Of a stretch of DNA of 64,000 nucleotides, positions 1 to 64,000 are shown piece by piece. Source of the DNA: Fistulifera solaris (lineage: Eukaryota). The stretch covers positions 186,001-250,000 of the forward strand of contig AP026151.1 in the NCBI GenBank assembly GCA_030295235.1. Direction: 5' to 3'. Below the pieces are notes generated by a model, which was not told where the DNA came from, did no database searches, and saw only the letters and a list, made by a program, of their open reading frames with translations. Each line of letters opens with the position of its first letter. Positions within the stretch are counted from its first letter, which is position 1. Both the position numbers and the translations under genes were made by a program.

Positions 1-235
1 GAGAATTGATTTAAAGAATAACTTGTGCTACCCTTTCCGCTAGTATTTCGGTAGTCGAAAGGATTAAATGTCGATGCAGCACTGTTCTTGTCTTCATCGC
101 TAACCGACCAGTTGTTGTGCAGTTTTGTGGCTCTCGCGCCGTCGTTCGGCTCGCAGACCGGACGACAAAACCGAACGATGGACACAAACATGCCAACACA
201 AAAAGACCTGGTAGCAGTATCGTGTTTCTGTGCAT
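1..235 (-). CDS. Possible 5' part of a plastid-targeted or secreted protein running off the window start
   Basis: MHRNTILLPGLFVLACLCPSFGFVVRSAS reads as a signal peptide plus F-start transit peptide. An alternative frame near 30-80 continues open to the window edge (STFNPFDYRN). Needs a frameshift, so weak. Confidence 0.3.
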
Positions 236-469
236 CCTTGTGGATGCGTTTCCTCTTGTTTCACGTCTATTCATCATAGTCGCCAAAGATATTTTTATTT
301 TATTTTAAAAATAAATTAAGTGAAGGCGCTTCAAATGTTTTATTTTTTTTTATAAAAAAAATTAAACTCACCTTTGTTTGAGCAGGCTCACAGAAAATCT
401 GGGCCAGTGCGGTATATTCTACAATACCAGGTACTCAGAAAATCTGAAGGAGTGCTGTGATCACCTACT

Positions 470-930
470 GATTCATGACTCATGACAGACATGCAGTCGT
501 GGTCTCCTGGAACCATCACTTTGCTCCATAGTAAATATGGAAGAAACATTTCGCAAGGACGTGTAATGCAAACGCTGCTAAAGACTACTTTAATGCAATG
601 AGGACAAATGGAGCTCAAGATAGTTTGCTGAATGAACGAATTGCAGGCATAATTGTCGCTCGAAAATAAAAAAAAACATTGATTCATGACTGAAATGAAG
701 TTGTGTCGTGGTCTCCTTGAATCATCACTTTGCTCCATAGTAAATGCGGAAGACAACGTTTCGCAGCGCTCTCCAACTTAAAACACAATGACGCGTAATG
801 AAAACGCTGCTAAGGACTGTTTCATTGCAACAACGACAAATGGAGCTCAAGATATTTTGCTGAACGAACGAATTGTAGGCAGCATTCTCGCTCAAAGATT
901 AAGCATTCATGACTGAAGTACAGTCGTGGA
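470..930. repeat. Degenerate tandem repeat, ~210-230 bp unit, ~2.1 copies (family A)
   Basis: CATCACTTTGCTCCATAGTAAAT at 514 and 723; AAATGGAGCTCAAGATA at ~606 and ~838; ATTCATGACT at 471, 682 and 905. Confidence 0.85.
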
Positions 931-1172
931 TATACGTTGAACATACACTTTCGACTATAGTAGAAACGGTTTTCCTTATTTCAAGACAGACGGAAATTCT
1001 GAAGCACTGTTTAAGAAAGGCTCGAAGATAGGAAAAGTTTTTAAGGGCAAATAATGGTGTTTTAACACACCAAGAAAAACTTGGTATGCGGTATTTTATG
1101 TCCACAGAAATGTTGGATAGGATCCTTCACACCAACGGAAAATCTGGGGATGTGGTGTTTTTTTTATTTTAA

Positions 1173-1333
1173 CTAGCCGCCTTCGGCGTCTAGCCCCTGC
1201 AGGGCTTTTTTCGTTCTCGCCCTTCCCGCAAGCGGGGGGCTCGATCCCCGGGGATAGCGTCACACCCGGGACTGAACAACCGGGACCGACGTGACACACA
1301 CACACACACGGACAGCGCGCTATTATAAATAGA
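1173..1333 (-). mobile_element. Non-autonomous Helitron-like element, copy 1 (161 bp)
   Basis: Minus strand starts TCTATTTATAATAGCGCGCTGTCCG(TG)n and ends with hairpin CGCCGAAGGCG then GCTAG. It sits between A and T with no TSD. Near-identical copy at 54946-55104. Confidence 0.75.
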
Positions 1334-1499
1334 TAAAATAAACTACATGCACAGAAGTTTCTAGGCGAGTGATGTTTTCACGAGAGCGAGAAAAAACTAC
1401 GGAGTAATGCAGCAATAACTCCGTAGCTATACTACGATAATTTCGTTTGAACATTAGCAGCCTTTCTCAAACAGATCAGCTGCTGATCGAATAGTTCAA

Positions 1500-2843
1500 T
1501 TACATCTCATAATCATACTCTGGTAGCTCACGAAGTTTCTTTCCCTTCGAAAATGTTGTGGGCAAGGATAGATGCAGATTCCTGCGGGCAATCGACACTT
1601 TCAGTGAGCCTCTTTTGCAAGACGGGACCGAAAATAATATCGGTGCCGCATCGGAGGGCAAAAAATACGAACGACCAGGATGGCAGACCATATCATTGTC
1701 AATCATACCTGTACCTTGCAGAATCACCAGAATCGTCGGCTCGTCCTCGTTGTCAAAGTACACTTTTTCGCCGGGACCACACCGAAGAATCAACACTTCA
1801 AATTCCGGTACCGGGGGTGTGTATCGTAAGATTCGTGGTTCGCGTTCGAGGGGTGCTCCAGCATCAATGCTTGGACCACCTTGTGTGTAGGTAAGCATGT
1901 TGATTAGATTGTTGACGTCTTTGAATTTGGGCGTCAAACCAGCGCGTACAACGTTATCACTGCAAGCCATGCATTCGATGATTTCACCAGCGACATAGGC
2001 ATGTGGCTCATTGGCCGCCATGAAGAAGGATTCACCAGGTGCAATGAGCAAGTAGTTGAGGAAGAAGGGGGACATGGCGCCAGCATCGTCGGGAAATTGC
2101 TGAGACAAACGCAGAATGGCGCGAGCTGATTTACGCTCCCAAGCAGGCTCGTCGTGCGGGTGAGGGTGGATTGAGTTCTGTTCATTCTGCAGCCGTTGCA
2201 AGAGGAGCGTCAGCTGGGCTCGAGAGACCTCCGGGTCGCAGGTCATAAAGGAACGGAACATTTTTTGAAGTGCGTCTTTCTTTTCTTCCTCTGTTTCCGC
2301 CATGAAAATAGCTAGTTTTGCCTCGAGACTGATACAAGCTGCAAACTCTTTGTGCTTCTTAATGAAGATCGCAATTTCTTCGATTCGACGAAAGCCACAC
2401 ATCGCTTCAAAAGGAGTCAATGCGATTGCCATTTCCGGCTTATGATTGGCGTCACCGTACGCTTGTGGGTTTTCTGAATTCAAACGACGCGCATTGTCTT
2501 TATCCGGATGAGCCTGAATACTGAGAGCCTTTCCAGCGGAAATGATTTTGAAGAGAAATGGAAGTTGCCCTCCAACGGCTTGCTCCAAAGTTCGTCCATC
2601 CTGTAGCATCGACGGCCCCTTCTCGTGCGTTCCAAACCACAACTCTGCATACGGCGCGTCAGGGTCGACTTCTTTGATAGCACCGGAAGCCAAGGCATAG
2701 CGAGCAACTCTGGAATCCATGCCACGGATTCCCCAGGCATAATCTTGGACGGTCGGTTTCAACGGCAAAACGGAGCCTTCCGTATGACAAGTAAAGTCGG
2801 TAAACGATCCGTTCCTTCGTAATTGCTCGGTAACCTCCGACAT
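1500..2843 (-). CDS. MPI: Mannose-6-phosphate isomerase (type I PMI)
   Basis: Motifs YAWG, PYAELWFGTH, LPFLFK, LSIQAHP, DANHKPE, HAY, ECMACSDNVVRAGLTPK. Confidence 0.95.
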   Translation of the reverse strand: MSEVTEQLRRNGSFTDFTCHTEGSVLPLKPTVQDYAWGIRGMDSRVARYALASGAIKEVDPDAPYAELWFGTHEKGPSMLQDGRTLEQAVGGQLPFLFKIISAGKALSIQAHPDKDNARRLNSENPQAYGDANHKPEMAIALTPFEAMCGFRRIEEIAIFIKKHKEFAACISLEAKLAIFMAETEEEKKDALQKMFRSFMTCDPEVSRAQLTLLLQRLQNEQNSIHPHPHDEPAWERKSARAILRLSQQFPDDAGAMSPFFLNYLLIAPGESFFMAANEPHAYVAGEIIECMACSDNVVRAGLTPKFKDVNNLINMLTYTQGGPSIDAGAPLEREPRILRYTPPVPEFEVLILRCGPGEKVYFDNEDEPTILVILQGTGMIDNDMVCHPGRSYFLPSDAAPILFSVPSCKRGSLKVSIARRNLHLSLPTTFSKGKKLRELPEYDYEM

Positions 2844-3237
2844 GGCTTCGACGGTGCTTTTATGGTGTTTTCACTCGACTGATGTGATCAATGGATGGAT
2901 TGTGAGAGTTTGCACGATGTTTCCGAGAGTCGTTGATTGTTTCTTTGTCATCGTAGGGGCACGCAACGTGCAACATATGACCGTTGCGTTTTCTCGTCCG
3001 CGTGCCGTTGATGTCTAATAAAATTTCAGTATAGTCTAAGAAGTAGTCTCATGGCCGAGGTGACTATGATAGGATGTGTAGTGCGATGGCCTTCTCCGAT
3101 TAAAGTAAGAGTGACTAAACTATGGCCCTATCCCTATCGTTACCGGTACTCTCTACCCTCTAGCTAGACGCCGCTGTAACAGATACGTACGGATTTTAGA
3201 TCGATTGGTGTGTTGATCAGTTACTAACAAATGTTCG

Positions 3238-4399
3238 TTAGGCAGCAGCATTACCATTGTTCATATTGGAGAAATATTCCGATCGCATGCAATTGCATTC
3301 ATAATCGGCAAATGTAGTGGTGTAGTAGCCACAGACGTCACGCAATTGCTCGATGATTTCTATTTCTCCCGAATACATGTGCGTGAGACTTGCCATGAAG
3401 CCAGCAAAGGTCAAGGCAAAGCCTATCAGTAGCCAGAAAAGTTGCCAGAAGCAGTACTCGAGCTCCAAGGAAAATATCATGAAACCCATAGCCAGGCCTG
3501 CCAGTAATCCACCCACATGTGCCGCCCAGTCCACATAAGGAACAAAACTGAATAGAAGCACTACAATCACGGAGCAGGTCACCGCACAACACTGCTCTTT
3601 TCGAACCTTATGAGCCACTCTCGATTGCACAGTATCGTCGCGTTCACATACTCGTAATACAATCTCTGCAAGCTTTGCACCAAATAGCCCCATCACCGCT
3701 CCTGAAGATCCCACAGATACGGCTTGTGGCATAAAGATCACCGACAGGATCGATGAACCAGCTCCGGATCCGATGTAAATGATGAGCCACCGTATGGTTC
3801 CCCATTCCTTTTCGAACAGAATTCCCATTTCCAATTGAACTGCAACGTTTCCTACAAGATGAAAAAGACCCGCATGCAAAAGAATCGGTGTAACCAATCT
3901 CCACCATTCACCATCCTCCACAATAAGTGGAGCATTCTTGCCTCCCCATTCCGATAAAGCGTCGGGATAGGGGCCCAACATGGGGCTTTTTTCATAACAA
4001 GAGATTTCGTCAGAACAACTTTTAGAGAATACGAGATATCCCATTCTGTACTTACTTGAGTTGAATAGGAGCAACGCCGCATTGCCACATCATTACGCCT
4101 AAGATAACCGTTTGTACGAGAGAAAATAAGATAGCAAAGTATCCGCAATTCTGGCGGACCACGTAAATCTCTTGATCTTCGTCATCGTCTTCGTCCCTGT
4201 ATGCCTCGGGCTTATAATCATCATACTTTCTCCTACCGGAAATTTCCATGGATGCCATGGAAGTGTAGCTCGATGTGGATGACGGCAGACCTGTACCGTA
4301 CGCTTCCATTTCATCATAATTATCATCGCGTTTCCTGGAACTCCGGGCTGTTGCTCCGCGCGGTAATTGCTGTGTTCTCAGTTTCGTTCGTCTAGGCAT
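3238..4399 (-). CDS. Rhomboid-family intramembrane serine protease, 2 exons (intron 3986-4055)
   Basis: Splicing yields APIQLNPMLGP. Motifs EWWRLVT..LHAGLFH, catalytic VGSSGAVMGL and AAHVGGLLAG. Confidence 0.92.
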
Positions 4400-5039
4400 C
4401 TTATTGTCAATTGTAGTTCAATGAACTGTAGCAAAGAAAAGCTTTCTATTCGTTTTACTTATTATTCATCTTGAACGCCACAACCTTTCGATGCGGTGAA
4501 CAAGAACGCGAGAAAAATGGTGCCATTCTATCGTACGAAAATTCCATTCGTCGAAACGGTATCAAACTACCTATATAAACATAGTGTCGTAATTTGAACG
4601 GACATAAGAAAGTACTGTTGGCGAGGGAACGGTACTTCATACTTATTTGCTTCAAATTCCAACGGACAAAACAACCTCCAATGACAAAAAAGCGTCCAGA
4701 ATCGACGGGCGCATTTTTCTGCGCCGGCCTGCATTTGAAAAAAAAAAACGGAGGAACGACAATGCAAAAGTCGACCAACATGCACTCAGTCCTTGTTTCA
4801 ATCGAAACCTTTTCTTTACATCTCTCCAAGTCCCTTATCGAGAAAGACTTTCAAGAGCTTTGAGCGAAGAGTGTTGAAAAGAGATCCTCCTGTCCGATAC
4901 TGCGAGAGCTACGACGATACCTTGCCCAAACTCCTGAAAAGCATTGTTCTGTGAAAATGATCGACGAAGAACGACGCCCCAACGAAACAAATAATTCGCA
5001 TATTGACAACGATCAGAACAACGATGAGCAAAAGGGAAC

Positions 5040-6196
5040 ATGTCGGACAATTTGCGAGTTGAACAAGCCGAAACGACTACCGAGCTATTTCCGCTATCTC
5101 CTCTCCCAGTAGCCAAAATTAATCACCAAAACTCGTTCAGTTCCCCTATTCCGGCTAGTTTCGCGAGTTATGAGGCTTTTCCCTACACACGATCTCCACT
5201 GAATCACAACCTTTCTGGATTTTCACCATTTCCGTCAACTTATCCGGTGCCAGGTCTTCCCAAATTCACCCACCAGTCGTATGGCTTTGTTTACCCTCCT
5301 TCTGTTTCCCAACCTCCTCGTAACCTGACTGGAGAACAGGGGAACAGCATAGGATCAGACCATGCAAATCAAGACGTTCAACCGCATTCTTTACAACACT
5401 ATCCGGCTCATCAAGTGTCGTATTCGCTTTATCCTCCTTCATATTTTATGCAACAATCCAAAGCAGATGGTTTCCCTTCTGTTTCGTATTGCCCACATCA
5501 TCAACAAGATGGAAGCACCTACACGTATCCATATCTACCATTCAGTGAGTCATGGGGAAAAGAGAATCAACCGAAGATTGTGTCAAGCAAAGATACAAGT
5601 AGCGGTGATATAACGACACCAAATGCTTTGAATAATACATCATCAGTCGAAGTCAACTCAGCACCGAGAAACGCAGGTACGATGAACGTTACAGATGAGA
5701 ATCGACAACTGAGAGAGCGCAAAAACGAACTGGCTCGAATGAGAGAGCAGAAAAAACGAGAGCGGATCGAAGCCATACGAGCAAAGGGGAAGGGCAGCGG
5801 ACCGAAGAAGAAAGACGGCTATTGCAGCGCGCGGAGAGTCTTCGGGGCCGCAAAAACAATCGCTCGCGCGAACGATCCGCGGAAGTCAGGCGAGAAATGG
5901 AAGTCATATTACAGAAGCCTGAATCATTGCGAACGTCTGACGAAATCCAACTTTTGAACACATACTTGTCTCAGAGAAATCGAAAGAATGAAAATGATAG
6001 ATTGCGTCGGGGGCGATTGAAAGTTCTTGGCTTGAGTCGTCATCCTGTGCCGCCGCACATGCGAGTGACTGCGAGAGGACCGCTTCCCATGGCGCTCAGT
6101 TCGGGTCCTCATGCCGGCGGTCCCACATTCTACCCTCATCAACCTTTTGCGCCGACGTCGTTTTCACCCGTGTCCCTCAGCAAAAGGGCAAGTTAA
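5040..6196 (+). CDS. Hypothetical protein: P/S/Y-rich N-terminus, basic charged helical C-terminus; frameshift near 5790-5820
   Basis: Overlapping ORFs 5040-5957 and 5822-6196 join into repeated RKNxxxRxR motifs (RERKNELAR, RGRKNNRSR, RNRKNENDR). Confidence 0.6.
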
Positions 6197-6333
6197 AGAA
6201 TATTATCGTTTTCTACTTTTGGTTCCTAGCACAAGTAATCTGTCATCGCATGTGAGAAGCAGCGATCAATGTTCACGAACATAATGGTCCTTTATAATTT
6301 TTATGAGTTGTATAAGTTCGTGTCTCAATGAAA

Positions 6334-7188
6334 CTAATAACTAGTCGCCTGCATACCGAGTCCTACGCCGCCCGAAAGGGCGGAATGTGGATACATGAGG
6401 TCTTTACCGGAAGACCCCGAGAAAATAGGACTGACCACTCGGCAAGCAGGACAGATAACATATTCAGCATCCGAAATACAAATAAGAGGAAGCTCACAAC
6501 TGAAACATTTTGTATGAGTGCTGTTTCCACACTTGATCGCATTCCAAGTTTCTTCAGATCCCCTGAGACGAGCGAAAATACCAGGACTGATCTCAATCTG
6601 TAGATCTGGTTTGGCACGCGGAGCCGGTGAATCATATTCGGGTCCCCGCATGGCGGAATACTTTTCAAAGGCCGACACTCCGTAGTTCCCTGCGTCCGGG
6701 TAATTGCTATCCAAAGAAGAATTCCTGGTTTTTGAGATTCCAAGTTTAGGCGCCGGCTTTAGATTTCCATAATCATCTTCCGGGATGAATTCGTACGCTC
6801 CCGGGCCTAAAGTATCCACCGGGTAATCGCGAGAGGAATAAGTCGTCGATGACCCAGTTTTCATTCTTCGCGTGAAAGAACTACGCTGTTCGAAGAGCAA
6901 AGGGTGTGGAAGCCTGTGTTTTCCTTTTGCGAGCGTGTCCTTCGCGCATGCGTCTTCGGTCGATTGCAGCATCGTCTCCGTTGGGTACAGTTGCTTCAAC
7001 TCTTTCGGCTTTCGGAGTTGCCGCGACGAGTGAACCAATCCTTTCAGGTGCGAATAAGAAGCCGTGTTCACTCCTACTGACTTTGAGACTAGATTTGACA
7101 AGTCAAAGACTGCTCCTCTCCATTCGATTGCCAAGTCCAGCGGAGCTTCGTTGGGGCACGAACCGGAGGAGAGTCCGTAAGTGTTCAT
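6334..7188 (-). CDS. Hypothetical protein with C-terminal CxxC...CxxC zinc ribbon (diatom-type family)
   Basis: 284-aa ORF ending EISPG..LRGSEETW..CFSC..CPACRVVSP..GGVGLG. Confidence 0.7.
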   Translation of the reverse strand: MNTYGLSSGSCPNEAPLDLAIEWRGAVFDLSNLVSKSVGVNTASYSHLKGLVHSSRQLRKPKELKQLYPTETMLQSTEDACAKDTLAKGKHRLPHPLLFEQRSSFTRRMKTGSSTTYSSRDYPVDTLGPGAYEFIPEDDYGNLKPAPKLGISKTRNSSLDSNYPDAGNYGVSAFEKYSAMRGPEYDSPAPRAKPDLQIEISPGIFARLRGSEETWNAIKCGNSTHTKCFSCELPLICISDAEYVICPACRVVSPIFSGSSGKDLMYPHSALSGGVGLGMQATSY

Positions 7189-8146
7189 GAATTGTTGATC
7201 GATTAGATCGTATGGCTAGTTGCTCGCTTATTCTTTCATTCGAAGATTCATTGCTGCCTCCTTGGCTCTCTCGACAACAAAGAAATTCCTTGTTGTCGAT
7301 TTTTATGTTGTTATCGTGTGAAGGAGAAGAATACCCCTCCAAACCAGTGAAGTATACAAATAGGCCGGGCGCGAATTGGGAATTCATGTCACGTCGATAC
7401 GGATGGATTCTATACACAACAGGGGCAGATTTCTGAAGCCCTTTCAACTTCACGACCTGCCGCCTATGTGTGAAGCTGATCGTCTGTAATCCGTCGTACT
7501 TGTCCTAGAGAGCAACGGAGTGCAAAGAAGGAGGAAGGCATCTTGCGTCTTTGTTTTTCTGCCCCTGCACCCTGCACTGTCATTCCTGAAGTACTTACAG
7601 TACAATCCTTGTTCCCTAAACGTTATTCTTGTTCCGTAGTCTTCTGTTCGTCATTAATAGGCCCAGTAGATCCTCAAGTCATATGTAAAGTGGTTAGTAC
7701 TTGAAACCGGATACTACTGGTAATATTTTGTTATGGACTAAGGACATCGAGCAACAAGGCATCCCTACATTGTGGTATCAAAATTGATTCACGTGCTGTT
7801 GAAAGTGTGACGTGTTTCGTGTTCTATTAGAAATGGCGTAAGCCTCTTAAAGTACAATGTACTGGAGTGTACTACGGTATGATGTACGTAGGATGATATT
7901 GAAAAGTTTTTAGAGAAATTTTTTAGTGGCATTCTTCGCCCTGGAATTTAGAATTTCGAATTTTTGCTTCGCGCTTTTTTATTAGCCAGTAACCCTACTA
8001 CGTAATTACTGACGTCGTCCGTAATCCGCCTTTTTCTGCCATGATGTGGGGAAGAAAAAGGCGCAATAGGAAGCAGAAAGAACGTTTCATCGCAAACGAA
8101 ATACATTGAGGCTCTTTCAAAAGATAATTAACCCAAAGAATGACAA

Positions 8147-9885
8147 ATGGCGTTACCACCAGCAGACAATACAACGACAGATCGAATAGCTTCGGAGGAA
8201 CGAGCACGACAACTGACGTTACTCGAAGAAGAACGCGCCCGCACGGCAGAACAATGGGAACTGTGTTTTGCGGATGCGCACAAAGCAAGTCCTTTATCCA
8301 AATTTGATCGGTATGATCTTGCTGTCGATCATGAAGCGGGAGATCGGGCTACCGAAATTAAATTGGGGAGCTTCGCGCGGCCCCACATGCGTGCTCTGCA
8401 CTGCGCTTGGGTTTCGTTCTTTTTAGCGTTCACCGTTTGGTTTGCACCCGCACCGCTGCTCAAAGAAATACAGGATACGCTCGGTCTATCGAAAAGGAAG
8501 TCTGGACGAGTAGTATTACGTCCGATTGTACAGCCATTTTCACACGCATTGTAATGGGGCCCGTGTGCGATGCCTACGGAGCCAGAATACCAATGGCCCT
8601 CGTTTTGATCGTCGCTAGCATTCCTACTGCATGCGTCGGCTTGGTGCAATCGGCAACGTCGCTGGCCATCGTGCGTCTCTTTATAGGAGTGGCGGGTTCT
8701 TCGTTTGTCATGGCTCAATTTTGGCCGTCACGAATGTTTTCCAGGGAGATTGCGGGCACCGCGAACGGTATCGTCGGTGGATGGGGAAATTTAGGCGGCG
8801 GATGGGCGCAACTCATGATGGGAAGTATCCTATTTCCTCTCTTTCGTGATTATTATGACGATTCAGAAAAAGCATGGAGGTTTATTTGCGTTATTCCTGC
8901 TTGTTTCGCATTTGCTTGGGGATGCATTGTGCCATTCCTGACGGACGATGCTCCGCTAGGAAATTACCAGACAATGAGAAAAACCGGATCGACAGATCGT
9001 ATTTTCTTGACAACCAGCTTGCGTTCGGGGGCTACATGGAATACATGGATTCTATATGCTCAGTATGCTTGCTGTTTTGGAGTTGAACTTGTGATGAATA
9101 ATGCTTCCGTTCTGTATTACACATCTGAGTTTGACTTGACTACGGAGAAAGCGGCCACATTTGGATTCCTTTACGGCAGTCTCAACATTTTTGCGCGTGG
9201 GTTAGGCGGCTATTTAAGCGACCGTCTCAATATGTACGCGGGCATGCGGGGAAGGCTTTGGTTACAGACTGGACTCCTTCTCATGGAGGGAGTTCTGATT
9301 ATTGCATTTGCTTCCACCAAGACGCTGGCAGGCGCGGTAATAACTATGTGCATATTTTCCATTTTTACTCAAGCAGCAGAAGGTGCGATTTACGGAGTCG
9401 TCCCATACATCTCAAAGCTTTACACTGGCTCTGTCTCTGGATTTGTCGGTTCGGGGGGCAACATGGGCTCCGTAATTTACGGATTTTGCTTCCGGGCTAT
9501 GCCGTATCGTGATGCGTTCTTGATGATGGGTAGCATCGTCATCATGTCATCGTTCTTGACAATGTTCATTAAGATCCCATGCCACGCTGGTATGTTTTGG
9601 GGAGAAGACAACCATGCAGTGATCCAACAACGGGAACGATTTAGACACCAGCAGAATGCCGAACTTTCTAGGAGAAATCGAACTGAAGGTGACGTGGAAA
9701 CGGAACTTGAGAGAGTGGATGTTGCCAATTCCGCTGTACCTGCTAGAGACGAGTCTATCGAACGAAACAACGTCGGTACAATAGTCATTGACTTGGGAGA
9801 TTTCAAGCCAAGAGAGAATGATGAAGTTATGAACATATTGCAAACGGCAGAGGATGCCGACGATGATTCTGGCCGGGGTCCATAG
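8147..9885 (+). CDS. NRT2: High-affinity nitrate transporter (NRT2/NNP, MFS); frameshift near 8495
   Basis: SFARPHMRALH, GTANGIVGGWGNLGGG, CFGVEL, ARGLGG, SGFVGSGGNMG. Confidence 0.93.
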
Positions 9886-10258
9886 TTTTGAAGTTCGATT
9901 AGATCTATCGTAGACTAATTTTTAAAATTTATTTTTCAATTTAACGCTTGTAATTTCAAATCCTTTATCGATTCCACTGCTAGTTCGGTTTCTTGAGCAT
10001 ATCCTGCAATAGTGAAAGCGAATCAAAGCTTATTTCATTCTTTTGTCAGCTTGGGGCTTGGGCAAAATTTTCAGTTATAATTACTTGAAAAAATGAAATA
10101 ATGGAATGCCTAGCAACTGCGCATGTACGTCAACCGTCTGGACAAAGACGATTATTATTTTATAATGTCATGATGAATGTTTGACTTTTACCATTCGTTA
10201 AATTGCTCATCAAGAGTTTACTGCAACTCACTCTTTATCGTGTATTTCATCAGCTGTC

Positions 10259-10726
10259 ATGGGAATACATTCAATCCACGTGTTCGATCGTAAAGGCAAA
10301 ACGCTGTTCACCAAGCGGTACGCTGAAGAGGATGCTCCTGACGAAGAGTTCGCCGCGGAGCAACGAAAGCTCGTCTTTGGAATGCTATTTTCACTCAAAG
10401 AAATTGCATCTTCACTTAGCCCTGCGAAAGAAGACAGCATTCACTCGGTGCAAATCGGCGCCAGTACGTTGTATACTTTAGAAACAGCGAGCGGATTACG
10501 ATTCGCTCTGTACTTGGATCGGGTCGGGGAGGACGAAAGCAATGTCCAGAAGAAAGCATCAACGATTCGTTCCGCATTGCAACATATATACAACAACTTA
10601 TGGATCAATCAAGTGACACGCTCGCCTCTCTACGACCCAGTCCATCCAAACGTAAATGAGACAGGCTTTGAACAACATTTGGATACTTATCTATCTAGTT
10701 TCTCGTCACAGTCTTGGTATAAGTAA
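10259..10726 (+). CDS. TRAPP complex small subunit (sybindin-like, Bet5/TRAPPC1 type)
   Basis: IHVFDRKGKTLF, EQRKLVFGMLFSLK, ETASGLRF, VTRSPLY longin-fold motifs. Confidence 0.85.
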   Translation: MGIHSIHVFDRKGKTLFTKRYAEEDAPDEEFAAEQRKLVFGMLFSLKEIASSLSPAKEDSIHSVQIGASTLYTLETASGLRFALYLDRVGEDESNVQKKASTIRSALQHIYNNLWINQVTRSPLYDPVHPNVNETGFEQHLDTYLSSFSSQSWYK

Positions 10727-11099
10727 CAAGGACACAGAGACTAAGACGCGGGGAGATGAAAAATTTAGCTTATTGAGACTTTCGCTGCATAGTTAGCCTG
10801 GAGAGAGCGCCCATCTCGCGATAGAACCGAGCAACGTTACATCACTGGGCGTCTTTAAACCTGATATTCATCGCCGTCCTTACCTTGTGATTATTGTAAG
10901 CTGCAAGAAGTGGTGGACTAAAAGAAGTCTTTATCAAAAGAGATACTTGTAATTTCCGTTTTTTCGCTCGTTCCTTGAATCTCAAGCTCCGGTACGGTAC
11001 CGGGCAAACGCAACCATAGTTAAATATACATAGATCTAAAATCGATCGCCATTCTCGCTCATGCAAAAGACGTCCTTTTCAATAAACAAAGGCGATTAG

Positions 11100-11590
11100 A
11101 AATTTTGCATAGATACGGATACATTCAAGATATGGAATCTCCTTGCGGGTCGTTTTTCTGCGCAGTACTGTGACCTTAGCACGAAGTGTTTGTTTGCGGA
11201 AACCACGACTGGATTTCAGTCCTGAGAACATTTTCTGCCGAGCCTACTATGTCGAAATTCTAAGCATCACTTGTGCTGCAAACTTGGCCTACTTTATTTG
11301 TCTTAAATCACATTATCAATTGGCACCTATAACAGTGTACGAATACTTTCAAGATGCGAAATTTTTCTACGGATCATTTGTCTCCCTGTTACTATAGCAC
11401 GAAGTGTTGGTTTACGGAAATCATGACTGGATTTCAGTCCTGTGTATAGTTTATTCCGAGCCGATCTGGATTCTAAAAGCAGCTCTCGTTCTGCGAGCTT
11501 GGCCTATTTTTTTGTTGTTTCTATTCTATTACATTATCAATGGGCATCATTTACAGTGCACAGATACGTTGAAGGTGCTGAAGATCCTCT
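11100..11590. repeat. Degenerate tandem repeat, ~219 bp unit, ~2.2 copies, sharing the family A core
   Basis: AGCACGAAGTG at ~11178 and ~11397; GACTGGATTTCAGTCCTG at ~11207 and ~11425; CTTGGCCTA and CATTATCAAT also duplicated. Confidence 0.85.
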
Positions 11591-11792
11591 CTAGCCGAGC
11601 GGATCGTTGTTTCATACGTTGCTGCTGACTTAATTCGTATCCCTAATAGGATGTGTTTTTCACCCTCCGCTATGGCAGCATCGCAGGCAAAATAAATAAC
11701 AAGAGATGAAATAATGATAAGCGCCAGAAGTCCATTATTTTATAAACAAACCTTGATCAGCTATTTGTATTCGAAAAAATCGTTACAGTCAA

Positions 11793-12140
11793 ATGAGCGA
11801 AGATCCTGAAAAGAAAGCCCCTGTCCCTGTTGAACCGGCTCCGGAAACCGGGTCATGGAAGCTGCCTTCGGGCTTTGAAAATGTGATTGAAGACGGTACG
11901 TCGCATTTGTGCATTAGCATTGCATTGTTGATCATTCAAACTCCAATAGTATTTATCTTACGTTTGAGACATGCAGGAATCGTTAAAGTGGCGGCTGGTG
12001 CCGTTGCTGGGGGTGTTTTAGGACTGGCTCTGGCAAGAACTGGCAAAGGCGGTCGACTCGGATATCTCGGTGCTGGAGTTGGAGTCGGTTTAGGATCGAT
12101 GTACGAACGGGCCCTCGAATCCTTTCAAAAGTCCAAGTAA
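11793..12140 (+). CDS. MIC10: MICOS subunit Mic10-like small mitochondrial protein (intron 11896-11976)
   Basis: After removing an 81-nt GT-AG intron: two Gly-rich TM segments including GAGVGVGLGS (GxGxGxG). Confidence 0.7.
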   Translation: MSEDPEKKAPVPVEPAPETGSWKLPSGFENVIEDGTSHLCISIALLIIQTPIVFILRLRHAGIVKVAAGAVAGGVLGLALARTGKGGRLGYLGAGVGVGLGSMYERALESFQKSK

Positions 12141-12234
12141 AGACAACAATTGAAACGACTGCGGTGCTGTAACTGCCTGTTGCTTCTACTTCTTTTAAAG
12201 GCAATTTGCTACTAGTAATCGAAGTTCGGACGAA

Positions 12235-14923
12235 TTAACTGCTTTCCATTTTTCGTCGCAAGTGAGGAGGGATGTATTTATTCTTTGGAGGATCGTCGCT
12301 CGCATTGATTTCCAAAGATCCAGCACTGCTCGCTGCACTTGTCGTAGTTACAGCTGTCGCATCATCTGCCGGTTTCGGTCGTGTGGGTTTGACAACCTCC
12401 AGTTTGGGCTGCTCCTTCTTTTCCTTTTTCGGTGCCAGAGCATCTTCTGTCTTTTTCTTGACGCTGGCATCTCCTTGCAGTTTCACCTTTTCGTCGATAC
12501 CCAAATCCTTCCTCATGTTCATCTTAAAAGACTGAATATCTCCATCGTATTTTGTGATCGTCTTGTTATCGCAAATCCAAATCTCGTTTGCCACTTGACT
12601 AATCAAACGCATATCGTGCGAAACCAAGATCATGCCACCCTGAAATTCATTAACAGCTTTGGCCAACGCATCAATTGACTCCATATCTGTACGCAAGGGC
12701 AAAAAGGAATCTATTAGTGAAACTGCGTTTTGAAGTATATCACGAGAAACAACGAAGCTCTCGCACGTACCCAAGTGATTCGTCGGCTCATCCAAAAGTA
12801 AAATGTGAGGCACATCACGTCCGAGCTTGGCGAAGACTACTCGACTCTTCTGTCCGTCACTCAACTCCTTCATCTTTTGCACCTGCATCGAACCCGACAC
12901 TCCGAAACGGCCCAAATATTTGCGTTGCTCTTCACGAGGATCGCCGGGATACTTTTGCTCAAAAAACTCGAGGGGTGTCATTTCAACATCCAACACATCG
13001 ACGAAATGCTGAGTGAAACGTCCTAACTTCAAATGACCGTGCGGTCGAATGTCACCTTTGGTCGGTAACAGTTCACCTGCCATGAGCTTGACCAAGGTTG
13101 TTTTTCCTGTGGAAATGAACCGAATAGAATAAGGTTATGATCTCACATCCAGACTTCAACAGAACCAATGTACTATCATGAGTACCCACCTGCTCCATTC
13201 GGTCCGACCAACTGAAAATAATAGTGAAGTGAATCACAAATAGAAGAGAGGAGGGATGAACAGTTGATGAGCGAAAATCCATGACGAAACAAATTAGATG
13301 GTCAACGTCACTCACCGCAACTCGAGAATCCAGATCAATGCCCAAATTCACATTCGTATAAAGCGGCTCGCATCCCGGATAGCCGAACGAGACATCGTGA
13401 AAAGCAAGAACTGGAGGAGGCAAATGACCAGGATCCGAGAATTTAAAGTTAAGTGGCTTGTCTTCCACGGGTTTCTCGGTAAGACCACCGCGAATCATTT
13501 TCTGTAGCACCTTTTCCTTGGATTGAGCCTGCTTGGCGTTCTTTGCTGTACCATGACCGAAGCGGGCAATATACTCTTTCATCGATTTGATCTGTTCTTG
13601 TTCCCAGCGATATTGCTTCCATTGATTTTCTTCCATTTCCGATTTGGTTTTGACGAATTGATCATAGTTGCCATCGTAGTACTGGAGCTTTTTGCGACTG
13701 GTAAAATCGATCATGTGCGTGCAGACATTGTTCAAAAAAGTCTTTTAAGCGAGGAAAAACCAAAGATATCAGTTTCGAGCAATTATACAATCCTCTAAGT
13801 TGCGAACATACGAAGACTTACCTTGCGAGTGAGAAATCAGCAATAAGATACGATTCCATTTGGACAAATAGTCCTCGAGCCACAAGACCGCTTCCATGTC
13901 CAAGTGATTGGTAGGTTCGTCGAGTAACAAACAAACCGGTTGCAAGAATAGTGCACGGGCCAGGGAAACGCGCATTCGCCATCCACCGGAAAAATCCTTT
14001 GTGAGTTTTCCTTGCATTTCGTGCGTAAAACCCAGACCTTTCAAAATACCACGCGCTCTTACTTCCGCCGTCGCAGCATCCAGCGAATCCAACCGTTCGT
14101 AAATGGAGTTGAGTGCATCCATGACTTCCTCTTGCTGCTCGTCGTACGTTTTTCCCGATGCATCACTCTCAGCACCACTCGATATCTTGTCTGCCAATTC
14201 AGTGAGTACGTGATTCAAATCGTCAGCTTGTTGCTCTAGGCGCAAGCGTTCTTCATCGACAGCCATTACAGCATCCAGTGCCGTTACCGTGTCGGAAGGC
14301 TCAATCTCCTCGCTCAAATAGAAAATGTCGATACCTCGTGGTACAGGTATTGCCCTTGCACCGATGGCTCGCAACAAAGTCGACTTTCCGCAACCGTTGC
14401 GACCTATGAGCCCATAACGATTACCGTGGTTGAGCACCACCTCGGTTTCGTCCAAGAGCAAGCCACCCATGTGCTGCAGCGTGAAATTCGTCACATTAAT
14501 GTCACGACTCCTTGGATCCACACCTTTCCGAGAAGCAGCAAACGTACAAATGGTACCGGCTGCAGCCAACGCGTCCGCTGTATCGTGATCAATACCGTCG
14601 TCGACGTCAGCTGCCTCTTCATTCTCATTTAAATTCATTTGCGCGAGTACTTTTTCAGCCTTCACGGCAGCGTCTTCCTCCTCCTCTTCTTCGTCGTCCA
14701 CCGTGTCTCCCTTCTTCAACTTTCGTTTCGCTTCACGAGCAGCTTTGGCTTTCGCCTTCTTCTCTTCTTTCGACAACTTCTTTTCAAAGATCTGCTCATC
14801 GCCCGCCCCCATGGCCGCGTCCTTGACGACATCGACCGTCGTATCATCGGCGGATCGTTGCAGGTTCCGCTCAAACTCTTCGGCCGCTAGTTTGTCTTTC
14901 TTTTCACGCCATTTCGAAGGCAT
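12235..14923 (-). CDS. ABCF2: ABC-F family ATPase (ABCF2/Arb1-like), multi-exon
   Basis: Two ABC domains and no TM segments: [27 protein letters not shown], linker [24 protein letters not shown]. Start MPSKW at 14923. Confidence 0.93.
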
Positions 14924-15199
14924 TTTGCTTGTAGAAGAAAATAAAATGAAGAATGGCAAATATTAGAGAGTTTCAATAAAACAATGAAAAAAATGCGCCC
15001 TCGCGGGGTGTGTGTGTTTACGCTGCGTGAAAAAGTGCGTTTTTCGAGTATCGAGTATCGAGTGTAGCGAGAAAACGGACGCAGGACAGATTCCGATATC
15101 CTCAACCTTACTTTCACGACTGTCGCAAACACATCATGTACTTTTAAGACGGAAATATCGTAATCTTACCGGCGTGATGATTCGATGGGGAACACGTCT

Positions 15200-15780
15200 C
15201 TCTATAACCAACAATGCTTTTCCCTTTGTAACAACAGTCTCGGCTGCAATACGTCGAACGCATGAAACAATGCAACGCTTTGAATGTCTACGTAATTTCA
15301 TGTAGCCCTCGTAGGGAAATTTATCGACAGAGGGGATACCCGGATATTGGCTATTTTCGATCACACCATTTTCCCGCGTCTTTGGACCCCAATGTCAGCA
15401 ATACTTTGCCCAACATCGCTAATGCGAGCCACGAAGCAATTCTTGGCTTTGACTTGTCAGATAAACATGAAACATATAAGAGGTACGGAGTACACCGCTT
15501 CCAAAATTCTACGCGTATTTCACGTAGCCGCCGTAGGAAATTTATCTCTGCAGGGGTACCCGGATATTGTCATTTTCGCCATCATCCATTTCGTGGATTT
15601 CCAGTGCACAGATGTCAACGCTTTCTTGCTTACCGTATTCGCTTCGTATCATAAGGCAATAAGCGTTCTCGATTCGAAAACAAGACGCTGATGGAACGAA
15701 TGATGCAACGCTTTGAATGTCTACGTAGTTTCACGTAGCGCTCGTAGGGAAATTTATCGACAGAGGGGGAACCCGGACCA
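15200..15780. repeat. Degenerate tandem repeat, ~212-221 bp unit, ~2.5-3 copies (family B)
   Basis: GAAATTTATC...GGGG..ACCCGGA at ~15316, ~15537 and ~15749. TGCAACGCTTTGAATGTCTACGTA at 15271 and 15704. Confidence 0.85.
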
Positions 15781-15892
15781 AGTGTAACGATTATCGACAT
15801 CGAATTGACTGGAATATCTAGAACGTATGAAAAGATGTAAAGATAGAATTCATAAATTGTATTTAGATTCGAAACTTTTCAATAGGCTGCAC

Positions 15893-17469
15893 TCAAAGCT
15901 CGTCATTTTTGTTACCACTGGTCCTTTCTTCCAACAGTTTCTCTACCATGGCACTCAACTGATCCACCTTGGCATGCAGTGTTTCGTCCGTAACACCCAT
16001 AAGTTTGTCCTTATTGCGGGGATCCGTCATGCGCCACCATTCAATCAAATCTTCACCCGACTTCGCTTGGAACAGTGTCGGACTTCGTGATGCGGTCAGC
16101 CGTTGGTCTTTACATTCGACGCCTTGCACCACACCCAATTGCCCGTCCGGTGTCACGCTCGTGCCCTTGTAAACTAGTCGACAACCTTCGTCCACGTCCA
16201 TGATGGGTTCCGGTGTCCCTTCAGGATTTGGTTTCTTGTACCAATCGTCGGCATCTTCGACGGGACGATAGTGCGTAAACAGATTGACGTAGTACGAATT
16301 AGGTCCGGTCATGGGACGATTGCGACCGTGCAGTGCTTTTGCAGACTCGTAATAGACGATATCACCCGGTTCCATCAAAATTTCATGCATGCGATCCATG
16401 TGATCTTGTACTTCCACCGGCCATGGCTCGGTCAAGTTTCCTTGTGCGATATTTACAATGAGACTCACAGCGTGTGTGTTGCGTCGATCGACATGGGTCA
16501 ACAGTCGTGCCCCCTCGGTGTACTTGCGCAATCCGTACATGACTGTTTGTTCCACTTTGACACCCGCCCACGCTTCGACTAACTCCAACAGACGTATTTG
16601 CAACATTTGTTTCATCTGCCACGGCACTTGAATAAAATACACTCCCGTTTCCCACCAATTGACAAAAACACCGCGTCCTTTCCATTCTTCACGGGAAGCA
16701 TGATGTCGATTGTTGTAATAAAAGGCTCCCATGTAGGCAAACACATCACGGGGCAGTTGTCCCTTTTTGAAACCTAGAGGACTGAAGGTACGCGAAACTT
16801 CGTTGTGACGTTTCCACTCTTCGCGGAGCGTGTATTCAATTTCCTCGTCGAAATTATGGGCACTGACATCGTCACTGGGTGGACTTTCCCAAATCCCAGA
16901 ACCGTCGCAAATTCAATAGTGACTTTCGCGACTTCGACTCCTTCTACCGTTTCCGCGACAAACTCGTGTCCCAAGTACGTATGAAAGCACCGCGTTTTGG
17001 GCTCACCGTATTCAATTTGCATATGAAGTTGCTTCTCACCCTGAGCATTGATCCAGTACAATTGCAGTGGATTGGTACGATCGTAATAGTTCATGAAGCA
17101 CGATTCTACTTGGGCACAATTCTTTTGAAACCACGGTCGAAAATCGGCACCGTCTCCTTGATAATGCATACTGGGCATGACATGATGTGCCAACGAACGA
17201 TCGGTGCCTCTTCCAATACACACGGCTTGACAGGTTTCCGAGGAGTCGTCCGTAAACAGTTGCTGTGCAGCTTCACCTTGTGCGAGGAGTGTCTGATAAC
17301 GAGGACTGGTAAAAGAAGCCAATGGGCAACCCTCTTGATAGAGCAAATAGTGCGATGTCAATTTTTGATTTTCATCGTACGAAAGATCGTGTGCCACTGA
17401 TTCGACGGTGGACGCACTTGAAGTTTTCAAGGCGGCGAACGAAATGAAAAGAAGGCAACGAAGGAACAT
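15893..17469 (-). CDS. Secreted 2OG-Fe(II) oxygenase / prolyl-4-hydroxylase-like protein; frameshift near 16870
   Basis: Signal peptide; YGLRKY, HxD in LLTHVDR, MEPGDIVYYESA, HGR, NLFTHYRP. Confidence 0.75.
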
Positions 17470-18396
17470 TGTCGTTCGTAATGGTGAAGGTCAATGGATT
17501 GTGATTTGTTATGAATGAATTGTGACTGTTGTCAAAGAACGGCAAAGGGAAAAAGGTGACCGTCGGATCGATACCTGGTATGGCGGCGCGAGTGACCGCC
17601 CCGATGCGAACTCCTCTCGCTCCTCTCTCTACTACGTAGTATTACAAATTACAACTAAGGTTAAAGTACAGTACTAGTACTTGGTATTGGGTATATAGTA
17701 TATAGCATTTGGTGTTTGGTGTACTTCATAATTCACGACCCAACGAAACATCAGTCCCGCATACGTTGAGAGTAGTCAATCAAATAAGTCAATGCATCAC
17801 ACATCGTAGACATATTCTCGGCCCAATGATGGCAAAATCACTTCATTTCTTACGCTCGTATCGTTGCAATCGCTCTTGGTGTTGTTGTAGGAATGAAGAA
17901 CGTCAATTGCTTCTTGCATAGAATGCTTGGAAATTTTACTGTGGTGTAAAAAGAAGACGACTTTTTTCCCGACTGATGGCTCAAGCGCTTTCAGTCCCGT
18001 CATTCATCGACCCTAATGATATTTCCGGCATTGTTGCCGCTCTTTGTTCTTGCCTTCCCGTTTTATAAATTAAAACACATTAATTTGAGCTCGCAAATGT
18101 ATAAATCATCGTTGTCGATGATGATGATGACGATTGTATTTCGAAGGGATTATGAAGCTATTTTCGAGGAATTTCTTGTGTCGCACATGTTGTTTTGGAG
18201 ATACAGCTGACGGCATTGACCCAGTACCGAACCTCGCTGAAAAATCCTCCCCCGCGCCTTCAACGACGATGACCGCGAATGGAAAAGACGAAAAGATCTT
18301 TTTTTTTCATTCACTCCAGTAATAATAATAACAGCCTCTTCCTCTTCGCAAAAAGTCTTCCTACAAATCACTCATTTAATCGTTTCTTTCACCATC

Positions 18397-20299
18397 ATGC
18401 GTGTGAACGAAACCACTCCGTCGAGTGACACAGCAGCACCCAGCAAAAAGCGCGCCGTCGTGAATGGAATCGGCATCTTTCACTCGTGGCCCCGCAATTT
18501 CCCCAATCCCCGCGATGCCATGTTTGATTTGATTGATAATGCAGTCGATGCCGCGCATGATCATGGTCGAATTTGGTTGGCCGCTGACGATCGTGGGTCC
18601 GGTGTGGTGTTGTTGAATTCGTGTGCCGCACCCGTGAAACCTCTCAAGAAAGTGCTCGAATTGTATACGAGCGAAAAACAAGCGACGGGGGCCGTCGGAG
18701 AAAATGGGATTGGTCTCAAACAGGGAGTGGTGACGTTGGCGAATGTAGCCTTTGTGATTTCTAAGAATCATTCGAAATACAGTCTCGGAATTGTGGCGCA
18801 TTGTTTGCAAAGTGAAAGTGCTTGTTGGTTGCCCTCGTTTGAGTTCAAGTCCAAAGCAGGACCGGATCTAGAACAAGAACTCTTTACAACATTTGACAGT
18901 GATTCGAAGTTACGACACTGTGTGACTCTGTATGGCGATTCTTTCCTCGGCGGAGTGCGTCGTTTGTCGAAAGTCATGTTGCACATGGACAACGCGAAGC
19001 GTGGTTGGAAGCAATATCCGTACGTCTTTTGTTTGTTGTTGCACGACCTCAAGCACGGCGAAACACTCGTTCCACACGAACGTGTCCGTGATCTGCTCGA
19101 ACAGACCAAGGCGGACTTGCCCAAACATTATTTGCACATTCCGAAAAGTATTCTTGTTACGGTGGGTACATCCATCGTCAAATTCAATTATTGGCAACCA
19201 CGCCTCGTCGAGATGACGACCTTTGACGTGCATGTCAACAAGAGTGTGCTCATGGAAGAAGATGCGTTTTGGCAGCATCCGAGAAAGGCGCACGATCCGT
19301 CTCAATACTATCCCATTCGCATTTACATGGGCTTTGATGCACTCCGCGCGGCAGACGAGACACAGCCCAGCACGGGCAGTCTCTACATTTACAGTCGAAC
19401 GTGTGGTCGACTCATTCGTCATTCACCCGATGCTCGTGGTGAAATCAATGTTACGAATGGTGGGACCGAGTATTGTCAAGGACTGACGATTTTATTGGAT
19501 GATCGCCATGGGCAATTGCCCTTGAATCCGACCAAACATGATGTTGCCTTTTCCGAACACGCTGACGGCGTCATCCACCGGGCTAATTTGTTTTGTTACA
19601 TCAATATTGTGACACGATTCTATTACAACTACTACAAGGAGTCATATTTTTACAAGAGGAAAAAAGATATCTCGGAGGCATTGAAAGAAATGGTTCCGCG
19701 AGTAAGACGAGCAATAGCTTTGGCGAATCAAGATTACAAGCCCATCTCTCAGTGTCACTTCAATTCATTTTCCAATCTTATACGTAAACTGGGCGCTGTG
19801 AAAAACAACAGGATCACTCGATTGGTCCCATTCAAGGATGTCGCAATCAGCAAAGGAAACGACACGGTTGTCTGTTTCACAAAACAGGATCCTCCGCAGG
19901 TTTCGGTGGCGTCTGTGGTGTCGCCTGATCAGGTTCCTAGCACAGCTTGTGTTTTCACAGATCCCAAAAGGCCGTTGCATAACACGAAGGAAAAGGAGGC
20001 TTCGTCGGCTGCACCGGCGCCGGTGGAAAGGTCCCCGTTTCTTTCGCCCGTGTCCGATGATTCGTTCACTCTAAGAAAACGCCCGCGGCTTTCGGAAGAA
20101 AAAGTCCAACGAAGAAGCTTTGATGAAACGAGTCGCTGCACTGGAAAGTGAGGTGGCGCAATTAAAAGAGCGCGTGGTAACTCAGGAGAAGCTGGAAAAT
20201 GAAATTGCTGATTTGAAAGACGCTATGGCCCGCCAGAACGAGATTGTAGCGCGACTGAACGCCAGGTTTAAAGACTACACGAAGGTTTGTTTATGCTGA
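18397..20299 (+). CDS. MORC-like GHKL ATPase with C-terminal coiled coil (frameshift near 20100)
   Basis: AMFDLIDNAVDA, GENGIGLKQG, S5-like YIYSRTCGRLI and LNPTKHD. A shifted frame gives a coiled coil (RVAALESEVAQLKER) to a stop at 20299. Confidence 0.75.
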
Positions 20300-20438
20300 A
20301 GCTTTGCGTAATTTCTTGCATCAAGTAAAAACAAAGTTTAGTTGGCCTGCCTGCTTCCTTAGTACACTATCTAACTCTCTATGCTTACTGAACATTCATA
20401 TTGTTTCTTAGCGTCTTTAATATTTACCAAGGCCTTTG

Positions 20439-22347
20439 TTATTTACTTGCCGCTAAATTGTCTGCATCAATGACAGGGAAGATTCGCGTTGGATGCGCTT
20501 CCGTGTTGAACACGTGTTTATTCAAAAGATCAATTTCCGTATCGGGGTCTTGCAATAAGTATAGATACTTTAACAATTCGGCAAAGAAGAATGATTCGGT
20601 CTTGTCTCTGGGAATGCCGTTGACATCCGCCACATTGCTCAGTTCACCGTACCCTATCTCGGTCTTGCAATATCGTTCCACGGCTTGGTAGATTTCCCAA
20701 CCCCACTCCCGGTACACGGGGTCGCCCGTTAAATGATTTAAAATAAACATGGACTCCACGGCTTCGGGTCTCAGCAAATAGTGTGGTGCGCCACTCCCAA
20801 TTTGAAAGTCACTGCCCGGATTGGCTTGTATGAATTCCGGTGATATTCCCGTATTCATGCGCGCATACATTTGGTAGCACGTGTACGTTAATGCCTTGCC
20901 CGTCCGTAAATCACGCTGTGCGCGTTCACTCTCCAATCCGAGAGGATCCGTATACGCCCCCAACGCCAGTAAACCACCCAAAAAGCAGGCCAAATGATCC
21001 ATCTTGTAATCCATATGCTTGTTGTTCTTGTCGGCGACGTAGGTCAATCCGGACGGTGTGGTTTTCTGTTCCAATTCATTGTGCATGCCTTCCATGGCTT
21101 TGTCGTACATTTCGCGATACATGGGTTCCGTTTTCCCACCTTGCAACCACATTTTGAGCATATACTCGTAGACGGAATCTCCCATGGCCCCAAAGGTGAG
21201 TTTGTCATTGGAAAAGTGGGGCAACGGACGTCCGTCCTTGCCGGATTGAACGGGCGTTTTTCCCGGATCACTGAAAAAGTAGGGATACAGTCCATTGGGT
21301 GTCGACAGTTCGTGCAAGACTTCAAAGACATACTCGGTCTTGTCGGCAAATTCGCGTTCTCCGGACATTTTGGACAAGTATCGATTTTCAATTTGAATGG
21401 ATCCAAACTCGGCCAAAATGGTATTGCCACCGGACCACGACACGTGTCCCCGTTGTCCATTTTTAAGATTGACTTTACCCGTCGGCAAACCCGTTTGACT
21501 TCCATCAAAGGCTTTGATGAGTCGTTTGCCCAAATCGAGAGCATGTTCTAAAAGGTGGCATCCCCACTCCAATCGTATGCCGACAACAATCCTCCCAAAT
21601 CGCGAATCGTCGTTTCAAACGTCGAGACACTCCCGATATTGTCGTGCGACAAATGATCCCGCACCCAATCCCGTCCCTTCCAAAATTCATCTTTCATATC
21701 CATCAACCACAAGGTATCGAGGGCATCAATTAATGTAATGCCTTGTCCACCCCAATTGTTGGAAGGCCGTTTCGATTGGGGCATGATTTCATCGGCACCA
21801 AACGCGTAGGTGGTATATCCATTCCACGCGTGTTGCATCGCTCGTTTGATATGAACCCGCCGCGATCGGGCGACGGCATCGGAGGCGGCCTTGATTTCGT
21901 CTGTCATTACATAAGGTGTCCCGCCCGTGGTATATTCCGTATACCGATGACCACCGGGCGGCACAAATTGCGTGTGAGCATCGTACTCTTCGGCGACGGG
22001 AATTAACGGATACGGATACAATTGCGTGGGTGGTGTATCGTAGGGATTGGTATTGATCGCAAGAGGTTCCGGTGGAGGTCCATTGACGGCATTCAAATCG
22101 ACACCGGGAATCGCTTCCGTTAATAACACTTGTTTGATGGCATTGTTCGTACCGGGCAGCTGTCGTTCCCGGAAGACACTGTGTGTTGTAGGAGTTGGAG
22201 GAACCGTAAAAGAAGTAACAACAATCCGATCGACAAGACGACGGCAATGCTCAGCAACAACAGTAAACTCTTGCGCAACAAACTCGCATCACTCGAGTTG
22301 CCGGTCCCGCGCCTCCGACGCAACGAAGGTGTTCCGGATCGTCTCAT
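20439..22347 (-). CDS. Class I alpha-1,2-mannosidase (GH47), type II membrane protein; frameshifts near 22150 and 21550
   Basis: HAWNGY..AFGADE, DALDTL, STFETTIRDLGGLLSAY, GAMGDSVYEY, MDHLACF, LLRPEAVES, ESFFFAE, FNTEAHP. Confidence 0.93.
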
Positions 22348-22807
22348 TCTTAATAGAACAGAAAGAACTGTGAGGAGGAATGGTTGTGAATGACAACTCA
22401 TGCAACGGTTACTGTCCTTCAGCGACGTGATTGTTTCGTTTTCCGCGTGCTTTCGCTGTTTCGATGACTGATGGATCACGATCATCCGTGAATAAAGGAA
22501 AGGAGCCGTTTTGTCTAAATAAGAATTTTACTTAAAAGAATTTCATTCCCCGAAATCATAATACGAAACCTATTATATTGTCATCCGGTGATCAAAATAC
22601 TATGACAAGTTATCTTCAACGGTCATGAGATCGTGCACCTTTCAAGCGGCTTCGACTGTGCAATGAAATGTACCATGGAATGCGAATCTGGTGCCCACGA
22701 AAAGATCTTGCAACACGACGACTTCTTGCGCACCGTTTTTGTTGTTGACATCCAAGAACTCTGTCTATATACCTTTTCTCTCTCAAAACAACCAACAATC
22801 GTCCATC

Positions 22808-24131
22808 ATGTTGTTTACCTTGCGTCATTCCAGTCTGGTAAGTCAAAAAAATAAAGTGTTGCTTCAAATACACGCAGCCACACACACTCTCTCATCGTTC
22901 TGTTCTCGCAGCGTTACGCCCCGGCACTTGCCGCTTCTTCCACTCTCTTGCTCGTCAACGATGTTGCGTACGCCCGTGAAACTGCTGCTGTCGATTTACA
23001 AAAAGTTCGAGAAGCCATTGTCGATGTCATTGAATCGGATGCCGAAAAACGTGGGGATGGCACCAGTTTGTACGGAACCATGATTCGTTTGGCGTGGCAC
23101 TGTTCAGGAACCTACAGTCAACACGATCATTCGGGCGGTTCGGCCGGAGGGCGCATGCGGTTTGCACCGGAAGCCAGTTGGGGAGCGAATGCCGGCCTGA
23201 AAGATGTCGCACAAAAAGCACTCGAACCCGTCAAGGCCAAATTTCCCGAATTGTCCTATGCCGATTTGTATACCTATGCGGGTAAGTCTAAGTATGCACC
23301 GTATATATTCTATAGCATCATCTCCAGTCGCTCACTTTTTTCAAAAAAGGCGTCGTGGCCGTCGAAGAAACGGGAGGACCCAAGATTCCCTTTCGAGTGG
23401 GACGTTCCGATGAACCCGATGGATCCACCTCGCCTCCCGATGGACGATTGCCCGATGCCGACAAGGGATCTCATGTGGCGACGCGACAACACATTCGGGA
23501 TATTTTCTATCGCATGGGTACGTCCACTCGTGTGACAAATTGTGTATGTCTCATCTCATCTCACAACTCGCTCTTTTGTTTGTCGCAGGCTTCAATGATC
23601 AAGAAATTGTCGCATTATGTGGAGCCCACGCCATGGGTCGTTGTCACACGGATCGGTCGGGATATTGGGGACCGTGGACGAACGCCGAAAATACGTTTTC
23701 GAATGAATACTTTCGTCTTTTGGTCGAAGAACGTTGGAGTCCCAAGGTCACTCACAATGGCAAACCGTGGGAGGGACCGGATCAGTACGAAAATGCGGCG
23801 GGGAATCTCATGATGTTGCCCAGGTACGTTGTGGGAAGTGCTACTAGTCGTGGATGCATCGATTAGTATACTGAACGGCTGCTTGCGTTCGACAGTGACA
23901 TTGCTCTCATTGCCGATCCGGAATTCAAAAAGTGGGTGGAAGGTAAGTGACACTCTAGATTCGCGGACGAAGTTACTCCAAAAAGCAGAACCTTTCCTTA
24001 TTCAAATTGTGTTTGTAGCCTATGCCAAGGACGAAAATCTCTTTTTCCGTCACTTTTCGAAAGCGTTTTCGAAACTGCTGGAGCTTGGAGTCCCTTTCAA
24101 GTCGGCAGAGCCGTGGTACAAGTTCTGGTAA
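22808..24131 (+). CDS. CCP1: Cytochrome c peroxidase (class I heme peroxidase), probably mitochondrial, multi-exon
   Basis: IRLAWH, proximal [24 protein letters not shown]; several short GT-AG introns. Confidence 0.85.
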
Positions 24132-24242
24132 ACACGAACCAAAGATCGACACTCGTTAACATTAGGACTAATTCTAGGATATATACAATAGGAAATTCAA
24201 ATCAACATGATGTCACACTTATACATTCATAAAATTTGTCAA

Positions 24243-27200
24243 TTAATCATCCATTGTGATGTCGGTTTCCTCCAACGCTGGAGCCCCCTTGTTCGCTGCT
24301 AAAGCTTCGCACTGGAGTTGCGCTGCTGTTACTTCTTCGACAAGGTCGGCATCATCGCATTCTTCTTCTAGTTTGTTGATGATCTTTTCCATGGCTTTCT
24401 CGTACAGGTGGCGGATTTTGGTTTCGGCTCGGAAGTAGGCCGCTCGGTTCTGCAGATCCGACTTGAGTTGTTGGTTTTGCGCTTGCCATTTCTTCAGGTT
24501 CTCTGCCATCTTGGTGTTGTGCGATGCCAAGTTGAGCTTTTGCTTCTCCATGGAATCCAAGGAGGCACCAGCTGACGCATTGGCTTCGATGAGACGTGAG
24601 TTCTGATCTTTCATTTCTTTCATCTCTTCTTTCATCTCCTCGGTTCGGTCACGAAGCTTCTTATTCTCCTTCTTGAGGTACGAAATGATCTTGTCTCCTT
24701 CTTCGGCCTTCTTTTGTTGGCTTCAATCTCATCGACTCCAACTTCGGCACCTTGAGCAAGGAGGGCATCCAATCCCTTTTGGAGTTCGGCCTTTTCGCTC
24801 TCGAGTTCTTGCACTTCTTCCTCGGCATCTTGGATCTTAGACTCGTTTTCCTCCTTGGCCTCTTTGAGATGCTTTTCGAGCTTCTTGATCTTCTTCTCAA
24901 GTTTCTTTAGCGCAGCCTGAGCCTCTTCTTCTTCGCGTTGGCGGGCTTCCTCAATCTCTCGTTCACGCTTCTTACGAGCCATTTCTTCGAGGCGCTCGCG
25001 TTCTTTTCGTTCCTCTTCGCGTCGTCGAGCTTCTTCCTCGGCCTTTCTCTTGGCCTCTTCGGCGCGGCGCTTGCGGAGCTCAGCTTCGGCTTTTTCCATG
25101 GCAGCCTTCTTCTTGCGAGCTTCCTCCTCGCGTTTCTTACGCTCTTCCTCTTCTTTCTCTCGAATGCGATCACCCTTCGACTTTCGGACAATGTATCCAC
25201 GAGCAACACGCTGAATGTGAATCGCGGGGGCATCCAATCCATTCTCAAGGCGGTTGGCCTCTAAGAATTCCAAAGCACCGGCGCGGAAGTAAGTACGAGT
25301 GCGTCCGACCACAAACGCTTTCACCACCTTTCCATTCACGGTCTCTTCTTTCGACTTCAAAGCACAAGTCATGATGAAGCTTCAATATCGGCGCGTGCGC
25401 CTTGATCGGGAGTCATGTCGGAGTTTCGCTTTGACGGGAAGGCCTTGTTATCCCACATGTTGGAATATCGGAACCGGGTGACCGCATTGTCGAGACGGTT
25501 GGGGAACGCGGAGCGTGAAAGAGTCACGGCCGCCACGACACCCGCGCAACGCAGCTGTTCCACCGTGGCCAAATGATCCATCAAAACCGGCTTCTTGACC
25601 ATGTTGGGCTTGATGCAGCGAATGTAGCGCGAGTTGGTCTTGCGCAAGTTGGCCATGAGAGACTGGAGTTGGTTCTTGTATTTGCCCCAAGCGGTCTCTC
25701 CGACCAAGTTACTTTTTTGGCGCTTGACACCACCTTTGCCTCCCACCGTGGTAGCCACCACGTCGATCTTCTCCGAGATGATCGAGTTGGTCGAAGATTT
25801 GCACAATTCTTCCAAGTCGGTCGGCAGAGTGTCCGTGTTGCTGTTCACAAACTGGTCGGCGTCGTACAACACCTTTCCGGCGTAGTGGTGAATACCGAAC
25901 GACATGCGGTTCAACTTGTTGACGATCAAGCACGGAGACTTTTCGTTGATTTTCAAGGCCTTCTGCACAAAGTCTTGGTCGTTACCCCCGGGACGGACGC
26001 ATTCTTCGTTCAACATGGCCAGTAGACCGGTGCGGCCTTCAATCAGGTCGAGCACGTCGGTGTTGTCGTCGTACATGATCTCGGCCAACTCAATGCCCTC
26101 CGACTCGTATTCTTCCTGCACGGAGCGGAAAATGTCTTCGGTGAATTTTTGTTGCAACTTCTCGTTCGCGTAGTTGATGCAAAGCTGCTCAAAGCGATTG
26201 ACGGGGAACGACTCGAAACCGAAAATATCCAAAAGACCAATGATACCAAAGTTTGCCATGGAACCACCCTTGTAGTTGTCTTCGGCGGCCGTGGCGGCGT
26301 TGATCTGTCGGACGAGCCACAAAAAGACATTGCCGTACATTTCCTTGGCCAACGCATCGGCGGCATCTTTCGAGGCAATCGGATTGAGCGGCACCTTGTA
26401 GGTTTCGTTCTTGGTCTTCATGGTACGCTCCGTAAAGGCCTTGGAGCAGGTCGTCGCGTCAATACCAATCAATCCCGCCAAGTCGTCGAGTTCCGATTTC
26501 GAGACGACTTCGGCCTTGTCCTTGTCACCCCCGAGCGCAGCAAAGGTAAGGTTCCCGCACAACATGACGGCAATGATCGCGCGCATCATTTCTTTGAGCG
26601 TATCGCCTTTCACGTTGACCAATCCCAACGTCTTGACGGTGTGTTCAAAGTGTTGCGCATCCGTCATGCCTTCAATCTTATCAATGCACGGCTTGCCAAT
26701 GTATTTGAAGGAATCGGCCGTCATGTTGGACAATTTGCTCCAGAACTGTCCCTTTTCACTGCTGGACGCCGCCAATAGCTGATAGAAGATGTGGTAGGTA
26801 CGTTCTTCGGGATCGTGTCCGACAATGCGGGGTTTCTCCAACAGATAGACATCGCACTTGGAACCGGCGAGTTTGCATTTGGATTCGGTCTTGTTGCCGA
26901 GGGCCATGAGTTTGGCTTCGCTCGTGTCGAATTGGAGTTGCAAGTATTTTCCGAAACGCGACGAGTTGTCGTTGCGGCGGGTCTTGGCATTTCCAAAGGC
27001 TTCCAGGAGGGGGATTCGATTCGACGACCCGCGCGACGACGGGGTCGAGTTCTTGTCCCGATCGGGCGGACGGTCCGGCTTGCACACTGGCCATGTGATT
27101 CATGGCAATCTTGACCGTTTCGGTTTTCCCGGCACCGGATTCTCCCGACACCAAGATGGATTGATCGTCACCCCCAAACGCGAGGCCTTTATAGGCCAAC

Positions 27201-27848
27201 GCCGACACTTCGTAGACGTGCGGTTCGAGTCCTTCGCGGGGATCTTTCTTGTTGTCGGCCCACACAATCTTTTGCGAATAGTAGACGCGCTTTTCTTCCG
27301 TGTACAAATGATTGAACCACTGGAAGGGATTGACGGCAATAATGATATCTCCCGTGCGGGTGTAAGGATGACCGTCTTTGTGACGTTCTTTCAAGTTGTA
27401 CAAGATTCCGGCCTATAGAATGGGAGGAAAGGTGAGACGTCGCGTGTTACACCCCTCAAAGAGAGAAACTATCGAGACGTACCTCATGTAAATACGAGAG
27501 CGAAATCATATCCGAATAAAGACACAAATTGCCATTGCCGTCGACATTCTGCAAGGGCAACACTTTGTGGGGATATTCTTTCAAGTTGACGACGACCGAA
27601 GTCGTTCCTTTGGAAGATCTTCCACCATCGGAAACAATCGATTGCTGATCTTTGTATTCAAAGACTTTGACCGTAGCCTTGTCTCCCTCTAAAGAAAGAA
27701 AAGAAACGTGAGAAACAAGGGCGAACGAGTCATCATGAGCGTACGCTTCTCTCACTCAGCCGTTCGTACCTTGCTTTTCCAAAACACCAGGAACCCAAGC
27801 ATATTCTGGATGTTTGATATAAACGAGCGATTCTTTCTTTTCCGCCAT
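24243..27848 (-). CDS. Myosin heavy chain A: motor, 1 IQ, long E/K/R-rich SAH-like segment, coiled-coil tail; 2 introns, ~3 frameshifts
   Basis: GESGAGKT, NDNSSRFGK, LLDIFGFE, FEQLCINYANEKLQ, YIRCIKPN, IQRVARGY. Confidence 0.95.
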
Positions 27849-29625
27849 GTTTGTTGATAATAGGCACTCGTGATGAGAAATGAAAGATGAGAGTGTCTTT
27901 TGAGAGAAGAATGAAATAATAATGCTGCTTGTGTTTTTCGTCGCTTGGTAGGATTTGTTTTGTGCCAGGTCGAAAGACCAAGATTGCCTCCCAAGATTGA
28001 ACTCATTGGGCTATACTCGTCCGAAAAGTCCCATCGAGCGATCTTGCTCTCAGAATTAACGTGTGCCCCAAAGATCGGGTCATTGTGACTCTTTTGCTGA
28101 AATCCTTATCCTTGGTGATGATACAGCGGATGTGGACATCCCAAAAAAAGGCGACAAAGATAGTTTTCTTGTCCCAACGAAAGCAATCGTCACTCGCCTT
28201 TCAACACGACAAGTCGTCAAGAAAGGTATCAAAGCTATGAGCAAACAAGGAAGATACTTTATAGAGAGATTTGAGTGTCGTCATTTAGCCCAGGAAGCAA
28301 GCCGAAAAAGTCATTTATTTCTTTTAGCATCTGCAACAACATCACAGCATTCATGCTCCATGCCAAGCGTATTATAAAGATTTACCGTCGATCATAGTGA
28401 ATTTTGACTACTCCGTACTATTGATTTGAATCTGTGACAGCATTCGGCACATCGGCGATCGAAATTATGCTCGATTCATTTCAGATCGTTTATGAAGGTC
28501 TAGATAGTAGGACGTTCGACAGCAGTCATCCTTTCAATCGAATCATCGAAGATCAGTCGTTGAATCGCGTCATAACACTTAAAGCATCTGGCACTCTTCC
28601 GATTTATGACACGACCCACGGCTTATATGCAGAGAGAATATCTTCCTCCTCATGTTCGACGTGCTCGACGGGCTGTCGTTTTTACACCAACTGTATCATC
28701 AATCGGTCACGACAACAGATAGAATCAAAACGTTGCAGGGTGTAATTCAAATGATACAAAGGGAAACTTGCCATAATGTCAGAACTTGCGACTCGTTTTT
28801 GGATGCCTCGACTTGTCTCATCCGCGCAGTTACAAATAATAATGATTCCGGCATCAATTACTCCTCCAATTCAACAAATAGCGGTGTATCAAGATTCCTC
28901 GTGAACGGAAGACACGGTCATTCTCAACTGATGTATGCACTTGCGCGATTGTTTGAGTGGCTGCGCTTCGCACTTCTCTTGGACGTCGGTCGTCTTGTGA
29001 GCGTCAGGTCGAAATCATGAACGCCCGGCCGAGCAAAACTGATCGATCGAAGATCCCTGCCAAGATTGCTCCTCGTCGATCACGACCATTCTGTTCTGAT
29101 CCGATGTGCGATATGTTGCTTCGTCTTTTATTTCATGAATAAGTTGAAAAGATACAATCATTTGTCGGAGGCGGAGAGGAATGCAACATCTTGTGTCCAA
29201 CGACAAGAAGAGCGTCTGTCAAAAGATACCTTGTGCGTTGTGTCGCATCCAAGACAGCCAGTCATAGTAATACTGTACGTCATAAGGCAGGTCTTGCGAA
29301 GGGCTTTAGTATCCTTTAAGATGTAGGAGAATGACCCTCTCTAATATCGACTATAGTGTACATCTCGTTCTTTGCGTCACAAGTTTAGGCGCGCCGCGCA
29401 CCGACTTCACGTGAAAACTGTAGCGATCGGATTTTGTATGACACAGAAAGAGGGAGTCATTTCCGTCCTCACGCCATGCCAAAATGGGTCATTCTCATAG
29501 CAAAAGATCTGCAAACAAAACATCGACAACAACAAGTCGGTGAATGGCATTGTGAAACAGCATCATCCAACAATTGTTGTTCCGATTCACTTCAAAACGG
29601 AATAAATTAACCAACGATCGCTAAA

Positions 29626-32600
29626 ATGGGAGGAAAAGACGAGAACGCAACGTCCCATGTCTTTGTAATTGACCCGCAATACGGTTGGAGACCGGCCATT
29701 CAGGAGGGAGCGTAAGTTATCTGCAGGCTTTTGTTGGCTGAAAAGCTCGGGTATTCCCCATGTGACCTCTGTTTTCACTGCAACACTCACAAAACGCTTG
29801 CTTGTCTTGCAGACCCAAAATGGCAAGGCACTCGTCTCCATTCCGGAATACAAGAGCGAAGACTCGATGGATTGCGACGGTGGCCGCGCGGCCAAGAAAG
29901 GAGAACAAATCTACATTAGCATGAAAGACTATCCCTTCGGAGTGCTTCCTTTGGCGAATGTTGATGTGAACGGAAATCTGGTGGAGTTTGCGGACATGGT
30001 CAAACTTCCTTATCTTCATGAGGTTCGTAGAAGTGTGCTTCGTCTGCCTTCGTCTGCCTTCGTTCCTTTTTCTTCTTTGTACTGACCGGCTTTATTGATC
30101 GACAGGCGGCTATTCTTTACAATCTCAAACGACGTCATCGTGAAGGCAAACCGTACACTCGTACCGGTGACATTATCATTGCGGTCAACCCCTTCCAGTG
30201 GCTCACCCATCTCTACACGGAAAAGAAACGTTCGTACTACTCGAACCGTCTTGTTTGGGAGCAAACGGACAAGGACCCTCGGGATGGCATGGAACCACAC
30301 GTCTACGAGGTATCGGCACTCGCCTACAAGGGATTGGCCTTCGGCAACGTCGATCAGTCCATCCTGGTTTCGGGTGAGTCCGGAGCTGGAAAGACCGAGA
30401 CGGTCAAGATTGCCATGAACCACATGGCCTCGGTACAACAAGGACCCAAATCGGAAGCCGATGCGGATGTCACCCAACTCGACCCGGTCGTCGATCGTGT
30501 CGTGCAGTCCAACCCTCTTTTGGAAGCATTCGGAAACGCCAAGACGCTTCGTAACGACAACTCCTCGCGTTTCGGTAAATACTTGCAGTTGCAGTTCGAC
30601 AACAGCTCGGCCGGAGCAGTCCCTTCCTACACCCGATCGACTTGCAAGTTGGTCGGCAGCAAATGCGAAGTCTACCTTTTGGAAAAGAATCGCGTGACAC
30701 AGCACACGGAGATGGAGCGTACCTACCACGTCTTTTACCAGTTGTTGGCGGCGCCCGACAAGCAAAAGTACTGGCCGAAACTCGCGGGCAAGCGAAATGA
30801 AGACTTCAAATATGTCGGCAAGTCGAGCACTACGAAGATTGAGGACATGACCGATGAAGAACACTATCATCACACGGTCAAGGTGCTCCGCATGGTGGGA
30901 GTGGACGACAACATGCTCAAGGAACTCTTTGTTGCCATTGCCATTGTCTTGCAGTGCGGTAACCTCGTGTTCGGTGCCAAGGGAGGCGATCGTGACAAGT
31001 CCGAAGTCACCACGCGTACGGAAATCAAGGATCTCGCTGAATTGCTTGGCGTGGATGATGCGGTTTGCGAATTGGCGTTCACGGAACGTACCATGAAGAC
31101 TCGCAGTGAAACGTACAAGGTGCCCTTGAAAACGGACGCTGCCAAAGAAGCTGCTGATTCCTTTGCCAAGGAAGTGTATGGCAAGATCTTCTTGTGGGTT
31201 GTGGACCAAGTCAACTCGGCCACCAATGCCGAAACAAACTATCAAGGTGGCGGACGTGACGATTTCGGAATTATTGGTCTTCTTGATATTTTCGGTTTCG
31301 AATCCTTCAAGGTGAACCGCTTCGAACAGCTTTGCATCAACTACGCGAACGAGAAGTTGCAGCAGAAGTTCACCGAAGATGTATTCCGCGCTGTTCAAGA
31401 AGAGTACGAATCTGAGGGTATTGAGCTAGCTGAAATCACTTACGATGACAACACCGATGTGCTTGATCTCATTGAAGGTCGCGGAGGTCTTCTGGCCATG
31501 CTTAACGAGGAATGCGTTCGTCCCGGTGGTAACGACCAGGACTTTGTTCAAAAGGCTTTGATGGCAAACAAGACTTCGCCCTGCCTAATCGTCAACAAAA
31601 CCGATCGCATGTCTTTCGGTGTTCACCACTACGCCGGAAAAGTCATGTACGACGCTGACAAGTTCGTTTCGAGCAACCAGGATACGCTTCCTACGGATTT
31701 GGAGGAGCTTGGCAAGGCCTCAACGAACAGCATTGTTTCTAAAACGGAGGCGGCCGACACATCGGGCAAACCGAAGCGCCAAAAGTCGAATATCGTTGGT
31801 CAAACTATTTGGGGCAAGTACAAGACTCAGTTGGCGTCCCTCATGACCAACTTGCGCACCACAAGCTCTCGCTACATTCGATGCATCAAACCCAACATGC
31901 GCAAGGTTCCCGTTGCGATGGAGCACGTCCCAACCATCGAGCAGTTACGATGTGCTGGTGTTGTCGCTGCCGTTACCCTGGCCCGTTCCGCGTTCCCCAA
32001 CCGTTTGGACAATCAAGCTGTGAAATTCCGTTACAACTCCATGTGGGACAAGAATGCCTACCCATCGAAACAAACCAACAGTATGACGAAGGAGCAGCAG
32101 GCGAAATGCATTGCTGAAGCTATCTTGACGTGCGCTTTGAAAGAAAAGGAAACAAAGAACAAAGAAGGAAAGATTGTTCGACAATTCGTCGTTGGTCACA
32201 CAAAGAGTTACTTCCGCGCCGGTGCCTTGGAGTATCTGGAATCCAATCGCTCGACGGGTCTGGATGCGCAAGCCACTACGATTCAAAAGTACATGCGTGG
32301 TGCCGTGACACGTATGAGACTCCGGGACATGGTGGAAGGCGCCGCCAAGCGAGAACGTGAAGCGCGCTTAGCCAAGGAAAAAGCCGAACGCGAGGCTCAC
32401 GAGAAAGCGGAACGCGAGGCGCGCGAGGCTCGGGAGAAGTTTGAACGAGAAAAAGCCGAACGCGAGAAGGCCCGTGCGGAAGCCAATCAGAAGTATCTAG
32501 ATCAAATTGCAAAACTTGAAAACGATCTGAAATTTGGAAGAAAGCGAGGGTAAACGACGACTGAAGAATGCGGCCGACAGAAAGGCGGAGATACAAGAAC

Positions 32601-33144
32601 AGATTGCATCGTTGAAAGAACAGACAAGCGAAGACGCGAAACGAAAAATATTGGAACCGAAAAAATTGTCGCTCAACAAAAGAAGAAGGTAGCAGAACAA
32701 GCTAAAATGATTGATTTCCTAAAGAAGGAGAACAAGAAGATTCGCAAGGAACACGACAAGGTCCAGCAGAAGTACGATGTCGTGGCCGAAAACAACGATA
32801 AGTTGTTGAAGGCTAGTGATATTGCCGGTGATGACTTTGACAAGAAGGAAGAGCAGATGAGCAAGGTCGATAGCAAGAACAAAACGCTCTCGGATACTTT
32901 GAATGAGGCCAAGTCGTTGAACGCCCAACTGAAGGACGAGTGCATGGCGAAACAAGATGCGTACATGTCTCAAGCGGAAACGCGTCTCGAGTACCAGAAA
33001 ACCATGGCCCGCATCTTGAATATGATCCAAGACTCCAGTGTCGAGGCACAGCTGATCGAGGAGACCGTGTGTTGGGCTCTGGAGGCCGAGTCGGAATCCA
33101 AAACGATCATGGCAGCACTTGAAGCTGAAACAGCCATGATGTAG
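29626..33144 (+). CDS. Myosin heavy chain B, head-to-head with A; 2 introns, tail frameshifts
   Basis: Same motor motifs; IQKYMRG; tail YMSQAETRLEYQKTMARILNMIQD. Confidence 0.95.
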
Positions 33145-33632
33145 AACTTTTGTGTCGTACTTTAGTGGTTTAAAAACGAAATACTAAAATAATTAAGAAT
33201 AATTGAGTCGATCTGCTTTCACTCTCCGTAACTAGACAAGTGCTGGTTTTGTTGTTGCCTTGTCTAGCTGGTTCATCCGTTACATCGACGTACGAAAATC
33301 GTTCACGACTCAGGATCACTCATGACTTCCTAACGTTCAAGTTTCGATATTACATGGCCTATGTCTTACCGCATTCATACTTTAAGGTTACCTGTCAAGT
33401 GTCTTACAGAATATCGTATACACCACTCTTTACTCTACTCGAAAACGTACTCAGATCTAGCGGGAAAAGATCGCGCCACTTTGCGCTCATTCATCTCGCG
33501 ACACCACCGGCGGCACCGCGCACCGCATGCCATGCAAACTCACTCTTTCGCAAAGCTGGACCCGTCGAACAAACAAACAAAACTCAAACACAACAGTTAC
33601 AGAGAAAAAGATTACTGGTTCAGCAGAAAATC

Positions 33633-36600
33633 ATGTCGTATTACGGAGGAAACGGAGGAGGAAATTCGGGCTATGGTCCGCCTCGTGGCGGTAAGTGGCG
33701 CATCGCGATGAGCGGCGGCTGTCAACAAAAATGTCTGTATTCACGCTTGTATATTTTCGAAAAGGCGGACACGCAGGATATTACGGAAATCATCAAGGGC
33801 GTCATGGTGGTTACGGCCCGGGTGGTAAGTCATTGCGCGCGAGATTCGAACTTCGAGCGTACAAGTGAAGAAAAGAATATCTCATTTTTACTTCCGAAGG
33901 AGGTGATCACTACGCCCCAGGCCGAGGAAGAGGTGGTGGAAGAGACGGAGGCAAGAGACCGGGTGGTAAGTTGAACGTCATACCTTTCTCATCGTTCGTA
34001 AGAGTCAATCGCTCAACAAATAATTTTTTGCAATCTAGGAGGAGACGATTGGGGCGGCCACGGCGGGAAGAAACACCAAGGTACGTCGTCGTCGCGTACA
34101 ATCATGACATTGTTAATGAACAAATCATCCTATTACTGCTTTCGGAAATCACATCTATTGCGCTATTACTATAAATTTGTCACTCAATTTCTTTTTTCAT
34201 TGTAACAACAGGAGACACGGCAGCGCGCAAACGATTGGAGGATGACGGCTTGCAGGTTTTCACGAATCTTTTTCCGTTGGTATTCAAAGGCCGCGTGGAA
34301 TTGACAATTCAACAGTTCACCATCACGATCGAGAATGCACGCAGAAAGAAGGCCGACACGAATCGTCCAGTGGATGCGGGCAAGGCAGTACCGGCTTTAG
34401 AGCCGGCCCCACCTCGCCCCGAAGAGTCGGACCGCGAGATCAATAAAGCATCGTCGCCGTTGAGTCGACGTATCTTGCTGAAGTGCCAAGCTATTCTTAG
34501 AGACGAGTGGTTCTTTTTACACCGACGGGGCAAAAACGGCGTATTCGGTGGATGCTATACCGGAAAAGTACGACGTGTCGAAGTTCAAAGACGAAGACAG
34601 AGATGCGGCTGGCGTCGTTGTCGAAGTCAGCGATGGCTGCAACGATGACGACGATGACGCTCCACATGTGATTTCAAAAAAGTATATTGTCTGGTTTGAG
34701 CCGGTAGGCGAGCCCTTCCGCATTGTCATTACGGACGGAAAATGCGACCCGTCCTGCGTGGAGAACATGCCTCGGCTCAATAACTTCCTGCATCAGGTGT
34801 TAAACAACGCTTGCATGATGTCAAAACTCATCTCAACGGAGAAAAATCCGGAGCGGTATTACTTTCCGGTGCCTGCAAGTCGAAATTTGTTGGGTAGGCA
34901 TTTTCAAGAAAAGAATAAAAGTCACCCCCTGCTTGGACTGTCCCAATCCGTCAGCGTAGCAGTTGACGGTTCCATGCAGATCCAATCCGACTTTTCTCTA
35001 GGTTGGTTTGAGTCAGCGTTGGTAAAGAAACGACTTCTTGATCCGCAGTCTCGAACGTTGGCCGGGGTATTCGTAGACCTGGAACGTCCGATTACGGATT
35101 TGAAAAAGCAAGAAGAAATAAAGGCAGCGCTCAATATGCTCTTGCTTCACTCTCGTTATGAGCGCGGGCCACAGTGGGAAGCAGACGAAGAAAACTTTTG
35201 CGGGAAAAGTATCAAGGTAAAGCTGACCTCGATAAGTTCATTCAAAACCGAATATCGAAGATGCGGGTTGCGGTCCAGCTAAATCGTAGAATCATCAAGC
35301 CCAAGACCGGAGAAATTGTCTTTTTGTTCCCAATGATTACACCTTTTCGTTTAAAGGAGAAGAGCTGACGGTTGAAAGATACTTTAAAGCGAGATATGAC
35401 GTTACCCTGAGATACCCGAACATGCCTTTGATTCGCATCCGTCGTCAGGACTATATGCCAGCGGAATTTCTTTTTTATGGTAAGTATAATTACCATCGTG
35501 CTCAGCCTTACAACTGAAATCTAACCATTGAACACAGCCTTCGATCAGCAAAAGAATGCCAATAGTGACGATCAGAAACAGACTGCGTTGCAGTTATGCG
35601 ACGACTACTGTGGGCCGAAACGGGTGTCTCAAATTGAACGTATGAACAGGGAGCCGTCTTTTGAACCAGTACTTAATGAACTATTGAGCAAGCTTCAAAT
35701 TGGAAAGGAGTCGAAGTGCCTTCAAGCGAAAGCACGTGGTACGTGAAGCATGAAACCTTAATTTTTTTCGCTGTTGCCATTGAATTCTCACGCCTCGTGT
35801 AGTCTTAGAAGAGCCGAAAGTTGCCGCGGGTGACGGCATGAAAACAATTTCAAAAGGATCGTGGGACTGCAAACAAGTCAATGCATCTGGTGTCCTTCAT
35901 ACTCTCGCTGTTATTGACCTAACCGGCAAGCACACGAATGAAAGGAACGGCCACGATATCGCGTCACTTATGCAGACATGCGAGCGCCAAGGCATTCTTT
36001 GTCATTTATTTCGTCGGGATGAAATAGAGCAGGTAACCGTGACTTTGCCTCGAGATTTCCCACAGGGCACCCGAGTCGACCTCGGACTTGCTCGTGCGAT
36101 GGCTGCGGAAGTTAGGCGAAAAGCCTACCAATTCTTTTTGAGTGCTAACTACACTCGTCCTTTTAAAACCACTGTGCGCTTCTTGGGGGAACTCAAAGAA
36201 TGTGTTGCGCTTCCCTTTGACGGAGAACTTGTGTTTTATTTTGCGGACAACAGCACACACGAAATCGGAAATCCATACGAGCCGCACCTCCGTTACAATG
36301 CAAGACTTTGCTTATCAACTTCACTCGAAGAAGAAGGTTTAGCAGAACATTTGCTAGACCCATGTCGGCAATTCGACGAAGTAGAAGGGCACTTGCTCAG
36401 GGAATTAGGCTTTATCGAGTCTATGTTCTTGAGAATAGGACCCTCATCCCAGAAAGTCTAGCTGCTACTCCGTTCTTGTTACCAATAGAAGGGCTTAGTC
36501 TTCACTCTGTTGATGGAATAATAGACTGCCCTAGCGTGGTGCTTGTGCGCTTGCGCGATAAAGACACAATGCAGTATAGCATACTAAAGTATGCCCTTTA

Positions 36601-38035
36601 CGAAGCTGGTCTCCAGGTAAGAGCCATCTGATGAGGCACAATGCGTTCCTGCTTATTCTAACACAAGTGGTTCAGTCGCAATGTTTTGTTGACGGGGACA
36701 AATTCAGGGTTCTGTAAGTAGCCACGCCTGACTTTGCAATCCTTGTTGCTAGTGCCTTAACTTTAGTTCTTACTCGTCTTTGAAAAGTACACGAAACCTT
36801 GCCATCAAGATTAATGCGAAGCTTGCCAACTCGATTTATCGATCAAGCTCGTGGAAAGTACATGGCAAGGCACGTAATTGGTTGGAAACTAATGAAAGCT
36901 TAGTGATCGGGTATGCTTTCGCGAGCAGTAAGTGACTTTTCGCCTTAACTATGAACACCTTTTCGAACCAAGAAACTAACATTATCCTGTCGTTTAGGTC
37001 AAGGCGAAGACGGAACAATGGTTGTCGCGGCATCAAGCTGTGTCGACGAGGAAGGCCTATGTATGCGCCATGCCAATATTGTACTCCGCAAAAATCCTTA
37101 CCTTACGCCAGTTGCCGCGGATAAGCTGATTACGGTGAGTGTGGAGTGTTTTGTTTTGCTGATGTTGTTCACAGAGACGCTGATGATATTCTTGCAAGAC
37201 CCTTTACGACTTGTACGTAAAGGACAGAAAGAAACGCCCCAAGCATTTGATTGTGTATCGCTGTAACGGACAGGATTCTCAGCTAAAAGGTATGTTTCAC
37301 TACTCATTTTGTTGTGGTTTTGGTATATTTTTAAAGATCTCAATTTGCCATTTTATCGCAGAAATTGTCGAGAGAGAGCTCACTCACATTGAGGACATCT
37401 TTCGCAAAAAGAGTTTGAGCAGTAAATCTGACATGCCGACACTGGATCCGGTGTCCAATCCAAAAGTCACGTTTTTAGTCGCACAGACGCTGACCAAAGT
37501 CAAACTTGTCCCCGCTCCAGACCACAGGATCCCAACAGTTGGAAACAACGTCCCGTCGGGGACTTGTGTCACCGATACTCGTGTGATCAGCCAAATCATT
37601 GACGGAAGCGGTATCCAACGCTTGGAAGGTGCGGGAAACTGTGACTTCATTTTGGTTCCACAGCACGGTTTGAAAGGGACCTCCAAGCCAGTGTATTATC
37701 GAGTGCTCAAGCTTGGAATCGATAAGAGTGAGGATAGTATTAGGGATGTGACGTATTCGTTGAGCTTCCGTTACGCAACCGCAACAAAGGTTCCTCGATT
37801 GCCGGCTGTTCTCTTGTACAGTCAGCGCATTGCCGGAGTGATCCTGGCGTGCCTACCAGCGTTGCGCGACTTGCCCGGGCCCGAAGCCATGTTTGTAGAA
37901 GAAAGTGATCAGGGGTATTTCCGACGCCATCGACATGTTCCGGATGACCAAGAAAATCCAGAAGAGGCCCCCGACCACATGGTGTTCACTCACATGGAGG
38001 GCCCGATGCCCTTTCACCCACACTTGTTGGCATGA
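33633..38035 (+). CDS. AGO: Divergent Argonaute/PIWI-family protein, multi-exon, predicted slicer-inactive
   Basis: Gly/Arg-rich N-terminus; VFTNLF; PAZ end LRYPNMPLI..YMPAEF; MID YSILK..SQCF..NLAIKINAKL; PIWI NVPSGTCV, DFILVPQHGLKGTSKPVYYRVL, TYSLSFRY, LPAVLLY. Confidence 0.9.
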
Positions 38036-39226
38036 ACAATATATAGAACATTACATATCGCATTTCATTTGGTTTTCCTCTAGAATTCGTAGTACTGTGT
38101 ACGCATGGTATCTTTTGTTCGATGTTCTTTTCAACGCAGAAGCTTCGCCCACTGGTCGCGTCTACACAATTGAACCAGTAGTTTGCGTAGACGCTCGTAT
38201 CTGCCCAAAGAGTGTGCCGCGACATGAAAGGCGAGATGCGTGCGAGTTCGATGGGCATGGCTGGAAGGGCGTCGCAGCATGCGGAAGTCTTCTCACTTTG
38301 TCACGAAGCAACATGGTCCCCCCAAAACGGAAGACAGATGCCCCGAAAATCCGATCCACCAAAACCATTTTTTTAGCATTCACACGGAACACTTCAATTT
38401 CCTTTTTCGACGCGATAGTAATTTCCCATGAAGGTGCAACAATCTCTCTCCGATCAAGTCATTCCGTCCATTCTTGACACGAAGTCAATGAGAGCAATAA
38501 TCGCTCCTCTTGGTGTCAGGACTGCTTGTCGAAAAAGCTTCAACTTAGCCTCTACAAAGTAGGTAGCAGCGTGTATCGCTTGAATAGCACTTCAATCAGC
38601 TTCATTCGAAATCGAAGCATGGATGACGCGCACGTGAAGACGAAGGTCGATCATCGAGATCATCGAGATGTATTGACAGCGGCGGTAGGTGAACCGAATA
38701 ACCGCACCTTTTATCGTAGTCCGCTGGAACTAACTTTGATCCGCGCAACATTGAAGAATGCCGTGAGTAAGAAAGGAAGGAAATGTGGAGCCTGGTGGAC
38801 ACGACGATGCGCAGTCGTCCGAGTGACGACCAAAGGCGAACGACGAAAAGGTGCCGGAAAACCTGAAATATTTTGAAATCGTGTTGGTTCTGTGTCCACA
38901 ACAGCTGTGTCCCTCCAAATGACCCATGACCCGCGACTACAGATTATCGTACAGTACTATCCTGACACCGACAACGAGTGCGTAAACGCGCATCTTGCTG
39001 GGACTCCTTTCTTGTTTTCTGTTTAGGATAAATAGCAATCGAGCTTATATGCCAGCAATTATGCCCCATGACCAGTGAATGAAAGTGCCAATAAGAAATC
39101 CAAGACGTGCGTTTTTCGCCGCCAAGACTGTTTTCCTCGCAAGACGAAAAAGACAAGAGGAAAACACACAAAAGATTTCTCACTTTCATTCTTCTTTCTT
39201 CTCCTGTCGACTTTACTTTCACAACC

Positions 39227-42200
39227 ATGACAGACTCGATCGATACCGAGACACCGGTCTACTTGAAATCCGCCGCACATGGCTGGATTCCGGCAGTGCA
39301 ATTGAAACAAGTCGCCGGTGGGAAAATGGCCCGGGTCGCCGTCCCGAAATTCAAACACGAAAACGATGTGTTGACGTGCGGCAAGATGACCAAAGCCCAA
39401 TTGATGGATACGATCGATATTCCATTTGCCGACTACGACAACAACGTCTTGCCGGTGCAGAATGTGGACGCGAATGGCAACTTGGAAGATTATAAAGATA
39501 TGGTCGAATTGCCCTTTATGCATGAGGTACGACGCAAGAGAAAGAGAATTCAGTTGACTGATTTGCTTGCTGATGCTGATTCTTCTCACACACTCATCTC
39601 TTCTTTACAGGCCGCCATTCTGTACAATCTCAAATTGCGACACAAACTGCAAAAACCGTACACACGCACGGCCGATATTGTCATTGCGATCAATCCGTAT
39701 CACTGGTTGCATCATTTGTACACGAAGGAAAAACAAACCTACTATTCGAATCGCTTGGTGTGGGACCACAACGAAGAAGATCCCCGCACCACCCTCGAAC
39801 CGCACGTGTACGAAATCTCCGCCTTGGCTTATAAAGGACTCATTCGCGGCGAAGATCAATCCATTTTGGTGTCGGGAGAATCCGGAGCCGGAAAGACCGA
39901 AACCGTCAAAATTTGTTTGAATCACATTGCCAGTACCCAAGCCCAAGACGATTATTACGAAGACAAAATCGTCCAACGCATCGTCGAATCGAATCCTTTG
40001 CTGGAAGCCTTTGGGAATGCCCAAACGCGTCGCAATGACAATTCGTCGCGATTCGGCAAATACTTGCAATTGCAGTTTGACAAGTCCCACCATCGCATCG
40101 AAGCGTACGGCACACGACGCGGTCAAGTGCCCTTGGTGGGCAGTCAATGCGATGTCTATTTGTTGGAAAAGAATCGGGTCGTCCAACACGATGATCAAGA
40201 ACGCAGTTTTCATATCTTTTATCAATTGCTGGCCTCGCCCGACAAGACGCAGTACTGGTCGGAACTCCACAACAAAACACCGGAATCCTACTCGTACTTG
40301 GGTCGCTGTGCTACCACCCACATTGAAGGCGTGAGTGATGCCGATCACTTTCGTCACACGGTCGAAGCGCTCCAACTCGTCGGTGTGCAAGGACGGGAAT
40401 TGCACATGTTGATGCAAGCCATTTGTGCCGTTTTGCAATTGGGCAATCTGCGCTTCGGGGCGTTGCACGGAGATTCCGACAAGTCGACCGTCATTTCGGT
40501 CGAGGAGTTGCGCGTCTTGGGAGATTTGATTGGCATTGCGCCCCACGATCTGGCGACCTGCATGACGGAACGTACCTTCACCACCAGTGGTGAAACACAC
40601 AAGGTTCCGCTCAATCCCATCATGGCCAAGGATGGTTGTGATGCCTTGGCGAAAGAGATTTACCAAAAAGTCTTTTTGTGGGTCACGAAAAAGATCAACG
40701 ATGCCACCAGCGTCGATGGGACCGCCATGAAGCTCGGTACCATTGGATTGCTCGATATTTTTGGTTTCGAAACGTTCGAGATCAACCGCTTCGAACAACT
40801 CTGCATCAACTATGCTAACGAGAAATTGCAGCAAAAGTTCACGCAAGATGTCTTCACCAACGTTGAGAAAGAGTACATTGCGGAAGGAATCGATCTTGCC
40901 GAAATCAAGTACGAAGACAATGGAGACGTTCTCGAATTGATTGAACACCGCTCCGGTTTGATTGCTCTTTTGAACGAAGAATGCGTCCGTCCCAAGGGCA
41001 ATGACTTCGAATACGTCCAGAAAGCGCTCGCGATTAACAAGGATGCCAGCAAGCTCATGATCCATCGCACGGACCGCTTGTCGTTCGGTATCAAGCACTA
41101 CGCCGGAGACGTGATGTACAGCGCCGAATTCTTCGTGACTCGCAACTTGGATACTCTCCCCACGGACTTGCAAGAATGCATGGAAAAGTCGTCCAACGAG
41201 ATCCTTAGCATCTTCCAAGCCGACGAAGTCCAGAAGCCTCATCCTCACAATGCTCCCCGCCAGAAGAGTAACATTGTCGCGGCCACCGTGTGGACGAAAT
41301 ACCGCGGCCAGTTGGAAAACTTGATGAAGAACTTGCGCCAGACGGAATCGCGCTACATTCGATGCATCAAGCCCAATACCGAAAAGAAAGAACTGTTGAT
41401 GGAACACAATCTCGTGGTGGATCAACTTCGCTGCGCTGGTGTCGTGGCGGGTATCACCATCGCTCGCAGTGTTTTCCCCAACCGCTTGCCCAACAGTTTG
41501 GTGTTGACGCGCTACTCCAACATGTGCGACGCACGATCTTCCACTACCGGTCAAAAGAGTGCCGAGAAGTGCAAGCTCCTCTTGAACTGGCTTCTCAAGG
41601 ACATGGATGCCGTGAACGAGAACGGTGACAAGGTCAAGGCCTTTGTGGTGGGGAAAACCAAGACGTTCTTCCGTGCCGGTGCCCTCGAGTGGTTGGAGTC
41701 GCACCGCATCCGCAGTGTGGACTTGCAGGCCATCATCATTCAAAAGGTCGCCCGCAGTTGGCTCGTTCGCAACAAAGGCAAACGCTTGAATCACCGACGC
41801 CGCATGGAAGAAGAGGCCCGGCGACGCGAAGAGCAGGCCCGATTGGCCCACGAAGCGCGCTTGAGAGAAGAAGAACAGCAACGCAAGGCAGAGCACCAGA
41901 AGAAGATCCGAGAAATGGAAGCCACAATCCAGCGTTTGGAATCTCAAGCCGAAGCAGAAAGCCGCATGCAGCAAGAAAAGCTTAAGGCCGCTCGAGAACG
42001 CGCCGAGTTGTTGCGAGAGGAGAAGGAGATGCTGGCGGAACGCATCGAGGAAAGGAAGGCCAAGGATGTTCGTCAGCGAATCGCCACAAAAGAGTTGCAG
42101 AAGAAGCAGTTGGATGAGATCAAACGAGCCATCATGTTCTTGCAGCAACAGAATAAGCTATTGCAGAAGGAGCACATGAAACTCGAGTTGAAACTCGAGC

Positions 42201-42625
42201 AAGAGATGCTCCGCTTGAACAATGCGAGCAGCAACTGCAACATGCTCGAGGACAGTCTAAGTAACATGTATGCTTCTGCGGACAAGGTCAGTCGCAATCA
42301 TGACAGCTTATCCAGTGGCATCGATTTGGCCAAACAGGAGAACGAAAAGATGTCGGCTCGGGTGGATGATGCACAGAGTCGGTACATGGCCCAAGCCGAA
42401 ACGCGATTGCATTTGCAGAGAAACATGGCACGCATTCTCAATCTCGCTCAAGACAAATGCCGTGACCATTCATTGTTGGATTTCATTCAATCGACTGCCT
42501 ATGAGTGCGAGAACGATTCCAAGGTGATCATGGCCGGATTGGAAGCTGAATTGGATGATAGTGGTCGGCCCAGTTTGACGCCTCTCTCGGATCATTCGTC
42601 CTCGGGCACGGACCGTAGCCAATAA
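39227..42625 (+). CDS. Myosin heavy chain C (in-frame intron 39527-39610)
   Basis: Motor motifs intact; IQKVARSW; tail YMAQAETRLHLQRNMARILNLAQD, homologous to myosin B. Confidence 0.95.
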   Translation: MTDSIDTETPVYLKSAAHGWIPAVQLKQVAGGKMARVAVPKFKHENDVLTCGKMTKAQLMDTIDIPFADYDNNVLPVQNVDANGNLEDYKDMVELPFMHEVRRKRKRIQLTDLLADADSSHTLISSLQAAILYNLKLRHKLQKPYTRTADIVIAINPYHWLHHLYTKEKQTYYSNRLVWDHNEEDPRTTLEPHVYEISALAYKGLIRGEDQSILVSGESGAGKTETVKICLNHIASTQAQDDYYEDKIVQRIVESNPLLEAFGNAQTRRNDNSSRFGKYLQLQFDKSHHRIEAYGTRRGQVPLVGSQCDVYLLEKNRVVQHDDQERSFHIFYQLLASPDKTQYWSELHNKTPESYSYLGRCATTHIEGVSDADHFRHTVEALQLVGVQGRELHMLMQAICAVLQLGNLRFGALHGDSDKSTVISVEELRVLGDLIGIAPHDLATCMTERTFTTSGETHKVPLNPIMAKDGCDALAKEIYQKVFLWVTKKINDATSVDGTAMKLGTIGLLDIFGFETFEINRFEQLCINYANEKLQQKFTQDVFTNVEKEYIAEGIDLAEIKYEDNGDVLELIEHRSGLIALLNEECVRPKGNDFEYVQKALAINKDASKLMIHRTDRLSFGIKHYAGDVMYSAEFFVTRNLDTLPTDLQECMEKSSNEILSIFQADEVQKPHPHNAPRQKSNIVAATVWTKYRGQLENLMKNLRQTESRYIRCIKPNTEKKELLMEHNLVVDQLRCAGVVAGITIARSVFPNRLPNSLVLTRYSNMCDARSSTTGQKSAEKCKLLLNWLLKDMDAVNENGDKVKAFVVGKTKTFFRAGALEWLESHRIRSVDLQAIIIQKVARSWLVRNKGKRLNHRRRMEEEARRREEQARLAHEARLREEEQQRKAEHQKKIREMEATIQRLESQAEAESRMQQEKLKAARERAELLREEKEMLAERIEERKAKDVRQRIATKELQKKQLDEIKRAIMFLQQQNKLLQKEHMKLELKLEQEMLRLNNASSNCNMLEDSLSNMYASADKVSRNHDSLSSGIDLAKQENEKMSARVDDAQSRYMAQAETRLHLQRNMARILNLAQDKCRDHSLLDFIQSTAYECENDSKVIMAGLEAELDDSGRPSLTPLSDHSSSGTDRSQ

Positions 42626-42976
42626 AAGATTCATTGATTACTAAATGTGTGTTTCTATATGAGAAGTAAAACAAATGACGTAGACGATCGCTGCGAATTG
42701 TGCATCTTACCTTTCATATTGGCGTTGTCCTTGTTCTTAAGCTAGCTTGGTCGTGGTCACTTCCATCGTGAATTTCTTGCTACTGAACTTGGTTGTTCGG
42801 TCATGCCATCCAGTATTGTTGATAGCATTACGTTTGTTGTTTGCTGGTTAGAGATACAAGATTGTTCCAGAATAACTCTCGCCTTTGCTGGAATGGAATC
42901 TTTTCTATTCATTCGCAAAGGGAATAAATACTAGAAAACTCGTCTCTAATACACGCTGAAAATTAAGCAACTTCTA

Positions 42977-43375
42977 TTATTTCTGCGACGGTTGAGCAAC
43001 TTGAACAGTTGTGGTAATGCGTTGCGGATCATGCTTCAACAAATAATTGGCAAGATACTCGATAGGATTCGCCGGACGCTCTTTCACTAATTCCGACATT
43101 CCTATTATTTTTATTCGTTTCATTCAATGAGGAACGAGGTCAGTTGATGATGTAAAGAGAATGAATAAATGAAGGAAGGAAGCGATCATTTGTGAAGTTT
43201 AAAACGTACCGTCGAGCAAAAGCGGAACGACGGTTTGATCCAAATAAGCACGAATGGGCAAGCGCTGCATATCGTTGCCTTGTTGAGCCTGCTGCTGCTG
43301 CATCATCATTTGCTGGAAATGCTGCTGCTGCTGTTGTTGTTGCATCATCATTTGCGGAGGATTGGAGGCGTCCAT
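42977..43375 (-). CDS. DPY30: Dpy-30 motif protein (COMPASS subunit-like) with poly-Q/M N-terminus; intron 43102-43209; absent from the ORF track
   Basis: Spliced product MDASNPPQMMMQQQ...LPIRAYLDQTVVPLLLDG|MSELVKERPANPIEYLANYLLK. Confidence 0.88.
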
Positions 43376-43799
43376 GGTAGAAGAAGGATGCGGTTCAAGA
43401 AAAGAAAAGCGATCTTGTTTGTTATTTCAAACAAAAATTCCTTTGGGATATAGGAAAGAGAATAAACGAGAGAAAGCGATGAAAAGACGTGCAACAACAC
43501 GATGTGTTTTGCTGCAATAGCTGCAATCGAATAAGGCGGCGCGAAATGATACCAGATAGGTTAGGATTCGAGTTAATGACTCAAATGCAGTCTTGGAGAA
43601 AACGGAAAACACTACTTTGGGCTCGACGATTGTAGAATATCAGCGGTGCTCTGATACAAACAAACTCATTAACAAGTCATGAAAATTCCTTACCTACCTG
43701 GTATCTTTGTGGAGAAGTCAAGCACAAATAATAAGATCTTCGGTTGTTAAAACTAAAATTGCGATTGACTTGTTATACCTAGCTCGGAGCGGGAGAGGG

Positions 43800-43864
43800 C
43801 GTTAAAATTCTGCCTCTCAGTACAATTTTCTACGTAGAGCCTACGGCGAGGCAGAATTTTAACG
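43800..43864. repeat. Perfect 17-bp inverted repeat with 31-nt spacer in a divergent intergenic region
   Basis: CGTTAAAATTCTGCCTC (43800-43816) and GAGGCAGAATTTTAACG (43848-43864). Confidence 0.85.
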
Positions 43865-44083
43865 TCGTTTTCGGGAGCGCACCATTTTTTCTACGCTTTT
43901 TGTGGTACACTTTTCGACGGAGCATGTTGAAGTGGGAATGACGCGGACCTCCTTCGCTCACACACTTCATCGAGCCTGTTTGCCGATCAACACCATTTTT
44001 TTCTCACTTTTTTTTTCGCACACGACAATCTCACACAAAAAAGCAAACAATCATTCATTTTACCACAAAAAAAACGAGTTAAC

Positions 44084-45211
44084 ATGTCAACTTCTCCATG
44101 GATGACACTCCAAGAAGCACGCGATGCATCGTTCGGAAAGGTCGCTTGGTGGAATCTTCCTACACCGGACGGAGAACGCAACACAGTTTCCTCGGATCAA
44201 CAACAACAACCCGTCTGGAAAGGTGTCACCGGCACCATGTACTTGGGTGGATGGAAATCGGGGAAATGGGACGGTCCCGGAGTCTTTTATTTTCCGGATG
44301 GATGTGTCTTATCGGGACGTTGGGAAGACGGTCGGTTGTTGGGAAAAGCGCTGCATGTGTTGTTGCCCGAATCACCGTGCTGGAGGGAGAATCACTGGCC
44401 TCGTTCGTGTTTACTGGATGCTGTGACACAACGACCCCTTCCGTTTGTGTATGTTGGGTGTTATGCCCACTTTCGGATGAACGACGAAGACGCCATTGTC
44501 ATTCTCAAGGACGGAACGGCCCGTCGTGGGCCTTGGCAAGACAATCGACCGGTCGGAAACTGGTGGAAGGATCATGCAGTGATGGAAAGTATAAGTTGGG
44601 AGCAAATGTCGCAATTGTTAGCCTTCAAAGAAGAAGAACCCATCATATCCAGTCTCTCGCCGGTTGCGTGCCCTCCCGCGGTGTCAACCTGTGTGTCCGA
44701 TGAAAGTATTCTATCATCTTCGTCCACTATTCTCAAACCCGACGATTCGTCGTCATCATGGCCGGAAGAATGGGACGGTCAACGCGATGCCGAACGTGCG
44801 ATTGGTGAGTGGCTGACGCAATGGCTTGCTCCCGACGCGAATCCGCACGAAATGCAGTATTATGCCTCCCGATTCTATCACGATGGATTCCATTCCGTCA
44901 CGTGGATTCAACAACATTGCAGTACGGCCGATGTACGTTCGTGGATGAAAAAAGCACACGTCCGCCGTATCGTGCCGCACTTAATAGCGGAACAACGCGT
45001 TCATACGATTGCGGTGTGGTTGCACAAGATTGTGTTGGGATCGCACGTCCACGAATGGGAAGTGTACGAGTATGCGATGCAGTTGGTCGATGAAGGATTG
45101 CTCAGCATTGCGGATATTCGTGAATTTTGTACTCCGGAGGATGTACAAACCTTTGATTGGATGAAACCCTTTCACAAGCGTCGATTGATGGCGCATTTGG
45201 AACATTGTTAA
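44084..45211 (+). CDS. MORN-repeat protein with two C-terminal SAM-like helical repeats
   Basis: YLGGWKSGKWDGPGVFYFPDGCVLSGRWEDG. Duplicated W-L...YA..(F/L)..G..S.....C...DV...WMK..H.RR(I/L) units. Confidence 0.7.
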   Translation: MSTSPWMTLQEARDASFGKVAWWNLPTPDGERNTVSSDQQQQPVWKGVTGTMYLGGWKSGKWDGPGVFYFPDGCVLSGRWEDGRLLGKALHVLLPESPCWRENHWPRSCLLDAVTQRPLPFVYVGCYAHFRMNDEDAIVILKDGTARRGPWQDNRPVGNWWKDHAVMESISWEQMSQLLAFKEEEPIISSLSPVACPPAVSTCVSDESILSSSSTILKPDDSSSSWPEEWDGQRDAERAIGEWLTQWLAPDANPHEMQYYASRFYHDGFHSVTWIQQHCSTADVRSWMKKAHVRRIVPHLIAEQRVHTIAVWLHKIVLGSHVHEWEVYEYAMQLVDEGLLSIADIREFCTPEDVQTFDWMKPFHKRRLMAHLEHC

Positions 45212-45356
45212 AATGAGATTCAAACAGACCGGGTAACATGGATTGTAGCAGGACGCGACACGAGTGATGTTTCTTTGGTTTCCTTTTAATATTGTAGTAA
45301 TAACACAATCCATTCTTCTATAATTGTTGTATGATTGAATAAATACGTTTGTTTCG

Positions 45357-45968
45357 TTACGCCTGATTGACTTGTCGTACATCACTCGTATCTTTCGCTT
45401 GCCATCCCCTCTGACCTCCTTCGACAAACGGCACAACGCGGCACACCAAATCTCGTCGTTGCAATTGTCGTCCGAGTGTCAAGCATTCTTCCCGTGGCCA
45501 TGTTCCTGTGGTGGTGTTAGTCAGTGAAATAAAGAATAGGATATTCCTTTCATTCAATTCGAACGTACCCAAACACGACATGCCCTGTTCCCGCGCAAAT
45601 TTCGACAATTCGTTCGCTTCTTCTCCCGGCATATCCAACACATACGTCAGACTTCCCGATACATACGAAACGGTAATTTTGGGTTTCTCAAACGTCGATC
45701 CCATGAGCAGAATATGAAATGGATCTTCCATTTCGCGGCTTTCGTTCGCATCGATCAAATATTCCAAATCACCGTAATCGCCATCATCATTCGTGTCATC
45801 AAATCCCATCATTTCTCCTTGTTTCGATTTCGTTTCCGTCGGTGGTTCCATGGTCGTCGCGCCGTGCAAAAACGAAAAAGATCGAGACACGACCGGCGGA
45901 GCAAAGGCCGTTGTCAACGACACAAAAGACAACCCATAGAGGCAAAGTCTCCCTAATTGAATCATGAT
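45357..45968 (-). CDS. Plastid-targeted ClpS-like adaptor protein (intron ~45508-45567)
   Basis: Signal peptide with TTAFAP cleavage motif; FHILLM..TVSYVSGSLTYVLDM..EEA...A..QG.S.LG resembles the ClpS core. Confidence 0.55.
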   Translation of the reverse strand: MMIQLGRLCLYGLSFVSLTTAFAPPVVSRSFSFLHGATTMEPPTETKSKQGEMMGFDDTNDDGDYGDLEYLIDANESREMEDPFHILLMGSTFEKPKITVSYVSGSLTYVLDMPGEEANELSKFAREQGMSCLGTFELNERNILFFISLTNTTTGTWPREECLTLGRQLQRRDLVCRVVPFVEGGQRGWQAKDTSDVRQVNQA

Positions 45969-46863
45969 GATTGAAAGAATAGTTACGAACAGAGATTGTG
46001 AAAGCGACAAGGGGTCGTATTAGCAAACAATCGGAGATCGTTGCCTTTGTAGAAAAGATAGAATGACAACACAAAGTTGCGTTGGTCTTTTCTCGATGAG
46101 GAAGAAAAAGGTTCGGAGAGTGCGGTGTTCGCAGAACTCGAACGCCAGCGAAGTATGATGAAAGCAGTACCGAACGGCAGCTGGCCCGCTGACGTCCCGA
46201 GAAAAGATCGGTGGAGCGTGGCAAGGAACGATGTTTACTAGACTATAATCCAAAGTGTTGTCCGTTTTCGCCACGACTGGATTCCAGTCATGAATCAAAT
46301 GTTCGTTTTGCCGCCAATGAGCTGTCAATTGGAATCACTAAAAATTCCTGAAGAGCCTCCTTAGCCCATGTAAGCCCATTCACCAAAATAAATTATAAAA
46401 AAATCAGTGCAGCCAGTCTTTGGAGATTCTAAGACAAAATTGCGATTCTCGTCAATCTCCGTAGTAAATCAGACCTATTCCTTTTCGCTAGGATATTTCA
46501 CGTCTTGAATGTATTTGTGCATTTCAGTGGTACCGGTTAAAGTTGTATCGAAGCGGAACAAAAAAAATAATATTTTGTTGAACAAATGATGCTTATAAAG
46601 ATTGCAAGAAAAATAATTCGTGACAAGAAACCAGTCGTGGTTTCATCCGTATACCAACACTTTGTGCCATAGTCAATAGAAACCTTCCCTACCCCTACCC
46701 CTACCGTAATATGATGCTTTCAAAAAAACGCCGCACCGTTTTTTTTACCGCGTCCTATTCTTCTGGCCGTTCGTTGCCATCTCTAGAATCTAGACACATT
46801 TGATATTTTGTCATCGTTCAAAGCTTACAAAGTAAATGTAAAGAGAGAAAAGAATACAGAAGA

Positions 46864-47608
46864 ATGAAGGAAGAGCAGCGGCAACACGAAGCTCGTCATC
46901 GGAGACGAAAAGAAGAATTTATGTTAGGGAAACAGTTTGTGGACACGGTCATGTTGGCCGCAAAGAGCTTGGATTCTCAACGCAGCAATAAATCAGCCAA
47001 AGGTTTGACGAAATTCGAAGAACCCGTCTTTCGGAAACATACGTATTACAATTGGACGTACGGAATGATCGCGGGTGTCAGTATAGCCGCCGCACTGGTG
47101 GGAGTGACACGATGGCGGGGTCGCTCCAAGATACGACTCCCCCTCGGCGACCGTATCGGAAGATGCTATTTTACGTGCGACCGCAACCACCACGGCACCC
47201 ATGAAACAACGATCGCTCACGGACGAAATTGTGACCGAAGTCCAAATGATCACTTTTGGTGCGATTGCGGCCGTCACGACGGTCGTCACCGCGTCGCTCT
47301 CGTCCGATTACCGTCGTTTGTTTCATGAATTGGCCGTCGTGCCGTTGCAACCGGGAACATCGTACTTGTGTGCGCACATGTGTCCGCAGTTACTTCAACA
47401 AGCCAAATTCTTGACTCCGGAACAGAAACAGGTGTGGGACGATCCGGAAACCGAAGAATTGGAGAGCATACGCAAAATGGTGTATAATTGTGAACAGCGC
47501 ATGCTATTTGAACAAGATCAACGCTCTCGCTTGAACTTGGATCGAGAGGACCAGGATATAGTTATCGACGTTCCGGAGCCGGGTGTTCCCATTCGCTATC
47601 AGTATTGA
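46864..47608 (+). CDS. Uncharacterised 2-TM protein, CP/NC family paralogue 1; frameshift near 47120
   Basis: YGMIAGVSIAAALVG; VVPLQPGTSYLCAHMCPQL; MVYNCEQR; DVPEPGVP. Confidence 0.65.
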
Positions 47609-48618
47609 ATGAATATATGAGGAAGTAAAGAAGATACGCCTACTACATTCTAAGCTCCCGAGAGCCGAGAGCGTTTTCATTGCAGATTCCTCCACAAAAT
47701 ACAAAAATCGTTGGCCGTGAGTTCAAGTAAGATGATTCGTAAACATTACTCCGTAAACGAATTGCAACAAAGGAAGCTAGAGATCGATAGGGGGCAGATG
47801 GATGCAAAGGCGAAGGTCTCTAGAATTTAAGTCGGTATAAGTCTACGCATTCCAAATTCTTTTCTACGCTTGGAATTGGAAAGCATTGAAGTTGATGGCG
47901 TAGGCAGTAAGGAGAAAGATCGCTCAACGCTAACCTGCAAAGATTGCTTTTCGCTAACGTCTCTACCTGGTAAGGCAAAGAGCTAATTTACTTGGAGCGA
48001 AGGGAAGATGTGACGACGTCATCAGTCATCATGGGTGTTTCGACGTTCGACGACCATTGTCGATTGTCGACGACGACTTGAGCATTGAGCAAGCCTTGAA
48101 TTCAAAAAAGCATAGTCTAATCTAACATCTCTAAAAATCTCTCTAGAGACTAGTTAATCTCTCTCACAAATCTCCAAATTCCCAATATTTCTAACCCACA
48201 CCCACCCTCGTCACTCGTCACCCATCTTCAAATATTTGTTATTGAACGCTAGTATCTTTACATTATAACGCACTATAGAGGAATAAAACGTGAAGAGGGA
48301 TGATGCTGATAAGTTCAATAAGAACGAATCATAGATAGGTTCGACCATGGACCATGGACCATGGGCGTGTGGACTGTGGACGTGGCACGTTCTCATAAGA
48401 TGTATAAGATAGTTATGAGACATAAGACTGTACGTCTGACAGATGGCAGATGACAAAGTGCTTTGAAAATAAATTGTATGCAGCAAATAAAGAAACTGCA
48501 TGAAGGCCACACAGCTCACGGATTCATCCAGGAAAGGCGAATCTTTTTTCAAAGCAGAGCCAAGCAGAGAGCAGCTCTCCATAAACTCACAATTCATTCA
48601 GGGTCGAAAATATTTGCC

Positions 48619-49970
48619 ATGATGATCTCAAAGTACTTCCTTTTTGGCTTGCTGCTCAATGAAGCTGCTGCTTTTACAGCCGTTACGCACTCTTCCTTGG
48701 CCTTTACTCCTCGAAGCCATACTGCAGCGGATTCCTCCGGTAGCGCTCTTCAAGCAGTTTCTGTGGAGAAGACCAAACACACTCTTTACTACGTCGAGTC
48801 CATTAACCAGATAAAAGACGGGAAGCCACAATGGTCAGAAGAGATCGATGCCTACACATTGACGAACAGCAAGGGAGTGAAGGTTACAGGTATGCCACGC
48901 GGTGCAAATCTTTGTGATCTCACTCTCGGAGACACGAACTATGTCTGGGAGAACAAGGCAGGAGGGGCATATTATGGCCCATTCAGCAACTCTTTTCCTC
49001 TTTCTCGCGGTCTCATTTTGAACGGTGGTGTCCGCTTTGCGGCGGTCACCGCCGAGCATGGTTTGTACTATGACACCGATTGGGAGATGTCTACTGATGT
49101 TTCAGGGGAAGGCGAGGCCAGTATCATCTTTCGGATCCAAGACACCATGGAACAGCGTTTCAAGGTCAAGGACCCCTTTCCGTCGGTCAGTTTAATCGTG
49201 CGGATGGCGCACAGTCAACGACTGCTACTGGACGAATGACCAAGTATCCTGTCACGAACATGATTTTCATTTTCAGAATTACTCTCAAGGACGATGAGGA
49301 CTTTGTTCGCCTATCCATGACTGTTGAGAATCCCACGCGCAAATCATGCAATGCCGAGGCGTGGGTCCCGATGACATTCCCCATCGACAAGAATTCGCAA
49401 ATCCTTTCGCGTCAAGTAACTCGATGGAGGCGCGATGAATGGTGGAATGGATTCGTACCAAACGTAATCAACTGGGCCGACATCAACACTTTCAGCGACG
49501 ACCCGAAAGTTGATTTTAACAAGCCGCTCAGTTGGCCGAAGTCAGGAATCTTTTACGATTTCCCCCACAAGCAAGGCTTGTACCACGGCTGCACCATCGA
49601 CAAACCTGGCAAGGGCATTGTTTACTATGCTCCGGAGGGAAAGCCGCATTACACAAAGATGTGGGGCTGGGGTAATCCCGACAATTTCGTCAGGGAAGAA
49701 GCGGAAAAGAACGATCCCCTCGCGGCAGGACGACCGGCAACGGAATATTACGAGCCATGGAGCAGTGGATTTAACTTTGCATTCTTTCAAACGGCCGAGT
49801 TCAAGCCTATGACAAGGTACAACTGGGAGATCGCCTTAGTGCCCGTTCCCGATGGTCTCGAAAATTCAAAATCGCTCGAAGAAAAGCTTGAGGTCGTTGA
49901 CAACTACATTGATGCTCGCATCGAGAGCCTCTCCACAGTGGCCGACGTGACGGAAACACTTATTGAATAG
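48619..49970 (+). CDS. Probable plastid-targeted galactose-mutarotase-fold / DUF5107-like protein; frameshift near 49185
   Basis: Signal peptide ending AAA-F; YTLTNSKGVKVT..RGANL; GGVRFAAVTAEHG; KMWGWG; YYEPWSSG. Intronless. Confidence 0.55.
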
Positions 49971-50358
49971 GGAAAATTGATTGACACACACAGTCGATTT
50001 GCAATTTAAGCACAGATAAGGCTTTTAAAAAATCAACTTGATTTCATTGTCGTTCCCTGGATTGATTAACTGTACTCCAGCAGGATGAATTGTTTCTTGA
50101 AAGAGGTCGAGCACGCAAAATTGAGGAATTCTCTCTCGTACTATAGCTCTCATCTAACTTTTTCTCGGTCGTTAAGACGAGGCAACAGACTGAAATGAAA
50201 CCATCGTATCATCACCCCTCTTTCGTCTTGGAGCAACTCGCGCATCCGAATCACGAAAGTGGGAAAAGGCCACAATTAAACCTGCGCGAAGAACCGCCGT
50301 TAGGCGCTTCATTTATTTGTCCTTTTCCATCATCACCCAAACTTAGCAATTGAATAAT

Positions 50359-51060
50359 TCATGAAAAGTCCACATTCTTGGTTTCACAATGATCCGCGAA
50401 CTGCAAATAACAACGCAAATACACATCTTGTACTTGATCTTGACGATACAATTCCACTAAATTGGTGGTCGCAAGTACTTTGTCTTGTTGTAAATTTCGT
50501 TGCCATCGCTCAAGTTCTTTCATAAGAGCCGGGCATATCTGTCGTGTCATGGCCGAAGAAGGATGGGTCGCCGGAAAGTGGGCAATTTGTTCTAACGTTT
50601 GCACACGTCTCCACAAATACACCGTCATACCCAAACACGTACAGGAAGCGATGTCCAAAAAGAGATCAAATCGTTTCCATTTCGTTGATTCTCGCTTCAG
50701 GTCGGCTTGGAACGGAGTAAAGAAGACAGGACTTGGTTTTCGGTGCCATGCCGATGGTTGAAAAGGACTGGCAGACGACGCCAACGGTGGCGATAAGAGA
50801 CGCGGCAGTAAACGGGCTCGCACACTCCTTAATGCGATAAACGACACGATACCAGCACCAACACCACAGAGGGTGTCCCCAGGACCGAATAGACGGTCAA
50901 GGAGAAAGCGGTGTTCTGTAGGAGGAGATGGTTCGTGGAAGGTATGAATCGTTTCCTGCCAAACTCTTTGCAAGGCTGATGAGATTTGCTTTTCTTCCAT
51001 GGGAGTGAGACGTTGACGTCGTGATTGTTTCGCGGTAATACTTCTCGCAGGTGGATTCAT
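50359..51060 (-). CDS. Uncharacterised 2-TM protein, CP/NC family paralogue 2
   Basis: GVGAGIVSFIALR; SPFQ; second TM; QICPALMKEL; QFADHCE. Confidence 0.65.
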   Translation of the reverse strand: MNPPARSITAKQSRRQRLTPMEEKQISSALQRVWQETIHTFHEPSPPTEHRFLLDRLFGPGDTLCGVGAGIVSFIALRSVRARLLPRLLSPPLASSASPFQPSAWHRKPSPVFFTPFQADLKRESTKWKRFDLFLDIASCTCLGMTVYLWRRVQTLEQIAHFPATHPSSAMTRQICPALMKELERWQRNLQQDKVLATTNLVELYRQDQVQDVYLRCYLQFADHCETKNVDFS

Positions 51061-51379
51061 ATTGCAAAAGCAAGCTATAACGTTTCTGATTTGGGTTCAC
51101 AGAGCTTGTGAACATGATGATGTATGGCGAGTGCGGCGAGTGTTTCTCTCGTCGCATAGCAAAAAAATAAAAATAAAAATTCTGTTCGAAGTAGACTACA
51201 AACACCACTCACCCAGATATTCTGCTTACTGATGAAACACCAACAGCTTTTCCCATCTTCGGAGCTTGTTGTCGACAAGCCTTCAGAATTTTCGTCTGCT
51301 TAAAAATAAAAAACTTGTTTTCACTAGACTAAAAAAAACTGGTACCTGGTACCGTACCTGGTATTGTCAAAAAAATGTA

Positions 51380-51650
51380 AGCATCAACTTTCCACGACTG
51401 CTTTTCAGTCATGAATGTTTATTCTTTAGGGTAACAAATAACAATATTGCCTACAAATAATTCGTTCTTGAGTTCTTTTAATCATTGCTGTGATAAAATA
51501 GGCTTTATCAGCGATATCATCACACGCCATTAGATTTTTACGTCGAAGAGCCTCGCGAAGAGACTTTGTCTTCTGTTTTATTTACTATTGGCCAAAAATG
51601 TTGTCCGTTTTCCCCACGACTGCATTTCAGTCATGAGCCTCTCTTATTGT
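51380..51650. repeat. Family A ~222-bp tandem repeat, opposite orientation to 470-930
   Basis: CCACGACTG-N5-CAGTCATGA at 51392 and 51614. The segment near 51565-51600 matches the reverse complement of 725-755. Confidence 0.75.
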
Positions 51651-51870
51651 TTTCTTCTATTATGGGGCACTTGAAAATTTCGATCTTTCAGATTTTCTGG
51701 ATACGTGGATACATTATCTCCCAGATTTTCTGGAAACGTAAAAACACCATAAATAGGCTCAGATCGCACGCCAACAAATTTGCAAGGTTACTTCGATTGT
51801 CAAAACTTGGTCTAAACATCACGTTTTCATTATTACAAGTATTCACTAATCTTCTTTCATAATCAATAAA

Positions 51871-52430
51871 TCAACGCACCGGAATAAGAGACAGCAGCTT
51901 CTTCGGCTTCTGTTTAGCGGCACACGCGGAGCACTGCGGATAAAACTTTTCCAACATTTCTCCGCCGAAATATTTCACAATCTTGACTCTCCAACGACTG
52001 TGAATGCAAGTACGATCCGGCAAGTAATCAATCTTTTGAATTCCCCACAGAAGAAGTGATAGAATCTTTGATAAAGGGATGACCAGCTTCGCATTTGTGG
52101 CAGCCGTAATCTTCTCCGATCTCTTGTATCTTGGCTTCGACTTTCTTGCGGTTTTTATTGGAAACAAAAGACTCCGTCGAAGGGGCGCGCACGCCCTTTA
52201 CAGCAAATGAACCCGGACGTTCCAGCGTCGCGGTGCGGAAGCTGTGGTAAACAAGACTAGTGCATGAGAACAAAGTGTTTTTCGCGTTTGTGAAACAGAA
52301 GAGTGTCGAACTTACATTCGAGCGAGGACAAGAGTCGGTCGAGTTAAGAACATCTTTAACCAAGAGAGGTTTTTTGAAATCTTTGGTCGAAATGATGAGC
52401 TTATACAGAAAAGCGAATGCGAGAAACATT
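51871..52430 (-). CDS. HNH/zinc-finger toxin-nuclease-like protein, copy 1 (frameshifted; 5' end uncertain; possibly a pseudogene)
   Basis: RPGSFA..KIQEIGEDYGCHKC, then a shifted frame gives DYLPD...KFYPQCSACAAKQ. Confidence 0.55.
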
Positions 52431-52774
52431 GTTGAAACAAAAGAAAAACCGGCCTTTGCACGACTCCTCGACGGAAACGGACAGCCACCACGAACGGCAC
52501 CTCAAGAGCAAATTAGGTTGCGTGAAACAACTGCTAACGGATACACTATGACTAGAGAATGCATAGGAGTATCAAAGATTCGGTCTAGATCGGCCTATGC
52601 AATGGCTTATCATCGGTCGTTTGTTACTACTACGTACTATCTACCGGTTAGAGACGATCGATACTTGATTTACCAGGCTCGAGAGATCCGAGCTTCCTAT
52701 CTGTCATACTTCATAGCTTGACCGTTCACTATTGTGATCAACCATAACCATGGCTCGAAAATCGACACCGGATA

Positions 52775-53125
52775 TTATTTCCTTGGAACTATTTGTTTGC
52801 AGAATGCAGTATGTTTCTTTGAACATTCGGGGCATTGCGGATAAAGCTGCTGTTTCGTGTCCGTTCCATCGTGCTCCAGTTTCTTCATCATACTGTTGGA
52901 TGGCAAACGATTTGCGCAAAACTTGAATGTTTTGGGTTCGCCACGCAACAAACGATGAAGCAGGTTATATAGCCAAGAGCCAGCGCCGCATGTGTGGCAA
53001 CCATATTTATGCCCAATATCCTGGATCATCTTTCGTTGTTTCGGCGTCGCGTACTTGTTTGTGGCCGGTAAGCTCTTTGCTGCAAATAAACCAGGCTCTC
53101 CGTAGTTCAAAGCACGCTGTACCTG
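52775..53125 (-). CDS. HNH/zinc-finger toxin-nuclease-like protein, copy 2 (upstream exons unresolved)
   Basis: PGLFAAKSLPATNKYATPKQRKMIQDIGHKYGCHTCG...LYPQCPECSKK. Acceptor at ~53123, donor at ~53204. Confidence 0.6.
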   Translation of the reverse strand, partial: QVQRALNYGEPGLFAAKSLPATNKYATPKQRKMIQDIGHKYGCHTCGAGSWLYNLLHRLLRGEPKTFKFCANRLPSNSMMKKLEHDGTDTKQQLYPQCPECSKKHTAFCKQIVPRK

Positions 53126-53565
53126 GAAGCGACAGCTATAGGTAATGGTCAGATTTCAACAAATGTGGTGTTGAGAAGCAATATGATCGATATAAATTAC
53201 TTACGCTTGAAGGATGATTTTGCTTAAAGTAACAAACATTCTTAGATAAAGAAGCGACTATGAAAAACGATCGAATTTATGCGAACAGAAAGAAATGGCT
53301 AAGCTCCGGTAAAAATCGTGGAATATACCTTGAATGCGGCGGCCGTATTGGACTGGACGGAATCGGACTGCTGAAAACGGCTTTATTGACAACACGATTC
53401 AAACGACGAGGCATACGTTCACCTTGTGCTGTACATAACTATGCTCCCATATAAATTTAAATAGCTTCTCCTTCATCATACTGAGTTCCTAGCGTCAGCT
53501 GCCACAGCAAGTTCGACGCCTTTGATGCGGCGATTGCTATAGTATTTATATCCGCAATCTTTGAT

Positions 53566-54494
53566 TTACGCTCGGCCGTGTTCATTTTGATCACTTGTCG
53601 TTGCTTCGGCCCAGATTTCAATTGACCAATCTTCTTCCTTCTCGCTCGATAGCTCTTTCTCGGTTAGCGCGTTGCAGGAAGGTGTCGTTTGAGGTGATTC
53701 CCCAGTAAGATCCAGACCCGATTCCAGCTTCAAACCACGTGCATGAAGCCTTCGAAGTTCGCAATTGTTTCCAAAGTCAGCAAATGCGTTGAAATACACG
53801 CTTTCAACGTCCTTCTTCCGTTCAGTACCAGTACCTATTTCCATATCATACCCGTATCCCAGATTCTTGAGCTCTCTCAATACGACTGGACAAATTTCTT
53901 CGGATATCACTGAGTGACCCTGTAAAAGTGGAATTGTGGAAAATTCGTCCAATATAGTCTTCATATCAATGAATTGGATAGATGTCAGCATGGCAATTGA
54001 GGTGCATAGCGCTCCATCAACGAAGAAACCGAGGTATCCCCACCAAGTGTATTGTTCGCATCGAGTACTTGCATCGTAGCTTGTGCGTGCATTTTTCCCT
54101 GACGACCAACGCTGGACAATGAGGGAACAGCTTCCTGTTGTTGCCGGTGAAAAGGACTGTTATGAACACCATCCAAACGACCTGACGGCGCAGAAAAATT
54201 CTGCCTTTGACGATTCAAAGCGGAGCGGCGTAAGTACCGTAGGAAAATGAACGACATTACTCCGACAGTGAAACCTTGAGCGCATGCTGACAACACAGCG
54301 GTGTTGAGTCTCTTTAAGATTACCTTTTCTTCATCTCCGAATGTTAAAGTAGATCGCTGATATCGCATTGTATGAACTTTTCTTCGCAACGCTTCGAGTA
54401 TCAAGCCGACCGTCTCGGCCCTCTTGCGATCTTCTTCAATAGCTCCGGTATTACGGTGCTGCTCCGCGTTTATACCGTTCTTATCGTTGGGCAT
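53566..54494 (-). CDS. Uncharacterised 2-TM protein, CP/NC family paralogue 3; frameshift near 54040
   Basis: EEKVIL..QGFTVGVMSFIFLR; SPFH; IPLLQGHSVISEEICPVV; FGNNCELRR. Confidence 0.65.
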
Positions 54495-54945
54495 ATCGAA
54501 AGAGAAAAGAAAAGGACAAGGATAATGTTGCATGCGTTGCAAACGACAGTGACGGGCATGGTGCTGCCCCCCGGTGCCATTTGCAGTTACTGGTAGCAGC
54601 TGTTTAATCTCTCCACCTTGTGGGAGTTGATTTTTTCTCTCTTGCGTGGTATTGTGTGTTATTGTGCTGTGTTGTTCGGCTTCAACATCATTATACTGGT
54701 ACAGTAAGGTTTATACGTTTCGGCGTGGGAGTTGTGCCCCGCTCGCGCACGCAGCAGTGCATTTTGCGACGATGAAGGTTTGGTCTTCCTCGGTTATAAG
54801 TAAGGTTAAGGATAGTTCAGGGCATACATTTCCTTCAATAGTAAACGTGCTCTAGGCGCTATACTACTAGAACGTGTACGATTCGTCGTCGCAGCATCAA
54901 TCATTCCCGGAAAGGGAAAGGATGATGAACGCGACCTTATTAGCA

Positions 54946-55104
54946 CTAGCCGCCTTCGGCGTCTAGCCCCTGCAGGGCTTTTTTTCGTTCTCGCCCTTCC
55001 CGCAAGCGGGGGGCTCGATCCCCGGGGATAGCGTCACACCCGGGACTGAACAACCGGGACCGACGTGACACACACACACACACGGACAGCGCGCTATAAA
55101 TAGA
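54946..55104 (-). mobile_element. Non-autonomous Helitron-like element, copy 2 (159 bp)
   Basis: Identical to 1173-1333 apart from a 3-bp and a 1-bp indel. TC...hairpin-CTAG ends in an A|T site. Confidence 0.75.
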
Positions 55105-55202
55105 TAAATAGATAGATTAGACCTACTGGTACCAGTAAAACGCAGCAGGTCCCAATCATTATTTCAAACAAAGGCATCGATACTGATTCAAACAATAACT
55201 TT

Positions 55203-56204
55203 ATGATTGTAGATTATGGAGACAAACGACGTAAAGAGACAGCATCCCTAGGCTCGGCCCTGGGAGAAAACGACGTCCATTTTGGCACTGGTTATTTAAT
55301 CAACACTCTTCGAAAGAGAGGCTCAGGACTTTATCAACAGCTCATCAAGAGTAACAGCGAAAGATACAAAGAATGCCCTAACAATGCAAAACGTTCTTTC
55401 GCAGTTGAACATGTCATTTTGCCAATAAAAGCCTCTGGAGGCCGCTTTCTGGAGCTCAGCGACAGGAATCTTTGGGAGGAAGTTGAATCCGACGAGACAA
55501 TAATTAAGAAAGTTATGCAAGCTCTTCGAGATGTCAACAAGAAAAGGGTTGAAGGTGTTGGTAAGTACCTGTTTATAGATCAATTCTAGCAGCTCATATT
55601 TCCATGACTTAGCCACCAAATATTGTTTTAGAGAAAAGTGACGCGAATACGGGGAAAGCAAAAATCGATTTTGTGGTGAATGCTGGCGAAAACAAGTCAA
55701 CGTTGGTGGAGGCCGGAACGGGTCTAGCGGAAGACCTCGACGTCGAAGCAAGGGATCAAGAACCTACGGTTGCTCTCCCTCTTGAGAAAAAAGGCAGCTT
55801 TTGAAGAATGGCATGAAACTAAGGCGATGCAGGCTGAAGGCGATGTTGCTGATGTCTTTAAAAAAGGCGCAGAGGATTACGACGATGAGTTGACTTCCTT
55901 GTGGCGTTCAATGGAATTACTTGACACTAATGCTCCAACGACATGGAGCAATAGTACGAGCAACTCGTCTGACAGCTGTGGAGACTATCATGCGGCAAAT
56001 CAAGTTGTCCGTTTAGCGCTCCATAGAGTAGAGACCCGAATTCAGTCGTTGAACTCGCAACTAAGCGTTGCATTTGAAAAGATTGAAGAGCTTCTTTCCA
56101 AGAACTTTAGTCTTCGCAAGGAAAACGCACGACTGGAAGAATCGAATCGAGAATTAGTTCAGCAGGTATCTTTACTTCAGTCGGAAAAGAGCGGCTTCAA
56201 ATAG
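55203..56204 (+). CDS. DUF6824-like domain protein with coiled-coil C-terminus (intron from 55561; probable frameshift)
   Basis: ENDVHFG..Y..LI....Y....K..GGRFL..WEEV....KKVMQALRD is the typical diatom DUF6824 pattern. Confidence 0.65.
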
Positions 56205-56753
56205 CCCTGTCGACTAATGGTGTCGAACTAGTGAAAAGGACACATTTTGAAGCAGCCTAATCACTTAAGTAATTTGTGTATCCAGAATGAAAAGAATGCT
56301 TTAGACTGGATTACTATTGGCCTAGGCGGAGCTACATTATCCGTAAAAGCAGCGGGAGGATCATGGTTCATGGTGTATCGTAAACTGATCGAACAATCGA
56401 TGTTAATGTGGCAGCCCACCATGCTTAGGTCTAGTTATTCAAACAAAGTTGCCCCCACAATCATCTAGTACCCCTAGCTCATTTGATACAGAGAACCGAT
56501 GTCACACAAATTGCTCGCCCGAGCCGCGTCGTGTTTGACGTACTGAGATAAGGGAAGCACGCAATCCAATCTAGAATACAGTATTGCGGACTACGCGAGT
56601 AAGTATTAGCTAAGCGAGTTCCAAACTCTGCCTATTAAATCTATTATGGGTCACCAATCCTACGCATCGGATAAGCTTGTAAGCACCGCGAAGTCCTCCA
56701 CAGAAAACTTCGGCATTCAAAACATTCGTGTCCACGAATGAGCGACCACTTTC

Positions 56754-57476
56754 TTACGGTTTAGCAGCGCTGCGACGTCCAAATCCTAACATCATTCGAG
56801 AGACTTGTTCTTTAAACGAAATCATGCATTCATGGAGGGACTGGAGTAATTTGTTGGGAGGAGGTGGCTCGGGCATGGGCAAGCTTTGTTCGACACAGTG
56901 CTGACATTCTTTTTATAAACAACTCTTGCAACGGTTTCTCGATGGAATCTTATAAAGGCCCGTCCTGTCATTTCCGAGGTAAAGAAAAAACCAAACAGAC
57001 TACCCAATATCCTACCCGCCGTTTTACTATTTCCCAAACGATTTCCAGCAATGCAACCAACGATCCCCCCGGTGAGCAAGAACACTCCCAAGGTAGTGGC
57101 GAAAGCATCTTCAGAAAGACTTGCCACTATCTCATCGAATGCATCACGGTACGTTTCGTACGGCTTTGCTGGTGTTTCCGTGCCATCGTCTTTTTCAAGG
57201 CACGCCTTGAAAGTGGCATCGTATTTTGCACGCCGTTGTTCATTCCCGAGTGTATGGTATGCTCGTCCTATTTCTAGAAACATTGTCTTGGCTTCTTCCG
57301 CGCGTGTCGGATTTTTATCTGGGTGATACTGGTGAAGGAATCAGTATTTTCCATGAATGAAGAGAGGAACAGTGACGGCTTACCTTCAACGATAATCGTA
57401 GATACTCTTGGCGTATGGTCTTTGAGTCCGCAGATGGATCGACCCCTAAAATTTCATAGCACGATCGGACCGACAT
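56754..57476 (-). CDS. DnaJ-domain membrane protein (intron 57329-57383; frameshift near 56910)
   Basis: MSVRSCYEILGV..YLRLSLK|YHPDKNP..AYHTLGNEQRRAKYD, then a Gly-rich TM hairpin. Confidence 0.8.
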
Positions 57477-58306
57477 GGTCGGAAAAATGGACTGCTATAA
57501 TGTCCAAATCGTGCTTGCTATCAGCACGTATCCCGTTGGATGAGGCAGAGCGTACGACGACTTGTACGGTGATAATGAATGCTGCGGAAGCGTCTCCGGA
57601 ATTTTTAAACGGGTTTAGGGCTGCGGAGCGTTTCCGGAAATCATGAACGGTTTCATCAGCTCTCCCATTTCTCGTTGGCCATTTACCCGGTAGATGATGA
57701 TGACTTCGATGATGATTTCGATGATGATTTTCTCTCGCGTGAAAATGCCACATGCAGAAAAAGAAAAGTTCACCGCGAAAGCGGGAGAGGCGGGCGACGA
57801 CGAGTGATGACTTCCTCGTCGGAAAACAGTTGTTTCCGTTGAAATTAATGCTGTATATCTTGGCAAGTCGGATTGAGTGCCGGGCTGATTATTTTAATAC
57901 TTATTTCCTTATAAAAGAATGTGGGTCTAAGGATATTGTACTACCTGGTACTTGTACCTATTGTACTCCAGAAAAAACAAAGCACTCGCCCAAAACTCCC
58001 ACAGGGGGAGACTTCCGTTAGGTCTCCAACCAGGGTGAACCTCTTCCGATAGCTCTCCCGTTAGGAGAGACGTTAACTGACTACATTCAACTTTACAGTA
58101 GAGTACGCGCCATTGGATGTGGTACTAATTACTTAAAGGCCTTCCATCCATCATTAGTTCTACTTAGGTCACGCACAATAACCGCACAATCGTTCGCGTT
58201 GTGCGCTTTGTTCCGCTCCGACTGCCGACAAGATGATCAGAACGCTGCATTCCTTATTGTCATAGTTGCCCTTCCGTTCCTACTGTTGCTCTTTTACAAC
58301 ATTAAC

Positions 58307-61190
58307 ATGTCGATCATTGAAACGAAGGAGCGACGATCATTCGTCACGATTATGCAAAAATATGGGGCACTTCCTCCAACCGGTCCGTATGATTTTGAAA
58401 AGTTTCTCTATGACAAACCGATCCCTGAGGATGATCACGAGGAGCTTCTCCGCAGCATCGCTTTTGTGTAATGCGATCGAAAGCTCTTACGAGATGTCAG
58501 CAAGCACGGAGAAAGCCCTTGCTACGTGTGCACTTGCTGCAAAACGTTCTCACTTAAGTTCAAGGAAGAAAACGGCGAACTTCGATTGCTACACGACCAT
58601 CCTAGTACTAACTTCAGGCACAGTTTGTTTTGCACTCCAACAAACGACCTCCCAAAGGACTGCCGCAGAAAATCAATGATAGTGCAGAACATTCCTGCTG
58701 TTCAAGACTTCTTCAAAACATGCTTCCAGGCACCAAACTTCGACAGTCATGCTACTCGCAAGAATCTCAACGCCGTCCTCAGGAAAGAGGGTTTCGACAT
58801 CGAAGTTGGCCCGACAATGCATTCAAATCTCAAGAAACACTTCCGTGAGGTCTACCCGAAAGGATTTGTTGATGTACAATGAGCTGTTGGCCCAGTATCT
58901 TCGGAAATATGTCGAGCTAAATCCAAATGCCTCCGTCAATTTAGAAACTGACCAGAACTCATGCTTTTTTCGGTCAACTGTGTTCATTGAGAATGCCGCG
59001 CACTTCTTTAGAAATGCCTGCATTCCTGCAATCTTTTAGACGGAACACACATCCGTATACCCGAACACGATGGAATTGGAGTCCCGATCATAGGGGTCGA
59101 TGGAAATGGAAGTAACATTCCACTTGGTTTTGGGTTGATTCCCTCGGAAAACAAGCAAGGGATGATATATATCCTTCTCATGATGTATCAAGCTGGGTTC
59201 AATTTCGAAGAGTTTCCAGTATTCACTGACCGAGGACACATTCTCGCCGCTGTCCGAGCGTTGGCAGAACATTATGGACTGGTTGTTTCCGTGAAGTATT
59301 GCTTGATTCATATTCTTCAAACATTTACCATCTATTCAATATCAATCAACGATCGCTGAGAGGGCAGAGCGGTCGCTTGGTTTATACAGCGAGATGCAAA
59401 GCGCTCCAGATGTTAACGCCTTCTTGGATGCTGCGAAGAAGCTTGTCAAAGCGCTTCCACAAATTGAAGAAAACGAAACTCTTAGTACCGGTGCGCTTAA
59501 TTGTTATCTATGTTCTTGGGACAATTCATCCTACTCATTGGACTGTGTTTGGAAATACACCGAGTCAACATGAATCTATGTGGGAGCCCCTATATTTTAC
59601 CTATCTAGCTGAAGTGAATGGCTTCACAGAGATAAGTGGAGACGTCGACGAATGGAGGTGGTTGCTCAACGATCACGTGCCAGTTGGAAACAAGTTCCCT
59701 TTATATGGTTTCTGTTCAACAAATCATGTCGAATCGGCCCAGCAGTGGCTTCTACATCATGAAGTGAGGACTAATACCCCTCCACTAGCCATTTCTAACT
59801 TTTTTGATGGCGGCTGCCGAATCTCTTCGACAATTTCGAGATGAAATAACAACCAAATCTGCTAGGTTCCTCACCATATACTTTCGGAAGCTTGCAAGAT
59901 ACAGGCAATGAAGATCTAGATTTTGTAATAGAGGATGCTGAAGGATGCCCCGATGGCAGTTTGAAATTCAAATTGTACTGAAAAGCACAAGAAGACGGAG
60001 TATGTTACTTATGAACCCACGAGCACTCCGTCCCTGTACTGCTCCTGCAGTAGAACAGCGATGCGGGAAATCTACTGCGGCCACATCAACCTTGTTTCAC
60101 GCATTACAAGATCCTCAACTTGGCCCTCAATCCCACCCTCTGTGTTTTCGCGAATTCTACGAAGAGTTTGGAAAAGTTCCGACAAGTGGTGATCGCCGGC
60201 TTCCTTACAGAGTTTCTTAACAACTATCCGCTGACTTGACGTCCCGGGATTTGGGGATATCAAGCTTGCTTATCAATCAGAAAACATTTATCCATCACCA
60301 ACTTACACTGACAAGCTTAACTCGGGGAACAGAATAATCAGTAATGGTGAACCGGGACCACGTAAGTCAAAGAAAAAGAAGCAATCGGGCGCTGGAATCA
60401 GCACGAATGACAAAGGAGTATGAGCCAAGTTCAAAGAACAAGCTCAGTCGAAATAACGATGCAATAGCAGAAGCGATTGCCGCCGATGGTCTGTTTGATT
60501 TTGGGACCAAACCAAAGGCGAACACATGCAACAGCTAGAATCAACTCTTGGACGCAAACGTAGAGACGGCAAGCCCTTACCTCGGCACTGCTTTCACTGC
60601 AGATCACCGAATCACACAATTCGACAGTGTCTGGACTACCTCAAAGATGATCGAAGGTACATGGATCCTGCATTACTTGAAACTGGCGCAATTCTGGTCA
60701 ACCATTTCCCAACATGCGTCATTGACATGGATGCAGGAATTACTTCTGAAGATTTGGACAACGATGATACCTCCGGAGGACATGGCCTTCACAATATTGA
60801 CAAGATTGGCTTAGTAGAAGACTCTGATGCAGCCAATGCCATTGTCCAGTCACGGATTTTAAAGCTTACTGGAGAAGACGCTGCAGAAATTCACGCTGAA
60901 GACGACAACGAAAATAACTATCTTCTGGATATGGACCTTGCTCCGTCAGGTAGTAACCGAGATATTGTAGTAATTATTCGTGACAAGGATTACACGGAAA
61001 GAAGAAGTCACGAACAAGAATTGACCATGGTTGATGATGTCGAGGTAGGCATCCATGACGATTCCCGTCTGAACAGTGCACACTCGGGTCATCTGTCGAC
61101 AATTCTAGAGGATGAAGATGTGGAACCAAGCACCGCACATAATGCTTTTGCCTCAAGTCCCGCGAACAACAGAATATTCAGTAAATGAAA
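58307..61190 (+). CDS. MULE transposase (DDE, CxxH, SWIM, Zn knuckle), split across frames
   Basis: LDGTH (~59040), FTDRG (~59225), YCLIH, STNHVES (~59730), SWIM YCSC..YCGH (~60040-60085), CFHCRSPNHTIRQC (~60590). Confidence 0.85.
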
Positions 61191-62699
61191 TGCCAACAAC
61201 TAGAACAAAGAGGAGATCCAAACAAGTAACGAATTTAAAAAGCGCAGAAGGCAAGTCCATCTACCGCAAAGTCATCGATATTGAAGACAGCGACCGCATC
61301 CAGACCGAATTTGAAACCACCGCCGACCACAACAGCTTGTGCTTCCAGTCCAGCAACAACAGATTTTTCATTAGTCAAAATGGCAACGAGAAAGAGGAAA
61401 ACGGCCGAAACAGCCACCAAATCAAAAAGCTGAAGGAACAAGTCCCGCCACAACTGATTCGTCAATCTTTGAGAGGCCGACCATGAAGAGTCAAAATCTG
61501 AAGCCACCACCTGATATCAGAGCTCATGCCTTGACTATCGTAGTCTTCAATGAATGAGAATACAACACAAAAAAGGAAAAGATCGAAACTGACAGCAAAT
61601 TCCAGAGCCAAAGGCCCGACTCATGCCCGTAAAAAAGAAGTTGAAACCGCCACCGATTGCAGAAGCAAAAGCAGGAAGTCCCGCCACAGCAGTTTCTTCC
61701 ATAGTTGAGATGCCAACTATGAAGAGGGGTAATCTGAGAGCACTGCCAAGATCTCATTCAAACAGTCCAACAACCGAAGTATCACGATTCCTGAAGATAT
61801 GATTATAAAGATACCGAAGACAGAACCCACTAATGCAAGTCCCGCCCACGTCTGCTAGTGACGATTCATCACATGTATTTAAAAGGCGATTAGACATCCA
61901 AAAGAAGAATGCAAGTCCCGCCAAATCCGGTAATCTCAGTGACGATTCGTCGCATTTCCTGAAAATGCCGCTAGATCTGCGAAGAAAGAACTTGGCACAA
62001 AATGAAGCGCTCTCAAGTTCATTTTCAGTGGGTATTCCGAAAACCAGAAGAACTCGTGAGAGCTATAACAAGTCCCGCTACTGCCACTAGTGGGACCTCA
62101 TCACAATTCTTGAGAACACCCTTCGACCTGAGACGTAAGATTGTAGATCCCAGAAATGAAAATCAATTTTCATTACGCCGACAACAAGTAAGGCAAATTG
62201 GAGTAGCCCCTTTGCAACCCCCAGTCATTACTGATGAACCATCAAAGATCGTATCCTATTTTTTACGACACAGCTTATCCATTTGTGGGAACCATTGAGC
62301 AATTAAATTGTTTGGTTCAAGAACACGAGTTTGATATTCCAGAATCATTTCACGGAAACGGAAACAAATGATTTAACGATGAAAAGAAGGGCTTCAACCC
62401 GAAAACGCAAGGGCGCAAACCAGCGAGGACTTGTGAGTGAGAACAATATTGCAATCCACGTGCGCTGAATACTCTTGCAGAGACAGCAAAAGGAAAGAAG
62501 TGGAATAGAATCATTTATCACTGTAGGGACAAGAAAGAATGGAAACGATCTGATTTACAACAAAGAAGATGCCAGGGGATCTCTTCGGTCACTCCTTTTT
62601 GCAATCCAGTGCAAAGGGCGTTGATAAAGGTCGCTGAGTCGTCACGACCTGAAGAGGGAAAGAAGCATCATATCAAGGTGCTAGTGGTGCCACGGCATC

Positions 62700-63382
62700 C
62701 ATAACCAGTGAATGCCTTGAAATTATGAACTCGCAATGTTATTTCAATGACGCGATTGTGAACAGTTTCCTTGAAAGCATAACAAGCAAGACCGTGAACG
62801 GATGAGGGAGTTATTGCACACCCGTCGTATGTCATGAGTAATCTGTGGGATTCCGCCAACCAAAATATTAAGAGAGAGGGTAGACTGCAGCTTAGTTCAG
62901 CGTTTGTGGCATTGAATTCTATGACAAAATCGAACAATTTGGGCATTCATTTATTCCCTATGTGCAAGGAGAGGCACTGGTGGTTGATGGTGGTTGATGC
63001 CGATAATCGAAGTTATTTATTCGCTCGACTCCCTCGAAGATCCGGACGATCACTACTCTAATGCTGTCTGGCTTTCAGGTTTATTTAAATTGCGTGCGGT
63101 GAGGCAGCAATTAGAATGCTGGCCAACAAGCGAGCAGCAGGAATCAACATTACCCGATTTCGGCCTCCGTGGGAATACCAAGAAATGCGTCTTCCCAATA
63201 AACTATTGCAACATGATGGCCATAGTTGCGGACCATATGTATGTTTTTATGCGACAATTCTGAAACATGGTCGACGTGCCCTCAATGAGAGGACATGGTT
63301 CCTTGACTCTATTTCGGAGATTGGAGTCGGAGATGATCTCCGACCTTTTGTATTTGATGTTATGTTTCAATTGGCTGAATGA
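62700..63382 (+). CDS. Ulp1/C48 SUMO-protease domain inside the MULE (split across frames)
   Basis: YFNDAIVNSF, ERHWWLMVVD (His), YSLDSL (Asp), QHDGHSCGPYV (Gln and Cys). Confidence 0.85.
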
Positions 63383-63499
63383 CACGTGTATAGAGTAATG
63401 TGTGATATTAATCAACCAAGTCTAGTTTGAAACTGAAATTGTGTAGATTGGGTTTTGATTATTTACACGAAGTAGTTTTCGACGAAAGCCTTGATCGGT

Positions 63500-63645
63500 G
63501 GAAGGTCACGTAGGCTGGGTTTTTCTTTATTGGAAGGTCGCGCCGCTGCATCAGGGTCACGTAGGCTGGTTTTTCTTTATTGACAATTGAGAGCGGTCGC
63601 GCTCGCTGACTTTTCTTTATCAAGAGCGGTCGCGCTCGCTGACTA
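63500..63645. repeat. Subterminal direct repeats of the MULE
   Basis: GGTCACGTAGGCTGG..TTTTCTTTATTG twice and GAGCGGTCGCGCTCGCTGACT twice. Confidence 0.8.
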
Positions 63646-64000
63646 TTGTTTATTGAGGATTTGGTTATCTTAGAGGGGTGATTCATGAATCATCCGGGAC
63701 TGTCATTCATAAGGCTTTGTTACTTTATCGAGCAACCTAAGTAGATTCTAAGTAATTAGTACCACATCCAATGGCGCGTACTCTACTGTAAAGTTGAATG
63801 TAGTCAGTTAACGTCTCTCCTAACGGGAGAGCTATCGGAAGAGGTTCACCCTGGTTGGAGACCTAACGGAAGTCTCCCCCTCCCACAGGCTATGTACAAA
63901 AGCAATATTTGAGATTACAAAAGTACTCCCACGCCACGCTCCCCGCACCAGCACAAAATGAAAATCATCATCATCGTTTTTATTCTAATAACGCCGAGCA

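Follow-up and report, generated by a model that had tools for sequence, protein, structure and literature searches.

RNA silencing occurs in diatoms, whose small RNAs have been associated in published work with transposons and DNA methylation; the effector of this silencing has barely been studied. Slicer-inactive Argonautes (AGOs) are established in other eukaryotes, namely the nematode WAGOs, human AGO1 and AGO4, and nuclear Drosophila Piwi. The closest described systems are the AGOs of Phaeodactylum tricornutum (Pt2_47611, FJ750269) and Thalassiosira pseudonana (Tp3_1029, FJ750270); De Riso et al. (2009, NAR, PMC2724275) reported that diatom AGOs branch as a clade of their own and that their catalytic site is poorly conserved. 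The idea of a slicer-dead diatom AGO is thus not new, the same having been said of the Phaeodactylum and Thalassiosira AGOs in that 2009 paper, and we infer that both proteins belong to the family defined here. What is new is a whole diatom AGO clade that appears to lack a complete slicer centre, with the guide pocket kept. Our literature search for Fistulifera solaris together with Argonaute found no discussion of the gene treated below (GAX24071.1), and a search for diatom Argonaute together with DCR and heterochromatic found nothing on a diatom AGO.

The window analysed here is a stretch of 64,000 nucleotides from Fistulifera solaris (contig AP026151.1), numbered from its first letter, and all genes and exons below lie on its forward strand. 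It contains an Argonaute gene at 33633-38035, already annotated in this species, running from an ATG at 33633 to a TGA at 38033-38035 through 12 exons and 11 introns and encoding 1196 aa. The spliced model is identical to NCBI protein GAX24071.1 (P0214 in our set) at 1193 of 1193 readable residues, the introns are GT-AG in 11/11 cases and 58-131 nt long, and the single stop stands at the end of the reading frame, so that the locus reads as an intact, spliced gene. As the earlier note had it, the gene lies between two myosin genes: upstream is a myosin motor (30031-32553, an open frame only; Pfam Myosin_head, E 2.9e-178), and downstream a myosin motor with a coiled-coil tail (39095-42625, likewise an open frame only; E 2.2e-180) that is 53% identical to the upstream one by BLASTP. 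Related loci sought in metagenome contigs with P0214 as query gave 12 pattern matches, of which none was confirmed.

Structurally, exon 1 (33633-33690) starts the Gly/Arg-rich N-terminus and ends in phase 1, and is followed by three exons of phase 1-1, the Gly-rich exon 2 (33765-33824, 60 nt), exon 3 with RGRGGGR (33900-33965, 66 nt) and exon 4 (34039-34080, 42 nt). Exon 5 (34212-35479) carries the N domain, L1 and PAZ, with the PAZ core (TVERYF...YMPAEF) at 35368-35469, as located by Pfam PAZ on residues 412-514 of P0214 and by alignment to the PAZ of human AGO2 (hAGO2). Exon 6 (35538-35738) holds L2, exon 7 (35803-36616) the MID domain with an insertion, up to YSILK...GLQ, and exon 12 (37362-38035) the rest of PIWI, closing with PFHPHLLA (38009-38032) before the stop; exons 8 to 11, which bear pocket and catalytic-site motifs, are given with those motifs below.

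That the protein is a member of the eukaryotic Argonaute/PIWI superfamily is established by several profile comparisons. On P0214, Pfam Piwi (PF02171) scored 109 bits (cut-off 28.9), a separate scoring of the window's last exon by itself giving 66 bits, and Pfam PAZ (PF02170) scored 35 bits (cut-off 28.8), the PAZ domain also being aligned to that of hAGO2 by phmmer. The family profile matched human AGO2 at E 1.4e-65 (HMMER), and hhalign against canonical AGOs gave a probability of 100 and E 1.1e-90 over 775 columns. Single window exons (46 aa and 30 aa), too short to be aligned pairwise directly, returned from a phmmer search of the PDB one chance match, to triosephosphate isomerase (E 0.074), for one exon and none for the other. 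The comparison of fold with human AGO2 that had been proposed for this locus was made on a model of the paralogue P0001 (57% identical to the window's protein; pLDDT 77.3, pTM 0.80), and it recovered the AGO fold: Foldseek matched the model to human AGO1/AGO2 at E 2e-38 with TM 0.71-0.77 over the target (human AGO1, E 2.4e-38, TM 0.74 over the target), and the N-L1-PAZ-L2-MID-PIWI order is present on it. The window's protein has the full N-PAZ-MID-PIWI build.

Evolutionarily, 27 family rows split from 15 canonical AGO rows with an SH-aLRT of 100, in a tree whose canonical set of 15 left out WAGO and PIWI sequences. The named members come from seven species, all of them diatoms and both centric and pennate, at least two of the sequences being F. 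solaris paralogues, and several members are MMETSP transcripts, so the relatives are expressed. On these alignments the window's protein is placed as a member of a diatom-specific AGO clade, which bears out the clade placement behind the earlier suggestion of a specialised diatom silencing branch; the family falls with the diatom AGOs and away from the canonical ones, and has the poorly conserved catalytic site by which De Riso et al. characterized theirs. A homologue search with residues 570-1199 of P0001 returned P0001 itself only, and one with the family alignment returned four proteins. Taken together with the evidence that follows, we posit, with a probability of roughly 0.8, that this is an intact Argonaute of the diatom clade that has kept its guide pocket and lost its slicer, and that would act as a non-cutting small-RNA effector with recruited partners.

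The pocket for the guide 5' phosphate, reported as intact from the letters alone, indeed aligns in full, with Y, K, Q, C, K and K at the positions of hAGO2 Y529, K533, Q545, C546, K566 and K570. The first two (Y824 and K828 in the window's protein) are in YSILK (36575-36589), Q545 and C546 correspond to SQC (36676-36684) in the 38-nt exon 8 (36676-36713), and K566 and K570 to KINAKL (36807-36824) in exon 9 (36788-36927). Across family rows with a residue at the position, conservation is 25/25 for Y529, 25/25 for K533, 24/26 for Q545, 27/28 for K566 and 28/28 for K570. The equivalent of hAGO2 R812, which we take to be another phosphate contact, is aligned to a Val and is not conserved. These counts bear on whether the protein might have become a scaffold that binds RNA or protein and no longer uses small-RNA guides, for instance a regulator whose RGG tail and inserted domain do the work. 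Its extreme divergence (a stem of 1.77 changes per column leads to the two F. solaris paralogues) and its many insertions (1196 aa, vs ~860 aa in hAGO2) would suit such a role, which we nevertheless hold to be improbable, as conservation extends to the Y-K-Q-K-K pocket, to the PAZ core and, family-wide, to the C-terminal PFxPHxxA end, and this is hard to account for without guide binding.

The catalytic site, by comparison with hAGO2, is substituted at all four tetrad positions (D597>A, E637>P, D669>C and H807>Q), an assignment that rests on sequence and profile alignments and on which MAFFT, a HMMER profile against hAGO2, phmmer with the protein itself as query and hAGO2 as target, and hhalign agreed. 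The Ala (36915-36917) lies in IGYA (36906-36917, exon 9), the Cys (37262-37264) in YRCNG (37256-37270, exon 11, 37199-37289) and the Gln (37823-37825) in LLYSQRIA (37811-37834, exon 12). The Pro aligned to the glutamate finger (37096-37098, exon 10, 36998-37134) is in a loop that exceeds its canonical AGO counterpart by two residues, with an Asp nine residues downstream in the helix, and is less certain than the other three. All six motifs named in the earlier note, from YSILK to LLYSQRIA, were thus found at or near the places it gave, and its substitutions A, C and Q hold; its count of three substituted positions does not, since the glutamate is lost as well. The window's protein therefore lacks the complete DEDH/DEDD tetrad of a slicer-competent Argonaute, as does every one of the 27 family rows with a residue at each of the four positions. 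The substitutions proved to be shared by relatives in the sense that none of these rows has a complete tetrad, and not at every position: the first Asp is kept in 1/29 rows, the second in 14/29 and the His in 0/28.

From a mechanistic perspective, it could be asked whether the protein still cuts RNA, by a non-canonical active site (one made, for example, of the conserved Cys and Gln and an Asp close by) or with a separate nuclease that it carries. Both F. solaris paralogues have conserved the A, C and Q replacements, and the same motifs recur in environmental relatives (IGYA in P0025, YRCNG in P0032 and LLYSQRIA in P0009), which indicates constraint on the site. However, the two-metal RNase H mechanism of PIWI requires carboxylates, and the residues standing in for three of the four metal ligands bind no Mg2+ in that fold; with a complete tetrad also absent throughout the filled family rows, we regard retained cutting as still less probable than guide-free scaffolding. 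The earlier reading of the gene as a non-cutting small-RNA effector is accordingly supported at the level of sequence, by the intact pocket and by four tetrad positions that are all non-acidic or non-His, and the window's protein would most likely be a non-slicing small-RNA effector.

As assembled, the window has four one-base frameshifts in exons 5 and 7: a surplus T in a T run at 34514, one T missing after 35195 (35195-35196), one T missing after 35320 (35320-35321), all in exon 5, and one G missing after 36386 (36386-36387) in exon 7. Exactly these four corrections are present in the contigs of two runs, X1 and X2, which belong to different studies and both of which leave out the T at 34514, put in a T at each of the next two sites and put in the G at the last. 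The X1 contig shows 0 substitutions against the window over 4801 bases, and is DNA because the introns are present in it; among the six runs considered, the material is guessed or DNA and in no case recorded as RNA. X2 is a wetland metagenome from a study other than that of X1; its other indels number eight, seven in introns and one a 3-base in-frame deletion, and among the 40 listed of its 95 substitutions, 29 are intronic, eight synonymous and three non-synonymous. On these readings the four frameshifts are to be taken as assembly errors. Neither the four frameshifts nor the 11 introns appeared in the earlier note. Programmed frameshifting was considered for the four breaks and rejected, since they are absent from the DNA of two other runs.

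The earlier note had named real frameshifts, and with them a pseudogene, as what would overturn its reading, and this at first seems to be the case here, until the contigs of two runs and the identical NCBI protein exclude it. That the frameshifts are real and the gene dead in this genome is very improbable: a frame broken four times, each time by one base, in ~1.9 kb of coding sequence, beside two flanking myosins whose long frames have no break at all, would suggest it, and yet 4/4 breaks fall in homopolymer runs, the corrected lengths stand both in X1 (with no substitution against the window) and in X2 from another study, the corrected reading equals GAX24071.1, exon 5 is unbroken in the JGI gene call P0177, and all 11 splice sites are intact. 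For genome annotation, this means that homopolymer indel errors in this assembly give intact genes the look of pseudogenes.

The apparent insertion of roughly 100 aa in the MID lobe is real, and is both larger and more widespread than first described: ~130 aa (residues 678-807, 36138-36526), placed after helix 2 and before strand 3 of MID and common to the whole family in centric and pennate diatoms. It is beta-rich, with a His (in TH) and a Pro (in DPF) that hardly vary, and on its own is confidently predicted to adopt a beta-rich fold (pLDDT 83.6). Foldseek against the PDB gave no match to it at E <= 0.001 (best E 0.23), and VIA-align against 48,161 chains none at Z >= 5, the best being a Tudor domain (Z 3.3, 49 residues aligned, rmsd 3.1); the top VIA-align rows are small SH3/Tudor/PWWP-like barrels at a level of similarity that is common for the method, and no fold was assigned. 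Matches in the ESM Atlas (up to 0.90) were to fragments of AGO MID/L2 and to a hypothetical protein of archaea, and were uninformative, and a literature search for a MID domain insertion in a diatom Argonaute found none. We tentatively raise the possibility, building on the predicted fold, that this insertion may be a hitherto undescribed module by which the catalytically dead diatom Argonautes achieve their output, offering chromatin or RNA-decay partners a docking or reader surface. If so, the diatom clade would form a branch of RNA silencing with a mechanism of its own. The conserved inserted domain in any case offers a concrete handle on the silencing mechanism in a major group of primary producers.

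Functionally, as a non-cutting effector the protein would bind 5'-phosphorylated small RNA through MID and PAZ and pair that small RNA with a target, and, because it presumably cannot cut, would silence by holding the target and recruiting other factors. The Gly/Arg-rich N-terminus and the family-specific beta-rich MID insertion would be the likely docking surfaces. The output would most likely be transcriptional or chromatin-directed, since diatom small RNAs have been linked to transposons and DNA methylation, and this step, which draws on literature from other diatoms, is the least supported of the proposal.

Compared with known systems, the window's protein shares with human AGO2 (e.g., PDB 4OLA and 4W5N) the four-domain fold, as judged on the paralogue model, and by alignment the pocket residues Y529, K533, Q545, C546, K566 and K570, at only ~15% identity overall; human AGO2 is without the MID insertion, and the window's protein differs from it further in its Gly/Arg-rich N-terminus, additional insertions and an extended C-terminal tail that closes with PFHPHLLA. 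With nematode WAGOs, human AGO1/AGO4 and nuclear Drosophila Piwi it shares a principle, guide binding kept and catalytic residues lost, from which it follows that silencing must go via recruited partners, and yet it is placed in the diatom clade and not in theirs, so that the likeness to WAGOs is functional only, in the loss of slicer residues. The diatom AGOs described in 2009 (PMC2724275) are alike in forming a separate clade with a weak catalytic site, and from these the F. solaris pair differs by its very long branch and the loss of the second Asp.

The gene at 33633-38035 (+) is intact and encodes a protein of Argonaute (AGO) build (GAX24071.1, P0214 in our sequence set), with the guide pocket and PAZ conserved and the catalytic tetrad absent. 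Pfam scored this protein at 109 bits for Piwi and 35 bits for PAZ, against cut-offs of 28.9 and 28.8, and phmmer against PDB sequences reached human AGO2 (hAGO2) at E 3.8e-14. A profile of 33 family sequences (diatom-type AGOs aligned with this protein) matched hAGO2 at E 1.4e-65, and all 58 distinct PDB sequences that it matched at E <= 0.001 were Argonaute/PIWI proteins or their domains. Structurally, the fold was modelled on a second Fistulifera solaris protein, P0001 (FisN_9Lh322), whose AlphaFold model (148 aligned sequences, mean pLDDT 77.3, pTM 0.80) matched human AGO1/AGO2 over the whole chain in Foldseek (E ~2e-38, TM 0.71-0.77 target-normalised) at 14-16% identity.

The guide 5'-phosphate pocket, which an earlier note made from the sequence had called intact, is so: in a MAFFT alignment of 30 family rows (including the window's model) and 15 canonical AGOs from phmmer matches, the protein carries Y, K, Q, C, K, and K at hAGO2 Y529, K533, Q545, C546, K566, and K570. 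Across the family rows with a residue present, the pocket is kept at Y529 (25/25), K533 (25/25), Q545 (24/26), K566 (27/28), and K570 (28/28). Nearly all family members end, after a low-confidence tail, in PF(H/R)PHxxA (38009-38032 in the window); since canonical AGOs use the C-terminal carboxylate at the 5'-phosphate pocket, this end may serve it likewise. Functionally, the window's protein would bind 5'-phosphorylated small RNAs; beside so conserved a pocket, we consider it unlikely that the protein is a scaffold acting independently of a guide.

The same alignment places A, P, C, and Q of the window's protein, and A, S, C, and Q of P0001, at the slicer tetrad (hAGO2 D597, E637, D669, and H807), where 10 of the 15 canonical rows read DEDH or DEDD. 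Identical tetrad-position residues came from an HMMER profile-hAGO2 alignment, from phmmer of P0214 against hAGO2, and from an hhalign comparison of the family profile with a canonical one (probability 100, E 1.1e-90, 775 columns). The substitutions reported earlier at D597, D669, and H807 are thus right, but the count of three was too low, with the fourth residue (E637, here P) lost too; of all four positions, E637 is placed with the least certainty, because its loop exceeds the canonical AGO loop by two residues. Across the family, the first Asp is retained in 1 of 29 rows, the Glu in 8 of 29, the second Asp in 14 of 29, and the His in 0 of 28 (one Asp and one Glu instead), and not one of the 27 rows with a residue at every tetrad position has the full set. 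The window's motifs are also present in environmental fragments that share 41-63% identity with P0001 (IGYA in P0025, YRCNG in P0032, LLYSQRIA in P0009). Set beside these losses, residual or borrowed nuclease activity seems very unlikely.

A further departure lies in the MID lobe, where ~180 profile positions stand opposite ~40 hAGO2 residues (471-511) and hhalign found no counterpart of the stretch in canonical AGOs. The ~100 aa insertion noticed earlier is present, though not at that size: it spans residues 678-807 (36138-36526, +), between the MID second helix and third strand. It occurs in both pennate and centric members (including Ditylum and Odontella), and the His of its 'TH' motif and the Pro of its 'DPF' motif are nearly invariant. 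Modelled by itself (P0001 residues 685-809, 29 family rows), it gave a beta-rich domain (pLDDT 83.6, pTM 0.77), for which Foldseek returned no match at E <= 0.001 and VIA-align over 48,161 chains none at Z >= 5. The best VIA-align matches, at Z 3.3, were small Tudor/SH3-like barrels, and the best Foldseek E was 0.23; no fold was assigned to the domain.

Conserved pocket and absent tetrad together support, on sequence grounds, the earlier reading of a non-cutting small-RNA effector. Such a protein would silence without cutting, via partners, for which the Gly/Arg-rich N-terminus and the domain inserted in MID are candidate docking surfaces. Its output might, at a guess, be chromatin-directed, an idea drawn from the diatom small-RNA literature, passages of which connect the small RNAs of diatoms with repeats and with DNA methylation (PMC4247016, PMC4156623).

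Genomically, no single long frame covers 33633-38035 (+); open stretches are chained across all three frames, and among the seven pieces scanned the last alone matches Pfam (Piwi, E 4.2e-18, 66 bits). A word-based search placed P0001 (1199 aa, PAZ and Piwi, annotated 'hypothetical protein') at 59% identity to this last stretch, and in tblastn nine collinear matches to the window together cover P0001 residues 74-1199. From the DNA inspected at every frame change, we read exons 1-12 (all +) at 33633-33690, 33765-33824, 33900-33965, 34039-34080, 34212-35479, 35538-35738, 35803-36616, 36676-36713, 36788-36927, 36998-37134, 37199-37289, and 37362-38035, separated by 11 introns of 58-131 nt, all GT-AG and most with GTAAGT donors. 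The Gly/Arg-rich N-terminus (33633-34080) is carried by four mini-exons, each ending in phase 1, and exons 2-4 could be skipped individually without frame loss, given their lengths (60, 66, and 42 nt). Skipping one base and writing N for each of the three missing ones gave a model of 1196 aa whose sole stop is the terminal one; a cluster look-up then led to GAX24071.1, of equal length (1196 aa), which agrees with the model at every readable residue (1193 of 1193) and has F, F, and G where the model has X. Because that record is titled 'eukaryotic translation initiation factor 2C [Fistulifera solaris]', the gene is already annotated, under Argonaute's old name. P0001 is a same-species paralogue and not an orthologue (57% identity over full length); the two divergent AGOs both read A/x/C/Q at the tetrad positions, and their annotations differ, P0001 lacking the eIF2C name.

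Four frame changes leave no space for an intron (34514, after 35195, and after 35320 in exon 5; after 36386 in exon 7), each a one-base break inside a T or G run. Six sequencing runs are recorded as containing the stretch, and contigs of four were compared with the window. The contig of one run (X1; same organism label, 97% of words), which is DNA since it contains the introns, spans all 4801 bases with 0 substitutions and four gaps, precisely at the four breaks. In X2, a wetland metagenome from another study, two contigs carry the identical four corrections amid 94-95 substitutions, of which 40 were classified (29 intronic, 8 synonymous, and 3 non-synonymous), and eight further indels, seven intronic (33740, 33877, 33895, 34024, 34109, 34117, and 35759) and one a 3-base in-frame deletion (37639). 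From this placement we infer that selection acts on the reading frame and exon limits in a natural relative, and from the corrected lengths in X1 and X2 that the window's source assembly has homopolymer errors at all four breaks. The earlier note's own caveat, a pseudogene with real frameshifts, fits the four breaks of the window as given, but these are corrected alike in both runs and the corrected reading is identical to GAX24071.1, making a dead gene extremely improbable. At this locus the window's assembly has four such errors in 4.4 kb, and other genes in it may appear frameshifted in the same way.

The gene lies, as described before, between two myosins, both on its own strand, with Pfam Myosin_head matches in the upstream (30031-32553, +; E 2.9e-178) and downstream (39095-42625, +; E 2.2e-180) frames. 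The two neighbours are paralogues of each other, with 53% identity across 826 aligned positions. The upstream frame ends at a single stop (within 32551-32556) and then continues in-frame, coiled-coil-like, to 33144; the stop may reflect an intron or another assembly error.

Evolutionarily, a phmmer search of 1.84 billion representatives with P0001 as query yielded 433 matches at E <= 0.001, of which 71 reached E <= 1e-10 and 19 reached E <= 1e-30. Organism names, obtained from 7 of 30 clusters examined, were all diatoms (Fistulifera solaris, Thalassionema nitzschioides, Thalassiothrix antarctica, Nitzschia sp. Nitz4, Entomoneis paludosa, Ditylum brightwellii, and Odontella aurita), and many of these records are MMETSP transcripts. 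A quick IQ-TREE analysis (42 rows, 358 MID-PIWI columns; three short rows, P0009, P0019, and P0022, excluded) separated 27 family rows from 15 canonical rows (SH-aLRT 100) and paired the window's protein with P0001 (SH-aLRT 100, stem 1.77 changes per column), within a set including P0002, P0030, P0010, and P0037 (SH-aLRT 98).

Our literature search found no paper on the Fistulifera solaris AGO gene or on the MID insertion. The useful additions here are tetrad loss across the family and a conserved inserted MID domain; the oddity of diatom AGOs was already published in 2009, when, in passages of De Riso et al. (PMC2724275), a single AGO apiece was described in Phaeodactylum and Thalassiosira and diatom AGOs were set in a clade of their own whose catalytic site is poorly conserved, an account restated in passages of Rogato et al. 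2014 (PMC4247016) and Lopez-Gomollon et al. 2014 (PMC4156623). A 2018 Phytophthora AGO paper (PMC6284064) likewise includes the homologues from diatoms in neither its AGO-like nor its PIWI-like group.
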